From assembly GCA_038496445.1 (NCBI GenBank), contig JALMLS010000627.1, positions 62,001 to 126,000 of the forward strand: a stretch of 64,000 bases of DNA, given 5' to 3'. Both the position numbers and the translations under genes were made by a program. Below, piece after piece: positions 1 to 64,000 of the stretch. The notes under the pieces are model-generated. The model searched no databases, had not been told where the DNA came from, and was given only the letters and a program-made list of their open reading frames with translations. Each line of letters starts with the position of its first letter. Position 1 is the stretch's first letter. The stretch comes from Trichosphaerium sp. ATCC 40318. Its lineage: Eukaryota; Protista; Tubulinea.

Positions 1-22
1 CCTAAGATGTGTAATATTACAT

Positions 23-893
23 TAATAAATAAATTGTTTATTTTCAAACTGTTTACAAATTACGTTTTACGAGCCCGAAGGTATTAATAGAAAGACCATA
101 ACACCTGTTTAGGCATACAGTTTGAACAAGATTCGTACCCGTACAAAGTTTCAACGCTATCATCTCAGGCTTCAAATACGTAAGCGCACAATGGTATAAT
201 TCTGTCCAAATAACAATACTAATCGATATTTAACATAAATTCACAATAATCTTTACCTTTTATTTTGATACTTTGGGCATATTAGCGACGTTATGGTTGT
301 ATTTTTCGTTGATACTTTACCTGTACTAGCAAAAAGACAATCTTGTCGTTTTAAGACGGCTCCCGGGTGCAATGTGGGTGCCCTCAGCGTCCAGTGTTAA
401 CGAACGGTGCTGGAATGTATCTCCTGGCCGTACCGGGGTTGTCGTGCTCAAGAGCCCGATAGGATGGAGAGCTACGGTACCTACAAGCCATGGTTCTTGC
501 ACAAACCGGGTGCTTGGATACGCTCTCCACGTTAACAGTTGTCGATTCCTTCGCCGATATACAAGGAAAATTGAAATACTTATGTACCATTCATTTGTGG
601 ATAAAAATAAAAAGTGGTATTGAGAAATGTTGATAATATACGATTTCAATCGCCCCACCATATTACATTGGTATTTATGAGCATGTTGTATCTTCGTTTT
701 ATTGACCAAAGGTAAATTCGAGGACAATTTCATCTAATTCACTGAAATATCCAGTCTAATACTCCAAATATGGATAATGCACATTTCAAAACTCTCAAAA
801 AGCCCTTGTACTACATATTTTCATGCGTATGAACGTATTAACGGTATCGATGATGTTTTGGTTCGCGAAACATGGCTAAACTATTAATTCTTT
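23..893 (-). repeat. Dispersed ~0.9-1 kb repeat, copy 1 (carries structured cassette type A)
   Basis: Near-identical in inverted orientation to 23255-24232; partial homology to 27807-28121 and 38385-39003. Confidence 0.9.
326..582 (-). ncRNA. Putative structured RNA cassette, type A (copy A1)
   Basis: Reverse complement of A2 at 23486-23742; stems, G-U wobble strand bias and T5 tract as described in the findings. Confidence 0.5.
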
Positions 894-1482
894 TTTCTGT
901 GTATATTTTAGGTGACTTCATTTGATTACTCCAACACAGTACGTTGATGCCAAAGGCTGTTTTACGCTATGTTCGCAATATATAAAGCGAATTCGGTGAA
1001 ATAGTACGCATATGGTAATGACGGTTAGTATGGTTCTAGTCATTGCATACATTGGTAGCGCTGAAAACATGTGGTTTCTCAGACATGCCAAACGCGAAAT
1101 AAGCTGTATTGTCTACGACGGAGAAATATCAACAAAGAAATTCTGAGCATGATGCTATGACAATTTATTTACATGCGAATTAGCGCTTTGCTTAAAACTA
1201 GCGGAAAATAATAAAATATGACCTCCACGCTTCCCCAAGAGCACTTGAGCGTTACTCCAATCCGAGCTGCCTGTTTCACGACATGTAACCACTTCTCACC
1301 TGGCGAAGACTACAATGAGATGGTTTGGGCAGTATCCGCTACTGAGGCGATTTCCTTTACGCTTGAAAATGTTGTCTTTTGTTCGTTTTATCAAGTAGAC
1401 AACACTTAACTGCAAAATAAACAGCTTCGGCAATTGTACAAACGTTCACTTGGAGTGATTCTGTCATTGTTGAACGCCTACA

Positions 1483-4400
1483 ATGAGCACAAAGAAATCA
1501 GCAAAAGCAAAGCACATCAAGCCCGCTAGTGACTCTTCTACGTCCAAGCGAAAGAAATCAAACCCTCCAAAGCCTTCAATGGATGTTACTAGCAAAACGA
1601 AAGAAGACAAGCTCGCTGCTACGCTCAATACGGTAAATCCAGCACTGGAAGCGTACGCAGATAAGTTTTCGAATGAAACAGAGCAATCAAAACCAAAACA
1701 GCACCGTAACTCGAATAAACCAGCAAGACTACAAAATCAAATGTTTCAGACCGTTTGGGACGCTTTAGACGAAGATGATGGTAAGTTACAGCTTTTAAGC
1801 GATTAGCGCGTTTTCTCGCCACTCAATGTCGTTTTGTGCGTTTTTGAGCAATAGCCATGTTTGTAGTTATTAAAAGGGCAAACTAAAAAACGGCAGTAGC
1901 ACACCTCTCTTATTTGGTGAAACGCGCTTTGCTAATTTTACCTCACTTTGTCTGTAATACTTATTTCGCTTATAGAGCGCATCGCTGTTGAGATGAGTAA
2001 TATGCTACATAATCTGGAAGACAACAAAGCACTTCTTGAAGCGTTAACAAGCACAAACCCTAAAACGTTTAAAAAGAAAAAAAAAATTGAAGTAGAAGGC
2101 AGTTATACTGGTCCTATTGTACCAGAGAAAATAACTATTCAAACAGCAAAAGATATGCTTGATGCATTCTACAAAGGAGAGACACTTCACCACAAGTACG
2201 TTCATTCGTGACAGTTATAATGGCGTTGATGTCTTTTTCGTTGAATGAACTGTATAACTTATCTGTTTTAGGTATGCTGAGTTCCTGACGTTAGAGACTA
2301 TGCGTCATATGGAGAAACACTCAAGTGTTATAACACATCTTGATGTACCTGATAGTGCTAGAGTCGTTGTGGTTGGTGACATTCATGGACAACTAATTGA
2401 TCTTCAAACAATTATAAAAAAAGTTGGTATGAACTTGTTACTTTTTCGAAAACAAAAACATGTTGCTTAACGTTCTTGTACTTATTTTTTTCAGGTTGGC
2501 CATCTTCTTCTCTTTACTATGTATTCAATGGGGACTTTGTTGATAGAGGTCCACAAGGACCAGAGGTATGGTCACTTTTAGAATGATGTCAATCACTTTC
2601 TTCTTATTTTCTTTTCAAATAAGGTGTTGTGGATTCTCTTTACTCTAAAGTTAGCTCTACCAGAATATGTATTTTTGAATCGTGGTAATCATGAGCTACG
2701 AAGAATGAATACTAGATACAATTTCATGGTTCGTATTATACGAAGGAAAGAGTGTTTTTTTGTTTTAAAACTCAACTAGCGACAAATGATAGACAGATAT
2801 GACATTTTGTTGTTTGATTACATCCAAGATGTCTTCTCATTATTGCCTTATGCAACATTAATACAAAAAAAAGTACTAGTAATACATGGTGGATTACCAC
2901 CGTACTCAGACTTTGCATTAGAAGAGTTGTCAAAGTACCGTGCAAAATATTGTGTTAATTTCCAACGATGATATAGGTTTTCTTGGAGAGAACAATTACC
3001 GCCTCCTAAAAAGGCTCAAAAGACACGTGAAGGTAATATTTTAGAGGCACTTCTATGGAGTGACCCAATGGCAGCAAGTGGATGTAAATTGAGCCACAGA
3101 GGTAATGACAATCTGTTAATCAAGAATTATTTTCTTTACTTTGAAAACATTTAATTCATTTAACAGGCGCTGGTTTCCATTTTGGGCCAGATATCACAGA
3201 ATCTTTTATTAAGAATAATAAGCTGTCGTACATTATTAGATCACATGAGGTAAACCTTTAGCCTTGTTATCGTTTAAACATTTACGTCTAAGACTTGGTT
3301 TGCTTACTTTTTTGTTACAGAAAGTATCTCAAGGTTATAGCATATCACATAACAACAAGCTCATTACAATTTTCTCTGCTTCTTACTATAACGGAGCAAA
3401 TTTCAATAAAGGAGCTGTTATAGTATTAGACGCTAACAATGTCACCATGCCAATGTTTCAGTACGTTATTGAATTGTTGGGGTTTTTTTGCTCATTATTA
3501 TGCTTCAGGCAATATACAGCTGAGAGTGTTGGTGTAGACAACCACGGTTTGAGAAGAAAGTGCAAACACAATACACTACAAAAATTACGGGAGCGTATCT
3601 TTACACATAGACATGACCTCTATTTGCGATTCTCTAAGGTAGATAGAGAACAAGAAGGTAACGCTCAGAAGCATTTTTTAACCTCACAAATAAAATAGGT
3701 AGAGTAAGCGTAGATGACTGGTGTAAAGTCATGCAAAAAGTTCTTAAATTGAAGATTAATTGGAAGTTAATGATGCCGTACTTGGCAACAGGTTAGTATA
3801 CATTCTACTCGTACTTTTGTACCCTCATGTTATCGCTTCAACATTGCTTGTCACTCTCTCCTTCAAGGAGTGAGATTTGAACTACATAACAATTGTTTTT
3901 TATTGATTTAACCAACCTATAGAAAAGAGAGGTACAATAAACTATGCGCGGTTTGTTGACCGGTACTTGATAAATATGGATAAGTACGTAACAAAAAACT
4001 GAACTTGTTTTATCCTTGTGCAGCGAGGTGATTGCTCTAACAGTTTTGTTAAGGAAGTTTACTGAAAATTGGAGTCGAAGAATCATCAACGAGATAACAG
4101 CCAAAGTGCTTAGTAAATCTGAAGATGTTCATGACGCTTTCGAAGTGTTTGATAAAGCAAATAATGGAAAAATATCTTACTTAGAGTTTGTTCAAGTTGT
4201 AAAAAAATACAAAGTTGACGTCACAGAAGATGAACTGTACGTGTACTATCTGCTATTTCCATGCATCAATCTCCATCTAAGAATATACTAGTTTTGATTT
4301 TGTGCGAGAGATAGATACAAAGAAACGAGGCTACATAAATTACAAGAGTACGTGGTCTTGCCATGGAACGAAAAACTTACTTTGTTTTTCAGGTTTTGTT

Positions 4401-5296
4401 GATCGCTTTGAGGTCCAATCAACAATGGATGTTGGTGAAGACCAGGTACACAAATAAGGCTTTTTGTTAATTATAGTAACCAAGTATTACAGGAATGGGT
4501 TGATGAGGTTGTAAGAAAAGTAGGACCTGAAGTACTTGCAAACAGTAAAGCGCTACAACAGCAATTTGACCTTCAGGAAAAAAAAGTACTCCACAAGATT
4601 GTTATTGTCCAGCTCAATCTAATGACCCTGCTCACTTTTAGTATAACGGCACACTATCCAGTAAAATGTTTCATAACACGTTGACTACCTCATTATCAAA
4701 AGCCAAAAAAGGAGAAGCAGCAATGGGTACAAAACTTGATCATCACTACATCACGTTATAGCTTGTACCTTTTTATTGTTGTAGATTCAATGCGTGTTGC
4801 AGCTTATGTAGATGTTGTTAGTAGTAAAAAAGGAGGAAAATTAACATGGAAAGGCTTTGTAGATACCATAAGGTAAAAATCCAAAACGTGATTTTTTACA
4901 ACACTTTTCTGGGTTTTTTCCTGATTTTGGTGTTAATAACTTCTTTAGAGTTGTCGATAAAATGAAGAGTAGTTGGGATAGACAAGTAATGCAAAATGTT
5001 TGTACAATCATACATAAATCGAAACATAAGGTGAGACCAATACGAGAATCAAATAACTCTAATGTTGTTTTTAGCTTTCATACATTATGCAGCGTATGGA
5101 TCCAGATAAAACTGGTCTTTTGTCTGTAGATTACTTTACAGCTGCTCTTATTGCTGTAAACGAACTTATGGGTACCCCTTTGGCATCTCAACGTATAAAA
5201 ACTGTGCACAAGGGAGTACCAAAAGATAAAAATGACAACGTGTACTACGAAAAGTTTTTAAATGCATGTACTGTAGTTGATAGCCATAAACAATAA
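1483..5296 (+). CDS. PPEF: PPEF/rdgC-type Ser/Thr protein phosphatase with C-terminal EF-hands (multi-exon)
   Basis: Spliced exons give PPP motifs GDIHGQ, GDFVDRG, RGNHE, HGG, LLWSDP, IRSHE and SASYY; EF-hand loops DKANNGKISYLEF and DPDKTGLLSVDYF; GT-AG introns. Confidence 0.9.
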
Positions 5297-5309
5297 AATC
5301 TTATTGACT

Positions 5310-5970
5310 TCACCAAAAGAAAACGCACGCTAAAAGTATGAACGCCAGTCAATGATTTAGTATCATCTGCTTTACTTATACTAAGTGTAAACCGCGAACC
5401 ATCATCCATACAGTTTATAAAACTAGATTTATTGTAGTAACACCACTCAACGCTTTAGTATATCATGTTAGCACCCTTTAAAGCTTTCAGACCTTTGTTT
5501 GTTATAGTTTTGCCTGAAAATCAATCGTGTGTACTCCAGATAGCGCTCGAATGCCTTCATCTGTTATTCTTTTATTGCCACAAAGACGAATTGTACGAAC
5601 ACTAATAGCTCTAGACGTTAGGCTGCAAATTCTTGTTGATGACAACTCAATCTCTCGTACACCAACAAACGACTTAATACCAAAGTATGTTACATCTCTA
5701 CAGCCGCAAAAGTTTATAGTCTTCACACCTTTAAGTATCGTTCTCAAAGAAGTTTTTTTCAGGAATGCTTCCGCAAAGCACATACAAGTCATGAAGCCTC
5801 GCTTCGATTTCACCATAGCCGACGTGTTCGTGAATAATATCAAGCAATAAATGGCACGTTTGGGCTGAACGGTGTGTAAATATTCCTTGTAAACGAGTGT
5901 AACTTACACAGGTACGTTAAAGTGTAAACTTACCACTTTTAATAATATGAACGATAATTGCAACTGGTAG
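5310..5970 (-). pseudogene. Degenerate F-box/LRR protein
   Basis: LTALPVAII F-box-like start; LRRs INFCGCRDVTYFGI and IRLCGNKRITDEGIRAL; frameshifts and stops. Confidence 0.6.
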
Positions 5971-6647
5971 TGCTGTAAGATCGAATGTACCACGATTGAT
6001 GCCGTCGTCGTTGTTTGTTGTATTCCATTTCTTTATGTTAAATGACTGAGTCGCTCAAAAATTTCGGCTGACTCAACGACTGACTTTCCGACTTGAACGG
6101 CAAAGGTACTCCTTTGAGCCTTTGAAAATTCTAATTTTATACAAAAATGAGTTTTTTGTGATAATACGCTACAAGCAGCACCAACACAGAGTGAATGGTA
6201 ACATGTCACACCAATCTGATGCTAACAGAGCGCTTAGGCGATGTATTTATCCTTTTTTTTTTTTAAAGTCTAGGACGGCTCACCGAGCCAACGATTACAA
6301 GCAATTATTTGCATACAAGATACATAGTTCCTTCGATCGCCAACAGAGCACCAAAAACGTGAAGCTACGAACTTCCGCCCAAAATGTTAAAAGGGATTTG
6401 AACCCTTCCCATCCTTTCCACCTGAATGTTAGAGGAGAAAACCAACTCCCAGTTGACCGGACAAGTCAAATGGTAATTGTTAGGTTGTCGCGATAAATGT
6501 TGAATCTGTTTCCATGTGTCATCGAGCTCATCTTTAATTACTTTTCTATGAACTGATATTGGTAACAGACCTTTCGAATGTGTAGCATTGTTATAAATCT
6601 TCCATGTCCATTTGATCAGGATAGCCATACTTTACTTTACTTTTATT

Positions 6648-8146
6648 CCGGCCCATCGAAGTCGTCATCAAAAAAGTCAACTTTTGTAAACCCAAAAATT
6701 GTGGATTTCACAATAAACAACACGTAACTCCCCAATGTCGCAACAACGATGTGGCTTTTCAAAGTATTATGGCAAACGCCCAAAGGAGCGCGTGTTGAAA
6801 CGGCCAAACAGAGAATCCATACAGTATGTAGTTCATAACATCTGCGATACTGTCAACTAATATTTCTTTGGGCTCCGATTTTGACAGCAGCATTGAAGCC
6901 TTACGGATTTACCTATGTTGACTATCCCGTGTTTGACATGCGGAATAAACTTAAAAAACAATGTAGTGTTATTGGTATTGGAAAAGCAAAGGCACCAATG
7001 GCATTTTTCACCTTCAAGTGGGACAATTAGATTTTTGAAAACTTGCCATACACAAGCACATATGAACAACATCACACTGACGTAAAAAATGGGATCACTA
7101 CCCATATAACGAACTTCTCTGGCATAGTGATATGCTTCTCTGGCATAGTGATATGGCATGGGATTATTGGAATACGGAATATTTGCACATTGTGGAGCAC
7201 AGGTGAAGCACAAATTTTATTACTTGGAAAACAGGTTTGTTGCAACTTAATCACTACTTCAACATCTCTGCCAACATGAAATTTGATGCTAACATGGTAC
7301 ATTCATTTCTAGTGATTGTCTTTAAGCGCCATATGGTACCAGGTTATTTCACTTGTGTTGATGAACTCTGTATTCCAGCACAATATTTCAATTGCCTGGT
7401 AAAAGCTCACATCATTAAGAAACCATACGCCTGGGCCATAGAATTGAAGTGTCTCGATGATTCGAACTATGTATCTGATTGAATTTATCAATGCTTTTAT
7501 ATAGCCTCATCTCACATCAATTGAATCCTTCTTTCATGTGCAAAATGGTCGAAAACAATTGGAAGATGCCATTATTTTACAAGTGACTCTAATTTTTGTT
7601 CAGCCATGGATCTCAACAAGCCGGGGGACTTTGGCTTAGACGCTACTGTATCATGTAACACAAACCACTGTCAGTGGCCTTGAAGCAATCACTTGCAAAA
7701 AAAGTGCCTGTGGGATACACAAGATTGGCACCATTGGACAAAACTGTTTCCGTTGCAACAAATAACAATGAAATCGTAAAGTTGGCCACTCTCTACTGTG
7801 TCCATGATGACAAAGGTTCATTTGACAGTAGCAAGAAAAGGTATGTTCAAAAATAATAATGATGACACCAAGGGAAATAGTGATCAATTTGGCCAGCTGG
7901 TCAAGTCCTATTGTACAGATAGGCGGTTCAAAAAATGGAACATGACACTTCTTGTTGGTTGGTTTTACTACACCCTCACAAATGCTTTTATTCTGTATAA
8001 GTGTCAAGACGGAGCCCTTACTCCCATAGTTTTTTATAAGAAACTGCAACGGAATTGCTTCTCACAGGGACAGGAAAATAACCTCCTAATAAATTTATGA
8101 CAGTTTTTTTTTTTTTGTTATTTTTCATGACGACTCCTTTGGCCGG
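6648..8146 (+). mobile_element. Decayed piggyBac-like DNA transposon
   Basis: Broken transposase segments TCVDELCIP...KKPYAWAIELKCLDD and DTKGNSDQFGQLVKSY...RRFKKW...LTNAFILY (PGBD-like); imperfect TIRs CCGGCCCATCGAAGTCGTCATCAAAAA (from 6648) and TTTTTCATGACGACTCCTTTGGCCGG (8121-8146); right flank TCAA is one mismatch from TTAA. Confidence 0.8.
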
Positions 8147-8179
8147 TCAAGATTCACGTTGACGTTCTTATACAAGTTC

Positions 8180-9610
8180 TAATTAAATACAATATATTCT
8201 AATCTCTTGTCCTTGTTTTTCCGTCTGTTCCACTTGTCGCCAGGGTCCTCAACGAGGGTCTCACAAAAAGTTGATCCATGATAAATCATCGACCAAGGTA
8301 AACCAGACTGTGCGGAATACCTGCCTGGCTCGGACCGCGCACTAGCTTCGTATGGTAGCGTTGCTAGTCAGTGTTAGATGGAGTAAGGGGATTTCCACTT
8401 GTCATGGAATAATTTGTTTCGTTCAAGTAGGCAGGTGGGTTGAGCATACTTGGCGTTGTAGGTGTCATTGTTGTGCGGTCCGGTCGCTTTATTTAGCATG
8501 TATCTGCCGCCGAGGTTGTTGTTTCGGAGTTTGAACAGGAAGCGGTTGATGTTGTCCTTAAGGGGTATGCGTTCATTGGCCATAGCCACCTGGTTATACA
8601 AGCTTAAGGAAGACAGTTTGTGAAGTGTGTCAGAATTATAAGGGAAAGCTAACTGTAACGACTTAACCGTCAGATGAGCTAAATCAGCCGGTGGCGATTT
8701 AAAAAGGATCCATAGTCACGCAACAGAGGAAATTTAGCAAAAATTTTGGAAGAGTGCAATTGTGTGAAGGTTTTACAAAGTGCCTCACCATGGACCTTAA
8801 GCATCTTTTTGATGGTAGGTGTGAGGTCGTCTTCCACTTCATCTAATGTGAAAGCATACAGATCACGGGCGCTTCTAGGCCCTTTGACAACTTTGGCAAG
8901 AATCTGGGCCTCAGTGAGGCCTTGAAAGGAGCATATAGGGACTGCCACGCATTGCGGCATTGAGTGTAATGGTATGAAGCCACCTCCTTCGACCAATAGG
9001 AACCGTGGTAATTAAACCACAGATTACATAAGCCATGGTATGGCTCTGAACCATAACTAAAAATAAATGTTTCCCAAGCGGACGCTAAAAGCACTAAGTT
9101 AAAACGTTTAGGTTGTAACAGACTGAAGCTACCTGAATGTATAGGGTTGAATAACCTAGAAGGCTTATTATAGATAGCTTTGGAGTGAAAAAACAGCGTC
9201 GTAAGGCTGCCCTCTCAATAGCAGCTATCACTGGTTAGCTAGAATAAAGCGGAACTAGTAAGTAAAAAGAGAGATAGTATAAGAAGAGTAGATGGTTTTT
9301 TTGGAGATGAGGGTACGCGTCATTGAACGCCAGCGGCTAACCTTAGTATTCATCTTGCTAACAACATCCCAAACGGTATTTTTGAGACCTGTAGACTTGC
9401 AAAAAGATGTACCAAGGTACCTAACCTCGTTAACAGACTGAAAGGTACATCCGTCAAAATTGGATATAGAAAAACACTTAGAGCGGTTGGCAATTAGACC
9501 TATGGTTGCTTTAGCTCCTCTGAGAACGTACTGTATAATGAGAGACTCCTGAGGTGATGTACTAATGGCAGCTACATCGTCAGCAAAAACCAAGGGAAGA
9601 AATATGCTGT
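8180..9610 (-). mobile_element. 5'-truncated, frameshifted non-LTR retrotransposon (L1/Tx1-like RT and C-terminus)
   Basis: VFADDVAAI catalytic motif, VRYLG and KVSRWRSMTRTLISKKTI thumb region (9255-9593); downstream broken ORFs 8374-9094; ends approximate. Confidence 0.8.
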
Positions 9611-11056
9611 TTGTGGAGCTACGCCACTAAGCCTGATGTATTTATCCTAGTTGTTTCTGAAATTGAGGCCATTTAAAGTCGCTTAGTCAGTAGATGCCAA
9701 AAATTTTGAGTCGACTTTCAGTCAGTCAACAGTCGACTGTTTAACATCACTAGTTAAACTGTTTTAAAAATTCGGTTTTTATTCTCAAACTGAACAAACA
9801 CGTTTTGCACATTTTTCCGGAAACCGGTACTACCTAAAAAACTGAGGTACTTAACATGAGATAATGTCGAACAACATTTTCTACGCTCAAAAAAGCAATA
9901 CAGAGAGTTGAACAAGTGGGAAAAAAAAGTTAAATTTCATGCAAAAAACCAAGAAACTAATTTCTTCATTTCAATCCTCTTTTTTTCTATGTTTGTTAAA
10001 GGCTTTGCTTTGGGTCTAAACCTTTTGCACGCCAAGAAGCCATTACAAGCTGAAACCGGCTGGTTTCTGCCTCTGAATGATGGGCGCGTAAGCTGATAAG
10101 AGGCGAGAAACGAAATCAAGAACAAAATCCACGTGAAAACAAGTTTTTTAATTCTTCTTAACTCAACTAGTTCAACAGCGTCACCAACTGATTTATCTTT
10201 AATTTAACCAAACGTCAAAAAGATTAAATGTGTGATGAGCTTGAATACGACCTAATTGCAAATGGTGAATCCATTTGCACATGTTTACTTTTTTTTCTTT
10301 TTGCACCTATCGCAACTCGAAAAATCTGAGTCTATAGCATATTTCAACTGATCTCTCTTTAGTTGATATGTCCGAAAATGACTGAAAGGGTGTTGGAAGA
10401 GTATTTAACTTAAGTCTATAAGGTTGATACTTCGGAATCACAGAACATGTATAACATACTTGGATGCCAATATACTTGTCAATCGTTTATAATGACATAA
10501 TGAAGGCCAGCCCTTCATACCTCAGAACGTTCCCATATTGTTCCTACAGCCTTGTTCTACATGCGCTTTATTCGCAGCGTATTGACTCTATTATCTGTCT
10601 CATTCAAGTTAGACCAAGGTTGAGTGTCTGACTGGTTAGTCAATCGTCATACACGTTTGGTTTGGTGCAACTCCAAATGTCAACCCTTAGTGAGCACCAA
10701 TGTAGGCTTGCTTAAGAATGGGTCAGTACCGGCGCGTAGACTATCAGAACGTGACCAACAAGACCAACTCAGTATAGCAAGCAGAAATCACCCTTGTATC
10801 AGCTGACAAATAGTGTTAATTCCCAAGGTGCGATGTGGTAAAACAATATAGGACCCAGAACTGCAATAAATGCGGAATTAGAAAATAACAGGCATTTTTT
10901 TGGGTGTTTGACTACATGGTACAGCTTTGTTGCTCGCGTTCACTAACGAAAATTGCTTTACCGTGATTATATATAATCGTTTATTCAATAATTTACTTCT
11001 TTATCGAAATTGCGCTAACAACGCAGTGTAAATGAATTTACTGCCCTCTAGCTTGC

Positions 11057-11626
11057 TTACTTGTTATCAAGAAACATGAGCCGATTGGCTTCTGTGATGG
11101 GAACATCTGTAATGGGCGGTATGTCGCCTGGTGGGCCAGTCAGCTCCGAAATATGTACAGACTTGTCGTCTAAATACACGTTGGCATTTTAAAGTAAACT
11201 GGTTTCCGTACCTCTGACTAGTTTCATTGAGTCTAGTGGTTCTGTATTGAGCAAGTTGATACAGCAATACCAGAAAAAAAACGTTGCGAGAGTTACTAAA
11301 ATCCAGGTAGGTAAAGCAACCGCCCAGTATCTAAATACGCATCAATACTGTCGCGGGAGTGCTGGACCGTACTTGTCAGGGAAATACGTTATGCCAAGGC
11401 TGTAGAGCATAGAATCGGGTAGAAATGACCACACCATAAAGATCACTAGTAACAGTTAACACTAGCACGAACCTCATGATGTACCAAACGACACACAGCC
11501 TGACGCCCATACTACAAAGCCATAAACTGCCTTGTTTGCCCCTGCAACGAACTATCGCTCATGAATAAAGCTTTCTTGGCTTGCGCTTGCCTGTACTTTT
11601 CGCTTGCGATTTGTAACGCGCTCCAT
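11057..11626 (-). CDS. PIGP: GPI-GlcNAc transferase subunit P (PIG-P/Gpi19); only its C-terminal region is overlapped (out of frame) by the ORF track
   Basis: Spliced product AVYGFVVWASG...[27 protein letters not shown]...IPPITDVPITEANRLMF matches the PIG-P pattern. Confidence 0.85.
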
Positions 11627-11795
11627 CACGAAATACAGGCGTTGGCGAATAAAAGAGGTTCGACGAGGTGCAGATACTGTTGCTTAAGCTAAAATTGGAC
11701 CACGGACTCTAGTTGACATACTACACCTTTTCTAGGTTTAAACTGTTGCTTTAGCTAGCTACGAGCAGAATTATAGGCCTATAATTCTTTATAAT

Positions 11796-13254
11796 ATGGC
11801 TGCACCTAGCAGTGAGCCCAATAATATCAACGAGCGTTTGCAGGTAGGATAGAGCCTTTATTTAACAGTACCAACACGTATTTGCGTAGAAATTGCGTAA
11901 CGAGTGCGGTAACTTGCGAGAGCTGTTGCGGAAGGACAAATTACAAAGTAATAACGCCAACAATTGTACGTGTAAAGAATTTGCTTATTCGATTGCCAAC
12001 TCTTTACTCAGTGAGCGATTTTACAAAAGCAGAAGGAACAGACACAATGTACGCGTTTGTAATTACATAATATCGAGTTTGAACTAATTTAACGTAGTGA
12101 TGTCATTAAACAGCTGCACATCAGGCACGCCATTAACATTAAATAGCCGCCAGCGCACAGTATTCTAACACTAACACAAGGCGAACGTTACAAGGTCATC
12201 AGTCAAAAGTACACGCGTTGGATTGGTCCTTAGATAATGAACACATCGTTACAGTAGGTCAGGACGCGCGACTGATACTATGGCATGCGCTTCAAGGAAC
12301 AATTGGTAAAAAGCAACCAATTTTTTTCTCGGTTTAACTTTTGAGTAGTTCAGTCTGTACCTTTAGAAACAAATTGGACAATGACGTGTGCATACTCTCC
12401 AGATGGAACAATAGTAGCTACAGGCGGGTTAGATAATGCCTGTAGCCTGTACAATAGCAAAACAGCAAAGAAACAGAGCGTGTTGAAGGGACATACAGCT
12501 TACATCTCATGCACGTTTTTTTAATTCTTTACCACTGTACAATTGTTACTTACTTACTCGAAGGCTGCTGTTTTATTTCTCGTAAGGAATTATTGACATC
12601 AAGCGGTGATATGTCAGTCAAGTTGTGGGATTTGATAAAAGAGACTACACAAACAGAATACAAGCATCACAAAGCTGATATAACCAGCATTAGCCTAAGA
12701 CCTGGAGGTCAGTCGTTTTTAACGTCGTCTTGCGATAAGACGATCAATTTATGGGATACGCGGACGGGAAAACAGCAACAAACCTTTAAAGGTCATACAA
12801 GTGAAGTCAATTGTGTGAAGTGCGTTTGCTAAGCGAAAACAAAGTTCTAAACCTATTTTCAGGTACTTTCCAAATGGTTTAACATTTGGATCCGGATCAG
12901 ACGACTCTACATGTCGTCTCTTTGACTCACGATATAATAATGGCTCTTTAATGACCTACAAACTTGATCGTTATAATAGCGGTGTAACTGCTATTGATTT
13001 TTCGCTATCTGGACGCAATATGTTTGCTAGCTACGACGATTAGTATGTTTTATTACGGTTTTGATGTTTTTCCAAGCTAAAAACTAGTACTAACGCGATG
13101 TAGCGCTTGTCTTGTTTGGGACACGCTAAGCGGTGAAAAGTTACCATGGGAACTGGATGGACACGACAGTAGAGTGTCTTGTCTTGGCGTTACGAGATCT
13201 GGAGACGCAGTCGCTACAGGGTCATGGGATTCTCGCATTCTTATTTGGGCTTGA
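11796..13254 (+). CDS. GNB: Heterotrimeric G-protein beta subunit (WD40)
   Basis: N-terminal helix, [74 protein letters not shown]-stop. Confidence 0.9.
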
Positions 13255-13559
13255 TAGCACTCAACAAGTATTTCCCAAGCATCAAAAATCGAGAAAGAAA
13301 CGAAACAATTTTGCGTCGGAGTGGCCGTATTGCCGCTTGTAGGGTTTTTTTTTTTTTCAGGGTACAAGGTTCAACTTGCTGTTACACCGCAAACAAAAAG
13401 AGGTACATGTTCTATCTTACCCTGTAAAGCAATGTACAACAGTAAAATATAAACTACAATGTCAAAAAGACAATTACAACCAAAAATATCCGTGGGTTTT
13501 TTTTGTTTCATTGCAGGTCTAGGTGTTGAGTAGTGTGGTCAGAAACGATTGTTTGGTAT

Positions 13560-14481
13560 CTAGTTAGTATAATCTAAGTCCTCCCAGTCTTCCTTATTTT
13601 CTTCAAATTGTGCTGCTTCTGGCCTTAGGAATTGATCTTCTTGGCTCGCTTTTAGACACCATAGACGCTCTAAGTTCCAGGACATACGCTCCCTCTCTGT
13701 GAATAGCTGTACGACGATATCAGGCGTTTTAACAATGATCCAACCTTCCTGAGACTTAAAAATGACACTGTTTCCGCTCATTTTAAGCCTTGACTTTACT
13801 CTCGAACCAGTCGCGCGTAAGTGGGGTGTAGACTAGCTACGCGTAAGTGGTGGGCTAGTAAATAACGCGAAAAATGCCGTACCAATCCTGTTCCTACAAA
13901 CATTGTGCCTACCCAATCTGTTTTTGGTTTCATGTTAACAACCACGAGGTTTGCTATTTTCTCGTTTTTGAGTACTTCAAGTACGACATCAAATGCTTTC
14001 ATTTTCAGGTCCTCCTCGTTACGTTGTACAAGTGGCCCACGGTCAGCGTCTTCTCCGAGTTTTTCGTCCTCTGCAATGTCGCCCATTTGATCTTCTTCGC
14101 CTGGAGGAGTTATGTCAACCATTTCTGCCTGAAACTTCACGTTAGTATGAGTAAGTAGAATTTTACTTTGGTACGTCGTTATCCATATATTTGCTTGACT
14201 GTATTTTCAACTTTTCTAATCAAGAAATTACCAAACGACCGAAAACAACTATCGACAGTATACTGTAATTGGTACGCACCTAGTTTACCAAGTCTGGCGT
14301 CTTCTCCTTTTTGTGCATGTAATTTGTTTGCTCTTGAGCGCCCCCTACGCGACATGTATCTTTTGGTAGCTATTAGAGTCCTTAGGTTTAAGCGGTTGAT
14401 TGTTTTACCTGTAACGCCTGGACGCACTCTCTTAGCGTTTCCATGATAAACCGCCGCACGTCTACCTACCAAATGGAACAT
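13560..14481 (-). CDS. MALSU1: Ribosomal silencing factor RsfS/Iojap (MALSU1-like), probable mitochondrial presequence
   Basis: LKNEKIANLVVV...MFVGTG..RH and WIIVKTPDIVVQLFTERERMSWNLERLW; Arg-rich, acid-poor N-terminus; exact intron boundaries uncertain. Confidence 0.75.
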
Positions 14482-14693
14482 TAGTGAGTTTGCTGATAAG
14501 CGCGAAGTTCTCACGCTTAATAGCTTCACAAAAATACATCTTACGCTCAAGTAGCTAGGTACTACTACGCATTAACATGTTGCTCTTGTGAATATTCGTG
14601 TAGGATTTTTCTACTTTTCACCCACAACTGACACTGAATAAGTACGCCAAGTGGATTATCTAGGGGGCGGTGAATAACGCTGTAAATTTGCCT

Positions 14694-17600
14694 ATGTCAA
14701 CAAAGAAGAAAACTCAAGTTAGCGAGCCTATACCAACCGCTACAGCCAAGAATTTAGGAAACAACTTATACGACAAGCGTAAAGTAGGCGCTTTTGAAGT
14801 TGAAGTGCTCATTAAAGAGCTTATAAAGCAAAAGAAGACAGAAGGTATCCTTCCAGTTTCTAATACTGTATACTTATTCAATTAGGCATCCCTGCTGTAC
14901 TTGATAGCCTTGTCACAAATTTTGTAGAGTCAACGTCACAAAATGCGCGAAAAGGAGGTTTGATCGCCTTGGCTGCAGCAGCGCTTGGTCTAGGTTCAGT
15001 ATCCATCTGATTTTCACATACGCGATATTTCAACGGCTTTTGTTTTCATTAACCACACTAGCTTGTTAAACAATACACCAAACAGCTTATATTACCAGTA
15101 CTAAAATGCTTCGGTGGTACGTTTACTCATCAAATTCCGTTTATGATTTAATGAATTGCCCAGATCCTGATAATAAGGTCCGATATTACGCCTGCGAGTC
15201 GTTGTACAACATTGCTAAAGTCTGTCGTGCTGACATATTGCTCTACTTTAACGCTCTTTTTAATGGATTGTGTCAGGTAATGTGCACAAGTGCCTCTCTG
15301 AGTACTCAATAAAATTGTTCTTAAACTCTTTTAGTTGTCTGCTGATCCAGACAAAAACGTTAGAAGCGGTGCAGAACTTGTAGATAGGCTCACCAAGGCA
15401 CGTGCGCTTCTAGTGTTTTGAACAATTATCCTACAGGTTCTTACATTAGTAGGACATCGTCACTGAAGGCAACCCTTTCGACTTAGATAAGTTTATTCCA
15501 CTTTTATCAGAGCGCGTTAGAGTAACACATCCACTGTGCAGACAGGTATAAACTTAGTTTGATTTGATTGCTAAGAATTAAATACTATTGTAGTTCATTG
15601 TTGGATGGATTATGGTTCTTGACCAAGTACCCGACTTGGACCTGCTTCAACACCTTCCACAATTTTTGGATGGCATGTTCAATATGATTAGGTAAATTTG
15701 TTGGTATTTTTACTGACGTTAACGTATCGTAAAGCGGAGAAGAGAAAATAAGAACATTGACAGAAAATGCGCTTTCAGAGTTTTTAGAGGAGATTAAAAT
15801 GAAGCCCGAGAATACAGATTTTGGGCTCATGGTGCCTGTCCTCATATCCCATGCAAAATCGCCAGGTAAGATTTTTTTCTCTACTTTTGAAGCAAAGTCT
15901 TTTTTGGTCTCATCTATTTTAGTAAAATAATTCTCAAACTCACGATATTTTTTTGTAGACGAAAACACGTGTTTGACAGCATTGTATTGGATAAATGACT
16001 TTATATCTATCGGAAAAGAAAAGATATCAAAATATATTGCTGAACTTGTTCGTGGGATTTTACCTTGCATATCAAAGAGGAGCAAATGTACGTACTCTCA
16101 AACTCCCTTTTGGTTTTTTGTCCTCTTATTTACGCTTTCGTTGAATGTAGTGATTGAGTTGGCAGCTAGAAAAACTGATAAGACGCTCTTGGATTACGTT
16201 AAAGGGACAGACGCCAATCTTGCTGTTAAGGTATGATTGTTTTTTAAATTATCTGTCGCAAGGCTTTGTGCTTACTTTGGGTAACCATGAATAGGAGTTT
16301 ATAAATGTTGTCATCCAACATTTGGTCAATCAACCTAAATTGACGCGAATGGCCTCCCTACAATGGATCCTCGTCCTGCATGCTAAAGTTCCAGATCAAG
16401 TACACAAGCTAATGGATGATATATTTTCCCCTCTTCTTAAAACATTGTCAGATGCTGAAGAAGAAGTAAGTTATACAATCTCACAGTATAGCGTAATAAC
16501 ATGGTTTTTAAAGGTTGTCAAATTAGATTTGCGCGTATTGGCAAAGCTGACAGCCGATCAACCAAATCTATTCAACAGGTTAATGGTAAACTTAACAAAA
16601 TTGTTCCGTGCGAATCCACGGTTGCTTGAGTATCGTGGTAATCTCATAGGTGCGTGGTAAAAAACAATGCTATTGTGGATGGCATACTTTGTTCTTGTCT
16701 CACATTTCTTGTAGTACGCCAGATTGGTTTATTTATAAAACCCGAGAAGGTATTTAGAAGTGTGGCACGCATCCTACAGAGCGAAAGGGTACACTCTTTT
16801 TTGTTGTGCCAACGGTGTATTTACCTTTTTTTTCGTTAGGACCTTCGATTCGCTAATACGATGGTACAAACCCTCAACCTCATACTGCTTTCCTCAACAG
16901 AACTTTATGATGTTCGTGTAAAACTAAAGAATCTTGATAATGACGAAAGCAAAGATCTATTCACTGCACTATATCAGTAAGCACTTTTTAGAATCGTTAC
17001 AATAGAGATCTGCTGCAAGTACTGACAAAGGTATCATGTTAGATGTTGGTGCCACAGTCCATCGGCTGTATTTAGTTTATGTCTGCTTTCCAAAGCGTAC
17101 AAGCACGCATCAGACCTAATTGGAAAATTGTATGTACTACATCTTTCTTTACTTTGAAAAAAGCGCTAATCTTCATTTTAGTGGCGAACTTGAAGTCACT
17201 GTTGACTTTCTTATGGAGATAGATAAGCTTGTACAACTCATCGAATCACCAATATTCATAGGCAAGTTTTTAACAACATTTTACGCTATTGACGCCGTTG
17301 TGTAGGACTGAGACTTCAACTTCTGGAGCCTGAAAGACACCCTTATTTATTCAAATGTTTGTATGGTATTTTAATGTTACTACCACAAAGCAAAGCATTC
17401 GAAACACTCAAGAATAGACTTAATTCTGTCGCTTCACTTGGTGTTTTGCAATTAATACCAAACAGGTACACATCACGTGAAAAAAAAACAAAAACTGTGT
17501 GAACGTTTTTTGATTTTTAGGTGCTTTACTCATAATGATCTTTGTAGTAAAATGTCCACTCACGAAATAACTGGTATTGATTTTGCAACTTTGTTGGAAC

Positions 17601-17829
17601 AGTTTGAGAAATTACAACGGAAGCACGCCGAATATTTACGCAAGGGTACTCACTGCACAAAAGATTTCTTCGATATAGCTCTGATCTAAAACAATTATTA
17701 GTGCGCCTTGAGAACGAAAAACAAATTTCAAAGGGAACAGATACTTCTAAACGTTCAATCGACATAAGAAGAAGTGCTTCAGTAACACCAGTAACACCAA
17801 GGAAATCATCAAATGTCAATAAATCATAG
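14694..17829 (+). CDS. VAC14: VAC14 scaffold of the PIKfyve/Fab1 complex
   Basis: [83 protein letters not shown]. Confidence 0.95.
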
Positions 17830-17986
17830 TGTATTCACCCTTTTGACTGTACTTACAAACAATTAAATAAACAAGGTTGAAAATCACACGTGTGATTGGT
17901 TTTTTTGGGTAGCTTATACCTCACTTAGTGCACCTCATTGTGCTCTAAAAGTTACAACATAACTTATGCTTTATTACACAACTTTA

Positions 17987-18812
17987 TTACAACAAAGACT
18001 CCAAATCCAGTAACAACGAGGCAATTCGCTCGCAGTACCGAAGCAAATTTAAAAACCCAACGCAGTGCTCAAGGTTACACCTTTGAGCGTATATATCTTC
18101 GAACCGTCGCCGGTCAACAACTTGCCTCATAGCGGAGGCTATTTTTTTGTTTGGACGTATTTTTTTTGGGTCCCTAAACGCGGAGGGTGGCTTTCCCAGT
18201 AGCTGTCTCCAGTCCTTGAGAGTAAATACCGGTTTGTACGGTATACGCAAGTTTTTAGCTAAAGCCGCTGCAATTCTATGCAACTCATCGCTGAGGTGGT
18301 TACTTTGCCTCACGCCCACAAAAATTTTGAAAGTTCTCTCCTATACAAACATTAGCTGAAAAAGTAAAGTTGTTTTTTGAATACCGCTAGTGCGTCACTG
18401 TAGCCCTCTTTCATGGCTATCATTCCTTTGCTGGACAACGTTTTAGGGACAAATGACAATGTGCTAACGCGTACGATTTAAAAAGCAGCGGTTTTTTCGC
18501 TGCCGGCAGCTTGATGCCGTTCATAAACTGGTGCTTTACTTTCTTTTTAGAGGCATCCGCTAACTTGCGGCGTTTACTTGTTCTACATAGGCAGTGGTTA
18601 GTTGTTTTTTTTGACAAAAGTGTCAGATCCAATCTGTCTATAAATACACAACGGGCAGATAAGACGTGCAAAAGTGGTGCGTCTGTCTTGTTGACAATAA
18701 AAGTGTGACGTAATAGCGTTACAGCAAAAAAGCGTTGAGTCTCAACGAAACTAAAACAAACACAGCGAACTACGTACTTTTTGAGCGTGTCGTTTCCTCT
18801 TTGACGTTTCAT
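17987..18812 (-). pseudogene. Orphan protein family member 1 (frameshifted near 18450)
   Basis: Homologous to 34708-35580 and 40449-41019 (LA..L.IPY....TLKDWRQLL motif). Confidence 0.55.
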
Positions 18813-19019
18813 TTGCTTTTAATCTCTTACTGTTTTTGTTGTTAAGGTTTAAGTTTGACGCGGCGGGACACCCAAATTCCGTAAAAATTTCCACCCAAAG
18901 TCCAACGCTTTTACTACACAAGACTTCAAAAAAACGAGATGCTAAAATGTTTGTTGCAGTTTCTTTCTTTTTCTTTTCTTTAACTACTTCATTAGTTAAA
19001 CGATGTTGCTGTGATACCC

Positions 19020-19526
19020 TCTGAAAATGAATCTGTTAGTCGCATATTCGATCCTGCGTTAGTAGCCAAAGCTAAGTACCACACCATCCTGCTAAAAACT
19101 AAAAATTCCTAATGTACTTTTTAGGTTGGAACAATAAACTGTTTCGATACCAGATGGTGACCTTGTCAACGAACAAGCTGGTCTATCATTCCTCATAGGT
19201 GATCTTTATTATTTAACTGGCTCGATAGTTAACTTTCACCACTTCACCTCCAGCCCTTCCAGACGTAGTAGGCATGTGTTCTTTTATTGAAAGGTCAAAG
19301 TAGCTTACTCCTTGATTAGAAACAACGAATATCGGAGCTATAGTCGGTGGTGTATTTGCTGTTATTGTATTGATTCTAATGATCGTAGTCATGGTTGCTG
19401 TTATACTCTATAAGAATAAGCAACCTGGTAATCCTTGTACTATTTTTGTTTCTTTTTTTTTTCAGAATTTAACAAAAAACTTCAAGAAGAACTTGGCCGG
19501 TAAAGGAGATTTACTGGCCAAGTAAA
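19020..19526 (+). pseudogene. C-terminal fragment of a single-pass membrane protein
   Basis: IGAIVGGVFAVIVLILMIVVMVAVILYKNK transmembrane segment; upstream exons contain stops. Confidence 0.4.
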
Positions 19527-19925
19527 GTACGTAGTTGAGATTCTTTTGAATGAGAAAAAAATAAAATAGTATAACGTTTTATGTTCTGATCCTGTTACCA
19601 AGATTTGGTGCTGTCTAAAAAGCAACATACATTGACTTCTCCAAGAAATTTATTAAGCTGTTGGATGTACGAAGCAAATTGTCGGATTGATTTTTGTGTA
19701 CTGCTTAAGTTGTTGCGGATAAGATATAGAACATAGCTTCCACCAGCCATCAATTGCTCTTAGTGCAATATCTAGAGGCTCCTGAAGATGAAATACTGTA
19801 AGCTTTTGTATGAAAAAGAATCACAAGTTACAAACCTTTCGCTTCTCTTCTGTCACGAATAGAGCGTATAGTACTACCTTGATGTATCTAAAGAACACTA
19901 CTAACTCACTGAGGAATGTTATGTC

Positions 19926-20469
19926 GGGGGAAGAAAATGAGCAGGATTTTATTCCGGTCTTTTCAATTCCGTAAATCATTTCACATAAGGTAACTCAGCT
20001 GAGGAAATTCTGTGAAACGTGTTTCAAAAACAACAAACCAACCTTCTATCACCCCACAGCCATGTACTAAAATCACGTTTTAGTAATACTTTTTACTTAA
20101 ATTTTCCTTACTTACATTTTCACTACCACTATCATCGTAGTTAACCTCTAAGTCTTGTTCAGTCTTGGGAGCCATTCTCAATAATAAATGTTTTTCATCA
20201 AAAAGTCTTTATTTGCTTCACTTAAATGACTCACCCGGTGAACAACGAGAACTTTATTGACTAAAGGTGTCGATAATTCTCGCTTCTTGTGCACACCTTC
20301 TGTGCAACAACCCAAAAACCACAAATAAACGTCAACGAAAGCCCTCCACCGCCGCGTTGCTCCCCATCACCTTCTCTTGTTGCTTTTGGGGGGCTTACGC
20401 CTGGCTGGAACTTTTGCTTGTACAAAATTCTGCCAAACACGTGTCCATCGTTTACTTGTTCTATCTAGT
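19926..20469. repeat. Dispersed repeat, inverted copy at 28601-28993
   Basis: About 20177-20469 matches 28601-28894 and 19926-20011 matches 28909-28993 (reverse complement). Confidence 0.85.
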
Positions 20470-23254
20470 CCCTTGTGTCACCGTCTCGGTAGAGTTAGTC
20501 ACTAAACTGTCGTAGGTTTTCAGTCGAAATTACCAGGTTTTGAATAACCATAATGACTTTCTTCATCAAAAAGACAAGTGTTCAACAGCTAATTTACAAA
20601 ATCACGTGAGATTTATGGACGTAGTTGGGCTTTAGTACCTATTTGGTAGTCCACAGAATGTGGATCACAGAATTTAGCTGCTCTTTGGATGATTTTGATT
20701 GCATTTGGGACTTCATCTTTTGTATCAGTATACGAACAAGTTCGTATGGATCTCCGTACGAGTTTGTACAAGTATACAAGTTTCAAAATGTACGTTTGCA
20801 TCATCTCACAAATAATAACGATGCTGTTGTTGATACCTAATTGAACTAAGTACAAAGGGATGACACTAAAAACGTTTTTTAAACTGAGTACCCATTAGGA
20901 TTTTATCGAATTCGTCTGCATGCTTCAGACGAACAGTTGGACTTAGTGCTAGAAACTCATTTTAGTTTAAACTGCACATCGAGAAAGTTCTGTTTACCTC
21001 AGTTTCATAAAGAGCTTCAATAATAAGATACATTTCCCAACTAATGTCTGACACTCATTTCGTATCTCTATGCGAATATTGTCATCCATGATAAACGGCG
21101 TGTTGTCTTTAACGAGTTCCAAAAACAAAATCTAGAAGAGTATTTAGATTGAGACAATGAGAAAAAGTAAGAAGGTCGTTACATACGATTGCAAGGTTAA
21201 GTTCGATAAACTTGCGAAGACCATCCTCATCAAGTTGTGCAATATCTTTAAATGGTACTGAAGTCAACTTGGATACATTCTCAGCGGTCCTTTACTTTAT
21301 CCATCATCTCATTAATCTCCTTTTCAACATTGTTAACACTATTCTCAGTGAAATCTTGGCTGGTTGTCGAAAGAACAAACCGTACATCACATTCCGCCTT
21401 GTCGGAGGTGTTTGGCTTCTTCTTTACGATATCCATGGCATCAGCCAACATCATCTCATTTTCTTTAGGAGGATTGTTCTGCGAGTAAAATTTTTAGGAT
21501 ACTATAAAATCCAAGCAAGTTGGTGTTCCGTACTTGGTCAGGCATTTTGAAGCCAGACTTGGAAGCCTTGGGTTTGATACTAGATCCTAACACATGTAGA
21601 ACAGATTCAAGTGACCGTCATACCATTGACATGAACAGTTCCTGGTGTGCCAGGAAGTGGTTTATCTTTTAGTTTAGCTTGGATCTCGTGAGGACCAGGT
21701 TCAATTGGTATATTCAACACTGTATGTTCCATCATCATTATCACTGGAAGAGATTTCCACTTGGTGTTTTAAAACTAACAGAAAGAGGATCACCGCCTGT
21801 CATCTGTGGCCAACCAGCGCTATCCTTGGTCTTAATCTCAAACTTATTTGGAACACCAGTAGCAGAATTGAGTCATGGACCGGCCACTGAAGACGTTGTA
21901 GGATCAGACTCTATAAAGTTATATTGTTGGACAAAAAAACTCCAGAAGTCTTTTGACTGATAATTTGTTTACCTGGAACTACTTTAATCTCGACAGGATC
22001 TAAAAGAGGTACACCATTACACATTATATTAAAATAACATGGTTCCACATCTTTAGGGATGAACCATCATCGTTCTTTTTAACATTCGCTAAACGAAAGA
22101 TTAGCACTAGGCTTCAAATGATGAAAAAAAAAGACTAATAACCGTACCTCTCGGCGTTTCTTGTGCGAATTTCGGCTGGATGTTTGCTTGCCAAGTTGTT
22201 TACTGGCATGGTTCCTCTCTTTGAGTCTTCGAGAGTTACGCCTATCTGAGCTGGGTTTTCAGCATGCGGATCTACCGACGCCATACAAAGACTTTTGGTG
22301 AAGAGTTTGGGTCACGTGGTTTTCCTCAAGTGCAGCTGGTGCTAAGCGAAATAATGAGAATATTTAAAGAAAATAAACTTTGAGCTTTAAAATACGTACC
22401 AACACGACCAGAAGCAAGTATTGGACAACTCACTATGGGTTTACCATCCTTATTGATATCTACTGTATTCACCAGGTTCCTCAGGGTTGAACTTAGTCGG
22501 ATTACCCTTGTTATCTCTAAGAACGAATTGTCGTGGATGGGCAGCTTGTAGACAGTTACAAATAAACCACTGAGTTTTTTAAGTACCGACTGGTTTTGTT
22601 GTCAGTATGCGACCAACTGGCTTTGCAGGTTGTTTTTTAAGAGGTTGTGTCTTTGTAAGCTGCTGATACGGAACCTAGACGAAAACACCTTCTTGGTTCT
22701 GGATTACCATATTCTGAGCTATGAGGGCCTGTACTGAACCCACTTGGCCGAGGTTTTGGTTTTGAAGAATACTCTACAGGTTTTTTGACCTGTTTTGGCT
22801 TGGACTTCTTTTTAGCTGATGGGTTGTCTTTTGGAGTTGCTCTGAAAGGAGCCATTTGATCCAATTTAAGCTTCCCTATTGGTCTAGATACAATACGCTT
22901 CGATCCGCTCACTTAGCATCAAGTGAGTAACTATAGGTGTACAGCAACTAACGCACCAGGTGTTCCATCTGTATTAGGAAATCCTGGTATTGGTTTGTCA
23001 CCGATTCCAGCATGAATAGCCACATTCCCTGGTATTTGAGGTACGTAAGAAACATCACAAGTTCCGTCACCATTATCCTAGGTTGAAGTCATGGACGACA
23101 GAGTAATTAATAATAAGTCGTACATCAATAGATACTGGTACAAGATTACCGTCTTCATCAACTACAGCTACAGAAAGTGGATCGCAACCACCTGTTTGCG
23201 GGTTGCCATTGTCGTCTTTAGCAACGACCTTAAATTTGTTTGGAGATCCGACTT

Positions 23255-24232
23255 TAGTACAAGGGCTTTTTGAGAGTTTTGAAATGTGCATTATCCATAT
23301 TTGGAGTATTAGACTGGATATTTCAGTGAATTAGATGAAACTATCCTCGAATACCTTTGATCAACGTAAAACGAAGATACAAAACGCTCATAAACACCAA
23401 TGCAATGCAATGGAGCGAAGGAAATTGCGTTTTATCAACATTTCTCAATACCACTTTTTATTTTTATCCACAAATGAATGGTACATAAGTATTTCAATTT
23501 TCCTTGTATATCGGCGAAGGAATCGACAACTGTTAACGTGGAGAGCGTATCCAAGCACCCGGTTTGTGCAAGAACCATGGCTTGTAGGTACCGTAGCTCT
23601 CCATCCTATCGGGCTCTTGAGCACGACAACCCCGGTACGGCCAGGAGATACATTCCAGCACCGTTCGTTAACCCTGGACGCTGAGGGCTCCCACATTGCA
23701 CCCGGGAGCCGTCTTAAAACGACAAGATTGTCTTTTTGCTAGTACAGGTAAAGTATCAACGAAAAATACAACCATAACGTCGCTAATATGCCCAAAGTAT
23801 CAAAATAAAAGGTAAAGATTATTGTGAATTTATGTTAAATATCGATTAGTATTGTTATTTGGACAGAATTATACCATTGTGCGCTTACGTATTTGAAGCC
23901 TGAGATGATAGCGTTGAAACTTTGTACGGGTACACATCCAATTTTACCAAAGGTATTTACAGTGGCACTATCAAAAGGCAACGTTCAGCACGTAGAGGTA
24001 GCCCGCTTAGTTGGGACCACCTCTATCAACACCTTTTAAAGCAAAGGGATAACTGCTTCAAATTATAACTTCCGCTTACCAAGAACCATTTACAAAACGA
24101 GAACAGTGGTTTCTTAGTACGAATCTTGTTCAAACTTTATGCCTAACCAGGTGTTATGGTCTTTCTATTAATACCTTCGGGCTCGTAAAACGTAATTTGT
24201 AAACAGTTTGAAAATAAACAATTTATTTATTA
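23255..24232 (+). mobile_element. Dispersed repeat copy 2, inserted in a filamin-repeat exon
   Basis: Splits SGPGVFA / KVGSPNKF; near-identical to 23-803 apart from a 187 bp extra segment and a diverged upstream stretch. Confidence 0.75.
23486..23742 (+). ncRNA. Putative structured RNA cassette, type A (copy A2)
   Basis: GGAAT/ATTCC closing stem; TGGAGAGC/GCTCTCCA long hairpin; loop pairings TGTTAA-TTAAC and GTGCAA-TTGCAC; T5 tract. Confidence 0.55.
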
Positions 24233-26379
24233 CGGCAAATACTCCAGGACCAGATACAGCGCATTGAGATGGAGCAGTTTCTAAATACTTGTAAGACATT
24301 TCTGCTGAACAGTAAGTCACTCATTATCACCTTTAAGAACTGGTATTTTTAGAGGTGCACGTGGTGATTTGCCGTTGTCATCTCCAAATGATAAATTATG
24401 TGACGCTTCAGTTTGAGGTGTAACTGATACGGTACGAGAGCCATGGATTGTTGTAAACAGTGACTTAAAAAAGAACTAATAATGTAAAAAAACGATCCAA
24501 CGATTGATAGCATCTCTAACTTCCAAACGAGGTATTGTATTTCTCCTGTTACAGGATATTGTACAGATAATCCAACACCTATAGGTGTATTTAAGTGACC
24601 TGAAGGATCATCGCTTCTTTTGCGCCAAGTGAATAGCTTAGGCTTCATAGAGAGCTTTTCAGGAGAATCAACTTGGGAATGAAACCATTAGCACATAATG
24701 AAATACAGCAGAAAAAAATGAGAAGGTGATTGACGCAGCCTTAGACCTTTTTGGAGGTGCTGTTGTTTGCCCCAAAGGAGCATCTGCCTTTTCGAAAACA
24801 ACAGGCTCTAAACAAACATGAGTCAACAATCTAGTCGCTCCATTAAATCAAAAATGTACCTGTTGATGCATAGTCGCTTGGTTCTCCTGCAACTGGAATT
24901 TCCGTGGGAATCCTTTAAGTGGTTTTCCATTGCTCACGACATTAGCGGAACATGTACCAGGTGTGAAAGTGCAATAAGTGCCATCACCATTGTCCTGTAT
25001 TTGCTAGGTAAAGGCTGGCTTGTCTTAATACATACCTTTACTTCAACTGGAACTCGTGTGCCACCAACAGACACCACTGGTACAATATCATGTCCACCTC
25101 TTCGAATAGGTTTACCTGCGTCATCACGTGCGGCTACTTGTAGTGTAACAGGTGATCCAACTAAAGCTGCAGGTATGCTTCCTTTAGATCCTGACTTATC
25201 GGAGCTTAAAGCTATAAATCTTGTTAACAACAACAATATTGCTTAGAGTATTTGTACGTGGTGTGAAAGCAAGCTTCCGGATCACTAAACAATGGCTCTC
25301 CACCAACCATGACATCCATACTAACTTCTTCTGGTTGTTTTGGAGAGAATTTACCAGCAAAACAGCCATCTGGACACTTACATAATTTTTTTGTTTGGAT
25401 GAAAAGACAAGAAAGAACTCTGCTGAGCCAAACAAGAATACTTTAACATCATTTTCAGGTACATCCGCAATAGGATTCTCGAGAGTTATGCCAACTTTGT
25501 ATTCTTTATCACTAGGACTAGCATTTAATCCGTCACCACGACTCCATACAATAGCTATCGGACAATCTCTGACTCTTCTCGAATAACCAAAAACTTACAG
25601 CATGACACTTTTGCTTTGATCGGTTTAAGAAAAAGAGGTTCTCCAGCTCGTTCTACTTGGATATTATACTCCCCAGCAGTCCGAGGGTGGAACTTCACAC
25701 CGTAATACACTAGAATCAGGTTCAACTTCGTAAACCTCACCTTTTTGCTTCGAATAAGAATACAATTATGAATGATAGATAAACTACTCTTACCTCTTGG
25801 ATTATCAACTCCAGATATTACAGTAACCAATTCAAATGGATCAACTACACAACGTATACCTTGCGGGTCGGTAAGTGTAAATTGTCCAGGGTGGTATGGT
25901 TCAACGCCAGCCTTTGCTTTTTCTTCGGAAAAAGACAGTTAGTTTTTTTAAACTTCAGGTGCTCGGACATTTGATCCATAGCAAGCTTCTCTACTATCAG
26001 GTATGTTATTGCTTCTATAGAATACTTATAGGCTTCCTAGAAGCATATTATGTAGAGCTCTTAACTTTAATCCAACATTCGCCGGTAAACAAAACAGATT
26101 TCTCTTTTTTTTTTTGCCAAGTTGTTTTTAGCTTGTACCTTAGATGACACTATTTCAATATTACGTTTAAGTATTGAATACCTCACTGATGGACTTGTTC
26201 CGAAGATAGCCCAAATCATTAACCTTAGATTTTAGTATGTGTGCAAGAAAATAAAACCAGCTTTTCATAAGTACTAAAAAAGAGAAGGTATGAATAATAC
26301 AAGACGTGATTTTCTGTTTATTTAGCATAAAATATCTAGTACAAAGAGCGATGTATGGCTTTTGGTACACGTACGTAAT

Positions 26380-26700
26380 GTCACGACTAATTGAGGAGGT
26401 TAATTCCAATCTCAAGTGTTGTGGGAATGCAATACAAGAAAAAAGCCAGCTGAAGAAAAACCCGATATTAACAGACTTACTGTCAACATAGGAGACAACA
26501 AATACAATCCTAAGTTACCTAAAAAGTATGTAACAACTATCACGTGTTTTGAGGAAAAAATTCACATGGGGTTTTGTAGGGCTACGTTAGATGCAAGAAC
26601 ATATGCTTTTTGTTGGCGAAAAAAACGCAAGAGATCGTCCAAGTTTTGAAGAAATTGCTGAGATACTTAATCCTCTCATTGAAGCATCAGAGGATGCATC
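26380..26700 (+). pseudogene. Tyrosine-kinase-like C-lobe fragment
   Basis: VLWECNTRKKP...PKLP and NARDRPSFEEIAEIL; frameshifted, no intact N-lobe seen. Confidence 0.55.
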
Positions 26701-27806
26701 TGATAGAAGAGTCACAAAATTTCAATCATTTACTGCTACCAATTACCACCAACAGAATACTGGGCAGTGCGAACGAAGACAAGAGCAAAAAAGTGCAAAT
26801 GCCACCTTTTTTTTTTTGAAAAACTCACAAAGTTTCACGTTGCTGCTTCCGTAGCTCTTGAACACGTGTTCATATTTTAGTACAATATTGCTAATCTCAT
26901 GAATATAAAATATCAATGATTATGTTTTATAGTAAACCATGTGACAAAGCGGTAAGGGTTTTTTCAGAGAGCAAAATCTAAAGAGACGAAAGCAAGGCAC
27001 CAGGAAAGAAAAATTCACAAAAACGAGTAAGTGATTATATTAAGGCTCCATTTTCAAAGCGTATGAGCTTACGGTGGTATCCAAACAAATAGTAAGAAAT
27101 AGTTTGTGTTTTTTATTATAATCCTATCTGTAATTGCTCTAACTCCTTTTTTCTTGAAGCAGCTGGTCGTAAATGATGTATCTTTGGTTTTAGATGAAGA
27201 CGAAGGTGCATACACATATGTTTATGTAGGAACAGACGGTAAGACTACAAGAAGAAAGAAAGAACCTGTTTGAAAAGCTCCCACAAATTTTGTATGTTAC
27301 GATTCTTGTTTCGACATTGGCTTCGATATTAGAAAGGTATTTACATAGTTTTACATGCTAATTCGATTTACTAAAGTCTTCTTTGAACGAAGTAACGTCA
27401 CAAGATGGATAAGGAATATTTCAAACTATTTATTGAAGTACGGTACATGTTGTAAAAACTGAAACTAGCAATTTGTTTTTCACACTAAACCGTTCATTTG
27501 AAGTGCTACAGAATACGCAAAAGTGATAGCATAGTGCAACGGGACATTGAAATATTTTCTAGAGCGTAGAAGAGTAGACGCTGCTTTCCATTATATTAGG
27601 GGCTAAGTTAATTTCATAAATTGTAAGCAAAAACAGTTTAGAGTGTAAGCTAAATATTCATCCTTCTGAAGGTGTCAGTGAAGTAACACACCACAATAAT
27701 ACTTTCTTTATTCTTTGATGTCAATAGAAATGGCATTCAAGGCACTACTAAATGACACTAAACAACTTTTATACTCAAGTCACAAGAACCATTTTGAATA
27801 CTTCGA

Positions 27807-28121
27807 AAACAGAATTAATCGTTTAGCACCACGTTTCGCGAACCAAAACATCGCCGACACTGTTCTCACGCATGAAGAGAGATACTGCAAGGATTTGTAG
27901 GTGTTTTGATATGTGCATTATCCATATTTGGAGAATTGAACTGGATATTTCAGTGAATTAGATGAAATTGTCCTCGAATTTACCTTTGGTCAATAAAACG
28001 AAGATATAACATGCTCATAAACACCAATGTAACATGGTGGGGCGATTGAAATCGTATATTATCAACATTTCTCAATACCACTTGTTATTTTTGTCCACAA
28101 ATGAATGGTATATAAGTATTT
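27807..28121 (+). repeat. Upstream flank of the cassette repeat (copy B)
   Basis: Highly similar to the reverse complement of 574-893 and to 38385-38700. Confidence 0.85.
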
Positions 28122-28425
28122 GGAATAGTATTTACAAACAAGGAAGGAAATACATTCTAGCGAGTAAAAATGGGCAGTAGCTTACGAGACGCCGTGCAGG
28201 GCTAGGTTAAGCTACATATGCGCCATCTTCATCTGCAATGTTTCACCGCATTTGCCAATGGTTGACCCGTAGGTGTATATTCCAACACTGAGCATCCATT
28301 AGCCTGGCCAGTGTAAGGTATCACAAAGTAACATGATACATTGGCGCTCCACTGCACAACCCGTAAGACCTGGCAGAATATCAGCAGAGCCGGGGGAGCG
28401 CTGAACCTAACTCTCTTTTTGTTAG
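28113..28425 (+). ncRNA. Putative structured RNA cassette, type B
   Basis: Same layout as type A with different sequence: GTAGCTTA/TAAGCTAC, ACACTG/CAGTGT, GCGCTCC/GGAGCGC; AATGGG-TCCATT and GTGCAG-CTGCAC pairings. Confidence 0.55.
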
Positions 28426-28600
28426 TACAGCATGAACTTCTTACTTATCAATGTTTTAGAACAACTTTTTGCTTTATCACGCTTACTTGATTTTACTAAT
28501 TTACCCCACATACGTATTTCACATTCGGCTTGATTATGTTGTTTTTTCTTTATTTGAGGACTACAGCGAAATCATAATAAGATACCATACAATTCTGTTA

Positions 28601-28993
28601 ACTAGACAGAACAAGTAAACGATGGACACGTGTTTGGCAGAATTTTGTACAAGCAAAAGTTCCAGCCAGGCGTAAGACCCCCAAAAGCAACAAAAGAAGG
28701 TGATGGGGAGCACCGCGGTGGTTGAGGGCTTTCGTTGACGGTTATTTGTGGTTTTTGGGTTGTTGCACAGAAGGTGTGCACAAGAAGCGAGAATTATCGA
28801 CGCCTTAAGTCAATGAAGTTCTCGTTCTTCACGGGTGAGTCGTTTAAGTGAAAGCAAATGAACGCTTTGAAAGAAAAAACTAATCTTTATTGAATGTACA
28901 GTCTAGATAGAATTTCCTCAGTTGGTTACCTTACGTGAATTCATTTACAGAATTGAAAAGACCAGAATAAAATCCTGCTCATTTTCTTCCCCG
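28601..28993. repeat. Dispersed repeat, inverted and internally deleted copy of 19926-20469
   Basis: Direct sequence comparison. Confidence 0.85.
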
Positions 28994-29661
28994 TACTTAC
29001 CACCTAAAAGGTGTTAACCAGATAATTTAAGAGTGAATGGAAAATCCATTGTTTGTATTAGACGTAATCGCCACCAAATGCATAAAGGCTACAGCTTTTT
29101 TGGGCTAACGGGTCCTTAAGTTTCCTGCTTAGTTTATTACGTTTTAGATAGCTATTCTCACCTTCAAACTTTGCTATAATTCGACTGGTGGTGATATTAA
29201 TAAAACACATACGTATTATTGTCAGAGAGTGCCCAATAGATGTTAAAATCGCTATCTTTTCCACTCAAAAATCGAAATTGATTAAGGTGGTAGTTAAAAC
29301 ACGTGATAGATAATGACAACAATAAAAAAAAATGATATCGAGTTCACAACTTGCCCATTTCTGACTGTACCTTATTTAGTACTGTAGTGACATGCAAGTA
29401 AACAAGTGGTTGTGGTTCAAAATGTATGTTGAACATTTTTTAGCCCAAAAATGTCAAGAAGACAACAGTAGTCAATTAATATTCACGGCTAGATTGTCAT
29501 GCTCTATACACGTATAATCTACTTAGCACAACGTGTCAAGTTCAAAAAAGTAAATGTCAAAAGAACAAAATCAGTTTGTGCACGTTGTGATCAACCCTTT
29601 ATTGCTTTCGGTACCAAGGAAATAGTAGTAAAATAATAATAAAAAAAAGTTGTTTCATTTT

Positions 29662-31915
29662 TCACTTCTTTTGTGCGTACTGCGTAGACCAAAAGGGCGC
29701 TGTAGCACCCGAAGGAGCAGTACTAGGTGGTGGTGGTTGCTTGGGTTCTTTATCATCATAGTCAACGAGCTTTGAAGCCGCTGTTTCCTCAACAGAAGTA
29801 CGTCGCCTCTTATGATCAGGTCCATCATCACCACTTGGTTCTGAAGCTCTTTTGCTGCCTTAAAAATGAGTGAGCTTTAACAAACTCCAAACGGAGGAAG
29901 AAGAGAAGAATAAGAAAGAAGAACAAGGGTTGAGTGGCAACTAAATAACACGTCAACGTTTACAACACCCCTACAAACTACTGAAAAAAATAAATGGTAC
30001 GTGTTATACGCATAATACGAAGGTAAAAGACAGGACAACACATCCAACACTGCCACCAATAGAAAAGAAAACCGTAGGTCGTTATTCTTTCTCGTTGGTG
30101 TTAGTGTTCGTTTGCGTTGGCCTATCCTCTAATCTCCGCCTAGCGGCGCATCTTGCGTCCGAATAAACGGATTGCGTGGGTTATGAGTGTGTAGTATGGT
30201 CAAAACAACCTAAATTATGAGGAAAATGTTGTAAAAGGGCGACGTACCAACGGGCATTGAAGGTGGTGGCATTTTTGCTTTCTCTTTAGCTTCTTTGCCT
30301 GTTAATAATTTTTTTGGTGGAGCTGGCGGATCTGCAGGAGCCTCTGAAGGTGGTGGTGGAGGTACAGGCTGTTCTGAGCCAGCCTGTGTTGCAGCTGCTT
30401 GTGTAGCATTTGGATCAGCTTGTTGAGCTCCCTGTACGGCTGTTAGCGGATATTTGAACGCCTTCCATAAGACGTATTAGCGAACGTACGTATTGTTGAG
30501 CGTATGGGTTCTGGTAACCTTGATAATATCCTTGGTACGCAGTTGCAGCAGCGGCTGCTTCAGGAGTACCGGATTGCGCAGTGGCGTATTGTTGGTTATA
30601 GTAACCGTACTGTCCATACCCCTGGCCGTACCCTTGGCCATATCCACCATAGTAGTATTGTTGCTGTTGCTGTTGTTGCTGTTGCTGACGGTATGCAGCG
30701 ACGCTGAAATGTAAACGTTAAAAAAAATGAATGGAAAATAAAATTTTCATAAAAGTTGCTTTCGTACTGTTCGTCATATTGTTTTTTAACTGTAGCTACA
30801 AGATCTTTAGCCATGTCTTTTGCTCTTTGAAGTGAAGGCGCATTCGGTGCATGTATAAATATATGTAAAGGTTCAGTGCCCGCTGTTGCTGTGTTGTTTG
30901 AACCCAATCCGCGCATTTCAACTTTTGACTAGCAAAAAAAATTAATAACAAATAGCGAACAATGTAGTGCACACGAACCTGTGTTTGCGTAGCTATGTGA
31001 GCAACGTAGGATTTATTTGGTCCTCCCAACTTTCCTGGTAGATCAAATGAAGGGTCTGGATTGCTAGTAGAGTGTTAAATCAATGTTCAATAAAAAAGGG
31101 GTCCGTTGGAACAATTTCGAAAAAAACTGTTCAAAAGAAAGAACCTTGCTGGTTTTATTGGCGAGTTGTATCGCTGATACCTACCTTATATTTGTCCATA
31201 TCTTTCCAGTAAATCCAGTTGGTCTTAAAGGATCATTGGCAGCAGGACGGGGTCTTTGTTGCTGTGTATTTTGCTGAATGTAGTTCATTATAAATCTCTT
31301 TGCGTTGTCAACTGCCGCTTGCGATGTTGCAGAGATGTGGAGATGTAATTTCTTTTCTAGCCCAGGATTACCTCCAGGTGGCGTATAACAGCCGCGTGTA
31401 ATTACTGACGCTTGTGTATCTTCAAAAATCTGTTTGTTTCGTTAAAAAACATTCATTTGTACTTATTAAATTATTTTCGGCTTATTTGGCTCGCTATGAT
31501 GTCTACATTACGTTTGAGCGCGTACCTGTGATTGAGTTGTGCCTCTGCATAAATAAAAGCGAACTTGAGCATTACAGTCGTTTATGTCGATTTCGTGGGT
31601 GAATCCATCGCCACTGCCCTTTGTAGACAACATATTGTTCCACTTTTGAGCAATCTGTTGCGCACGAGCTGCTGGGTCATCAGCTAGCGTAAATTAGTAT
31701 TAATAAGCATCAAACTACTTCAGAAAGTCCTTTGCTTCTTCTTTGTAAAGCACTTTCAAAAACAAACTAACCTGGCGGTTCTGGAGGTGGTGCTGGTTTA
31801 TCTGCACCTTTTACATCCCAACCACGCCTACGTCTCTTTCTACAAAATGTGAGCCTCACAAAGCAATGAAAAATTATTGTTAACACGCAGTTTTACTAAT
31901 GTACCTCTCAGCCAT
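29662..31915 (-). CDS. KHDC4: KH-domain RNA-binding protein, KHDC4/BLOM7/RIK-like
   Basis: RRRGWD, EIDINDC..RFYLCRG.TQ, VITRGCY.PP...LHLHI, KLGGPNKSYVAHI, MRGLGS...EPLHIFI...AKDMAKDLVATV, Pro/Gln/Tyr-rich tail, terminal PFW. Confidence 0.85.
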
Positions 31916-32118
31916 TGTATTGGTATTTTGTAGACGTACTGAAAGCCTGGTTGGCACGAATTATGTGGACTCTCAGTGGCCGTACACCACAACATTGTGA
32001 CCCAGGTAATATTGGCCAATTAAGGAATGAGGATAATTCTTTCTACAATTGCACAAGAGGGTGCACATAAAGCATATGGTTCAAGCGTGAAGGCTTGCGC
32101 TCAAAACGGAGAGATAGA

Positions 32119-33893
32119 ATGACTCCGTCAACGGGGTATGGCCTTTATGAACAAGCAACAGGGTTTATAGCCGGCGCTTTTGGATATGGGTCCAGTTATA
32201 CACGGAGTACAAGCAACGCAAGCGAATTCACGTATTTCAATTTAAACAGGCAAACACGTACCGAGGACCCCTTGGCTTCGCTTCAAAACTTCCAAAAGCT
32301 TGAAATTGTTGGTACCGGGACATTTGGTCGCGTATATCTAGTGTACGTCAGGTTATATCATTCTGTGTAATTCCCCGTTAGGCAAAACAACTTAACAAGC
32401 CAATTCTACGCGCTAAAAGCATTGCCAAAATCCGTACTTGTCCAAAAAGATCAAGTACAACATATACAAGATGAAAAGCGCATTCTAAGCAATTTACGTC
32501 ACCCACAAGTAGTAAAGTTGCACGCATACTTCCCTGTAATCCTACAGTTCTCTAACTTTCTTCAATAGACACAAAACATACCAGGATAACCATTCACTAT
32601 ATATGCTCCTTGAATTCGTTCCTGGAGGAGAGCTATTTACATATTTAAGGCAAGAGAATCAGAAATAATTGTAATTCAAGAAAATCCTCGCGAAAAAATG
32701 TGTTTGCTGACATTTATCCTCTAGACAAGAACAAAAGTTTTCAGAACACGTTGCCAAATTTTATGCAGCGCAGATAGTCCTTATACTAGGTACGTAGTGA
32801 AAACTAATGAGAAGTCCGGTCGCGTAGCGTCTTTTTATTTTTGTTCTTTTCTCGCTTAGAACTACACGTCCTTTTTTTTTACGCATGTTTAGAGCATCTA
32901 CACTCCATAGGCATCGCCTACCGCGATCTCAAACCAGAGAATATTTTGTGTACGTTATTAGCCTAATCCCAACTCAAAAAATTATAAAAACAACCGAAAT
33001 CGCCGTTTAGTACTCATTATTCTTCTGATAGTGGATGAGAACGGATACGTTAAAATAACTGACTTTGGTTTCGCAAAGTTTGTGTCGGATAGGTACAATT
33101 TTCTCTTCTACCTAACACCTCGCTTACACAGCTTGGGAATACTGATTTATTTCTTATTTTTTTTTCAGGACTTGGACAATGTGCGGAACACCGGAGTACC
33201 TCGCGCCCGAAGTCATTTTAACAAAAGGACATGATAAAGCTGTATGTAAAGAAGATATTATATCAATTGTGATGTACTTTTAGGTCGATTGGTGGGCACT
33301 GGGAATTCTTATTTATGAGATGTTGCATGGATTTCCTCCGTTTCATGGGTTATCGCCTATGGACTTGTATAATGAGGTATTAACAAAGCCTGTGCGGTGC
33401 CAAGACCATGTGAGCCCTGTAGTAAGCGATTTGATACTACAGTTACTCTCTCGAGATAAATCAAGGAGATTGGGTGCGTCTTTCGACCATTTCCCATCTT
33501 GTCAGCGTTAATAAGTGTTTTATCAAAAAAATAAGCACGGCCGTTTCTTTTTTTACTTAATTTTCGTTTAGGTAATAGAGCTGGTGGTGTTGCTGAACTA
33601 AAAGCTCATCGATGGTTTGCTGTACGTATTTAAACGGAGTTATTTTACCCGTCGACCGGAAACTTTTTCAACTTTCGAGAATAGTTCAGAAAGGTTCTTT
33701 GCGTACTTACATGTTATGTTAGGGTGTTGACTGGCATAAACTCGAGAGGCGGGAGCTTAGACCTCCGTTTGTACCTCGTGTGGAGTGGGCTGGAGATACT
33801 GGTAATTATGCTGACTACCCTGACTCCGAAATGATGATGGTGGATCAAAGTAATTCAAAGGACGAATATGCCCGATACTTTGAGGGATTTTAA
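32119..33893 (+). CDS. PKA catalytic-subunit/PRKX-like AGC kinase
   Basis: [40 protein letters not shown], terminal FEGF-stop (FxxF). Confidence 0.92.
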
Positions 33894-34707
33894 ACCAAAA
33901 GAGAAAGCCGTTGATGAAGCATCCACCAGGACACCAAAAAAAAGAAGACAATTGTAGATAATTGTAACAGTTTCGTGGTTACAAAAAAAAATTGAAAAAA
34001 AAAAATTTGCTTGTACAGTTTGTAAAACAATTAAAAATAATGACAAAACAGAGGTTGTTACATGTGTATTATAAAAAAGCATCATAACAATGGCTATTTC
34101 ATTTTTTTTTCTTTCAAGTCTACTGGAAAATTCTCTATTAGATAAAACGTTGCGTTGTGGCGCTATTAAACAACGCGTACATACCTTCGTTTTAATAAAG
34201 ATCAATTACGAAAAATACTTGTGAGATATTCTAAAACTAGTTTCGCGTTAATTACCTTTCTCAGCCAACTAACACGCTTACACGTTTCACGTTAATTTCC
34301 TTTTTCAGTCCAAAAAAGAATGTGACAGGATTCCATTGGATTCTCTCGCTGACAAAAGCAATGAATTCGATGATGTAAACAAGCAACTTTGAAAGGTTTT
34401 TGAGCTTTAGTACAGAGATTAATGACATCTCTCATGAACGTTATGTGTTCTGTGAATTATACAGCAAGCTTTAGTAAACACGCTATTTTCCTACACCTAA
34501 GGCCACGTCTCTCTTACACGTATTCTCATCTTTCATGTACCTGTATCAAAGGTAATGCTAGGAACCCTATTCAATACTATACTGATACAGCACGTAGCAG
34601 TCCAACGGAAACTACCAACGTCGTCACAGCTCTGTACGTGTTCTTCAACTTCAATCCTACAGCTTCTTCACTAGTATCTCTTGGCTAAGCTGTTATTCGT
34701 ACGTTGT

Positions 34708-35580
34708 TTAAAATCGCCGCAGGCTAACAGCTTTTATGTAACGAATTGCAGAGGTGATTACTTGCCTTTGTTTGTTTGCTAGAATCATTGAGCTATCCAT
34801 AAACCAGCTGGGCTTTCCCAGTAGCTGCCTCCAATCCTTTAACGTATATACCGGTTCATACGGTATGTGCAATTTTGTGGCTAAAAGGTTTGCTATTCTA
34901 TGCAAAGAGTCACTGAGATGATTTGTTTGTTTCATGCCAACAAAAATCTTAAATGCTCGCTCCTCTAGAGCTTGCTATAACCCTCTCTGAGGGCAATCAT
35001 TCCTTTCCTGGACAATGTTTTAGGGATAAATAATGGCAATACGTACGATTTGAACAGCAGCGGTTTCTTCGCTGCTGGGAGCTTTATCCCGTTCATAAAT
35101 AGATGAACCTCCTCCTTTTCGAGCTTTGTTGTAGCTAAAAGGTTTGCTATTCTGTGCAAAGAGTCACTGAGGTGATTTGTTTGTTTCACGCCAACAAAAA
35201 TCTTAAATGCTCGCTCCTCTAGAGCTTTGCTATAACCTTCTTTAAGGGCAATCATTCCTTTCCTCTCGACAATGTTTTAGGGATAAATAATGTGCCAACG
35301 TACGATTTGAACAGCAGCGGTTTTTTCGCTGCTGGGAGCTTTATCCCGTTCATAAATCTCTTCCTTTTTTACATTCATCCGCTACCTTGCCGTTTGTGAA
35401 TAAGTGTTTTTCCTCCTTTGTAGAGGTATGTTTTAGGGACAAATGACATTGTGCTAACACGTACGATTTGAACAGCAGCGGTTTCTTTGCTGCTGGGAGC
35501 TTTATGCCGTTCATAAATCTCTTCCTTTTCAGATTTATCCGCTACCTTGCGGCGTTTATTTGTTCTAAATAATGGTTAGC
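34708..35580 (-). pseudogene. Orphan family member 2, scrambled by nested tandem duplications
   Basis: Three copies of the FMNGIKLPAAKKPLLFKSY-coding segment and two of KIFVG..QTNHLSDSLHRIANLLA. Confidence 0.7.
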
Positions 35581-36596
35581 GATTTGTCAGAAGACAACCT
35601 GTTTTACCTTACGGGAAAACAGAACTAGACAACTAAGCCTCAAGTGCCTATGTACATATTTGGTCACTGGAATGAGCTGCTCCCAGCACTGACTAGTTGT
35701 ACCAAACAGAAATACAAACAGCACTTGAGGTGTTTACTGACAAATAAATCGAACTACTACTTACCAAACCTTAACTCCACACTTTTACAATTAAGACATA
35801 ACTATTAAACCTTTATTCCTTTCAATGTTTGCAACTTCTGCTGTTTTTGTTCTGATGTCCCACCCGCGCCTATAAAAACACTATCAAACGCGAACGGAAG
35901 AATACAATAATACAACAGCCTGTGGTGGTCACTCACTTACAAACAGATAGCAAATATCGCACTTAATAAAAACTCTCCGTGTTTTCTTTCCCGTGTAAAA
36001 TTGCTGAAAATTGTTGAGTTTTCCGTAGTGGTTTCTTTGCCTTTTTGTTAACACGTCATCAGTACCAAGGCCAGAATTGTCAGTAAACAACGAAATGGTA
36101 TAGTGTGATAAACTGTAAATCAGTTTTTGAGACTTAAAAAGATAAGCGTTGCCAGTACGCGAAAGAAACAGTTTGTTGTTGATTAAATCTTCGCTCAACT
36201 GGCAAAGTTTGTTTCAGTGGTTTAACTAAACGTACAATTAATGCTGTGATGTCCTCCAAAGTGTCTTCAAAAGCGACAGCCGGCAGTACTGAAATGTGAT
36301 TAACACTAAACAGATAGGTGTCGTTGTCAGTCAACGCGTAAGTACACTATGTCTGACGACGCCAAGACAAACAATAATTCTTATATTCGTGTACTATGGC
36401 TTCAGACTGTTTCCACTTTTCAGTTCTGGTGCACACATTGTAGGAAACGGAGTATACTCTAAAGGTGTAACTATTTTCAATACCAAACTATAAACAGTTT
36501 TTCTGAATTAGAACGAGAATATTAAAACAGCGCCTCCGCTTATGTACGCTACAGTATTTGTTCAAGGTCCAAAATGGGATTGCATTAAACACTCAC

Positions 36597-36945
36597 GTAG
36601 TGGTAATACCAAAGGCACGTGTTTTTTGAGGAGTGATGAAAAGAATGGATTACAACAGGTCTGGTATGATAATGGCCAAATAAAATCTTCTGTAAAAACG
36701 ATCCAATCTTATACTTCAACATCTTCTTTCATAATACATTTAAGACTCAACTCGCCATCAGGTCTCCAACATTGAAGTATTCCCTCTTTTTTACCATCTT
36801 TATAATTACATTGTGAAGCAAGTTGTCCATTAAGATTGGATCGTTTTTACAGAAGATTTTATTTGGCCATTATCATACCAGACCTGTTGTAATCCATTCT
36901 TTTCATCACTCCTCAAAAAACACGTGCCTTTGGTATTACCACTAC
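36597..36945. repeat. Perfect 115 bp inverted repeat with a 119 bp spacer
   Basis: 36597-36711 is the exact reverse complement of 36831-36945. Confidence 0.95.
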
Positions 36946-37613
36946 TATACCACCATTTCAAATCACCTTCTTTCTTACCATTGTAGTAAGTGCATTGTCT
37001 CGAAAGAACACCATTATCGTGAAATTGTTGATATTGTCCTTATGGTTTATTATTCTTTGCTGTGTATCGCTCTTGTATTTCGCCATTTGAGTGCCATTTA
37101 TCGCTTAAAACCTCTTCCTTATCACGTTTGTAATACTTTTGTACTCGCAGTTGGCCATTCTTTGAATACACCTTCTCTGTTATTGTTTTTTAGAAAAGTA
37201 CTTCATTTGAAGCGCTCCTGTCTTGTACCATTGTTTGGTTTTACCATTTCTCATACCATTACGCGTTCTACAACGTATATGACGTTTTGCATCATCGTAA
37301 AAGTGCTGATAAACGCCATGGCAGTCTCCGTTTTTCTTTGTGAATTTTTCAGTCAGTGCACTGTCTTTGTTGAATACTTGACATAACCCGTCTTCTTTCC
37401 CTCTCTGTACGAGTATATGGTCGCTAAGGTTCCATTACTATACCAAGTTTGGCCATAGCCACCTTGTTAAAGTACCATTGATAGTTTTGTATGTTCGGTT
37501 CTATCTACAAAGCATATTTGGTGTAATAAACGCAAAGTTATTGGTTCAGTTCTCCGGAAATGTATTTGCACAAATATTGCAATGAAGTGTAACGTGCTTT
37601 GACTTATCACCAT
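36712..37613 (-). pseudogene. Degenerate MORN-variant repeat gene
   Basis: Broken repeats KNGLQQVWYDNGQIKS, WYSNGTL, WYENGK; frameshifts. Confidence 0.7.
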
Positions 37614-38384
37614 TCCCAATTTTGGTAGATGAACATATATGTGTGTATGTGACAACTAGTGCTATACTGGTTGGTTACTTACAGGAATTGATCTAATATG
37701 GAAACAAAAAATTTAAACAAGTAAGAACCTAAACACCCTGGTAGCGAAGCTTGAGACCCTTCAAAGGCCTCTCATCCATGTTGGCTGTAGTACTGGACAG
37801 TTTTTTTGTTGGTGGTATTTGTATCATTGAAGGCGTTGCCGATGTAGAATGGTGTCAACAGGTTTTACATGTGCTTTTTAACATTTTGTTTTCGTTCTAT
37901 AGTTGAAAAGTTGAGTATGGACGAAGGTATCACTGTTGTATCCACCCCAAGCAAAAAACCATGGTGGTAGAATAGTAACACCTGTATCCACCCCAACCAA
38001 AACCGCCCTTACGTAGAAAGGGGATTTTTCTGATCCTAAAAACTTGCATTTATTGAAAACTGAATTTGAGGATCCATTTTTGCGTTAAACACGTGTACAA
38101 GATATACAAACCTTAACTCGTGTTGCGTTTGAACCACCGAGACGTTAAGTCGTCCTCCAACCAGTCTCGTTGCTTTATACTATATTGGTTCAACCTAGAG
38201 GTTCATCTAACGTGACTTCACAGGAGGTTTCCTGGTTCTTGTAGATACTTTGTAACTTGTAGTACTATGACGATTTCACCTTTCCGAATATCCACCATAC
38301 CTCTTTTGTATTGCAAAACAGCATACAAAACGACTTAATGTGTTGAAGGCAATAAAATGAAGTAACCAATAAACTACAAGCGGA

Positions 38385-39003
38385 AAACAGAATTAATCGT
38401 TTAGTACCACGTTTAGCGAACCAAAAACATCGCCAACACCGTTCTCACACATGAAAATAAATAGTGCAAGCGTTTTTGAGAGTTTTGAAATGTGCATTAT
38501 CCATATTTGAAGTATTGGACTGGATATTTCAGTGAATTAGATGAAACTATCCTCGAATACCTTTGATCAACGTAAAACGAAGATAAAAAACGCTCATAAA
38601 CACCAATGCAATGCAATGGAGCGAAGGAAATTGCGTTTTATCAACATTTCTCAATACCACTTTTTATTTTTATCCACAAATGAATGGTACATAAGTATTT
38701 CAATTTTCCTTGTATATCGGCGAGGAATCGACAACTGTTAACGTGGAGAGCGTATCCAAGCACCCGGTTTGTGCAAGAACCATGGCTTGTAGGTACCGTA
38801 GCTCTCCATCCTATCGGGCTCTTGAGCACGACAACCCCGGTACGGCCAGGAGATACATTCCAGCACCGTTCGTTAACACTGGACGCTGAGGGCACCCACA
38901 TTGCACCCGGGAGCCGTCTTAAACCGACAAGATTGTCTTTTTGCTAGTATAGGTAAAGTACCAACGAAAAATACAACCATAACATCACTAATTATGCCCA
39001 AAG
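38385..39003 (+). repeat. Dispersed repeat copy 3
   Basis: Near-identical to 23255-23797, with extra upstream homology to copies 1 and B. Confidence 0.9.
38692..38947 (+). ncRNA. Putative structured RNA cassette, type A (copy A3)
   Basis: Near-identical to A1 and A2 (GAGGAA, 1-nt deletion). Confidence 0.5.
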
Positions 39004-39007
39004 AACA

Positions 39008-39278
39008 TAAGTATTTCACTTTTGTTCATACATCAGGAAGGAATTACGTACAGCAAAGACGCCTAACTATATAGGGAGGGTTGTTAGCAGTAGCACGATG
39101 CGGGGTTTCGCCGTAGGACCCCGCATCGGCTACACCACCACAATGCACCAACCACACTGGCTATGCATTCATTCCAGCACTGTCATTAACATTGCCAGTG
39201 CTAAGAAGTACCCACTGCGCACCCGTAACACCAAAGGCTGGGGGGAACCAACTCCTAACAAGACCATCTTTTTGTTGG
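39008..39278 (+). ncRNA. Putative structured RNA cassette, type C
   Basis: TAAGTATTT-N20-GAAGGAA; CGATGCGGGGT/ACCCCGCATCG, AGCACTG/CAGTGCT; TGTTAG-TTAACA and CGTAG-CTGCG pairings; T5 tract. Confidence 0.55.
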
Positions 39279-39740
39279 TCCAACTCACCAATCTGGAGAG
39301 TATCAATAGCAACACACTAGATCCTAGGAGAAAGCATAAATGGCATGAAAATGGTACAATGTAAAACAAGAAACATGAACAGAAAATGAGCGTATTTTTC
39401 AAACTAGAGTATGGTCAACTCCAATGTGAGGCAATGCACCGTCATAGAGAGCTGTATTGGATCTGCTCTGAAACTGATGGACTAAGTGTAACCCATTCTG
39501 AAATATGACTCCAAGTGGTGGATTGCATTCTCATGATTTTACAGGTAAGCATGTTTAAAAACTTGCTTTTTTTTATTTGTTGTTTCACTGCCTAACATCT
39601 ATTTGCTATAATAGGTAGGTTTCGTCCAGTAGAGTGTTTGATACATAACACACAGCTAGAGGAGTACAATATCGAAGCAAAGTTATTCCACACTCAACAC
39701 GCAAATGACAGACTGGCGCATTAGTTTCCGGTACAATTTA

Positions 39741-39932
39741 CAAATTTTATGCAGCACAGATAGTCCTTATACTAGGTACGTAGTGAAAACTATGAGAAGT
39801 CCGGTCGCGTAGCGTCTTTTTATTTTGTTCTTTTCTCGCTTGGAACTTGACGTCCTTATTTTTTACGCATATTTAGAGCATCTACACTCCATAGGCATCG
39901 CCTACCGCGATCTCAAACCAGAGAATATTTTG
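39741..39932 (+). repeat. Duplicated exon-intron-exon fragment of the PKA-like gene
   Basis: Closely matches 32755-32948, intron included. Confidence 0.9.
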
Positions 39933-40448
39933 CGTCGCCGCTGAAGTAAGTGGCTAGCATCAACTCATTGACTGAGGCGAAATGAACGAGTCTTGTCGGA
40001 CAGAGATTGCGCGGTTCTGACATGAGTGTCACACGGCAGTCAAACGCGCTGGCTGTAAGCGAGGGCTATTTTACATGGACGTCGTTTGACCGATGTTGGC
40101 CTAAAACAAACAAAACAAAACAACAAAAACACTGCAAGCAATGGAACCTACTTATTCGAATACTGAGAACAAGTACGTTGTTGGCGTTGTTGTTCTACTT
40201 TTGTAGAGCATGAACCGTTTTGTCAAAACAGTGCTTACGTTGCTCTTTTACTGCCAACAAGACCCACTTTCAGCGTAGCATGGTTTACTTACTCAGATGA
40301 GATCTGACGAAGTATCTACTTGCTGCTAAAACGTCATCCGAACCTTTTAACCTTTCTGTTTTACCGAACAAGCCGCACACAAGTTCATTGCAACTTGTTT
40401 TTCTTTGTTTTTTGCCATTAGTAGACTTCTAACGTCCTCTTAGCACAA

Positions 40449-41019
40449 ATGACGGACCCACTCATCAGTTCTTTTGGCCCAAAGGGCTTGTTCCCTCAAA
40501 GCATCAAAACCTCTTTGATTCGTACGCATTACCATATTCTTGTTCCTAAATCATTTACCAGACCGGAAATGAAAGCGCATTTACGTGCTAAAGCAATTGG
40601 AAAAATTACGCCTGTGGCAAAGGTATTCTAAACGAATTTGTTTTCAACTAATGTTACATTTGTAGTACAAGTTTACAGTACTGCTTCGTGTTATCGCAGA
40701 AACGCGTCGGGTACTGCTAGCTTTTGATATGTGTGCCATGTTCCTGGCTGCCGAATTCAATTTGCCATACACTGGAGCGCGCTCGCTAAGGGGTTGGCGA
40801 GACATGATGCAGTCGAACCCAGAGAAGCGGGTTCATGATATAGGAAAAAACGAACGCGTAGCAGCAAAGCTACGTTCGGTTGTTAATCAGGAGCAGTTCA
40901 ACTATCTATATTCTGTGTGGCGTGGATGGCATCGATTCCAGGGCCGACACTTTGATCTACTCGATTATTGTGAAGCAATAGATGATATTGAGGAGGATTT
41001 ACTACGTGTTCAGGAATAA
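40449..41019 (+). CDS. Orphan family member 3 (two exons, open frame)
   Basis: Intron 40623-40666 joins VAK|YKF; LAAEFNLPYTGARSLRGWRDMM aligns with LAKNLRIPYKPVFTLKDWRQLL; true start uncertain. Confidence 0.6.
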
Positions 41020-41683
41020 AGATCATCCTTCGTAAAAGTTGTTGTTAAGTGAGCTCTAGCGCAGTAAATTATGTTTGTTTCTTTTTTGTGAAGTTGTCGT
41101 TGAGTTAGATTATTCGCGACAGACAACATTCTACAAAGAAAAAAGCGGAAATGGTTTATTCACACCTGAACACTCTATAAATCGTTTATACGCCAATAGC
41201 GTAATGAGGCTTTCCAAAAAAAAAAACCTATCGGAATAATGAAATACAACGCTGTACAACATTACTGCATGCTCTAGTAAGCATTATTGGACATTATAAA
41301 CTGTTTTAATAATTATGTGGTGAACCACGCTAAAACGTCTGCATTAGACTGTTTTCTGCCACTGTATGCCTGAACTTGCGTAGAAGACCCGATTGCAAGT
41401 ATTTACACGCGGTTTTTGAACGCATTGTGAGCGAGAGCTTGTTTACTATGTTGCTCATCTTTTTTGTTGTCTAAGCTATTACCGTACGTTTCGTATTAAA
41501 ATCTGGGTTTTTATAAAAGTGAAAAGCACTGCACGACCAACAATTAACGTTTAAGATGTTAAGGGTACGAGACAATGCAGCGCTCGTACATACGTAACAA
41601 TTGCTTGGATTTTTAGCTTGATCTGCTTATTTTCTGGCGGTACCAATCTCAAACATCTCTAACAAGCCTTTAGTGAAAGCGTC

Positions 41684-41845
41684 AACAATTAGTGTAGACA
41701 ACGGCCGTACAAGTTATACGCAACACTCCGTTCAATTGAAAAGGATATGTCATTATCGTAAACAATCAGTGTAGACAACGGCTGTACAAGTTATACGCCA
41801 CTGTAATAACACTCCGCTCAATTGAAAAGAATATGTCATTATCGT
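41684..41845. repeat. Two-copy imperfect tandem repeat (~77-85 bp)
   Basis: AACAATYAGTGTAGACAACGGCYGTACAAGTTATACGC...TATGTCATTATCGT occurs twice. Confidence 0.85.
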
Positions 41846-42129
41846 TACATGTAATTAACTCCAGCAGGTTCTCAGCCTCTGTGGAATCCTGGTTGAGTCA
41901 TTGTAAGTACAGTTTATGTTCTCAGTAAGATGTCTACTCTCAATCGAATACGTCATTTTTAGTTTCAGCTACTCACTTAGCAAACTGTTCTCTGACTTAC
42001 AGTAAACATCCGACCTACCTCTCTTTAAAGGCACATTATACTGTTCTTCACCATCAAAACTCTGTAACTACAATCAAAAGAATTAGAACGTAGATACTTT
42101 TTCTTTTTGTAGACGTTGCTGAAAACAAC

Positions 42130-42270
42130 AAACAAGCACGGAAAAGTTCATCCAGCGTTGTTTTCTTTAGTTTTGTAAAGTTCGTTCCATCTCTACTCGC
42201 TGCTAAAATGTCATCCGAACCTTGGTTTTCTTTCTGTTTTGCCAAACAAGCACATACAAGTTCATTTGTT
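42130..42270. repeat. Dispersed repeat shared with ~40200-40390
   Basis: CTACTYGCTGCTAAAAYGTCATCCGAACCTT...ACAAGTTCATT in both; boundaries approximate. Confidence 0.7.
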
Positions 42271-42392
42271 TTTCTTTGTTTTCCAGAAAGTAGTTTATGT
42301 CTACTTGAAATCTAGTTCAACTTAAAAACACCATTCATACATACTAATAACGCCATTCATACTAATACACCTATTCTAGATATCCAAGCTAA

Positions 42393-43151
42393 ATGAATAA
42401 TATCTCAATGAACGTTTTAGACATTCCACGCGAACTACAAAGATCCTTGTGTGCTCTAGACGCGGAAGCATACGCCAAGTTTAATGTCTTGTCGAAACGT
42501 GCTGCCAGTACGCACTACAACCCAAACCTTGAAAAGCATGGGTTATGGCTCGACTGGGACAAGAATGGACGTCTCGTATCACAAACTGCAATGGTCGATG
42601 GTAAACGACACGGCGAACACAAAGAGTGGCACGATAATGGAGTCCTTAAGGCAGAGGTAGTGATGGTTAATGACGAGCAAAATGGTAATCGAAAGGAGTG
42701 GTACCGTTGTGGACAAATCAAGTCACACAGCGTTATGGTTAAAGGTAAAAAGCATGGTAAAGCCATGGCATGGTTCGAAAACGGACAACTCGAGGAAGAA
42801 GCAGAGATGGTTGAGGGTAAACTAAATGGTTTGTTCAAAGAGTGGTACGAAAATGGCCAACTGTACCAACGTGCCTTATTTGTTAATGGTAACCGACACG
42901 GAGAAAGCATAGCCTGGCATGAAAATGGCAACCTCAGCGCACGCTACCAGTGTGCTCATGGCAAAGTTCACGGAGAAAACGAACTATGGTATGAGAATGG
43001 TACAAAGATGAGACAAGAAACATTTAAAAACAATGTGCACCATGGTATTTGCTCAGACTGGAGTATGTACAGTCAACTCCAAACTGAGTTTATGTACCAA
43101 AATGGAAAGGTGATTTGGGCACGCGTTGAAGGTGTCACGATTTTGTACTGA
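42393..43151 (+). CDS. Intronless MORN-variant (YwqK-like) repeat protein with F-box-like N-terminus
   Basis: 252 aa ORF with about eight repeats of W(Y/H)ENG.L......G..HG; N-terminal LDIPRELQRSL. Confidence 0.85.
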   Translation: MNNISMNVLDIPRELQRSLCALDAEAYAKFNVLSKRAASTHYNPNLEKHGLWLDWDKNGRLVSQTAMVDGKRHGEHKEWHDNGVLKAEVVMVNDEQNGNRKEWYRCGQIKSHSVMVKGKKHGKAMAWFENGQLEEEAEMVEGKLNGLFKEWYENGQLYQRALFVNGNRHGESIAWHENGNLSARYQCAHGKVHGENELWYENGTKMRQETFKNNVHHGICSDWSMYSQLQTEFMYQNGKVIWARVEGVTILY

Positions 43152-43422
43152 ACAACCTGAGGCACCTAGATGATCTCATCTCTTGGGAGGATATGAACAT
43201 CTGTCCTGATCGGTAGGTCACAGAGCAAGTGTGGGATTCGTTTACAACACGATTGCAACAAGCACGATTGTAACAAGTCAAAGCATGTTTTTACGTAATA
43301 AAAGTAGCTTCTATTTTGTACAAAAGTTTTGGGTTGGTGCGGTGATTTCTGCTGTTGCGTAGGTTGCATATAGGTCTTGGTTAGTTGGTACTACATGGCA
43401 CACTCTGTAGCAAAAGGTTATT

Positions 43423-43504
43423 CGACACGAGCAGGATTTGAACCTGCGCGGGCAAAGCCCAATAGATTTCTAGTCTATCTCCTTAACCACTCGGACATCG
43501 TGTC
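43423..43504 (-). tRNA. tRNA-Ser(AGA)
   Basis: GACACGA/TCGTGTC acceptor stem, ATAGA-CTAGAAA-TCTAT anticodon arm, long variable arm GGGCTTTGCCC, GGTTCAAATCC T-arm, discriminator G. Confidence 0.97.
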
Positions 43505-44484
43505 ATGCGATGGAAAAGAGTAAGGTAGCGAATAATCCGCTCCAGCAAGGTAAGCAAGGCTCTACAACGATTGCTAACACAAAACAAACCACCAACCACA
43601 TACCAATGCTATCTATAACTACAAAAACCCATGGTATAACCAGAAAAAACAAAGAACGGTTTGAGGGTTGCTTAACCACAAACAGTCACAATTCATATTT
43701 CCACATGGAATCCTTTCTAAATACCAATGTACTCAACGCCAAACATTGTTTTATTTGTTACTCTCACTATGCAAAAAAACTCAGAATGGTTTGAGTTTTC
43801 CCTTATTTTTCTTAGCCGGTTATAGCCTGTCCTAAAACTAAAACAAAATAGCCTACCACCTCTAGATGTAAGTATATTTACTGCGTAAATATCAGTACTT
43901 GGGTGACTACGAGCGACGAAAGGTTTTGTAGTACAAGTCTAAAACAAGTAATACAAGCTCATTGATTTAATCACATTAGGACTAGTAACTGAGAAAACCA
44001 AATTGCTTGTTAAGCTGCTACGACAAAACTTTCAAACTGTTTCAAAAAAAAAAAAAATTAAGGTAACGTCATTACAGGTAGTGATTATTTTGTACCTATT
44101 GTATATTGCCATCATTCAAACCTATGCAACTACAAAAAAGACAAACCTGTAAAAAAACAAGAGATTTGGGCACGTGATTTTGTACAGAAAGTATGTCCAA
44201 CAAACAAGACATGTTATTCACACAAAAAACAAGTCTCCATTTAAGTACCGTAAGGAAAAAAAAGAAGCACTACACCACTTCGGAATGGGTACGTCACAAT
44301 ACTCCAGGAGCAAACATGAGTTAGTCTTTGCTTTACGTTGCAGTATGCTAGTTCTGATCTTTTAAAATTCGAGTGAATTTACAAGGTTATTTTAAGGAAA
44401 TAGGAAATCAATCACAACTTGATTAAAAAGTCATTATTTTTCATCCCAACAACCCTCAGCAACAAGTGAAGCCGAAAAAACCTA

Positions 44485-45960
44485 ATGTTAAACCCTGAAG
44501 CTACCAACCAGCTAGGTCGGCATACTACGAACATACGGGAACAAAATCTATGGTACATTTCACCAATTGGTGCATTTCTAATGCTTTGTTAGGGAACAAG
44601 ACAGTGCCGTTGAAACAAGGTTATCCACGCTAGTACCATTTAACCAAGGTGGATATGGTTTTAAGTTGACTAAACGCCAACTGTATGCGTTCGAAGAGTC
44701 TGTGTTTTCAGACATTTTTCTTACTCTTGATGCTGTTAAAAACGATGATGGCGAACTGGTTATGCCAGACAACGAGTATGCTTGATTGATAATTTGTTTT
44801 GGTTTCTTCGGTTTATTCACTCTTCATATTACAGGTTCCTTGATGTACTTCCTTTAGTTATAGAGATAATGCAGCAGGATGAGCCACAGATACCGGAAAA
44901 CGCGGAAAAGCTGATTAGAGCACTAAATTATTTTGGTGTACGACTTCCTGCACGTACGTTAAGTTCTCTGTATTTTGATGATGACTTTTTGTTAGAACCA
45001 ATGTCAACATCAGATACTATTACAGCTGTTCAAACATTTATTAAAACAATTATTCCAACTTTTCTAAAGAGGGTACAATGACGGATACTGCAATAATTGG
45101 TAATTTTTCCAACAGGCAAAACACGGGCACTTTTATTGTGTGATCGATATTGACAGCGACAATGATTTTTTATACTCGGACAACAGCAAAATTGTACTGG
45201 ATACGTACCAAGACGAGGCAGACTACAATTTGGTACATTTTCTCTGTGACCTCAACTAACTTATGGATTTAGTCCTACTCAATTGAAAATAATGCTATCT
45301 CGTTTACTTGGTATGGAACCGGCCTTGACCATATCTTCCCAGCATATTTTGACATTATAGACGGCGACTTGGAACAATGCTGTAGCCTACGTAAGTAGAT
45401 CGTATTAACACTATTAACGCATTTGTAGGTGAAAGGCTCTGGGCAACAGCGGTATTTGTTCAGTGGCAAAAACAAATTAAACCCTGGATGCATAGCCTAA
45501 TCGCAACTTACAACCAAAAAACTTGGACAAAACAGGTCGAGTTTGGGGTATGCTTTTCCAATGTGTCATACCCCGTACCCAACCTTCCGAATATAGACTT
45601 CAACATTAGAGTGTAAGTACCTTACAATATTATAATATCCTAACTTTTACTAGAGCCAACACCTTTTTCATTTGGGGGAAATTGGAAGAAAACTTCCACC
45701 TTCAAAAACTTGAAGAATATCTTTGTACAAAATTGGAGACGGTACGTGCATTAATGTATAAACGACAGCTGACATTTTCCAAGACAGTAAATGATCATCG
45801 CCGTGTAGTCATTGATAATGATACTTATGGTGTATGGTTTGTTTTGAAAAACCTAACTGGTCGTGTAAAGGAGCATGTCCAAACAGACATCAAACCCTTT
45901 GAAGCTGTTCCAAATCCAAATCTGGACAGTAGCGATGAAGACAGCCTTATGCTTATGTAA
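44485..45960 (+). CDS. KCTD/T1-type BTB-domain protein
   Basis: FKLTKRQLYAFEESVFS...LPLVIEIMQ...LIRALNYFGV; multi-exon; start inferred. Confidence 0.6.
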
Positions 45961-46074
45961 TCGAATCTTTGTTTCGTTTTTTGTAATAAACCTTTCATAA
46001 TTTGTTCTCATTTCGATTTTTCAACAAAAAGTCAACTTATTTCCATGACACTTTTTGTGAAACGTGCACGTTAA

Positions 46075-47560
46075 ATGTCTGAACCACAAAAAAAGAAGCG
46101 AAAATTGAATCCAAAGACTAAAACAAGCGTAACAAAGACAAAAACTCTAGTATCAACGACAGAAAGTGCAACACAATTTAAATGCGGCGATTTTACCTTC
46201 TCGCTATCAGATATGCTTCTCAAGGCGTATTCATCATCTCTTTTCGCGTCTAAAGTACATTTTGAATCACTACAAGATAATTCAACAACAACAACGCTTT
46301 TAGAGGAATGTAGGTACGCCAACGACATGTAATCTGTGATTTATAGTACCGACTATGACTAGCCACTCAAAGCATCTTCCAACAATTCTGAGATTTATGA
46401 AACAAGAAGAAATAACGAGTATTGACGATCCTTCCAATTTGTGGTTTGCAGCAGAGTACTATGGCATACCCATTGTTTGGAACAAATTAAATATGCCTGT
46501 TGGCACGTGTTTATAGTTCTACAACCACTTACAACTGTGTAGCAAACAAATTATTGATTGTTGCTGCTACAACTCTTCTCAAAGAAGCCAAAGAATTAGT
46601 CATGTCCCAAGAAAGCTGCCTACGAAAAATAGTAAGACTTTGGCAGTTAAGAACCTTCTCTAAATAAAATGACTAGGCAGCACTAGGTAGAAACATGCTG
46701 GTTATTTCTAATGAAAAAAGCAGGAATTTAGAAAGACAGAATTCGGTAGAAGCGCCATGGTAACTTATTGCAAACATTATGGCTTGGTAAGATTAATAGC
46801 TTCAGCAACTACTAAGATCAGTCATTAGCATGTTAAATGTACAAAAGATGCAGAAGACAATTATGAAGTAAACGTGAATTGGGGAGATGATGAAGTTGGA
46901 CCTGAAATTGTAAAGAAGAGGTGTATGTTTGCAATTTCAGGAACATTTTGGGATTTTGCAAACTTGAGTGCGTGTTCTATTGTACACTGCTATACAAATA
47001 CTGAAGTACACTTTAGCGCAAGAGTTATGGGCCAAATCACAATTTGTTAGGTGGAATAAATTATTCAAAACACAATCACGTATATGTATGGCGTACCTTC
47101 GAAAGGGAAAGAGAGGAGCAAAAAATTTTATTTTAATGTGCCGTGACTGGAAGTTTGAAAATGCAGCTAAAATACCTTGTGATTTTATGCTTGACACTCA
47201 GTACTCCATCTTTACTTTAGATTATTACTAACTTGTCTGCTATAGTCCAAAAGATGTGAGTAATGCAAAGGTTCTAGTGCAACATTCAAATAGGCGCAAA
47301 AAACTCAGTCGCCTACTTTGTGCATTCTTGGAAATAGCAGTAGGTCACTTCTTTGGTTTTTTTTTTCCTGAAACTGAAAATTTTATCAACAGACATTCGT
47401 TGAAGAGAAGATAATCAATGAAGAGGTGTTTACTATCACATTGTCATTTCCAAAATTTGATGAATCTGTACTTAAGGATTATCTGCCAATCTATCTTACC
47501 ACGTATCAAGATGATAAAACACTTCCTGAAACGCGCAGGTTTCCACACTTAAACATGTAA
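46075..47560 (+). CDS. KCTD/T1-type BTB-domain protein (possible tandem paralog), N-terminal NLS-like PQKKKRK
   Basis: FSLSDMLLKAYSSSLFA...LPTILRFMK...LWFAAEYYGIP. Confidence 0.6.
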
Positions 47561-47924
47561 ATGATAAAGCTTTTGTACACGTAGTTCTCAGAACGGGGTT
47601 TTAGAAAGTTGTCGCTTTGCCGCTTAATACTGCAATTTCGAAACGTCTAACCAAACCAAGAGATCATGAATTTCTCTACCGCATGCTCTTTCATATTACG
47701 CAACCACAATGATATCTTCAATAAAATAACAACATAAAACACTTGCACAACGAGATGATAGTAAGTAAAGTAAACGCCAGCACTACACAGGAATTTGATA
47801 AGCTCCTTCTAAATCTAACAAATATGGCTGTACACGTGTTTTACTCCGTTACAGACGTTTGGGTAAACTTCAGTTGACTTCGTATAAATCAACAACAACA
47901 ACAACCGACAAAATTTAAACAACA

Positions 47925-48800
47925 TGGCGAGCAGCAATCACCCACATCCCACCCAAAAATTTCCTTTTCAATTTGTTTCAAAACTGTAAAAACCTGTCTT
48001 TTATTTTCCAAGTGTTCTTGTATAATATAACAAATGCTTGGCGCTGCGCTAGAGCCATATCACATTTTGTCTTCCTCCCAACATCGTCTTAGTTAGTGTT
48101 CCTTGGTTAGTTGATAGAAGAAAGTTAACTGAGAGTGTTAGAACTCTAAATGCTGCCAATACAAATAGCAAATATGTCGAATCATGAATCCACAACGGTG
48201 TAGTGAAAAATAGTGTTGTACAACTATGTGATTTAATAGAAACACAAGTAGGACTTTATACTCGTTTTGGCTGGATGTTGTAACGTTAAGGCAAAACAAA
48301 TTAACCTTGATTGTGCAGAGTATGTTATAAATGATAATGATCTAAAAGCACTAAATACCATTGACATATCCTATACTTCAGTGACAGATGACGGTATCAA
48401 GCACTGGATGGCGTTAAGTAGATTTATCACCAAGATAGTAAAGTAACAAAGCAGGAATCAAGACACTCAATGTGAACGACTACAACTCTGGTTATACCAG
48501 CATATATGTTGCTCAAACTTTTAGAATAAAGGCAATAATTATAGATTGTATTTTCTGCATTTGTGATGCAATGAATAAACTCAACTATTATTCGCATGGT
48601 TACAGCTGCAGTTCGTTTTGGTGTCCAAAGTATTTCATGTGGCAAAAACACTTAAACGTCGACGGCAAAAAAAAAAATATCCGTCAACTTTGTTGCAACG
48701 TACAACCGACAGGTAGATTCCAGATAGTCTGTGAAGGGTTGTTTAAGAAAGTAACGTGCTGCAAATAATACGCATACTGCGTAAGCAATAGTTACGGTAG
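47925..48800 (+). pseudogene. Degenerate F-box/LRR gene
   Basis: Remnants such as TIDISYTSVTDDGIK; many stops; resembles 5310-5970. Confidence 0.5.
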
Positions 48801-49217
48801 ATTTGCACTACCCACGTGTTGTGGTTTGAGTTTGTGAGTTTTGACGTAACCCGATTTATAGTTGTGGTTGTTGCATGGTGGCAGCTCAAAAAGTTGAGAT
48901 GGATTGTGCGAAAACAAGAAAAACAATTGTAAATTTAAAAAACGCATTCTACCACGTACAAGCTGTTGCTCAAAATTTTGTTAGTACACAATGGTTCAAG
49001 CTGACTTAAGCGATATGAGAACTTAGACGAGTTGGATTTTTTCAGGTTTTTAGCTATGTACACTCTAGTAATTTATCTTTACCGAATTACCGTAGTAAAA
49101 ACTTTGAGGCACCATCCTGCACTGCTGCATCTCGTATTTGTTTGTCTTGTTGCATTTTTTTGACGAGATTTGCAAGCACAACTAAAACAAAAAAAGAGGA
49201 AGTGTAAGTGCGAGACA

Positions 49218-52200
49218 TCATCTCTGTCGTAAATACGTACATGCTGATATTTGCCTACACTCAGTATCTGGATCATTGTCCATCACAGAACGAAGCCATA
49301 ATCCCGCCTCATTAATATCTTGGTTGAGCGCCTGAGAAAAAAGAAGAAAAGCAGGTACTCCTTTTATAGCGCCTAGCACTGCCATCAGCGCTGCTCGGCG
49401 TACATAAGGCTCTCTATGGTATCTACATCTCCACACAACTTGTAAGAGAGATGCGGTCATATCTACAGCATCACTACTATTCAAAACCAGTCCTTCAAAT
49501 ATGTTAGCTAAAGTAAGAAAAAAATAGGAAAATGAATCAATGCAAAATAAAAACGAACCTGCACTCTGTATGACGTTTCCGAGTGTATGTATTAGCTTTC
49601 CAAGTATAGCGCAATCTTCGCCGAAAAGATCAAACCCGATACTATTCAAACATAAGAAGAAAAAAACTCGATTTGAAACGTGCTCTGTCTTGTCATAAAA
49701 TCGCAAGAGCGGATAAAAAATAACCGCTGCGAATTTACCAATCCTGTTTGGCGTTGTCTTTTTCACTTGACGCGGTTTATGCCACCGTCTTGTTTTAGTA
49801 CCAAGTTCTATTACTTTGGGTGGAGCTATATCCTGGTCTGCATCTTCCAAGGACTAGAGTAGACATCAGCAATGTTTGAGAAAGAAACCAGAAAAACAGT
49901 ACAGGAATTGCTGACAATTCCAAAGTCCCGTTGTTAATGCATTGTAGTATATCTATTCTCTGCGATATACTATAGTTCGATGCATAGAATTTATCTGTTA
50001 CATACTAGAGAGAAATTAAAGGACAAAAAATAACGAAATAGTTGTTTTTTAGACACGCACGTTAATGGACGGAAGCGATGCTGGAGGTGTTGCAATTAAA
50101 GCCACCATAGCGTTCATACGATTATTTTCAAAATCAGGTAATTCATACGTGTTTTGAAGGAAGAGTAATGTCGCCATGAGTGGTGAGGCTACTTCACCTA
50201 AATCCTACAACAATTTAGCAACAAATATATAATCTGTTTTAACCCAACAGAGTTGACTTGACGTACATCAGGTTTTTCGCGTATGAGGGCTGCTAAATTA
50301 GATAACCCTGCTTCTATATCTTCCGGTTCATCCTTTTTTAAGAGTTCTATGCTATCACGAAGATACACAGGGGCCTACAAGTGCATTTGTCAGCAAGTGA
50401 GAAACCCATGCCAAAAGATTAATTACCTTAACTTTGGCGAGATCTTGCTCGTCATCTGACATATCGAAGGCTTCTAAACTATCTGAGTCTGAATCGGAAT
50501 CATATTCAGAGTCGTCATCAGAACCAAAAAATAGAGCATCAGGGTCGTCATCGCTCGACATGGAGGATTTCTTCTTTTTTGTTTTCTTTAATTTTGTTGG
50601 CTCTTGTTCGGAAGGCGCCTCTGCTTCGCCCTCTTTTACAAGCTCTGGTTTATCTAACCCAGTTTTAGGTCTGATTGGTTGGGTATCTTCAAGGCTTTCT
50701 TCATCATCAGAATACTCGAACTTGAGAGGATTCTCGACATCCAAAATGGCAGAAAACGCTTCTCCAACTTTCTACAAAAACAACATTAGTTAATGAAGTC
50801 AACATCATAAACAGGCTTTTTACTAACCATACCAAGTTTCTTAGTAGCTGGAACAGGTGAATGTAGGTGGACTTGAACACCTGTCATTATAGCATTAAGA
50901 ATCTCAACTCGTTCTAATCTTTCCTTCACAAAGCGTAAGAAAAACAAAAAAAACCCCAAACGCAAATTCTTCCTTAATGTTTGTACCTTTGTGATGTACT
51001 TTAAAATTTCTAATATTGCATGTGTTATGTATGTATGATGTTCTTTAGTGTGGTCGTGCATAGACGTCGTACTCCAAGCCGTCAACAAGGTTTGTAGAAT
51101 TTCGAAAAAATCATCTAAATTCATCTTCTCGTTATGTACTGTATGCAGAAATGTTATGACAACTCTTAATACACTGCGCGTATACGTTCGTGTCATGATT
51201 GTCTTATAGCAGAATATATGTTTACAAGATTGATTAGATATCAAAGCATCTCCAAATAGCAAAACAAGCACGTTGCTACCTTGGTAAAAATTAACAACGA
51301 AGAACAAAATCACCTGCTGACGTCTTTCTTTGTACACCCACAGAAAATGGCGTAATTTCTAAAAGAACGGTGCAATACTTTTGCAGTATGAAAGCCACAA
51401 TGTTTAATTGATTTGAGTTGAAAATAGTGCTTTAGAACTCAACACTGTACCTTTTTCGCCAAACTTGGGAATATGTGGTAAGAAGAGATGAATAAATCTG
51501 TCCATGGACGACAGAGACATTTTTCCAATTACTATCTGTAATCTTGAGGATACTTGGGACTTATTAGATCCTTGTAAAGCATTCACAAGCGCTTCAACAA
51601 GACTATCTACATGGGAATTTTATGATTAACAAACACTTGATTTTTGTGACATTTGGTGGCCATACCAGCATGGTTTAGTGTTGTTACTTTATGGATATAG
51701 TCAGCCATCATTGTACTTAATAAGCCATCATCATTCCATCTCGGTGAGTGCATCATAATCTGTATGATTTGCTTTGCAAGTGCGCCAAAATATGGACAAA
51801 GGCAGTTAAGAAAAAAAAGACAAAAAAAAAGGGTTCAACAAATCTTCATAGGATACTCGCGACATAATTCAGTTGGTACACGTCGACCTAGAACATTAGC
51901 TAATCTATCTGGTATTGATCCCATACATGTGAGAACACGCTGCCAAAGCATTTTGCCTTAAAATGTCAACAGAGAGTCCGTTATGAACAAAAAAACAACC
52001 TCTGGTCAGGATTGTTCTGTTTTCAATTTTCCTTCGTACCTGGGGTACCCTGATTGGTAATTTCGTTTATTACATCAATGAATCTACTGTTTGAAAGGAA
52101 TTTTTGCAATAACTGAGCGATGATATCAGCTCTAAATTGCATTTCTTTTTGCTGTGTTTTTTTTGATTGTTTCGTGTCCACGTGCTCTTCTTTTAGACCT

Positions 52201-52713
52201 GATACCTTTATCACATGTTACAGTCGTTACGAGAATTTATTTTGAGCGTACTAAGCTGAGAAAAACATCGACAGCTGGACCTTTGAGAAAGAAAAAGTGT
52301 AAAAGCTCGTCATTTTCTTGGTTTGTAAAACACGCTCCCCAATCTATTTATTAATGATTATGAAATATGTACTACGCTATATTTACCTATGCTTGTTCGA
52401 TTGACAAGCACCTTGAGTAATAATGGAAACTCTGAAAGCCGTTTAGAATTAGATGACTAAATTATGTTATTTAATCGCCGTTGAGCATTATATAATGTAT
52501 GGTACCCCGTTACCGCCATTGGAGAGTATTTCTTGTCATTTTTTTAGTTTTGATCACTGTAATGTACTCACAATACCTGTAACAAGCTTCTTTATACTTT
52601 TTAACGTTTGTTTGGCGTCATCATTGTCTTTAGCGTGCTCCAACTTGTCGATTACTTACTTCGTTACTATAACGTTGTGTACAATAATACTGCGTACATT
52701 TTCTCAATGCCAT
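49218..52713 (-). CDS. TELO2: Telomere length regulation protein TEL2 (TTT complex)
   Basis: Acidic DSDSDSLEAFDMSDD segment, PVYLRD, FYASNYSISQRIDIL, DLFGED..ILGKLIHTLG, RYHREPYVRRA, DPDTECR. Confidence 0.9.
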
Positions 52714-53043
52714 TGGAGCGGCAACGCAAAAAGTCAACCACAAACTTTGCGCTACGCGCGTAAATTCCACCTAAATCTCCTCGTACTTTTTCTTGTGAAC
52801 CACAGACAATTCGCCGCTTGCTCTCATTTTATCACTACTCTACTGTACAACCTATTAACGGAAAACAATACAACGAAATTGCTGTTTTTAACTTTTTTGC
52901 AGTTTGCGTTGCAAACGTTATTTTTGCGGTACAATTTATATCATTTCTTTGATGGTGGGAATGCAATAGGAGTCTAACTTTACTTTTTGAAATATACAAG
53001 CTGGTTTTTTTTTTTTTTCAAGTTAACATTGTTCTCCCGTGGT

Positions 53044-53861
53044 TCAGCGCCACTTATATCCAAGTTTACCGCATATATCAGCTGTAACATAAGTTAACTC
53101 ATGCTTACGCTTAATAAGCTGTGCATATAGTTGATTTACAAAGGTCCTACAGTTGTTCTTGAATATTTTGTAATTTTCGAACTTGATGTTCTCTACTATC
53201 TCTGGTAGCTCTTTGTTGATATCCTGAAAGTATACATATCCTAACTTCTTTTTGTACTTTACGAAGCCTCTAAAATGAGAGCGGTCTTTTGTCGTATAAG
53301 CTACTTTACCCATGCCTATTTCGCAATACAATGTGCCTAGAAGCAATGAGATTAAACAAGTATAAACAGAAAAAACTTTATCCGATAAAGCGAATAACAC
53401 CCTTACCTATTCGTAGGAAAACATGTCCTACACCCCATTGTTGGTAAAAAGCTACTTCGTGAGCAAATACACAACCTTGAGCGATAAATTCGGCAAGCGC
53501 TTGTAGGAGTGTTTTGGTATTATCAACATTTAATTTTGCCTATTACATGTAAGTCTGGGCGCACTGTGGTGTGGAACTAATTAACGCTTCGGACCTGTAC
53601 TTTAGCTACTGTTCCCCAGTCTGAAGTAATGAGCTCTAGCGTAGCGGCTTTGGCTATCTGGTAGGCTATGCCATCTATTATAAAATCCAGCCTGTACGGT
53701 GTTTTCGTAAGCCGTGTGATTACCTTCCATTTAGCCCAAGAAGAGCATTTTAGGAGGAGACAACCCCCGTAGATTCGTTCCTCCCTCAATATCTTTATTG
53801 TTGTTGTAGAACCATCTAGAGGCTTTTCTAGCGGTATTTGGACGGGTGCGATCAAGACCAT
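53044..53861 (-). CDS. Permuted papain-fold (PPPDE/LRAT-like) putative peptidase
   Basis: Spliced GHVFLRI|GTLYCEIG (His) followed by YKIFKNNCRTFVNQL (NC Cys motif). Confidence 0.6.
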
Positions 53862-54185
53862 GAACTGAAGGGCGCTGTACCCTTGCGTAGCTTTGTGTTA
53901 ATTTACTTTTCAACAAAAGATCGCGCGTTGACTCAACTTAAATCGTCGTGCTGTACCATATTTAACACTGCATACGACTTGTACACGTTATATAACGACT
54001 TGAGTGGGTAAATATGTGTTTCCCTCCTTGGCTTTTTGTGTAATTTATTCAGTAATACCTATCAGAAGCTGCTTGATCGTTGGTATTCCTTATAACGGCA
54101 ATCTATGAACGCCATATAACGGAAGTTTCTTTAGTTTTTTGCATAACATTCAACTACTGATTACGTCAGTCCGCAATTGCGGTTT

Positions 54186-56027
54186 ATGGCCGCCAAGCAA
54201 GTGCAAAAAGAGGTTCGCAAGCAGCGCATAAACGATGAAATTACAAAAGCGTTGCAAGGCTTACAAACCGCCCAAGCGCATACACTAATGCTCTGTGGTA
54301 GCTATGTTGACTTTAATATCATTGCTCTTTCTTCTCTAGTTCAATACGGCTCAAAAGAACAAAAAAAGCAATTTTTCGCATACCTAGTACGTATAAACCT
54401 CCAAAAACGCACCCAATAAAAAGAAAACAGTGAAAAACATTGAAAAAACATATTATAGGCTGAATCTGGCATTAAAACAATAGACTTTCTAGTGCAAGGC
54501 CCTATCGAAAAGTATATCGTCAAACATGTAAGTAAAACGCCAAAAAACACCGAAAGTTGATTTTGACATGCTTTGAAGGTTTCTCTCGCTAAAGTCATTA
54601 CTACAGCTCGTAGTTCTTTAGAAGTTATTAAAATGCATCTGCAATTACACAATACAGGAAAAATAACGGACAAGATTTACGAAGGTAAACCAGAATCTAT
54701 TAAGAAACAAAAAACATCTTTTTTTTTTTGCTATTTTAACACCAAGTTAGGATTGGCAACAATCGGTGCTCCACATCTTAAGGACATTTCTATATTAGCC
54801 TATGAACCATTGTGGGCATCAACGCAAGCTTATCTACAACCTATGCTTCATTCATGTCCAAACCTTCGAAGTTTAAACCTGTTTCTTGATGAACGACATT
54901 CAAAGGAACTTTCAGGTTTTTTGACATCAGAAGAATGTGGATTGACATCTTTAATCGTCTCCTTTAAAGGCAGAACTAGTGCAGAACCTTTCTTAAAGAC
55001 TTTAAAACACGCAAGTACATTAGAAACACTAAGTATAAAGCTGACAGTTTCATCAGCAATGATGAAAGAACATAGCAGTACGAATACTAAAAACAATGTT
55101 ACACTTTCGACAAAAAGAAAAAACCAAAACAAGTCAAAACCTTTTAACAGCGTTCTTCCTCATACAATTCTCTCCTTCGCCTTTCTATACGCTTTACACT
55201 AATATATACTAGCACGTGAAGTACTAGCTGATTATCTACAAAGTAACGGTGCTCTATCTTCATTTGCGCTCTCAATGCCTTATCGCAAGGGGATTGATAT
55301 TGACTTGTCTCAGTTTGCAACAGCTTTACGTGAAAATACAACATTGACGGACCTGACACTAACTGGATGTGTTAACGACGATACAGCCTTAGAATTTGCC
55401 AACACGCTAAGGGTGAATACAACACTGATAAGCCTGTCATTATCTCACCTTATCAAAGACTCTGGTACGTACAGCAATAATATTTTAGTGAGTTTGTAAC
55501 TCGTTGTTTCCTAGGTGCTATGGCAATAATAGAGGCCTTCGAGGGTACTGGAGCCCTCTGTCAAAAGCTTGATCTTAAAAAGGAGAATCCTTTTATAAAT
55601 ATAAATGTGGCCTATCGTCTTGCCGAACGTAAGAGTTTGAGAAGCATATCTTTTGACCTCCGACAACAACCAAGCATATTATGCTCGAAACTTGAAAACT
55701 AACTGTTTTTTCCTAGTCCTATCTGCATCAAAGAAGAGAAAACGCGAAGAGCATCAGCACGTTAAGGAGAATGCTGTAATTAAAGCACAAGTAGAGGATA
55801 AGAAAGTGGTAGAAGAAAAAGTCACAAGAAAAGTTGATGTGGAACTTAATTCCAAACAGCCAAAAAGCACAAATAAGGAAGCTTCAAAGGTTACACCAAC
55901 CGCAAGTAAGGATCCAAAAGACGATCGCATAAAGGCCCTTGAATCACAAGTTTCTGGGATGGCGAAACAAATAGAACTATTGACACAACACATCAATGAA
56001 TTGCGGTCTTTGCACGGTCTCAAATAA
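54186..56027 (+). CDS. RNI-like leucine-rich repeat protein with C-terminal coiled coil
   Basis: CPNLRSLNL, ALRENTTLTDLTL, TLRVNTTLISLSL; DRIKALESQVSGMAKQIELL. Confidence 0.7.
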
Positions 56028-56282
56028 TGTACTACTAATTTATGAAAATAAAAAAAAAGAAAAAGAGTAACAACACGTCATTAGTATTTAAACTGCGTTC
56101 ATACTGGGTTGCATTTCGTAATTAACAAATAAATGTACTTACCGCCATAGCTTCTCGCACCACGTGCGCAATATAGTAACTTGTTAAGTACATTTCCAAG
56201 AAAAAAAAAACTACAACAATATTGAGAAGGCAAAAAAAATCACAACAAGAGAGCAACTTTGCTCTATGTGTGATATTTTAAT

Positions 56283-59200
56283 TTAATTATTTACAAGTGT
56301 TTCTGCCATTTCCTCAACGCATGGTTTCAAACTAGCGAATGCTTGTCTTAAGTCAACTCTACATTTTGAGTCACCAACATAAATTGGCGCTCCTTTTGTA
56401 GTCAACCAAAAGAGGCAACCCATTTCCAAGTTTTTGTTGTGATAAAGTCTTGCTAAATCAAGAGCACGTAGCCAGTTGTCGTGTCTGAGATTAGAGACAA
56501 CACTAGCTACTGCACTTGCTTTTAAATGATCCATAGAGTGTAGGACAGCAAATGAAAGTACTTCAACAGCAACATCAAAACTACGAATCGTGCATTGATC
56601 ATAAGTGCAGAATTCACAAATCTACGATAGAATCAATAAGCTGAAAGGTATAACAACATGGTACGCGGAGGTTTTTTTCGGAACTTACCTTTTTAAGTGC
56701 TTGTGATGAACAAGTTACAAATCTTGAATCTCGATTTTGATTTGTTTTTATGGCATTTGCCATTTCTCTTCTAGCGGCCTTCTGGGACTCTGTAAGATCG
56801 TTTACAGTGTTCAGTTTATGCCATGAGAATGTACTACATCGTTCAGCCTTAGATTTCATCAAAGGCTCAAAACTGAATGGATTTCTCTTTAATACATTGT
56901 TTGTAACAGCTAGACGCATAGCAATATTTTTGAGACTATTTTTAGATCAGTCAAGTTGTTTGACATAAGTTGTGTTTTTATAAAATACGTACGCTAGGAT
57001 AGAGCTGAGAAGTTTGTTTGTTGGGCAGTAAACCATATAATCAAGTAACGTCCCAACAACTTTCTTTTTGTTAATCAAGAAATCCGCTTGATCTAAAAAA
57101 ATAATGTCAGAAAATTTGAAAAAAGACTCCATTGTGATCACAAAAAATGTCGTTTAGGAAAACGTACCAGGTGTAAATAAATATCCCAAAGCTACTGAAG
57201 CTTGGTATCTGAGCCAAGGAATATCTGAATCATAACAAACAATGAATTGTTTCTCTGTGAAGAACGTGTCAATAAAAAACCCAAACAAAAAACCTTGTGT
57301 TTTTTTGTACGTACGTCCAGAAAGGTGACAGAGAATATCATGAGCATATGATCTACTTGTCTTACAACCTTCAGCATAATCTTCATAAATAAAATGGAGC
57401 TTAGGGACCAAATTATGTTGTAGTAATGCGTAGGTAAACTCGTAAGTGACATCTAAAAAAAAGTGGTAAGCAATTATTTCTACACAAAAAAAACCAAACC
57501 AAACAAGATGACTCTGAGGCGTACGTGATGATGCAAATCGTGATAGAACTCGTAGAATACTTAAACCAATCTTAAAGGATGTTGGACGCTCTAAGAATTG
57601 AGCAAAGACATTTACGATATCATTCTGGATAAAGTAATGTTGGAATTTCGCTAAAAACGCTTTTATTAGAGGGTTGACAAGAAAAAAAATGAAGGAAAAA
57701 AAAACCGTCTTGTTTATTCCTAACGTACGTTCATACGACAAGTTGTAAATAGCGTTGAGTAACGCGCATACATACTCATCTGGGTGTCCCAATGATTGTG
57801 TGAATAGTTTCATCAATACGCTTAACCCTTCAACATGAAAGAGCGCACTACGGCCCTATAAAAAGGTTAGGAACATTGTCGAGTTTTTTTTGTGTTTTTG
57901 ACAAATCAGGAGTTTAAGGCATACCTTTGAATGACAAGTTAAGTTTTGTAGCACTTTTAGAGCTTCGATTTGTATTTGTATGTTTCTACTTTTAGCTATA
58001 CACGTATGAACAATATGAAATAGTAATCCACCATATGCGAATCCTCTTAATGCACATTCTGAATCGAAAAAATATTTAGCGAATAGTTGTCAAAACACAA
58101 ACACAAAAAAAAAGTTGAATAAAAAAAAATCAAACAACGAACGCCGTACCATCTACAGCCAACTGTTTTAGTACACGAAGTGCGTTTAGAGTAAGTCCGT
58201 CATTATGAGAGGTCAGATATTGCTCCATACACTCGAATATGCCATTCTGAGAGAGTACTTGGCGATAACTAAAAACGAAAGCTGTCAGAAACAAAGTAAA
58301 ACGTTTTTGTGTTTTTTAGGCTAACCATTTGTCCGTTAATGTGTTTGCTATTACGACCAGAGAGACAAACTCCCTGTGCATTGTAGACCTCCCTGTTAAG
58401 AATCTGGATACATGTAGGATCATCTCCATTACACCGCACTTGTCTTTTGGAGCTAGAGAAAAAAATTAGGCGAAGAAAGAAAAAAACACAAAAAACAATA
58501 GTGTACGCACTATTGTGTTTTAGCAGATTTGCAAGAATAGCCAGTGTTGTATCAACAATATCTTGTTTTTCGTGTTGCAATAGATTATATAGAACATCTA
58601 GTATACGACATTCGAGCAATAGAGCGTGAGGAGAAATGTTTCCAGAGGTTTTTTTACGTTCAGATGTTGATAGAGAAAGAACCAAAAATAGCGTTTGTCT
58701 GACCAAGCACGTGTCTTCACAGCTCAGGTAGCTTATAAAATCGTTCAAGTGTTTCCTTGATCCCAAGAGAGACATTTTCATTTCCTTATGGGCGAGACAG
58801 ATGTTCTTGTTTAGCGTCGTAAGCAAAAATTTAACTGTAGCAACTTTTAGATCATTTCCTCCAATATGTGATAAATATGTTACGATATTTAATATAGTAT
58901 CTAACTCAAGCGTGTGGCCTTTAGAGGGAGATAATTAGTGATTGTAAACAACAAAAAAAAAAGTGACTATTGTGCTGTGAAGAAGAAATAGCGTGAAAAC
59001 TGTTAGGTGAAAACAGGATGAATGTTTTTTAGTTAACTAATATTTTTGTTCAACCTATTTTTATAGGCTTTTTAAACTGTGCTCTGTCAAGCCCTTATAG
59101 GGTATTTATATAAAACAGCAAGAATGTCTCTGACAAACGCAGTTACGAGACACACAAAAAAGAAAGTTTTTACCCGACTATCTGAAAACCGGAATTGGTG

Positions 59201-59289
59201 TTTTTATCCGTACCGCTTAGGTTTCGTGTATGTGTAGATAGTGCTTTTAAGATATGAATAGCTTCTTTGTTTGTGTGAGGGCGGCTCAT
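56283..59289 (-). CDS. Armadillo-repeat protein with C-terminal BTB/BACK-like helices
   Basis: ILDVLYNLLQHEKQDIVDTTLAILANL-type ARM repeats; C-terminal NWLRALDLARLYHNKNLEMGCLFWL; start inferred. Confidence 0.6.
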
Positions 59290-60933
59290 GTCGAACAAAC
59301 ACAACTTTGTATTTAACGCATGAACGTTTGTGTTTGGTGTTACAGTGCGTAAAGGTAACTCTATTGGGTGTCAATTTCGCAATTTGAAATTGTTTTTGTT
59401 ACTGCGGTTAAATAGCGTACCTGTTACATCTAAGTGAAGAGGTGTAATATGTATTGTACGCCTCATGTTGTGTATGGTATAATGTGGTTGGGTAATGGTG
59501 AAAACGGGCAATTTGAACGTTAAGCTACAAACACCGTTACTTAAATACCGGACATGACACCAACTGCGTAAACAACCTACCAACACAATCTTTACGGAGT
59601 TATTGTGTTGATATTGTACTCAATAATGCTATCTTGAATATTTACCTAAAGTTAAGAGAAGCGATACGAAACGCCGCGATATAACTCCCGTTATACCCAA
59701 TCGGTGGTAATTTAGCGTTAGATTGCGAGGTGTGGTGAACACTCTTCTCAAAAGTACAATTTGCTTTTTTGTGTTTTTTATTTTTCTGTGTTGCACAACA
59801 AGCCTGCACGCCTCTGTCCGCCAAACACAACCACAGACGATAACGTACACATTATTGCGGACTATATTAAAGCGTTGGTTGCCGCTTTTCGAAGGAAATA
59901 TATTTCCTTTTAGTAATTTACCTTGTTCTTTGCTATATGGACCTAGTACACTCTTATCGAGCGACCGTAAATTTCATTTGGGTGACGCACAACGGCAATT
60001 CTCATTTATTTTTTATTTACAATGCTCTCTTTGTAACCACGCCTTCTCTACCAACCAACGACTTCTACAGTCAAGTGACCAGTACCTGCGCCTTCTCCCA
60101 TACTTACATTTATAGTATAAGTGCCGGGCAAGTTTTGTGGGATACTACTCTGAAGACGCTCGCTCTCAAGTGCGATATTGTATTGGTTCCATAGTTTCTC
60201 ACAAATATTTTCGTTTGTTACTTCATTGTAAGTGCCTACAACGCTCTTCTTTCGTCGTACTGTGACAACCAAATTTTCTAGACGTTTTTGAGCGTTTTTT
60301 AAATCTCTTTGACGTTGTCGCGCAGCGTAGTCGATCCTCTATGCGTCGTTACAATGATGTGTGAAGTATGTTTTTTTTTTTGTTCAAAGCCCAGTGTTGT
60401 AGCCAGAGAAAGTCTTCTCATTGCGATAGTTGGCTATAAAAGCGCTATTGATGGCGTACCTCGGTATCTGCTTTGTACTCTTGTCTAGTGAGTTCTGTAT
60501 CATGTACTGCCAGTTTTTTTGGAAACAAGTAGTTTCTAGCGTAGCCTTTGCTTACAATTTTTGGTTCTCCTTTATCACCAATCTCATTTGTCTATTTGTT
60601 GCGTCAAAATGATTAACGAATAGAAATACATTACCTCCGTGAGAATAATAGGTATTTGTTTGTATTTCTTTACCATAGCCTCTGTTTTTTTCTTTGGCGC
60701 ACTCTTCTTCCTTCCACGACCTGGGTACCATCGTTGAGAAGTGCGCAAAGGCGAAACTCTCACAGGAGCTCTAATGTTGTATTAGTGGTCATAAACTACT
60801 TAAAACGCTACCTTGATGCTATGTGTAACCGAGCAGCAAACATTAGCGTATAAACCAAATGGTAGGGTGAAGTAGAGCAAAGTTAGTCGTTGAAAGTATT
60901 CTCTTCAATATTCTGTTGTTCTAGCTTATTCAC

Positions 60934-62172
60934 ATGGCAACCAAACGTAAGTTGACAATCTGTACCTCACTGACAACTGTGTAGCATTGACTGGGCGTAA
61001 CGCAATTGTAACGGGATCAACACAAGGCATAGGTCTTGGAATAGCTAAATGCCTCGTAGAGGCTGGTTGTTCCCTCCTAATACATGGATCAAGGTTCGTT
61101 AACGTTAAATCAAACTTTGTAAATTTATCGTTAAAAGGCCGAAAGAAAGAGCTAAGGAAGCAATTGGCACGTTTACCTACGCATAAAAAACCCGGTTGAC
61201 ATAACTTTAGACACTTTAACTGCAGTAGCCAACAAATCTCAGATAATAGACTATTGCCAGGTATTTTGCGCTATTCTCTCGTCCCATAGCGTCAACAGAG
61301 TATAGGCGGACCTATCTAAACCATCGGTTGGCTGTCCAAAGATTATAGAACAAGCCAAGGCTGTATTTGGTGGTAAAATACATATCCTCGGCAAGTCGCT
61401 TTTTAATTTTGCAATGTTAAACGGTTCTACAATACTGATAGATTCGTAGTACATAACGCGGGTATACAGCACGTGGATCCAATCGATAAATTTCCTTTAG
61501 ATGCATGGGATAGGTTAATAAGCATTCATTTGACTTCTGGCTTCTTGCTCACAAAACGTAAATCTCTTGTTTAATTTTAACATTGTTGGCACGTGGTCAG
61601 GACTAATTGATATTGTAGTTGTAGTACCTATCATGAAGGCAGAAGATTGGGGCCGAATTATCAATATAAGTTCTGTACATGGCAAGGTAGCCTCTGTTGG
61701 AAAAGCTGCTTATTGTGCAGCCAAACATGGATTAAATGGTCTCACAAAAGTTGTAGCTCTAGATCTTGCTGGTACCCTTTCGTTCGGCATGAGATCATTC
61801 TAACTTATAGAATATTAGATACAGCTGTGACATGCAATGCTATTTGCCCTGGATGGGTGCATACACCGTTAGTACAAAAACAAGTATTGGCACTAGGAAA
61901 AAAGAGAAATTTGTCAGAGGTACAGGAACCCCTTTATTTATTCCCGTTATTCACAGTTATATAGGCGGACGCAACTAAAGCCCTGCTATCGGAGAAAACA
62001 CCTACTAAGCGCTTTGTAACCTGCGACGAAATAGGTACTCGAATGAATTACTCTTATTTTTTTTTGACATAACTGTTTGATAGGAGGAATGGTTACGTTT
62101 TTGTGTTCTCCTGCTGCAAACAATATCACAGGTTCTGAAATGATGATGGACGGCGGTTGGAGTGCTGTGTAA
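60934..62172 (+). CDS. D-3-hydroxybutyrate dehydrogenase (classical SDR)
   Basis: TGSTQGIG, HNAGIQHV.PI..FP..AWD, RIINISSVHG, YCAAKHG, NAICPGWVHTPLV, DGGWSA. Confidence 0.9.
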
Positions 62173-62289
62173 AACGGTATTTATTGTTTATGATATCAAA
62201 CAACAAGGAAAACTGGTAATACACGTGCTTTATAAAACAATCTCACGTTTACTATTTTTATTTAATTTTGTATGTACAACTTTACATCA

Positions 62290-63651
62290 GGTTTCTTCTT
62301 CTTTTCAACATAATTACAAATCGTTAGCTTTTAGTTTCGTTAACATTTTAGTGTTGATATTTATAGCAATTGTTCGTCTCGCTTTACACCACAGGTACTG
62401 AGAAAATGATCCCTTTTTGAAAATCGCGTCAGAAAAACAAAAAGTTTTTGCTGTTGGTAAAGCGTACCACATTTTTTTTCTTGGTGCACAAAGGTAAAGG
62501 GGTAAGGACATGCGGATGGTGGTAATAGAATGTTGCCCGATCTTGGCTCTGCATTAGATCTCTAAATATAATAACTATACTGTGATGCATAGAAAGCGCT
62601 TCACTAGAGATGTCACCACTCTCCACAAAGTTCTCAAGCCTATTTCAAAAGAAATAGGTAAGATACACGTTTTTTTTTCGGAAAGAAAACAAAACTCCGA
62701 AGAGTTTTTAGCGTCTTACCCTTTCCAGTTGATATAGAAGTACGCATAGTACGTTGGAACCTCCTCCAATGTATTTGGACCTCGTACTACAGATACACGT
62801 ATCACGTGTGCGTAACGTTCTCGCCAATGAGACATATCACCAATACCAGTAAGTACTGATGTAGAAAACGTTTTTAGGAACTTTTTTACGCGTCCGTGAT
62901 TGTCTACGAGCTAAAAAAGAGTTACCACTGCATCCAAAAATAACTCATAAAAAAAGACGTATTGAAAGGAACAAAAAAAAACAAGGTTTTAAAATGTGGT
63001 CTACAACCGACGCTTTTACGTGTGGTTGTTTTCCGTACCTGTACGTATACATCCTTGTTCATCGGGCCGCCCCAATATCCGCCATGTATGTACACGGCAT
63101 CTTCTGGAATGTCGATAGTGATAAGTCTTAAATAGCACCTTGTGATATCAAAGTTTCGGCCACCATGCTTTACAAAAGTATGGAATTAGATAAGATAGCC
63201 ATTAAAACTATCGTACATTGTCTACACTTTCACCTATTGGCGTAACTGATTCAACAAGAGTTATCCTATGAAGAAATAGCCAATTTGCTTCATGCTTTTG
63301 AGAAACACGATGCCATTGCTTCTATTTGTCATGTGTTAGCGCTGTCTCTTAATATTTTTGGCAAATGCCTGGTTATTAATAAAAACGAATAAATCTATTG
63401 AAGCGGTAGACGCTTTGGTTTACAAAACATGTCAGGATGGTGCTTGGCTAGCGTTATAAAAGATTTTTTTAACTTATGGGAATACTTGTTCCACTTACGT
63501 TTACACAAGCACAAGTTCGCTTCAAGTAGCAATCCAGGTTGTAAAATATTTGTAATAAGATGTCATCTGGGTACGGGAGTGGGCACGAGCTTCGTAATAT
63601 TGTTTTTGTCGTCTGAGCTCTCTTTACTTCACTGCTATGGGTTGTAGACAT
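62290..63651 (-). pseudogene. Degenerate F-box protein gene
   Basis: PYPDDILLQIFYNLD F-box followed by frameshifts and stops; intron remnants; 3' end approximate. Confidence 0.5.
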
Positions 63652-64000
63652 TGTAAAATACCAAGAAGTCTAAGAACAAGCGTTCGGGCTTTCAGTATTA
63701 CTTAAAAAACTATGAGTTTTCATAGCACGAGCGTAGGTTGACTTAGTTACGCGTTTTCTCTTAAGACAGGAAAAAATGCAGGCGTAAGACATCAAAAGGT
63801 GGCTTAAACTGTTTTTGTTCCGAAAAATTCACATTATTTTTTGTAAGACCAAACTGAAGCGTCCCAATTCTTAACTTGGGCTTTTTTTTTGGAAAAAATA
63901 AGCTGTCAAGAGGCTAGCCAATAAAATTATAAATTGAAAAAGGACAGTAGCTAAAAGAGCATACTACACGCTAAATATGAACAAGGCCATTTTATTTACA

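Follow-up and report, generated by a model that had tools for sequence, protein, structure and literature searches.

A family of probable small RNA genes has been found in Trichosphaerium sp. ATCC 40318. The favoured explanation, with a probability of roughly 0.55, is that these cassettes encode non-coding RNAs, likely made by RNA polymerase III, whose two-domain fold is locked by a kissing contact and which serve as scaffolds of a lineage-specific ribonucleoprotein (RNP). The cassettes have a common gene anatomy and one coding strand, and their helices and kissing contact persist among very different types.

Five cassettes lie in the window, the stretch of 64,000 nucleotides analysed here, and reading of the sequences placed each of them where the initial annotation had located it. 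A1 lies on the minus strand; A2, A3, B and C, with all features given for them below, lie on the plus strand. RNA gene A1 (331-555, type A, about 225 nt) was read directly from GCGAAGGAA to its T5 run; it is 99% identical to A2 by BLAST and matches model R1 at 331-420. RNA gene A2, also of type A, occupies 23513-23737 and ends in a T5 run at 23733-23737 followed by G. The third type A gene, A3 (38719-38942), has a 5' end shorter by one A, GCGAGGAA. Gene B (28140-28420, type B, about 280 nt) scores 117.5 bits with R1. Gene C (39035-39273, type C, about 239 nt) lies 65 nt past the T-run of A3.

The cassettes first described are real, and the family proved larger than claimed. About 20 intact copies occur in the genome, along with several fragments; besides A, A', B and C they include a new type D, which makes at least five types. 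The RNAs range from about 225 to 290 nt. As had been noted, the types can barely be aligned in the RNA body, and BLAST matches between types cover the promoter only. Those of type A stem from recent segmental duplication of stretches about 0.8 kb long. Since several copies are fragmentary or lack a promoter (L025, L043/L044, L017, L045 and L046), part of the family is decaying.

All intact copies carry a TATA-like box, ATAAGTATTT, found at 23485-23494 (A2), 28112-28121 (B), 38691-38700 (A3), 39007-39016 (C) and, on the minus strand, 583-574 (A1). The RNA is predicted to start about 27-30 nt downstream, at (G)GAAGGAA; for A2 the start is put 27-29 nt 3' of the box, a spacing taken by analogy with the genome's U6 genes. 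The sequence TCCACAA, which resembles the DUSE promoter element, and ATAAGTATTT stand ahead of every intact copy, the layout of a type-3 promoter. Every intact copy ends in T5-G, as in termination at a T-run.

A longer block precedes most genes of the window. That of A2 (23255-23484) comprises the repeat families D1, I1, I4 and I8, with TCCACAA at 23467-23473, and contains a distal element, GAAATGTGCATTATCCATATTTGGAGTA..TGGATATTTCAGTGAA, about 75 nt long, which occurs at no fewer than 43 places in the genome (103 candidates). The block of B (27891-28111; repeats D1 and I4; TCCACAA at 28094-28100) is 94% identical to that of A1 and 77% to that of A2. The A3 block spans 38462-38690, with TCCACAA at 38673-38679. 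The A1 block (584-813, minus strand; repeats I1, I4, I5 and I8) is chimeric, its distal part being B-like and its proximal part A2-like. Gene C of the window has the TATA-like box only, without the long upstream block.

The combination of DUSE-like box, TATA-like box and U6-like T5-G stop points to RNA polymerase III. Judging from these signals, the cassettes are most likely transcribed by this enzyme from an external U6-type promoter. Such a promoter would be composed of the distal block, TCCACAA and ATAAGTATTT, with transcription beginning 27-30 nt after the TATA-like box and stopping at T5-G.

The genome's own small RNA genes provide a reference. In its U6 genes (17 matches), ACCACAA is followed by a TATA box, the start lies 27 nt past that box, and the gene closes with T7-G; its U2 genes (33 matches) lack a T-run and are polymerase II genes. 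The cassettes resemble the U6 genes in the CCACAA-containing box, the TATA box, the gap of about 27 nt from TATA to start, the T-run-G stop and the many dispersed copies. The two differ in that the DUSE-like box stands 18 nt from the TATA-like box in the cassettes and 33 nt from it in U6, or about 45 nt (to the predicted start) compared with about 60 nt from the start. Unlike the U6 genes, the cassettes carry an additional conserved upstream block of about 150-200 nt, and their RNA body lacks the U6 motifs (ACAGAGA, AGC and the internal stem-loop) and has no Rfam match to U6 or U6atac.

Because 230 nt of upstream promoter are shared, the copies must have arisen by duplication at the DNA level. 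The external U6-type promoter, the T-run stop and the carriage of the promoter along with the copies argue against a retroposed mobile element. Likewise, a SINE or other retroposed polymerase III element was rejected, since the T-run end has no A tail and ARAGORN found no tRNA-like part. The initial annotation had offered a ribozyme, an RNP scaffold or a mobile-element RNA as the identity of a selected tertiary fold; gene anatomy thus disfavours the last by retroposition, while the selected fold itself, with one covarying loop-loop contact in five types, is borne out.

The order of elements in the RNA is as first described. GAAGGAA comes first, with its GGAA(U)/(A)UUCC pairing, then the long hairpin 1, hairpin 2 directly after AUUCC, stem 3 around CAC..UGC..ACCCG, and the CTTTTTG end. 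The 5' end of the RNA pairs with its middle and not with its 3' end. In A2 this helix, P1, is formed by GGAAU at 23519-23523 and AUUCC at 23652-23656 (equivalents of the latter at 28279-28283 in B and 39171-39175 in C). Its pairs differ by type: GGAAU/AUUCC, GGAAA/UUUCC, GGAAAAUA/UAUUUUCC and GACGGG/CCCGUC.

Pairing in P1, in hairpins 1 and 2 and in stem 3 is maintained through compensating changes. Among 21 distinct sequences of the 3' domain, 89% of cells are paired, compared with 33-51% when the partners are slid; both sides have changed in 11 of the 23 pairs, and none of 500 shuffles reached the covariation score. With the kissing helix counted in, the type C structure as a whole has 92.7% of its cells paired, as against 29-48% when slid, and P1 is paired throughout (100%). 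Minimum-energy folds of A and B recover all claimed helices. That of C recovers hairpins 1 and 2 only; for its P1 and stem 3 the support comes from the pair counts. The stability of the folds relative to shuffles is unremarkable (z = -1.7 for A, -0.1 for B and -3.0 for C). Compensating double changes across types that can no longer be aligned indicate selection on the RNA. The reported excess of G-U pairs on the strand ending in U5 was also recovered (40 G-U cells against 10 A-C cells), and this asymmetry marks one strand as coding.

The two domains are connected by a long-range pairing between the loop of hairpin 1 and the loop of stem 3. In A2, GUGCAA (23566-23571), the whole six-nucleotide apical loop of hairpin 1, faces UUGCAC (23696-23701) in the loop closed by stem 3; the corresponding strands are GUGCAG (28194-28199) and CUGCAC (28352-28357) in B, and CGUAG (39112-39116) and CUGCG (39215-39219) in C. 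In five types the strands are exact six-base Watson-Crick complements: GUGCAA/UUGCAC, GUGCAG/CUGCAC, GUACAG/CUGUAC, GCACAG/CUGUGC and GUUCAG/CUGAAC. Three positions covary, and each complement occurs in about 4% of shuffled 5' domains. The 5' strand falls in a hairpin loop in 13 of 14 folded sequences, and in A, B and D it makes up the whole apical hexaloop. This pairing was annotated at the right positions, and its covariation is far beyond chance.

A second long-range pairing, between the strand before hairpin 1 and the loop of hairpin 2, had been proposed as well. Type A shows it strongly (8 bp), and B and the window's copy of C have it as well, but it is absent from three other type C genes, and the loop positions used in A and B are not equivalent. 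Because this pairing is not conserved, the description of the RNA as doubly pseudoknotted holds for the contact of hairpin 1 with stem 3 and fails for the other half.

One alternative is that the cassettes make no working RNA at all. They might instead be a dispersed DNA repeat or a dying pseudogene family, perhaps once mobile, whose structure was inherited from an ancestor. The truncated and promoter-less copies fit such an origin, as do the recent segmental duplications of type A. However, compensating double changes have kept the helices and kissing contact intact in types that can no longer be aligned with one another, the G-U asymmetry singles out one strand, and intact copies retain a full promoter and stop signal. 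Terminal repeats, target-site duplications and A-rich tails are absent, as are reverse transcriptase and transposase among the neighbouring genes. This explanation is highly improbable.

A compact two-domain fold with a covarying tertiary contact could also belong to a ribozyme or to the catalytic RNA of an RNP, in which the unpaired conserved nucleotides, positioned by the kissing contact, would form the active site. Some unpaired motifs are indeed invariant across types whose helices have diverged. Yet tertiary contacts are normal in non-catalytic RNAs too, no conserved cleavage-site context is visible, and the copies stand alone rather than within introns or repeats that require processing. 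No Rfam ribozyme matched, including HDV-like, GIR1, twister, hatchet, pistol and RNase P. For the double-pseudoknot ribozymes (HDV-like and GIR1), there is in addition only one conserved long-range pairing in the cassettes. Catalysis of this kind is very doubtful.

Short motifs raise the possibility of a regulator or decoy in splicing. Types B, C and D bear, visibly in the alignments, a 5'-splice-site-like CCCGUAAGA, a branch-site-like (Y)CUAAC and a pyrimidine tail, and the 5' AAGGAA could pair with the UUCCUU of U12-type branch sites. The snRNA genes are also highly multiplied in this genome (33 matches for U2 and 17 for U6). Against this, type A has neither GUAAGA nor CUAAC, one type D copy retains stem 3 without GUAAGA, and the 5' AAGGAA is already engaged in P1. 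There is no Rfam match to U11, U12, U4atac or U6atac, and motifs this short may arise by chance. A role of this kind would be a long shot.

The cassettes had been called an unrecognised family, and comparison with Rfam 15 (4227 covariance models) agrees. At gathering scores, the sole match in the whole window was a tRNA-Ser. A relaxed search (E up to 10 or 1) of cassettes A3 and C, cassette B and the type D loci returned only chance-level miRNA and snoRNA matches of 14-19 bits. The family is distinct from the genome's own SRP, RNase P, MRP, U2 and U6 genes. SRP RNA was rejected because the cassettes gave no SRP match and canonical SRP genes (127-130 bits) are present at C243, C278 and C155. 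RNase P and MRP were rejected in the same way: contig C4 carries a canonical RNA gene for each, next to one another, scoring 111.5 bits for MRP and 120.6 bits for RNase P. The cassettes resemble these two in size, in the U6-type promoter that RNase P and MRP RNAs have in many eukaryotes and in a purine-rich 5' GGAA-type long-range helix that recalls P4; they differ in lacking P1-P3 and the CR-I/CR-V consensus, and in that their ends do not pair with each other. No homologue was found outside the genome: 120 metagenome matches to one pattern were all rejected by the model, as were 43 matches in a viral collection to one of two patterns, the 28 matches to the second pattern lying outside the model test.

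In the favoured explanation, the polymerase III transcript would fold into two domains. The 5' domain would be a multi-helix junction closed by P1 (5' GGAAU/AUUCC) and bearing the long hairpin 1. The 3' domain would contain hairpin 2 with its conserved loop UCAUUAAC, an optional additional hairpin and stem 3. A six-base kissing contact from the apical loop of hairpin 1 to the internal loop of stem 3 would lock the domains together. If the RNA is expressed, the oligo-U 3' end may be held by La or a LARP-type protein. The whole would then act as a compact protein-binding scaffold of a lineage-specific RNP, like Y, vault, 7SK and Dictyostelium Class I RNAs, and the invariant unpaired motifs (5' GAAGGA, UCAUUAAC, CCACUG..CACCCGUAAGA and AACAAGA) would be its contact surfaces. 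The neighbouring genes gave no hint of function, and a protein-bound scaffold is the best guess, made by analogy.

A bolder proposal is that types A-D, an 'E' family and other orphan RNAs behind the same distal block form one fast-diversifying, lineage-specific superfamily of 40-100 polymerase III RNAs of 250-290 nt. These would share a core in which a 5' single strand or hexaloop docks into a 3' hairpin loop, and would serve an undescribed catalytic or guiding RNP machine, deriving specificity from type-specific loop complementarity rather than from passive scaffolding. This is speculative and quite unlikely.

If expressed, the cassettes would constitute a new structured RNA family of Rfam quality: the gene model is clear, a tertiary contact covaries, and a single genome supplies about 20 paralogues. 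The paralogues amount to a natural mutate-and-rescue series for the kissing-loop contact.

Y, vault and 7SK RNAs act through protein binding. Like the cassettes, they form small multigene families with an oligo-U 3' end and change rapidly in sequence around a preserved fold. The cassettes might be very divergent homologues of a known type-3 polymerase III RNA (7SK-like, vault/Y-like or telomerase-type) not yet found in Amoebozoa. In general terms their size, U6-type external promoter, oligo-U end and small multigene family fit, and such RNAs are known to outrun sequence models by divergence. Still, no Rfam model of this kind matched the cassettes at E up to 10. The bulged end stem that binds Ro, the vault panhandle with internal A/B boxes and the 7SK GAUC hairpin are all absent: no GAUC..GAUC 5' hairpin is seen, and the 5' end pairs mid-RNA instead of forming a panhandle with the 3' end. 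With 7SK, which had no Rfam match, the U tail is the only shared feature. A telomere-template run, as in a telomerase-type RNA, is lacking. A family of about 20 genes that fall into five or more very different types also does not resemble a single-copy essential RNA. Such homology is unlikely.

The Class I RNAs of Dictyostelium are 42-65 nt long and have a single stem that joins their ends, whereas the cassette RNAs, at about 225-290 nt, have two domains and a kissing contact. The cassettes do not belong to Class I, as the RNAs compared measure 224-286 nt, their ends are unpaired with each other and there is no similarity in sequence or by model. In Dictyostelium, small RNA genes transcribed by either polymerase have the DUSE about 60 nt upstream, and T-runs have been interpreted as polymerase III stops (PMC7919456). 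The end stem of Class I RNAs is accompanied by an adjacent 11-nt motif, and their molecular mechanism is still to be worked out (PMC7919456). In Trichosphaerium, a DUSE-like box placed like the Dictyostelium DUSE, together with a TATA box, would drive a set of polymerase III RNAs that is much larger and more varied than these short ones. Like Class I (PMC7919456), the cassettes form a lineage-specific amoebozoan family of tens of genes that combine a DUSE-type promoter with a T-run stop and are probably transcribed by polymerase III, and in both families paralogues of diverse sequence share a conserved short motif.

The five cassettes of the initial annotation lie exactly where it placed them. 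They comprise three copies of type A (A1, 331-555 on the minus strand; A2, 23513-23737; and A3, 38719-38942), one of type B (28140-28420) and one of type C (39035-39273). The window belongs to contig C74 in a 70-Mb genome; its GC content is about 38%, and it has few long open reading frames (ORFs). The A copies are 97-99% identical to one another, and the sequences of B and C differ. On the 5' side of each cassette stands ATAAGTATTT, with the conserved body 27-30 nt downstream. The body opens with GCGA(A)GGAA in type A and with GGAAGGAA in types B and C, and it ends in CTTTTTG.

The family is larger than these five cassettes. The whole assembly was searched with BLAST, with R1, a covariance model built on the RNA's 3' half, and with a promoter pattern. 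Type A occurs on contigs C74 (three copies), C372 and C194, its 251-nt variant A' on C13 and C42, and an A-like copy, 71% identical, on C106. Type B is found on C74, C548, C32, C254, C18 and C183, and type C on C74, C254, C49, C2 and C81. A fifth type, D (260-263 nt), occupies two loci 21 and 36 kb past the window and has the same promoter and architecture; together with the cassettes of the window it makes up a single family that uses one type of promoter. Copies that are truncated or lack the promoter lie on C99, C81/C439, C463, C74 (at 239k) and C349, and C45 carries two possible extra copies. The genome thus holds about 20 intact genes, plus decaying ones. Exact matches to the promoter pattern number 16 genome-wide, every one at a family gene.

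Since the promoter travels with the copies and A tails are absent, the family spread by DNA duplication, not by retroposition. Among the window's ten largest ORFs there is no match to a reverse transcriptase, transposase or nuclease; the matches obtained are MORN, LRR, ARM and TELO2-like. An example is a 252-codon ORF with MORN_2 repeats at 42393-43151 (+), E = 1e-25. The window also contains a perfect 115-nt inverted repeat (36597-36711/36831-36945, spacer 119 nt), which overlaps a 187-codon ORF without a Pfam match. Repeat families D3-D6 (18189-18528; 34811-35518) consist of units of about 95-105 nt in 3-4 copies with 62-96% identity, each unit containing a GC-rich palindrome (CAGCAGCGGTTT..CGCTGCTGG).

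The family had been called unrecognised, and an Rfam search of the cassettes agrees, giving no match at any threshold. At gathering and E-value thresholds, no Rfam family matched the window (tRNA-Ser apart), the cassettes, the type D loci or twelve other promoter-bearing loci. The window's sole Rfam or ARAGORN hit is a tRNA-Ser(AGA) with a long variable arm at 43422-43505 (-), and ARAGORN found no tRNA-like part in the cassettes. One rival explanation is a divergent known RNA. Type C has 13 nt that presumably resemble human RMRP; they lie in a hairpin loop and are missing from the other types. Canonical genes for SRP RNA (three copies), RNase MRP RNA, RNase P RNA, U2 and U6 all lie elsewhere in the genome, and for this reason both an SRP reading and an RNase P/MRP-like P4 reading were dropped. 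The RNase P and RNase MRP RNA genes adjoin on contig C4 (221083-221379 and 221636-221925, both minus), about 250 nt apart. No pairing joins the two ends of the cassette RNA, which excludes panhandles of the Y or vault type, and neither the GAUC hairpin of 7SK nor a telomere template was found in the cassette RNAs.

Another rival is a splicing decoy, for which an intron mimic (GUAAGA..CUAAC) speaks; the mimic was rejected because it is missing in type A and in one type D copy. A coding reading fails as well: a 135-codon ORF runs over A1 and A2, a 1-nt deletion breaks it in A3, and B and C lack it. Homologues outside this genome were not found. Degenerate-motif scans (one metagenome, two viral) gave chance hits only; the model rejected all 163 stretches tested, 120 from the metagenome scan and 43 from one of the viral scans, and the other viral scan gave 28 hits.

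When A and B are folded to minimum energy, P1 (the 5' GGAAU with AUUCC), the long hairpin 1, H1b (a second hairpin of the 5' domain), hairpin 2 and stem 3 all appear. The corresponding fold of C contains hairpins 1, H1b and 2, and lacks P1 and stem 3. Stability relative to shuffled sequences is ordinary (z = -1.7, -0.1 and -3.0 for A, B and C), so that the case for structure rests on covariation. For the 3' domain, an alignment of 22 R1 matches, of a kind biased towards the structure of the model, has 89.1% of cells paired, compared with 33-51% when the partners are slid. Here 11 of the 23 pairs changed on both sides, and the covariation score (0.314 vs 0.136) was reached by none of 500 shuffles. 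For type C alone, in a full-length alignment whose structure included the kissing helix, pairing covers 92.7% of cells, compared with 29-48% for slid partners, and six pairs are compensatory, two of them within the kissing helix.

The core of P1, GGAA/UUCC, is unchanged in A, B and C, and the flanking helix varies. Type A has GGAAU/AUUCC and the A-like copy GGAAA/UUUCC; B has GGAAAUACA/UGUAU-AUUCC, one C copy has GGAAAAUA/UAUUUUCC, and D has GACGGG/CCCGUC. The claim that G-U wobbles favour the strand ending in U5 was likewise confirmed: 40 cells are G-U and 10 are A-C, which fixes that strand as the coding one. Compensating changes and the covarying kissing contact bear out the proposal of a selected tertiary fold, and the 5' domain and the contact that locks the domains together are under selection as well. 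Another rival reading, in which the cassettes are dead repeats, has the decaying copies on its side and these compensating changes against it. The cassettes carry polymerase III-type signals and form a gene family; the fold of their RNA, one tertiary contact included, is under selection on one strand.

This contact joins the loop of hairpin 1 to the loop of stem 3. The pairing is real, with perfect Watson-Crick hexamers in A, B, two C copies and D. Stem 3 and the 5' domain carry UUGCAC and GUGCAA in type A, CUGCAC and GUGCAG in B, CUGUAC and GUACAG or CUGUGC and GCACAG in the two C copies, and CUGAAC and GUUCAG in D. In two other C copies 5 bp remain (CUGCG with CGCAG or CGUAG), and type A' has 6 bp with a one-base bulge. 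A perfect hexamer arises by chance in about 3.5-4.5% of shuffled 5' domains; over five independent types the joint chance is therefore about 1e-7, before the location in the apical loop of hairpin 1 is counted. All the 5' sites lie in that apical loop, and when A, B and D are folded to minimum energy the loop consists of exactly the six pairing bases. Three positions of the helix covary, with seven pair types between them. MAFFT misaligned hairpin 1 of B and C when all types were aligned at full length, so the evidence for the helix across types comes from scripts and from the count within type C.

The other pairing, between the strand before hairpin 1 and the loop of hairpin 2, holds for A, B and the window's C but is not a feature of the family. 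A1 and A3 have 8 bp of it, while A2, B and the C copy of the window have 5-7 bp, and A and B use different halves of the loop. It is absent from three other C genes, where, judged by eye, the 5' strand ahead of hairpin 1 seems to make local hairpins in shifting registers. Of the two pseudoknots in the "doubly pseudoknotted" description, then, the one between hairpin 1 and stem 3 stands and the other is not family-wide. In type C, the H1b loop (CACUGGCUAUG) is complementary over 11 bp to hairpin 2's 3' strand (39118-39165 with 39186-39200 in the window; the same at loci L011, L013 and L030), with dG of -15 to -19 kcal/mol. This complementarity may provide an alternative conformation or switch.

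Upstream of the cassettes, about 230 nt of sequence is common to types A and B and to type C at other loci. Between A and B this block is 77-94% identical, while BLAST cannot align the bodies; the promoter is far more conserved than the body. The block ends in TATCCACAAAT, 18 nt ahead of a TATA-like box. Its distal 75 nt (GAAATGTGCATTATCCATATTTGAGTA..TGGATATTTCAGTGAAG) recur in at least 43 further places in the genome (103 candidates), at some loci doubled, with copies about 170 nt apart. At 10 of the 12 such loci read, it is followed by TATCCCACAA, a spacer of about 33 nt, a (G)TATAAAAG-type TATA box that varies slightly, and other GC-rich RNAs with T-run ends. A 220-nt contig from X1, an RNA run of another organism, matches the middle of the block (38558-38625) at 93% before diverging; this element of the promoter may be present in a related organism. 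The X1 contigs match only the tRNA, this piece and probable exons in the window, and are uninformative on expression.

A second orphan family, 'E' (about 270 nt), stands behind the same distal block, TATCCCACAA and TATA box. Its loci are L070 (1501-1565 region), L073, L075, L077 and L048 (2640-2990), on contigs C142, C229, C56, C5 and C74 (at 163.1k). Its shared layout on the 3' side reads ..UGCAGCACC-hairpin-..GAAGG-hairpin with loop CGURACA-tail-U run. Family E also has an invariant GCUGUUACCUUGUUAGGGUA, whose UGUUAC complements the CGURACA loop (GUAACA; GUGACA in L077). It has no Rfam hit and is probably distantly related to types A-D. Three further GC-rich RNAs of 280-380 nt with T-run ends have the same promoter architecture (L067/L068, L072 and L074; contigs C490, C151, C115 and C137) and no Rfam match at E up to 5.

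As for function, an RNA would be transcribed from the cassettes, La or LARP-type proteins would bind its oligo-U end, and it would most likely act as a compact protein-binding scaffold. Its contact surfaces would be the invariant unpaired motifs: 5' GAAGGA, AUUCCAGCAC, the hairpin-2 loop UCAUUAAC, CCACUG..CACCCGUAAGA and the tail AACAAGA..UCUUUUU. That the promoter is more conserved than the body would fit heavy transcription with structure-preserving drift. A further rival reading is a ribozyme.

The Dictyostelium upstream element DUSE has the consensus [AT]CCCA[CT]AA. It is located some 60 nt ahead of the start, serves small-RNA genes of both polymerase II and polymerase III, and T-runs are read as polymerase III stops (PMC7919456). 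In this genome the genes for spliceosomal RNAs are present in very many copies, and the U2 hits span 41-151 bits, so that many divergent U2 variants coexist. The U6 genes (17 hits) have ACCACAA followed after 33 nt by TTTAAAAAT, start 27 nt past the TATA box and end in T7-GCAC, and the U2 genes (33 hits) have the DUSE-like box and no T-run. As these controls fit, the cassettes are best read, from their promoter and terminator signals, as U6-type polymerase III genes with external promoters. The 20-21 nt from the TATA-like box to GGAAGGAA are a promoter spacer, not a guide. Past the T-run, 10 nt (G-YTAGTACAG/A) are kept between A and B, whose bodies cannot be aligned, and in decayed copies too (23738-23750 and 28421-28433; downstream flanks of L006 and L045); they may belong to the terminator or be a signal for processing. 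The cassettes differ from U6-type genes in that the DUSE-like box lies about 45 nt, not 60 nt, ahead of the predicted start.
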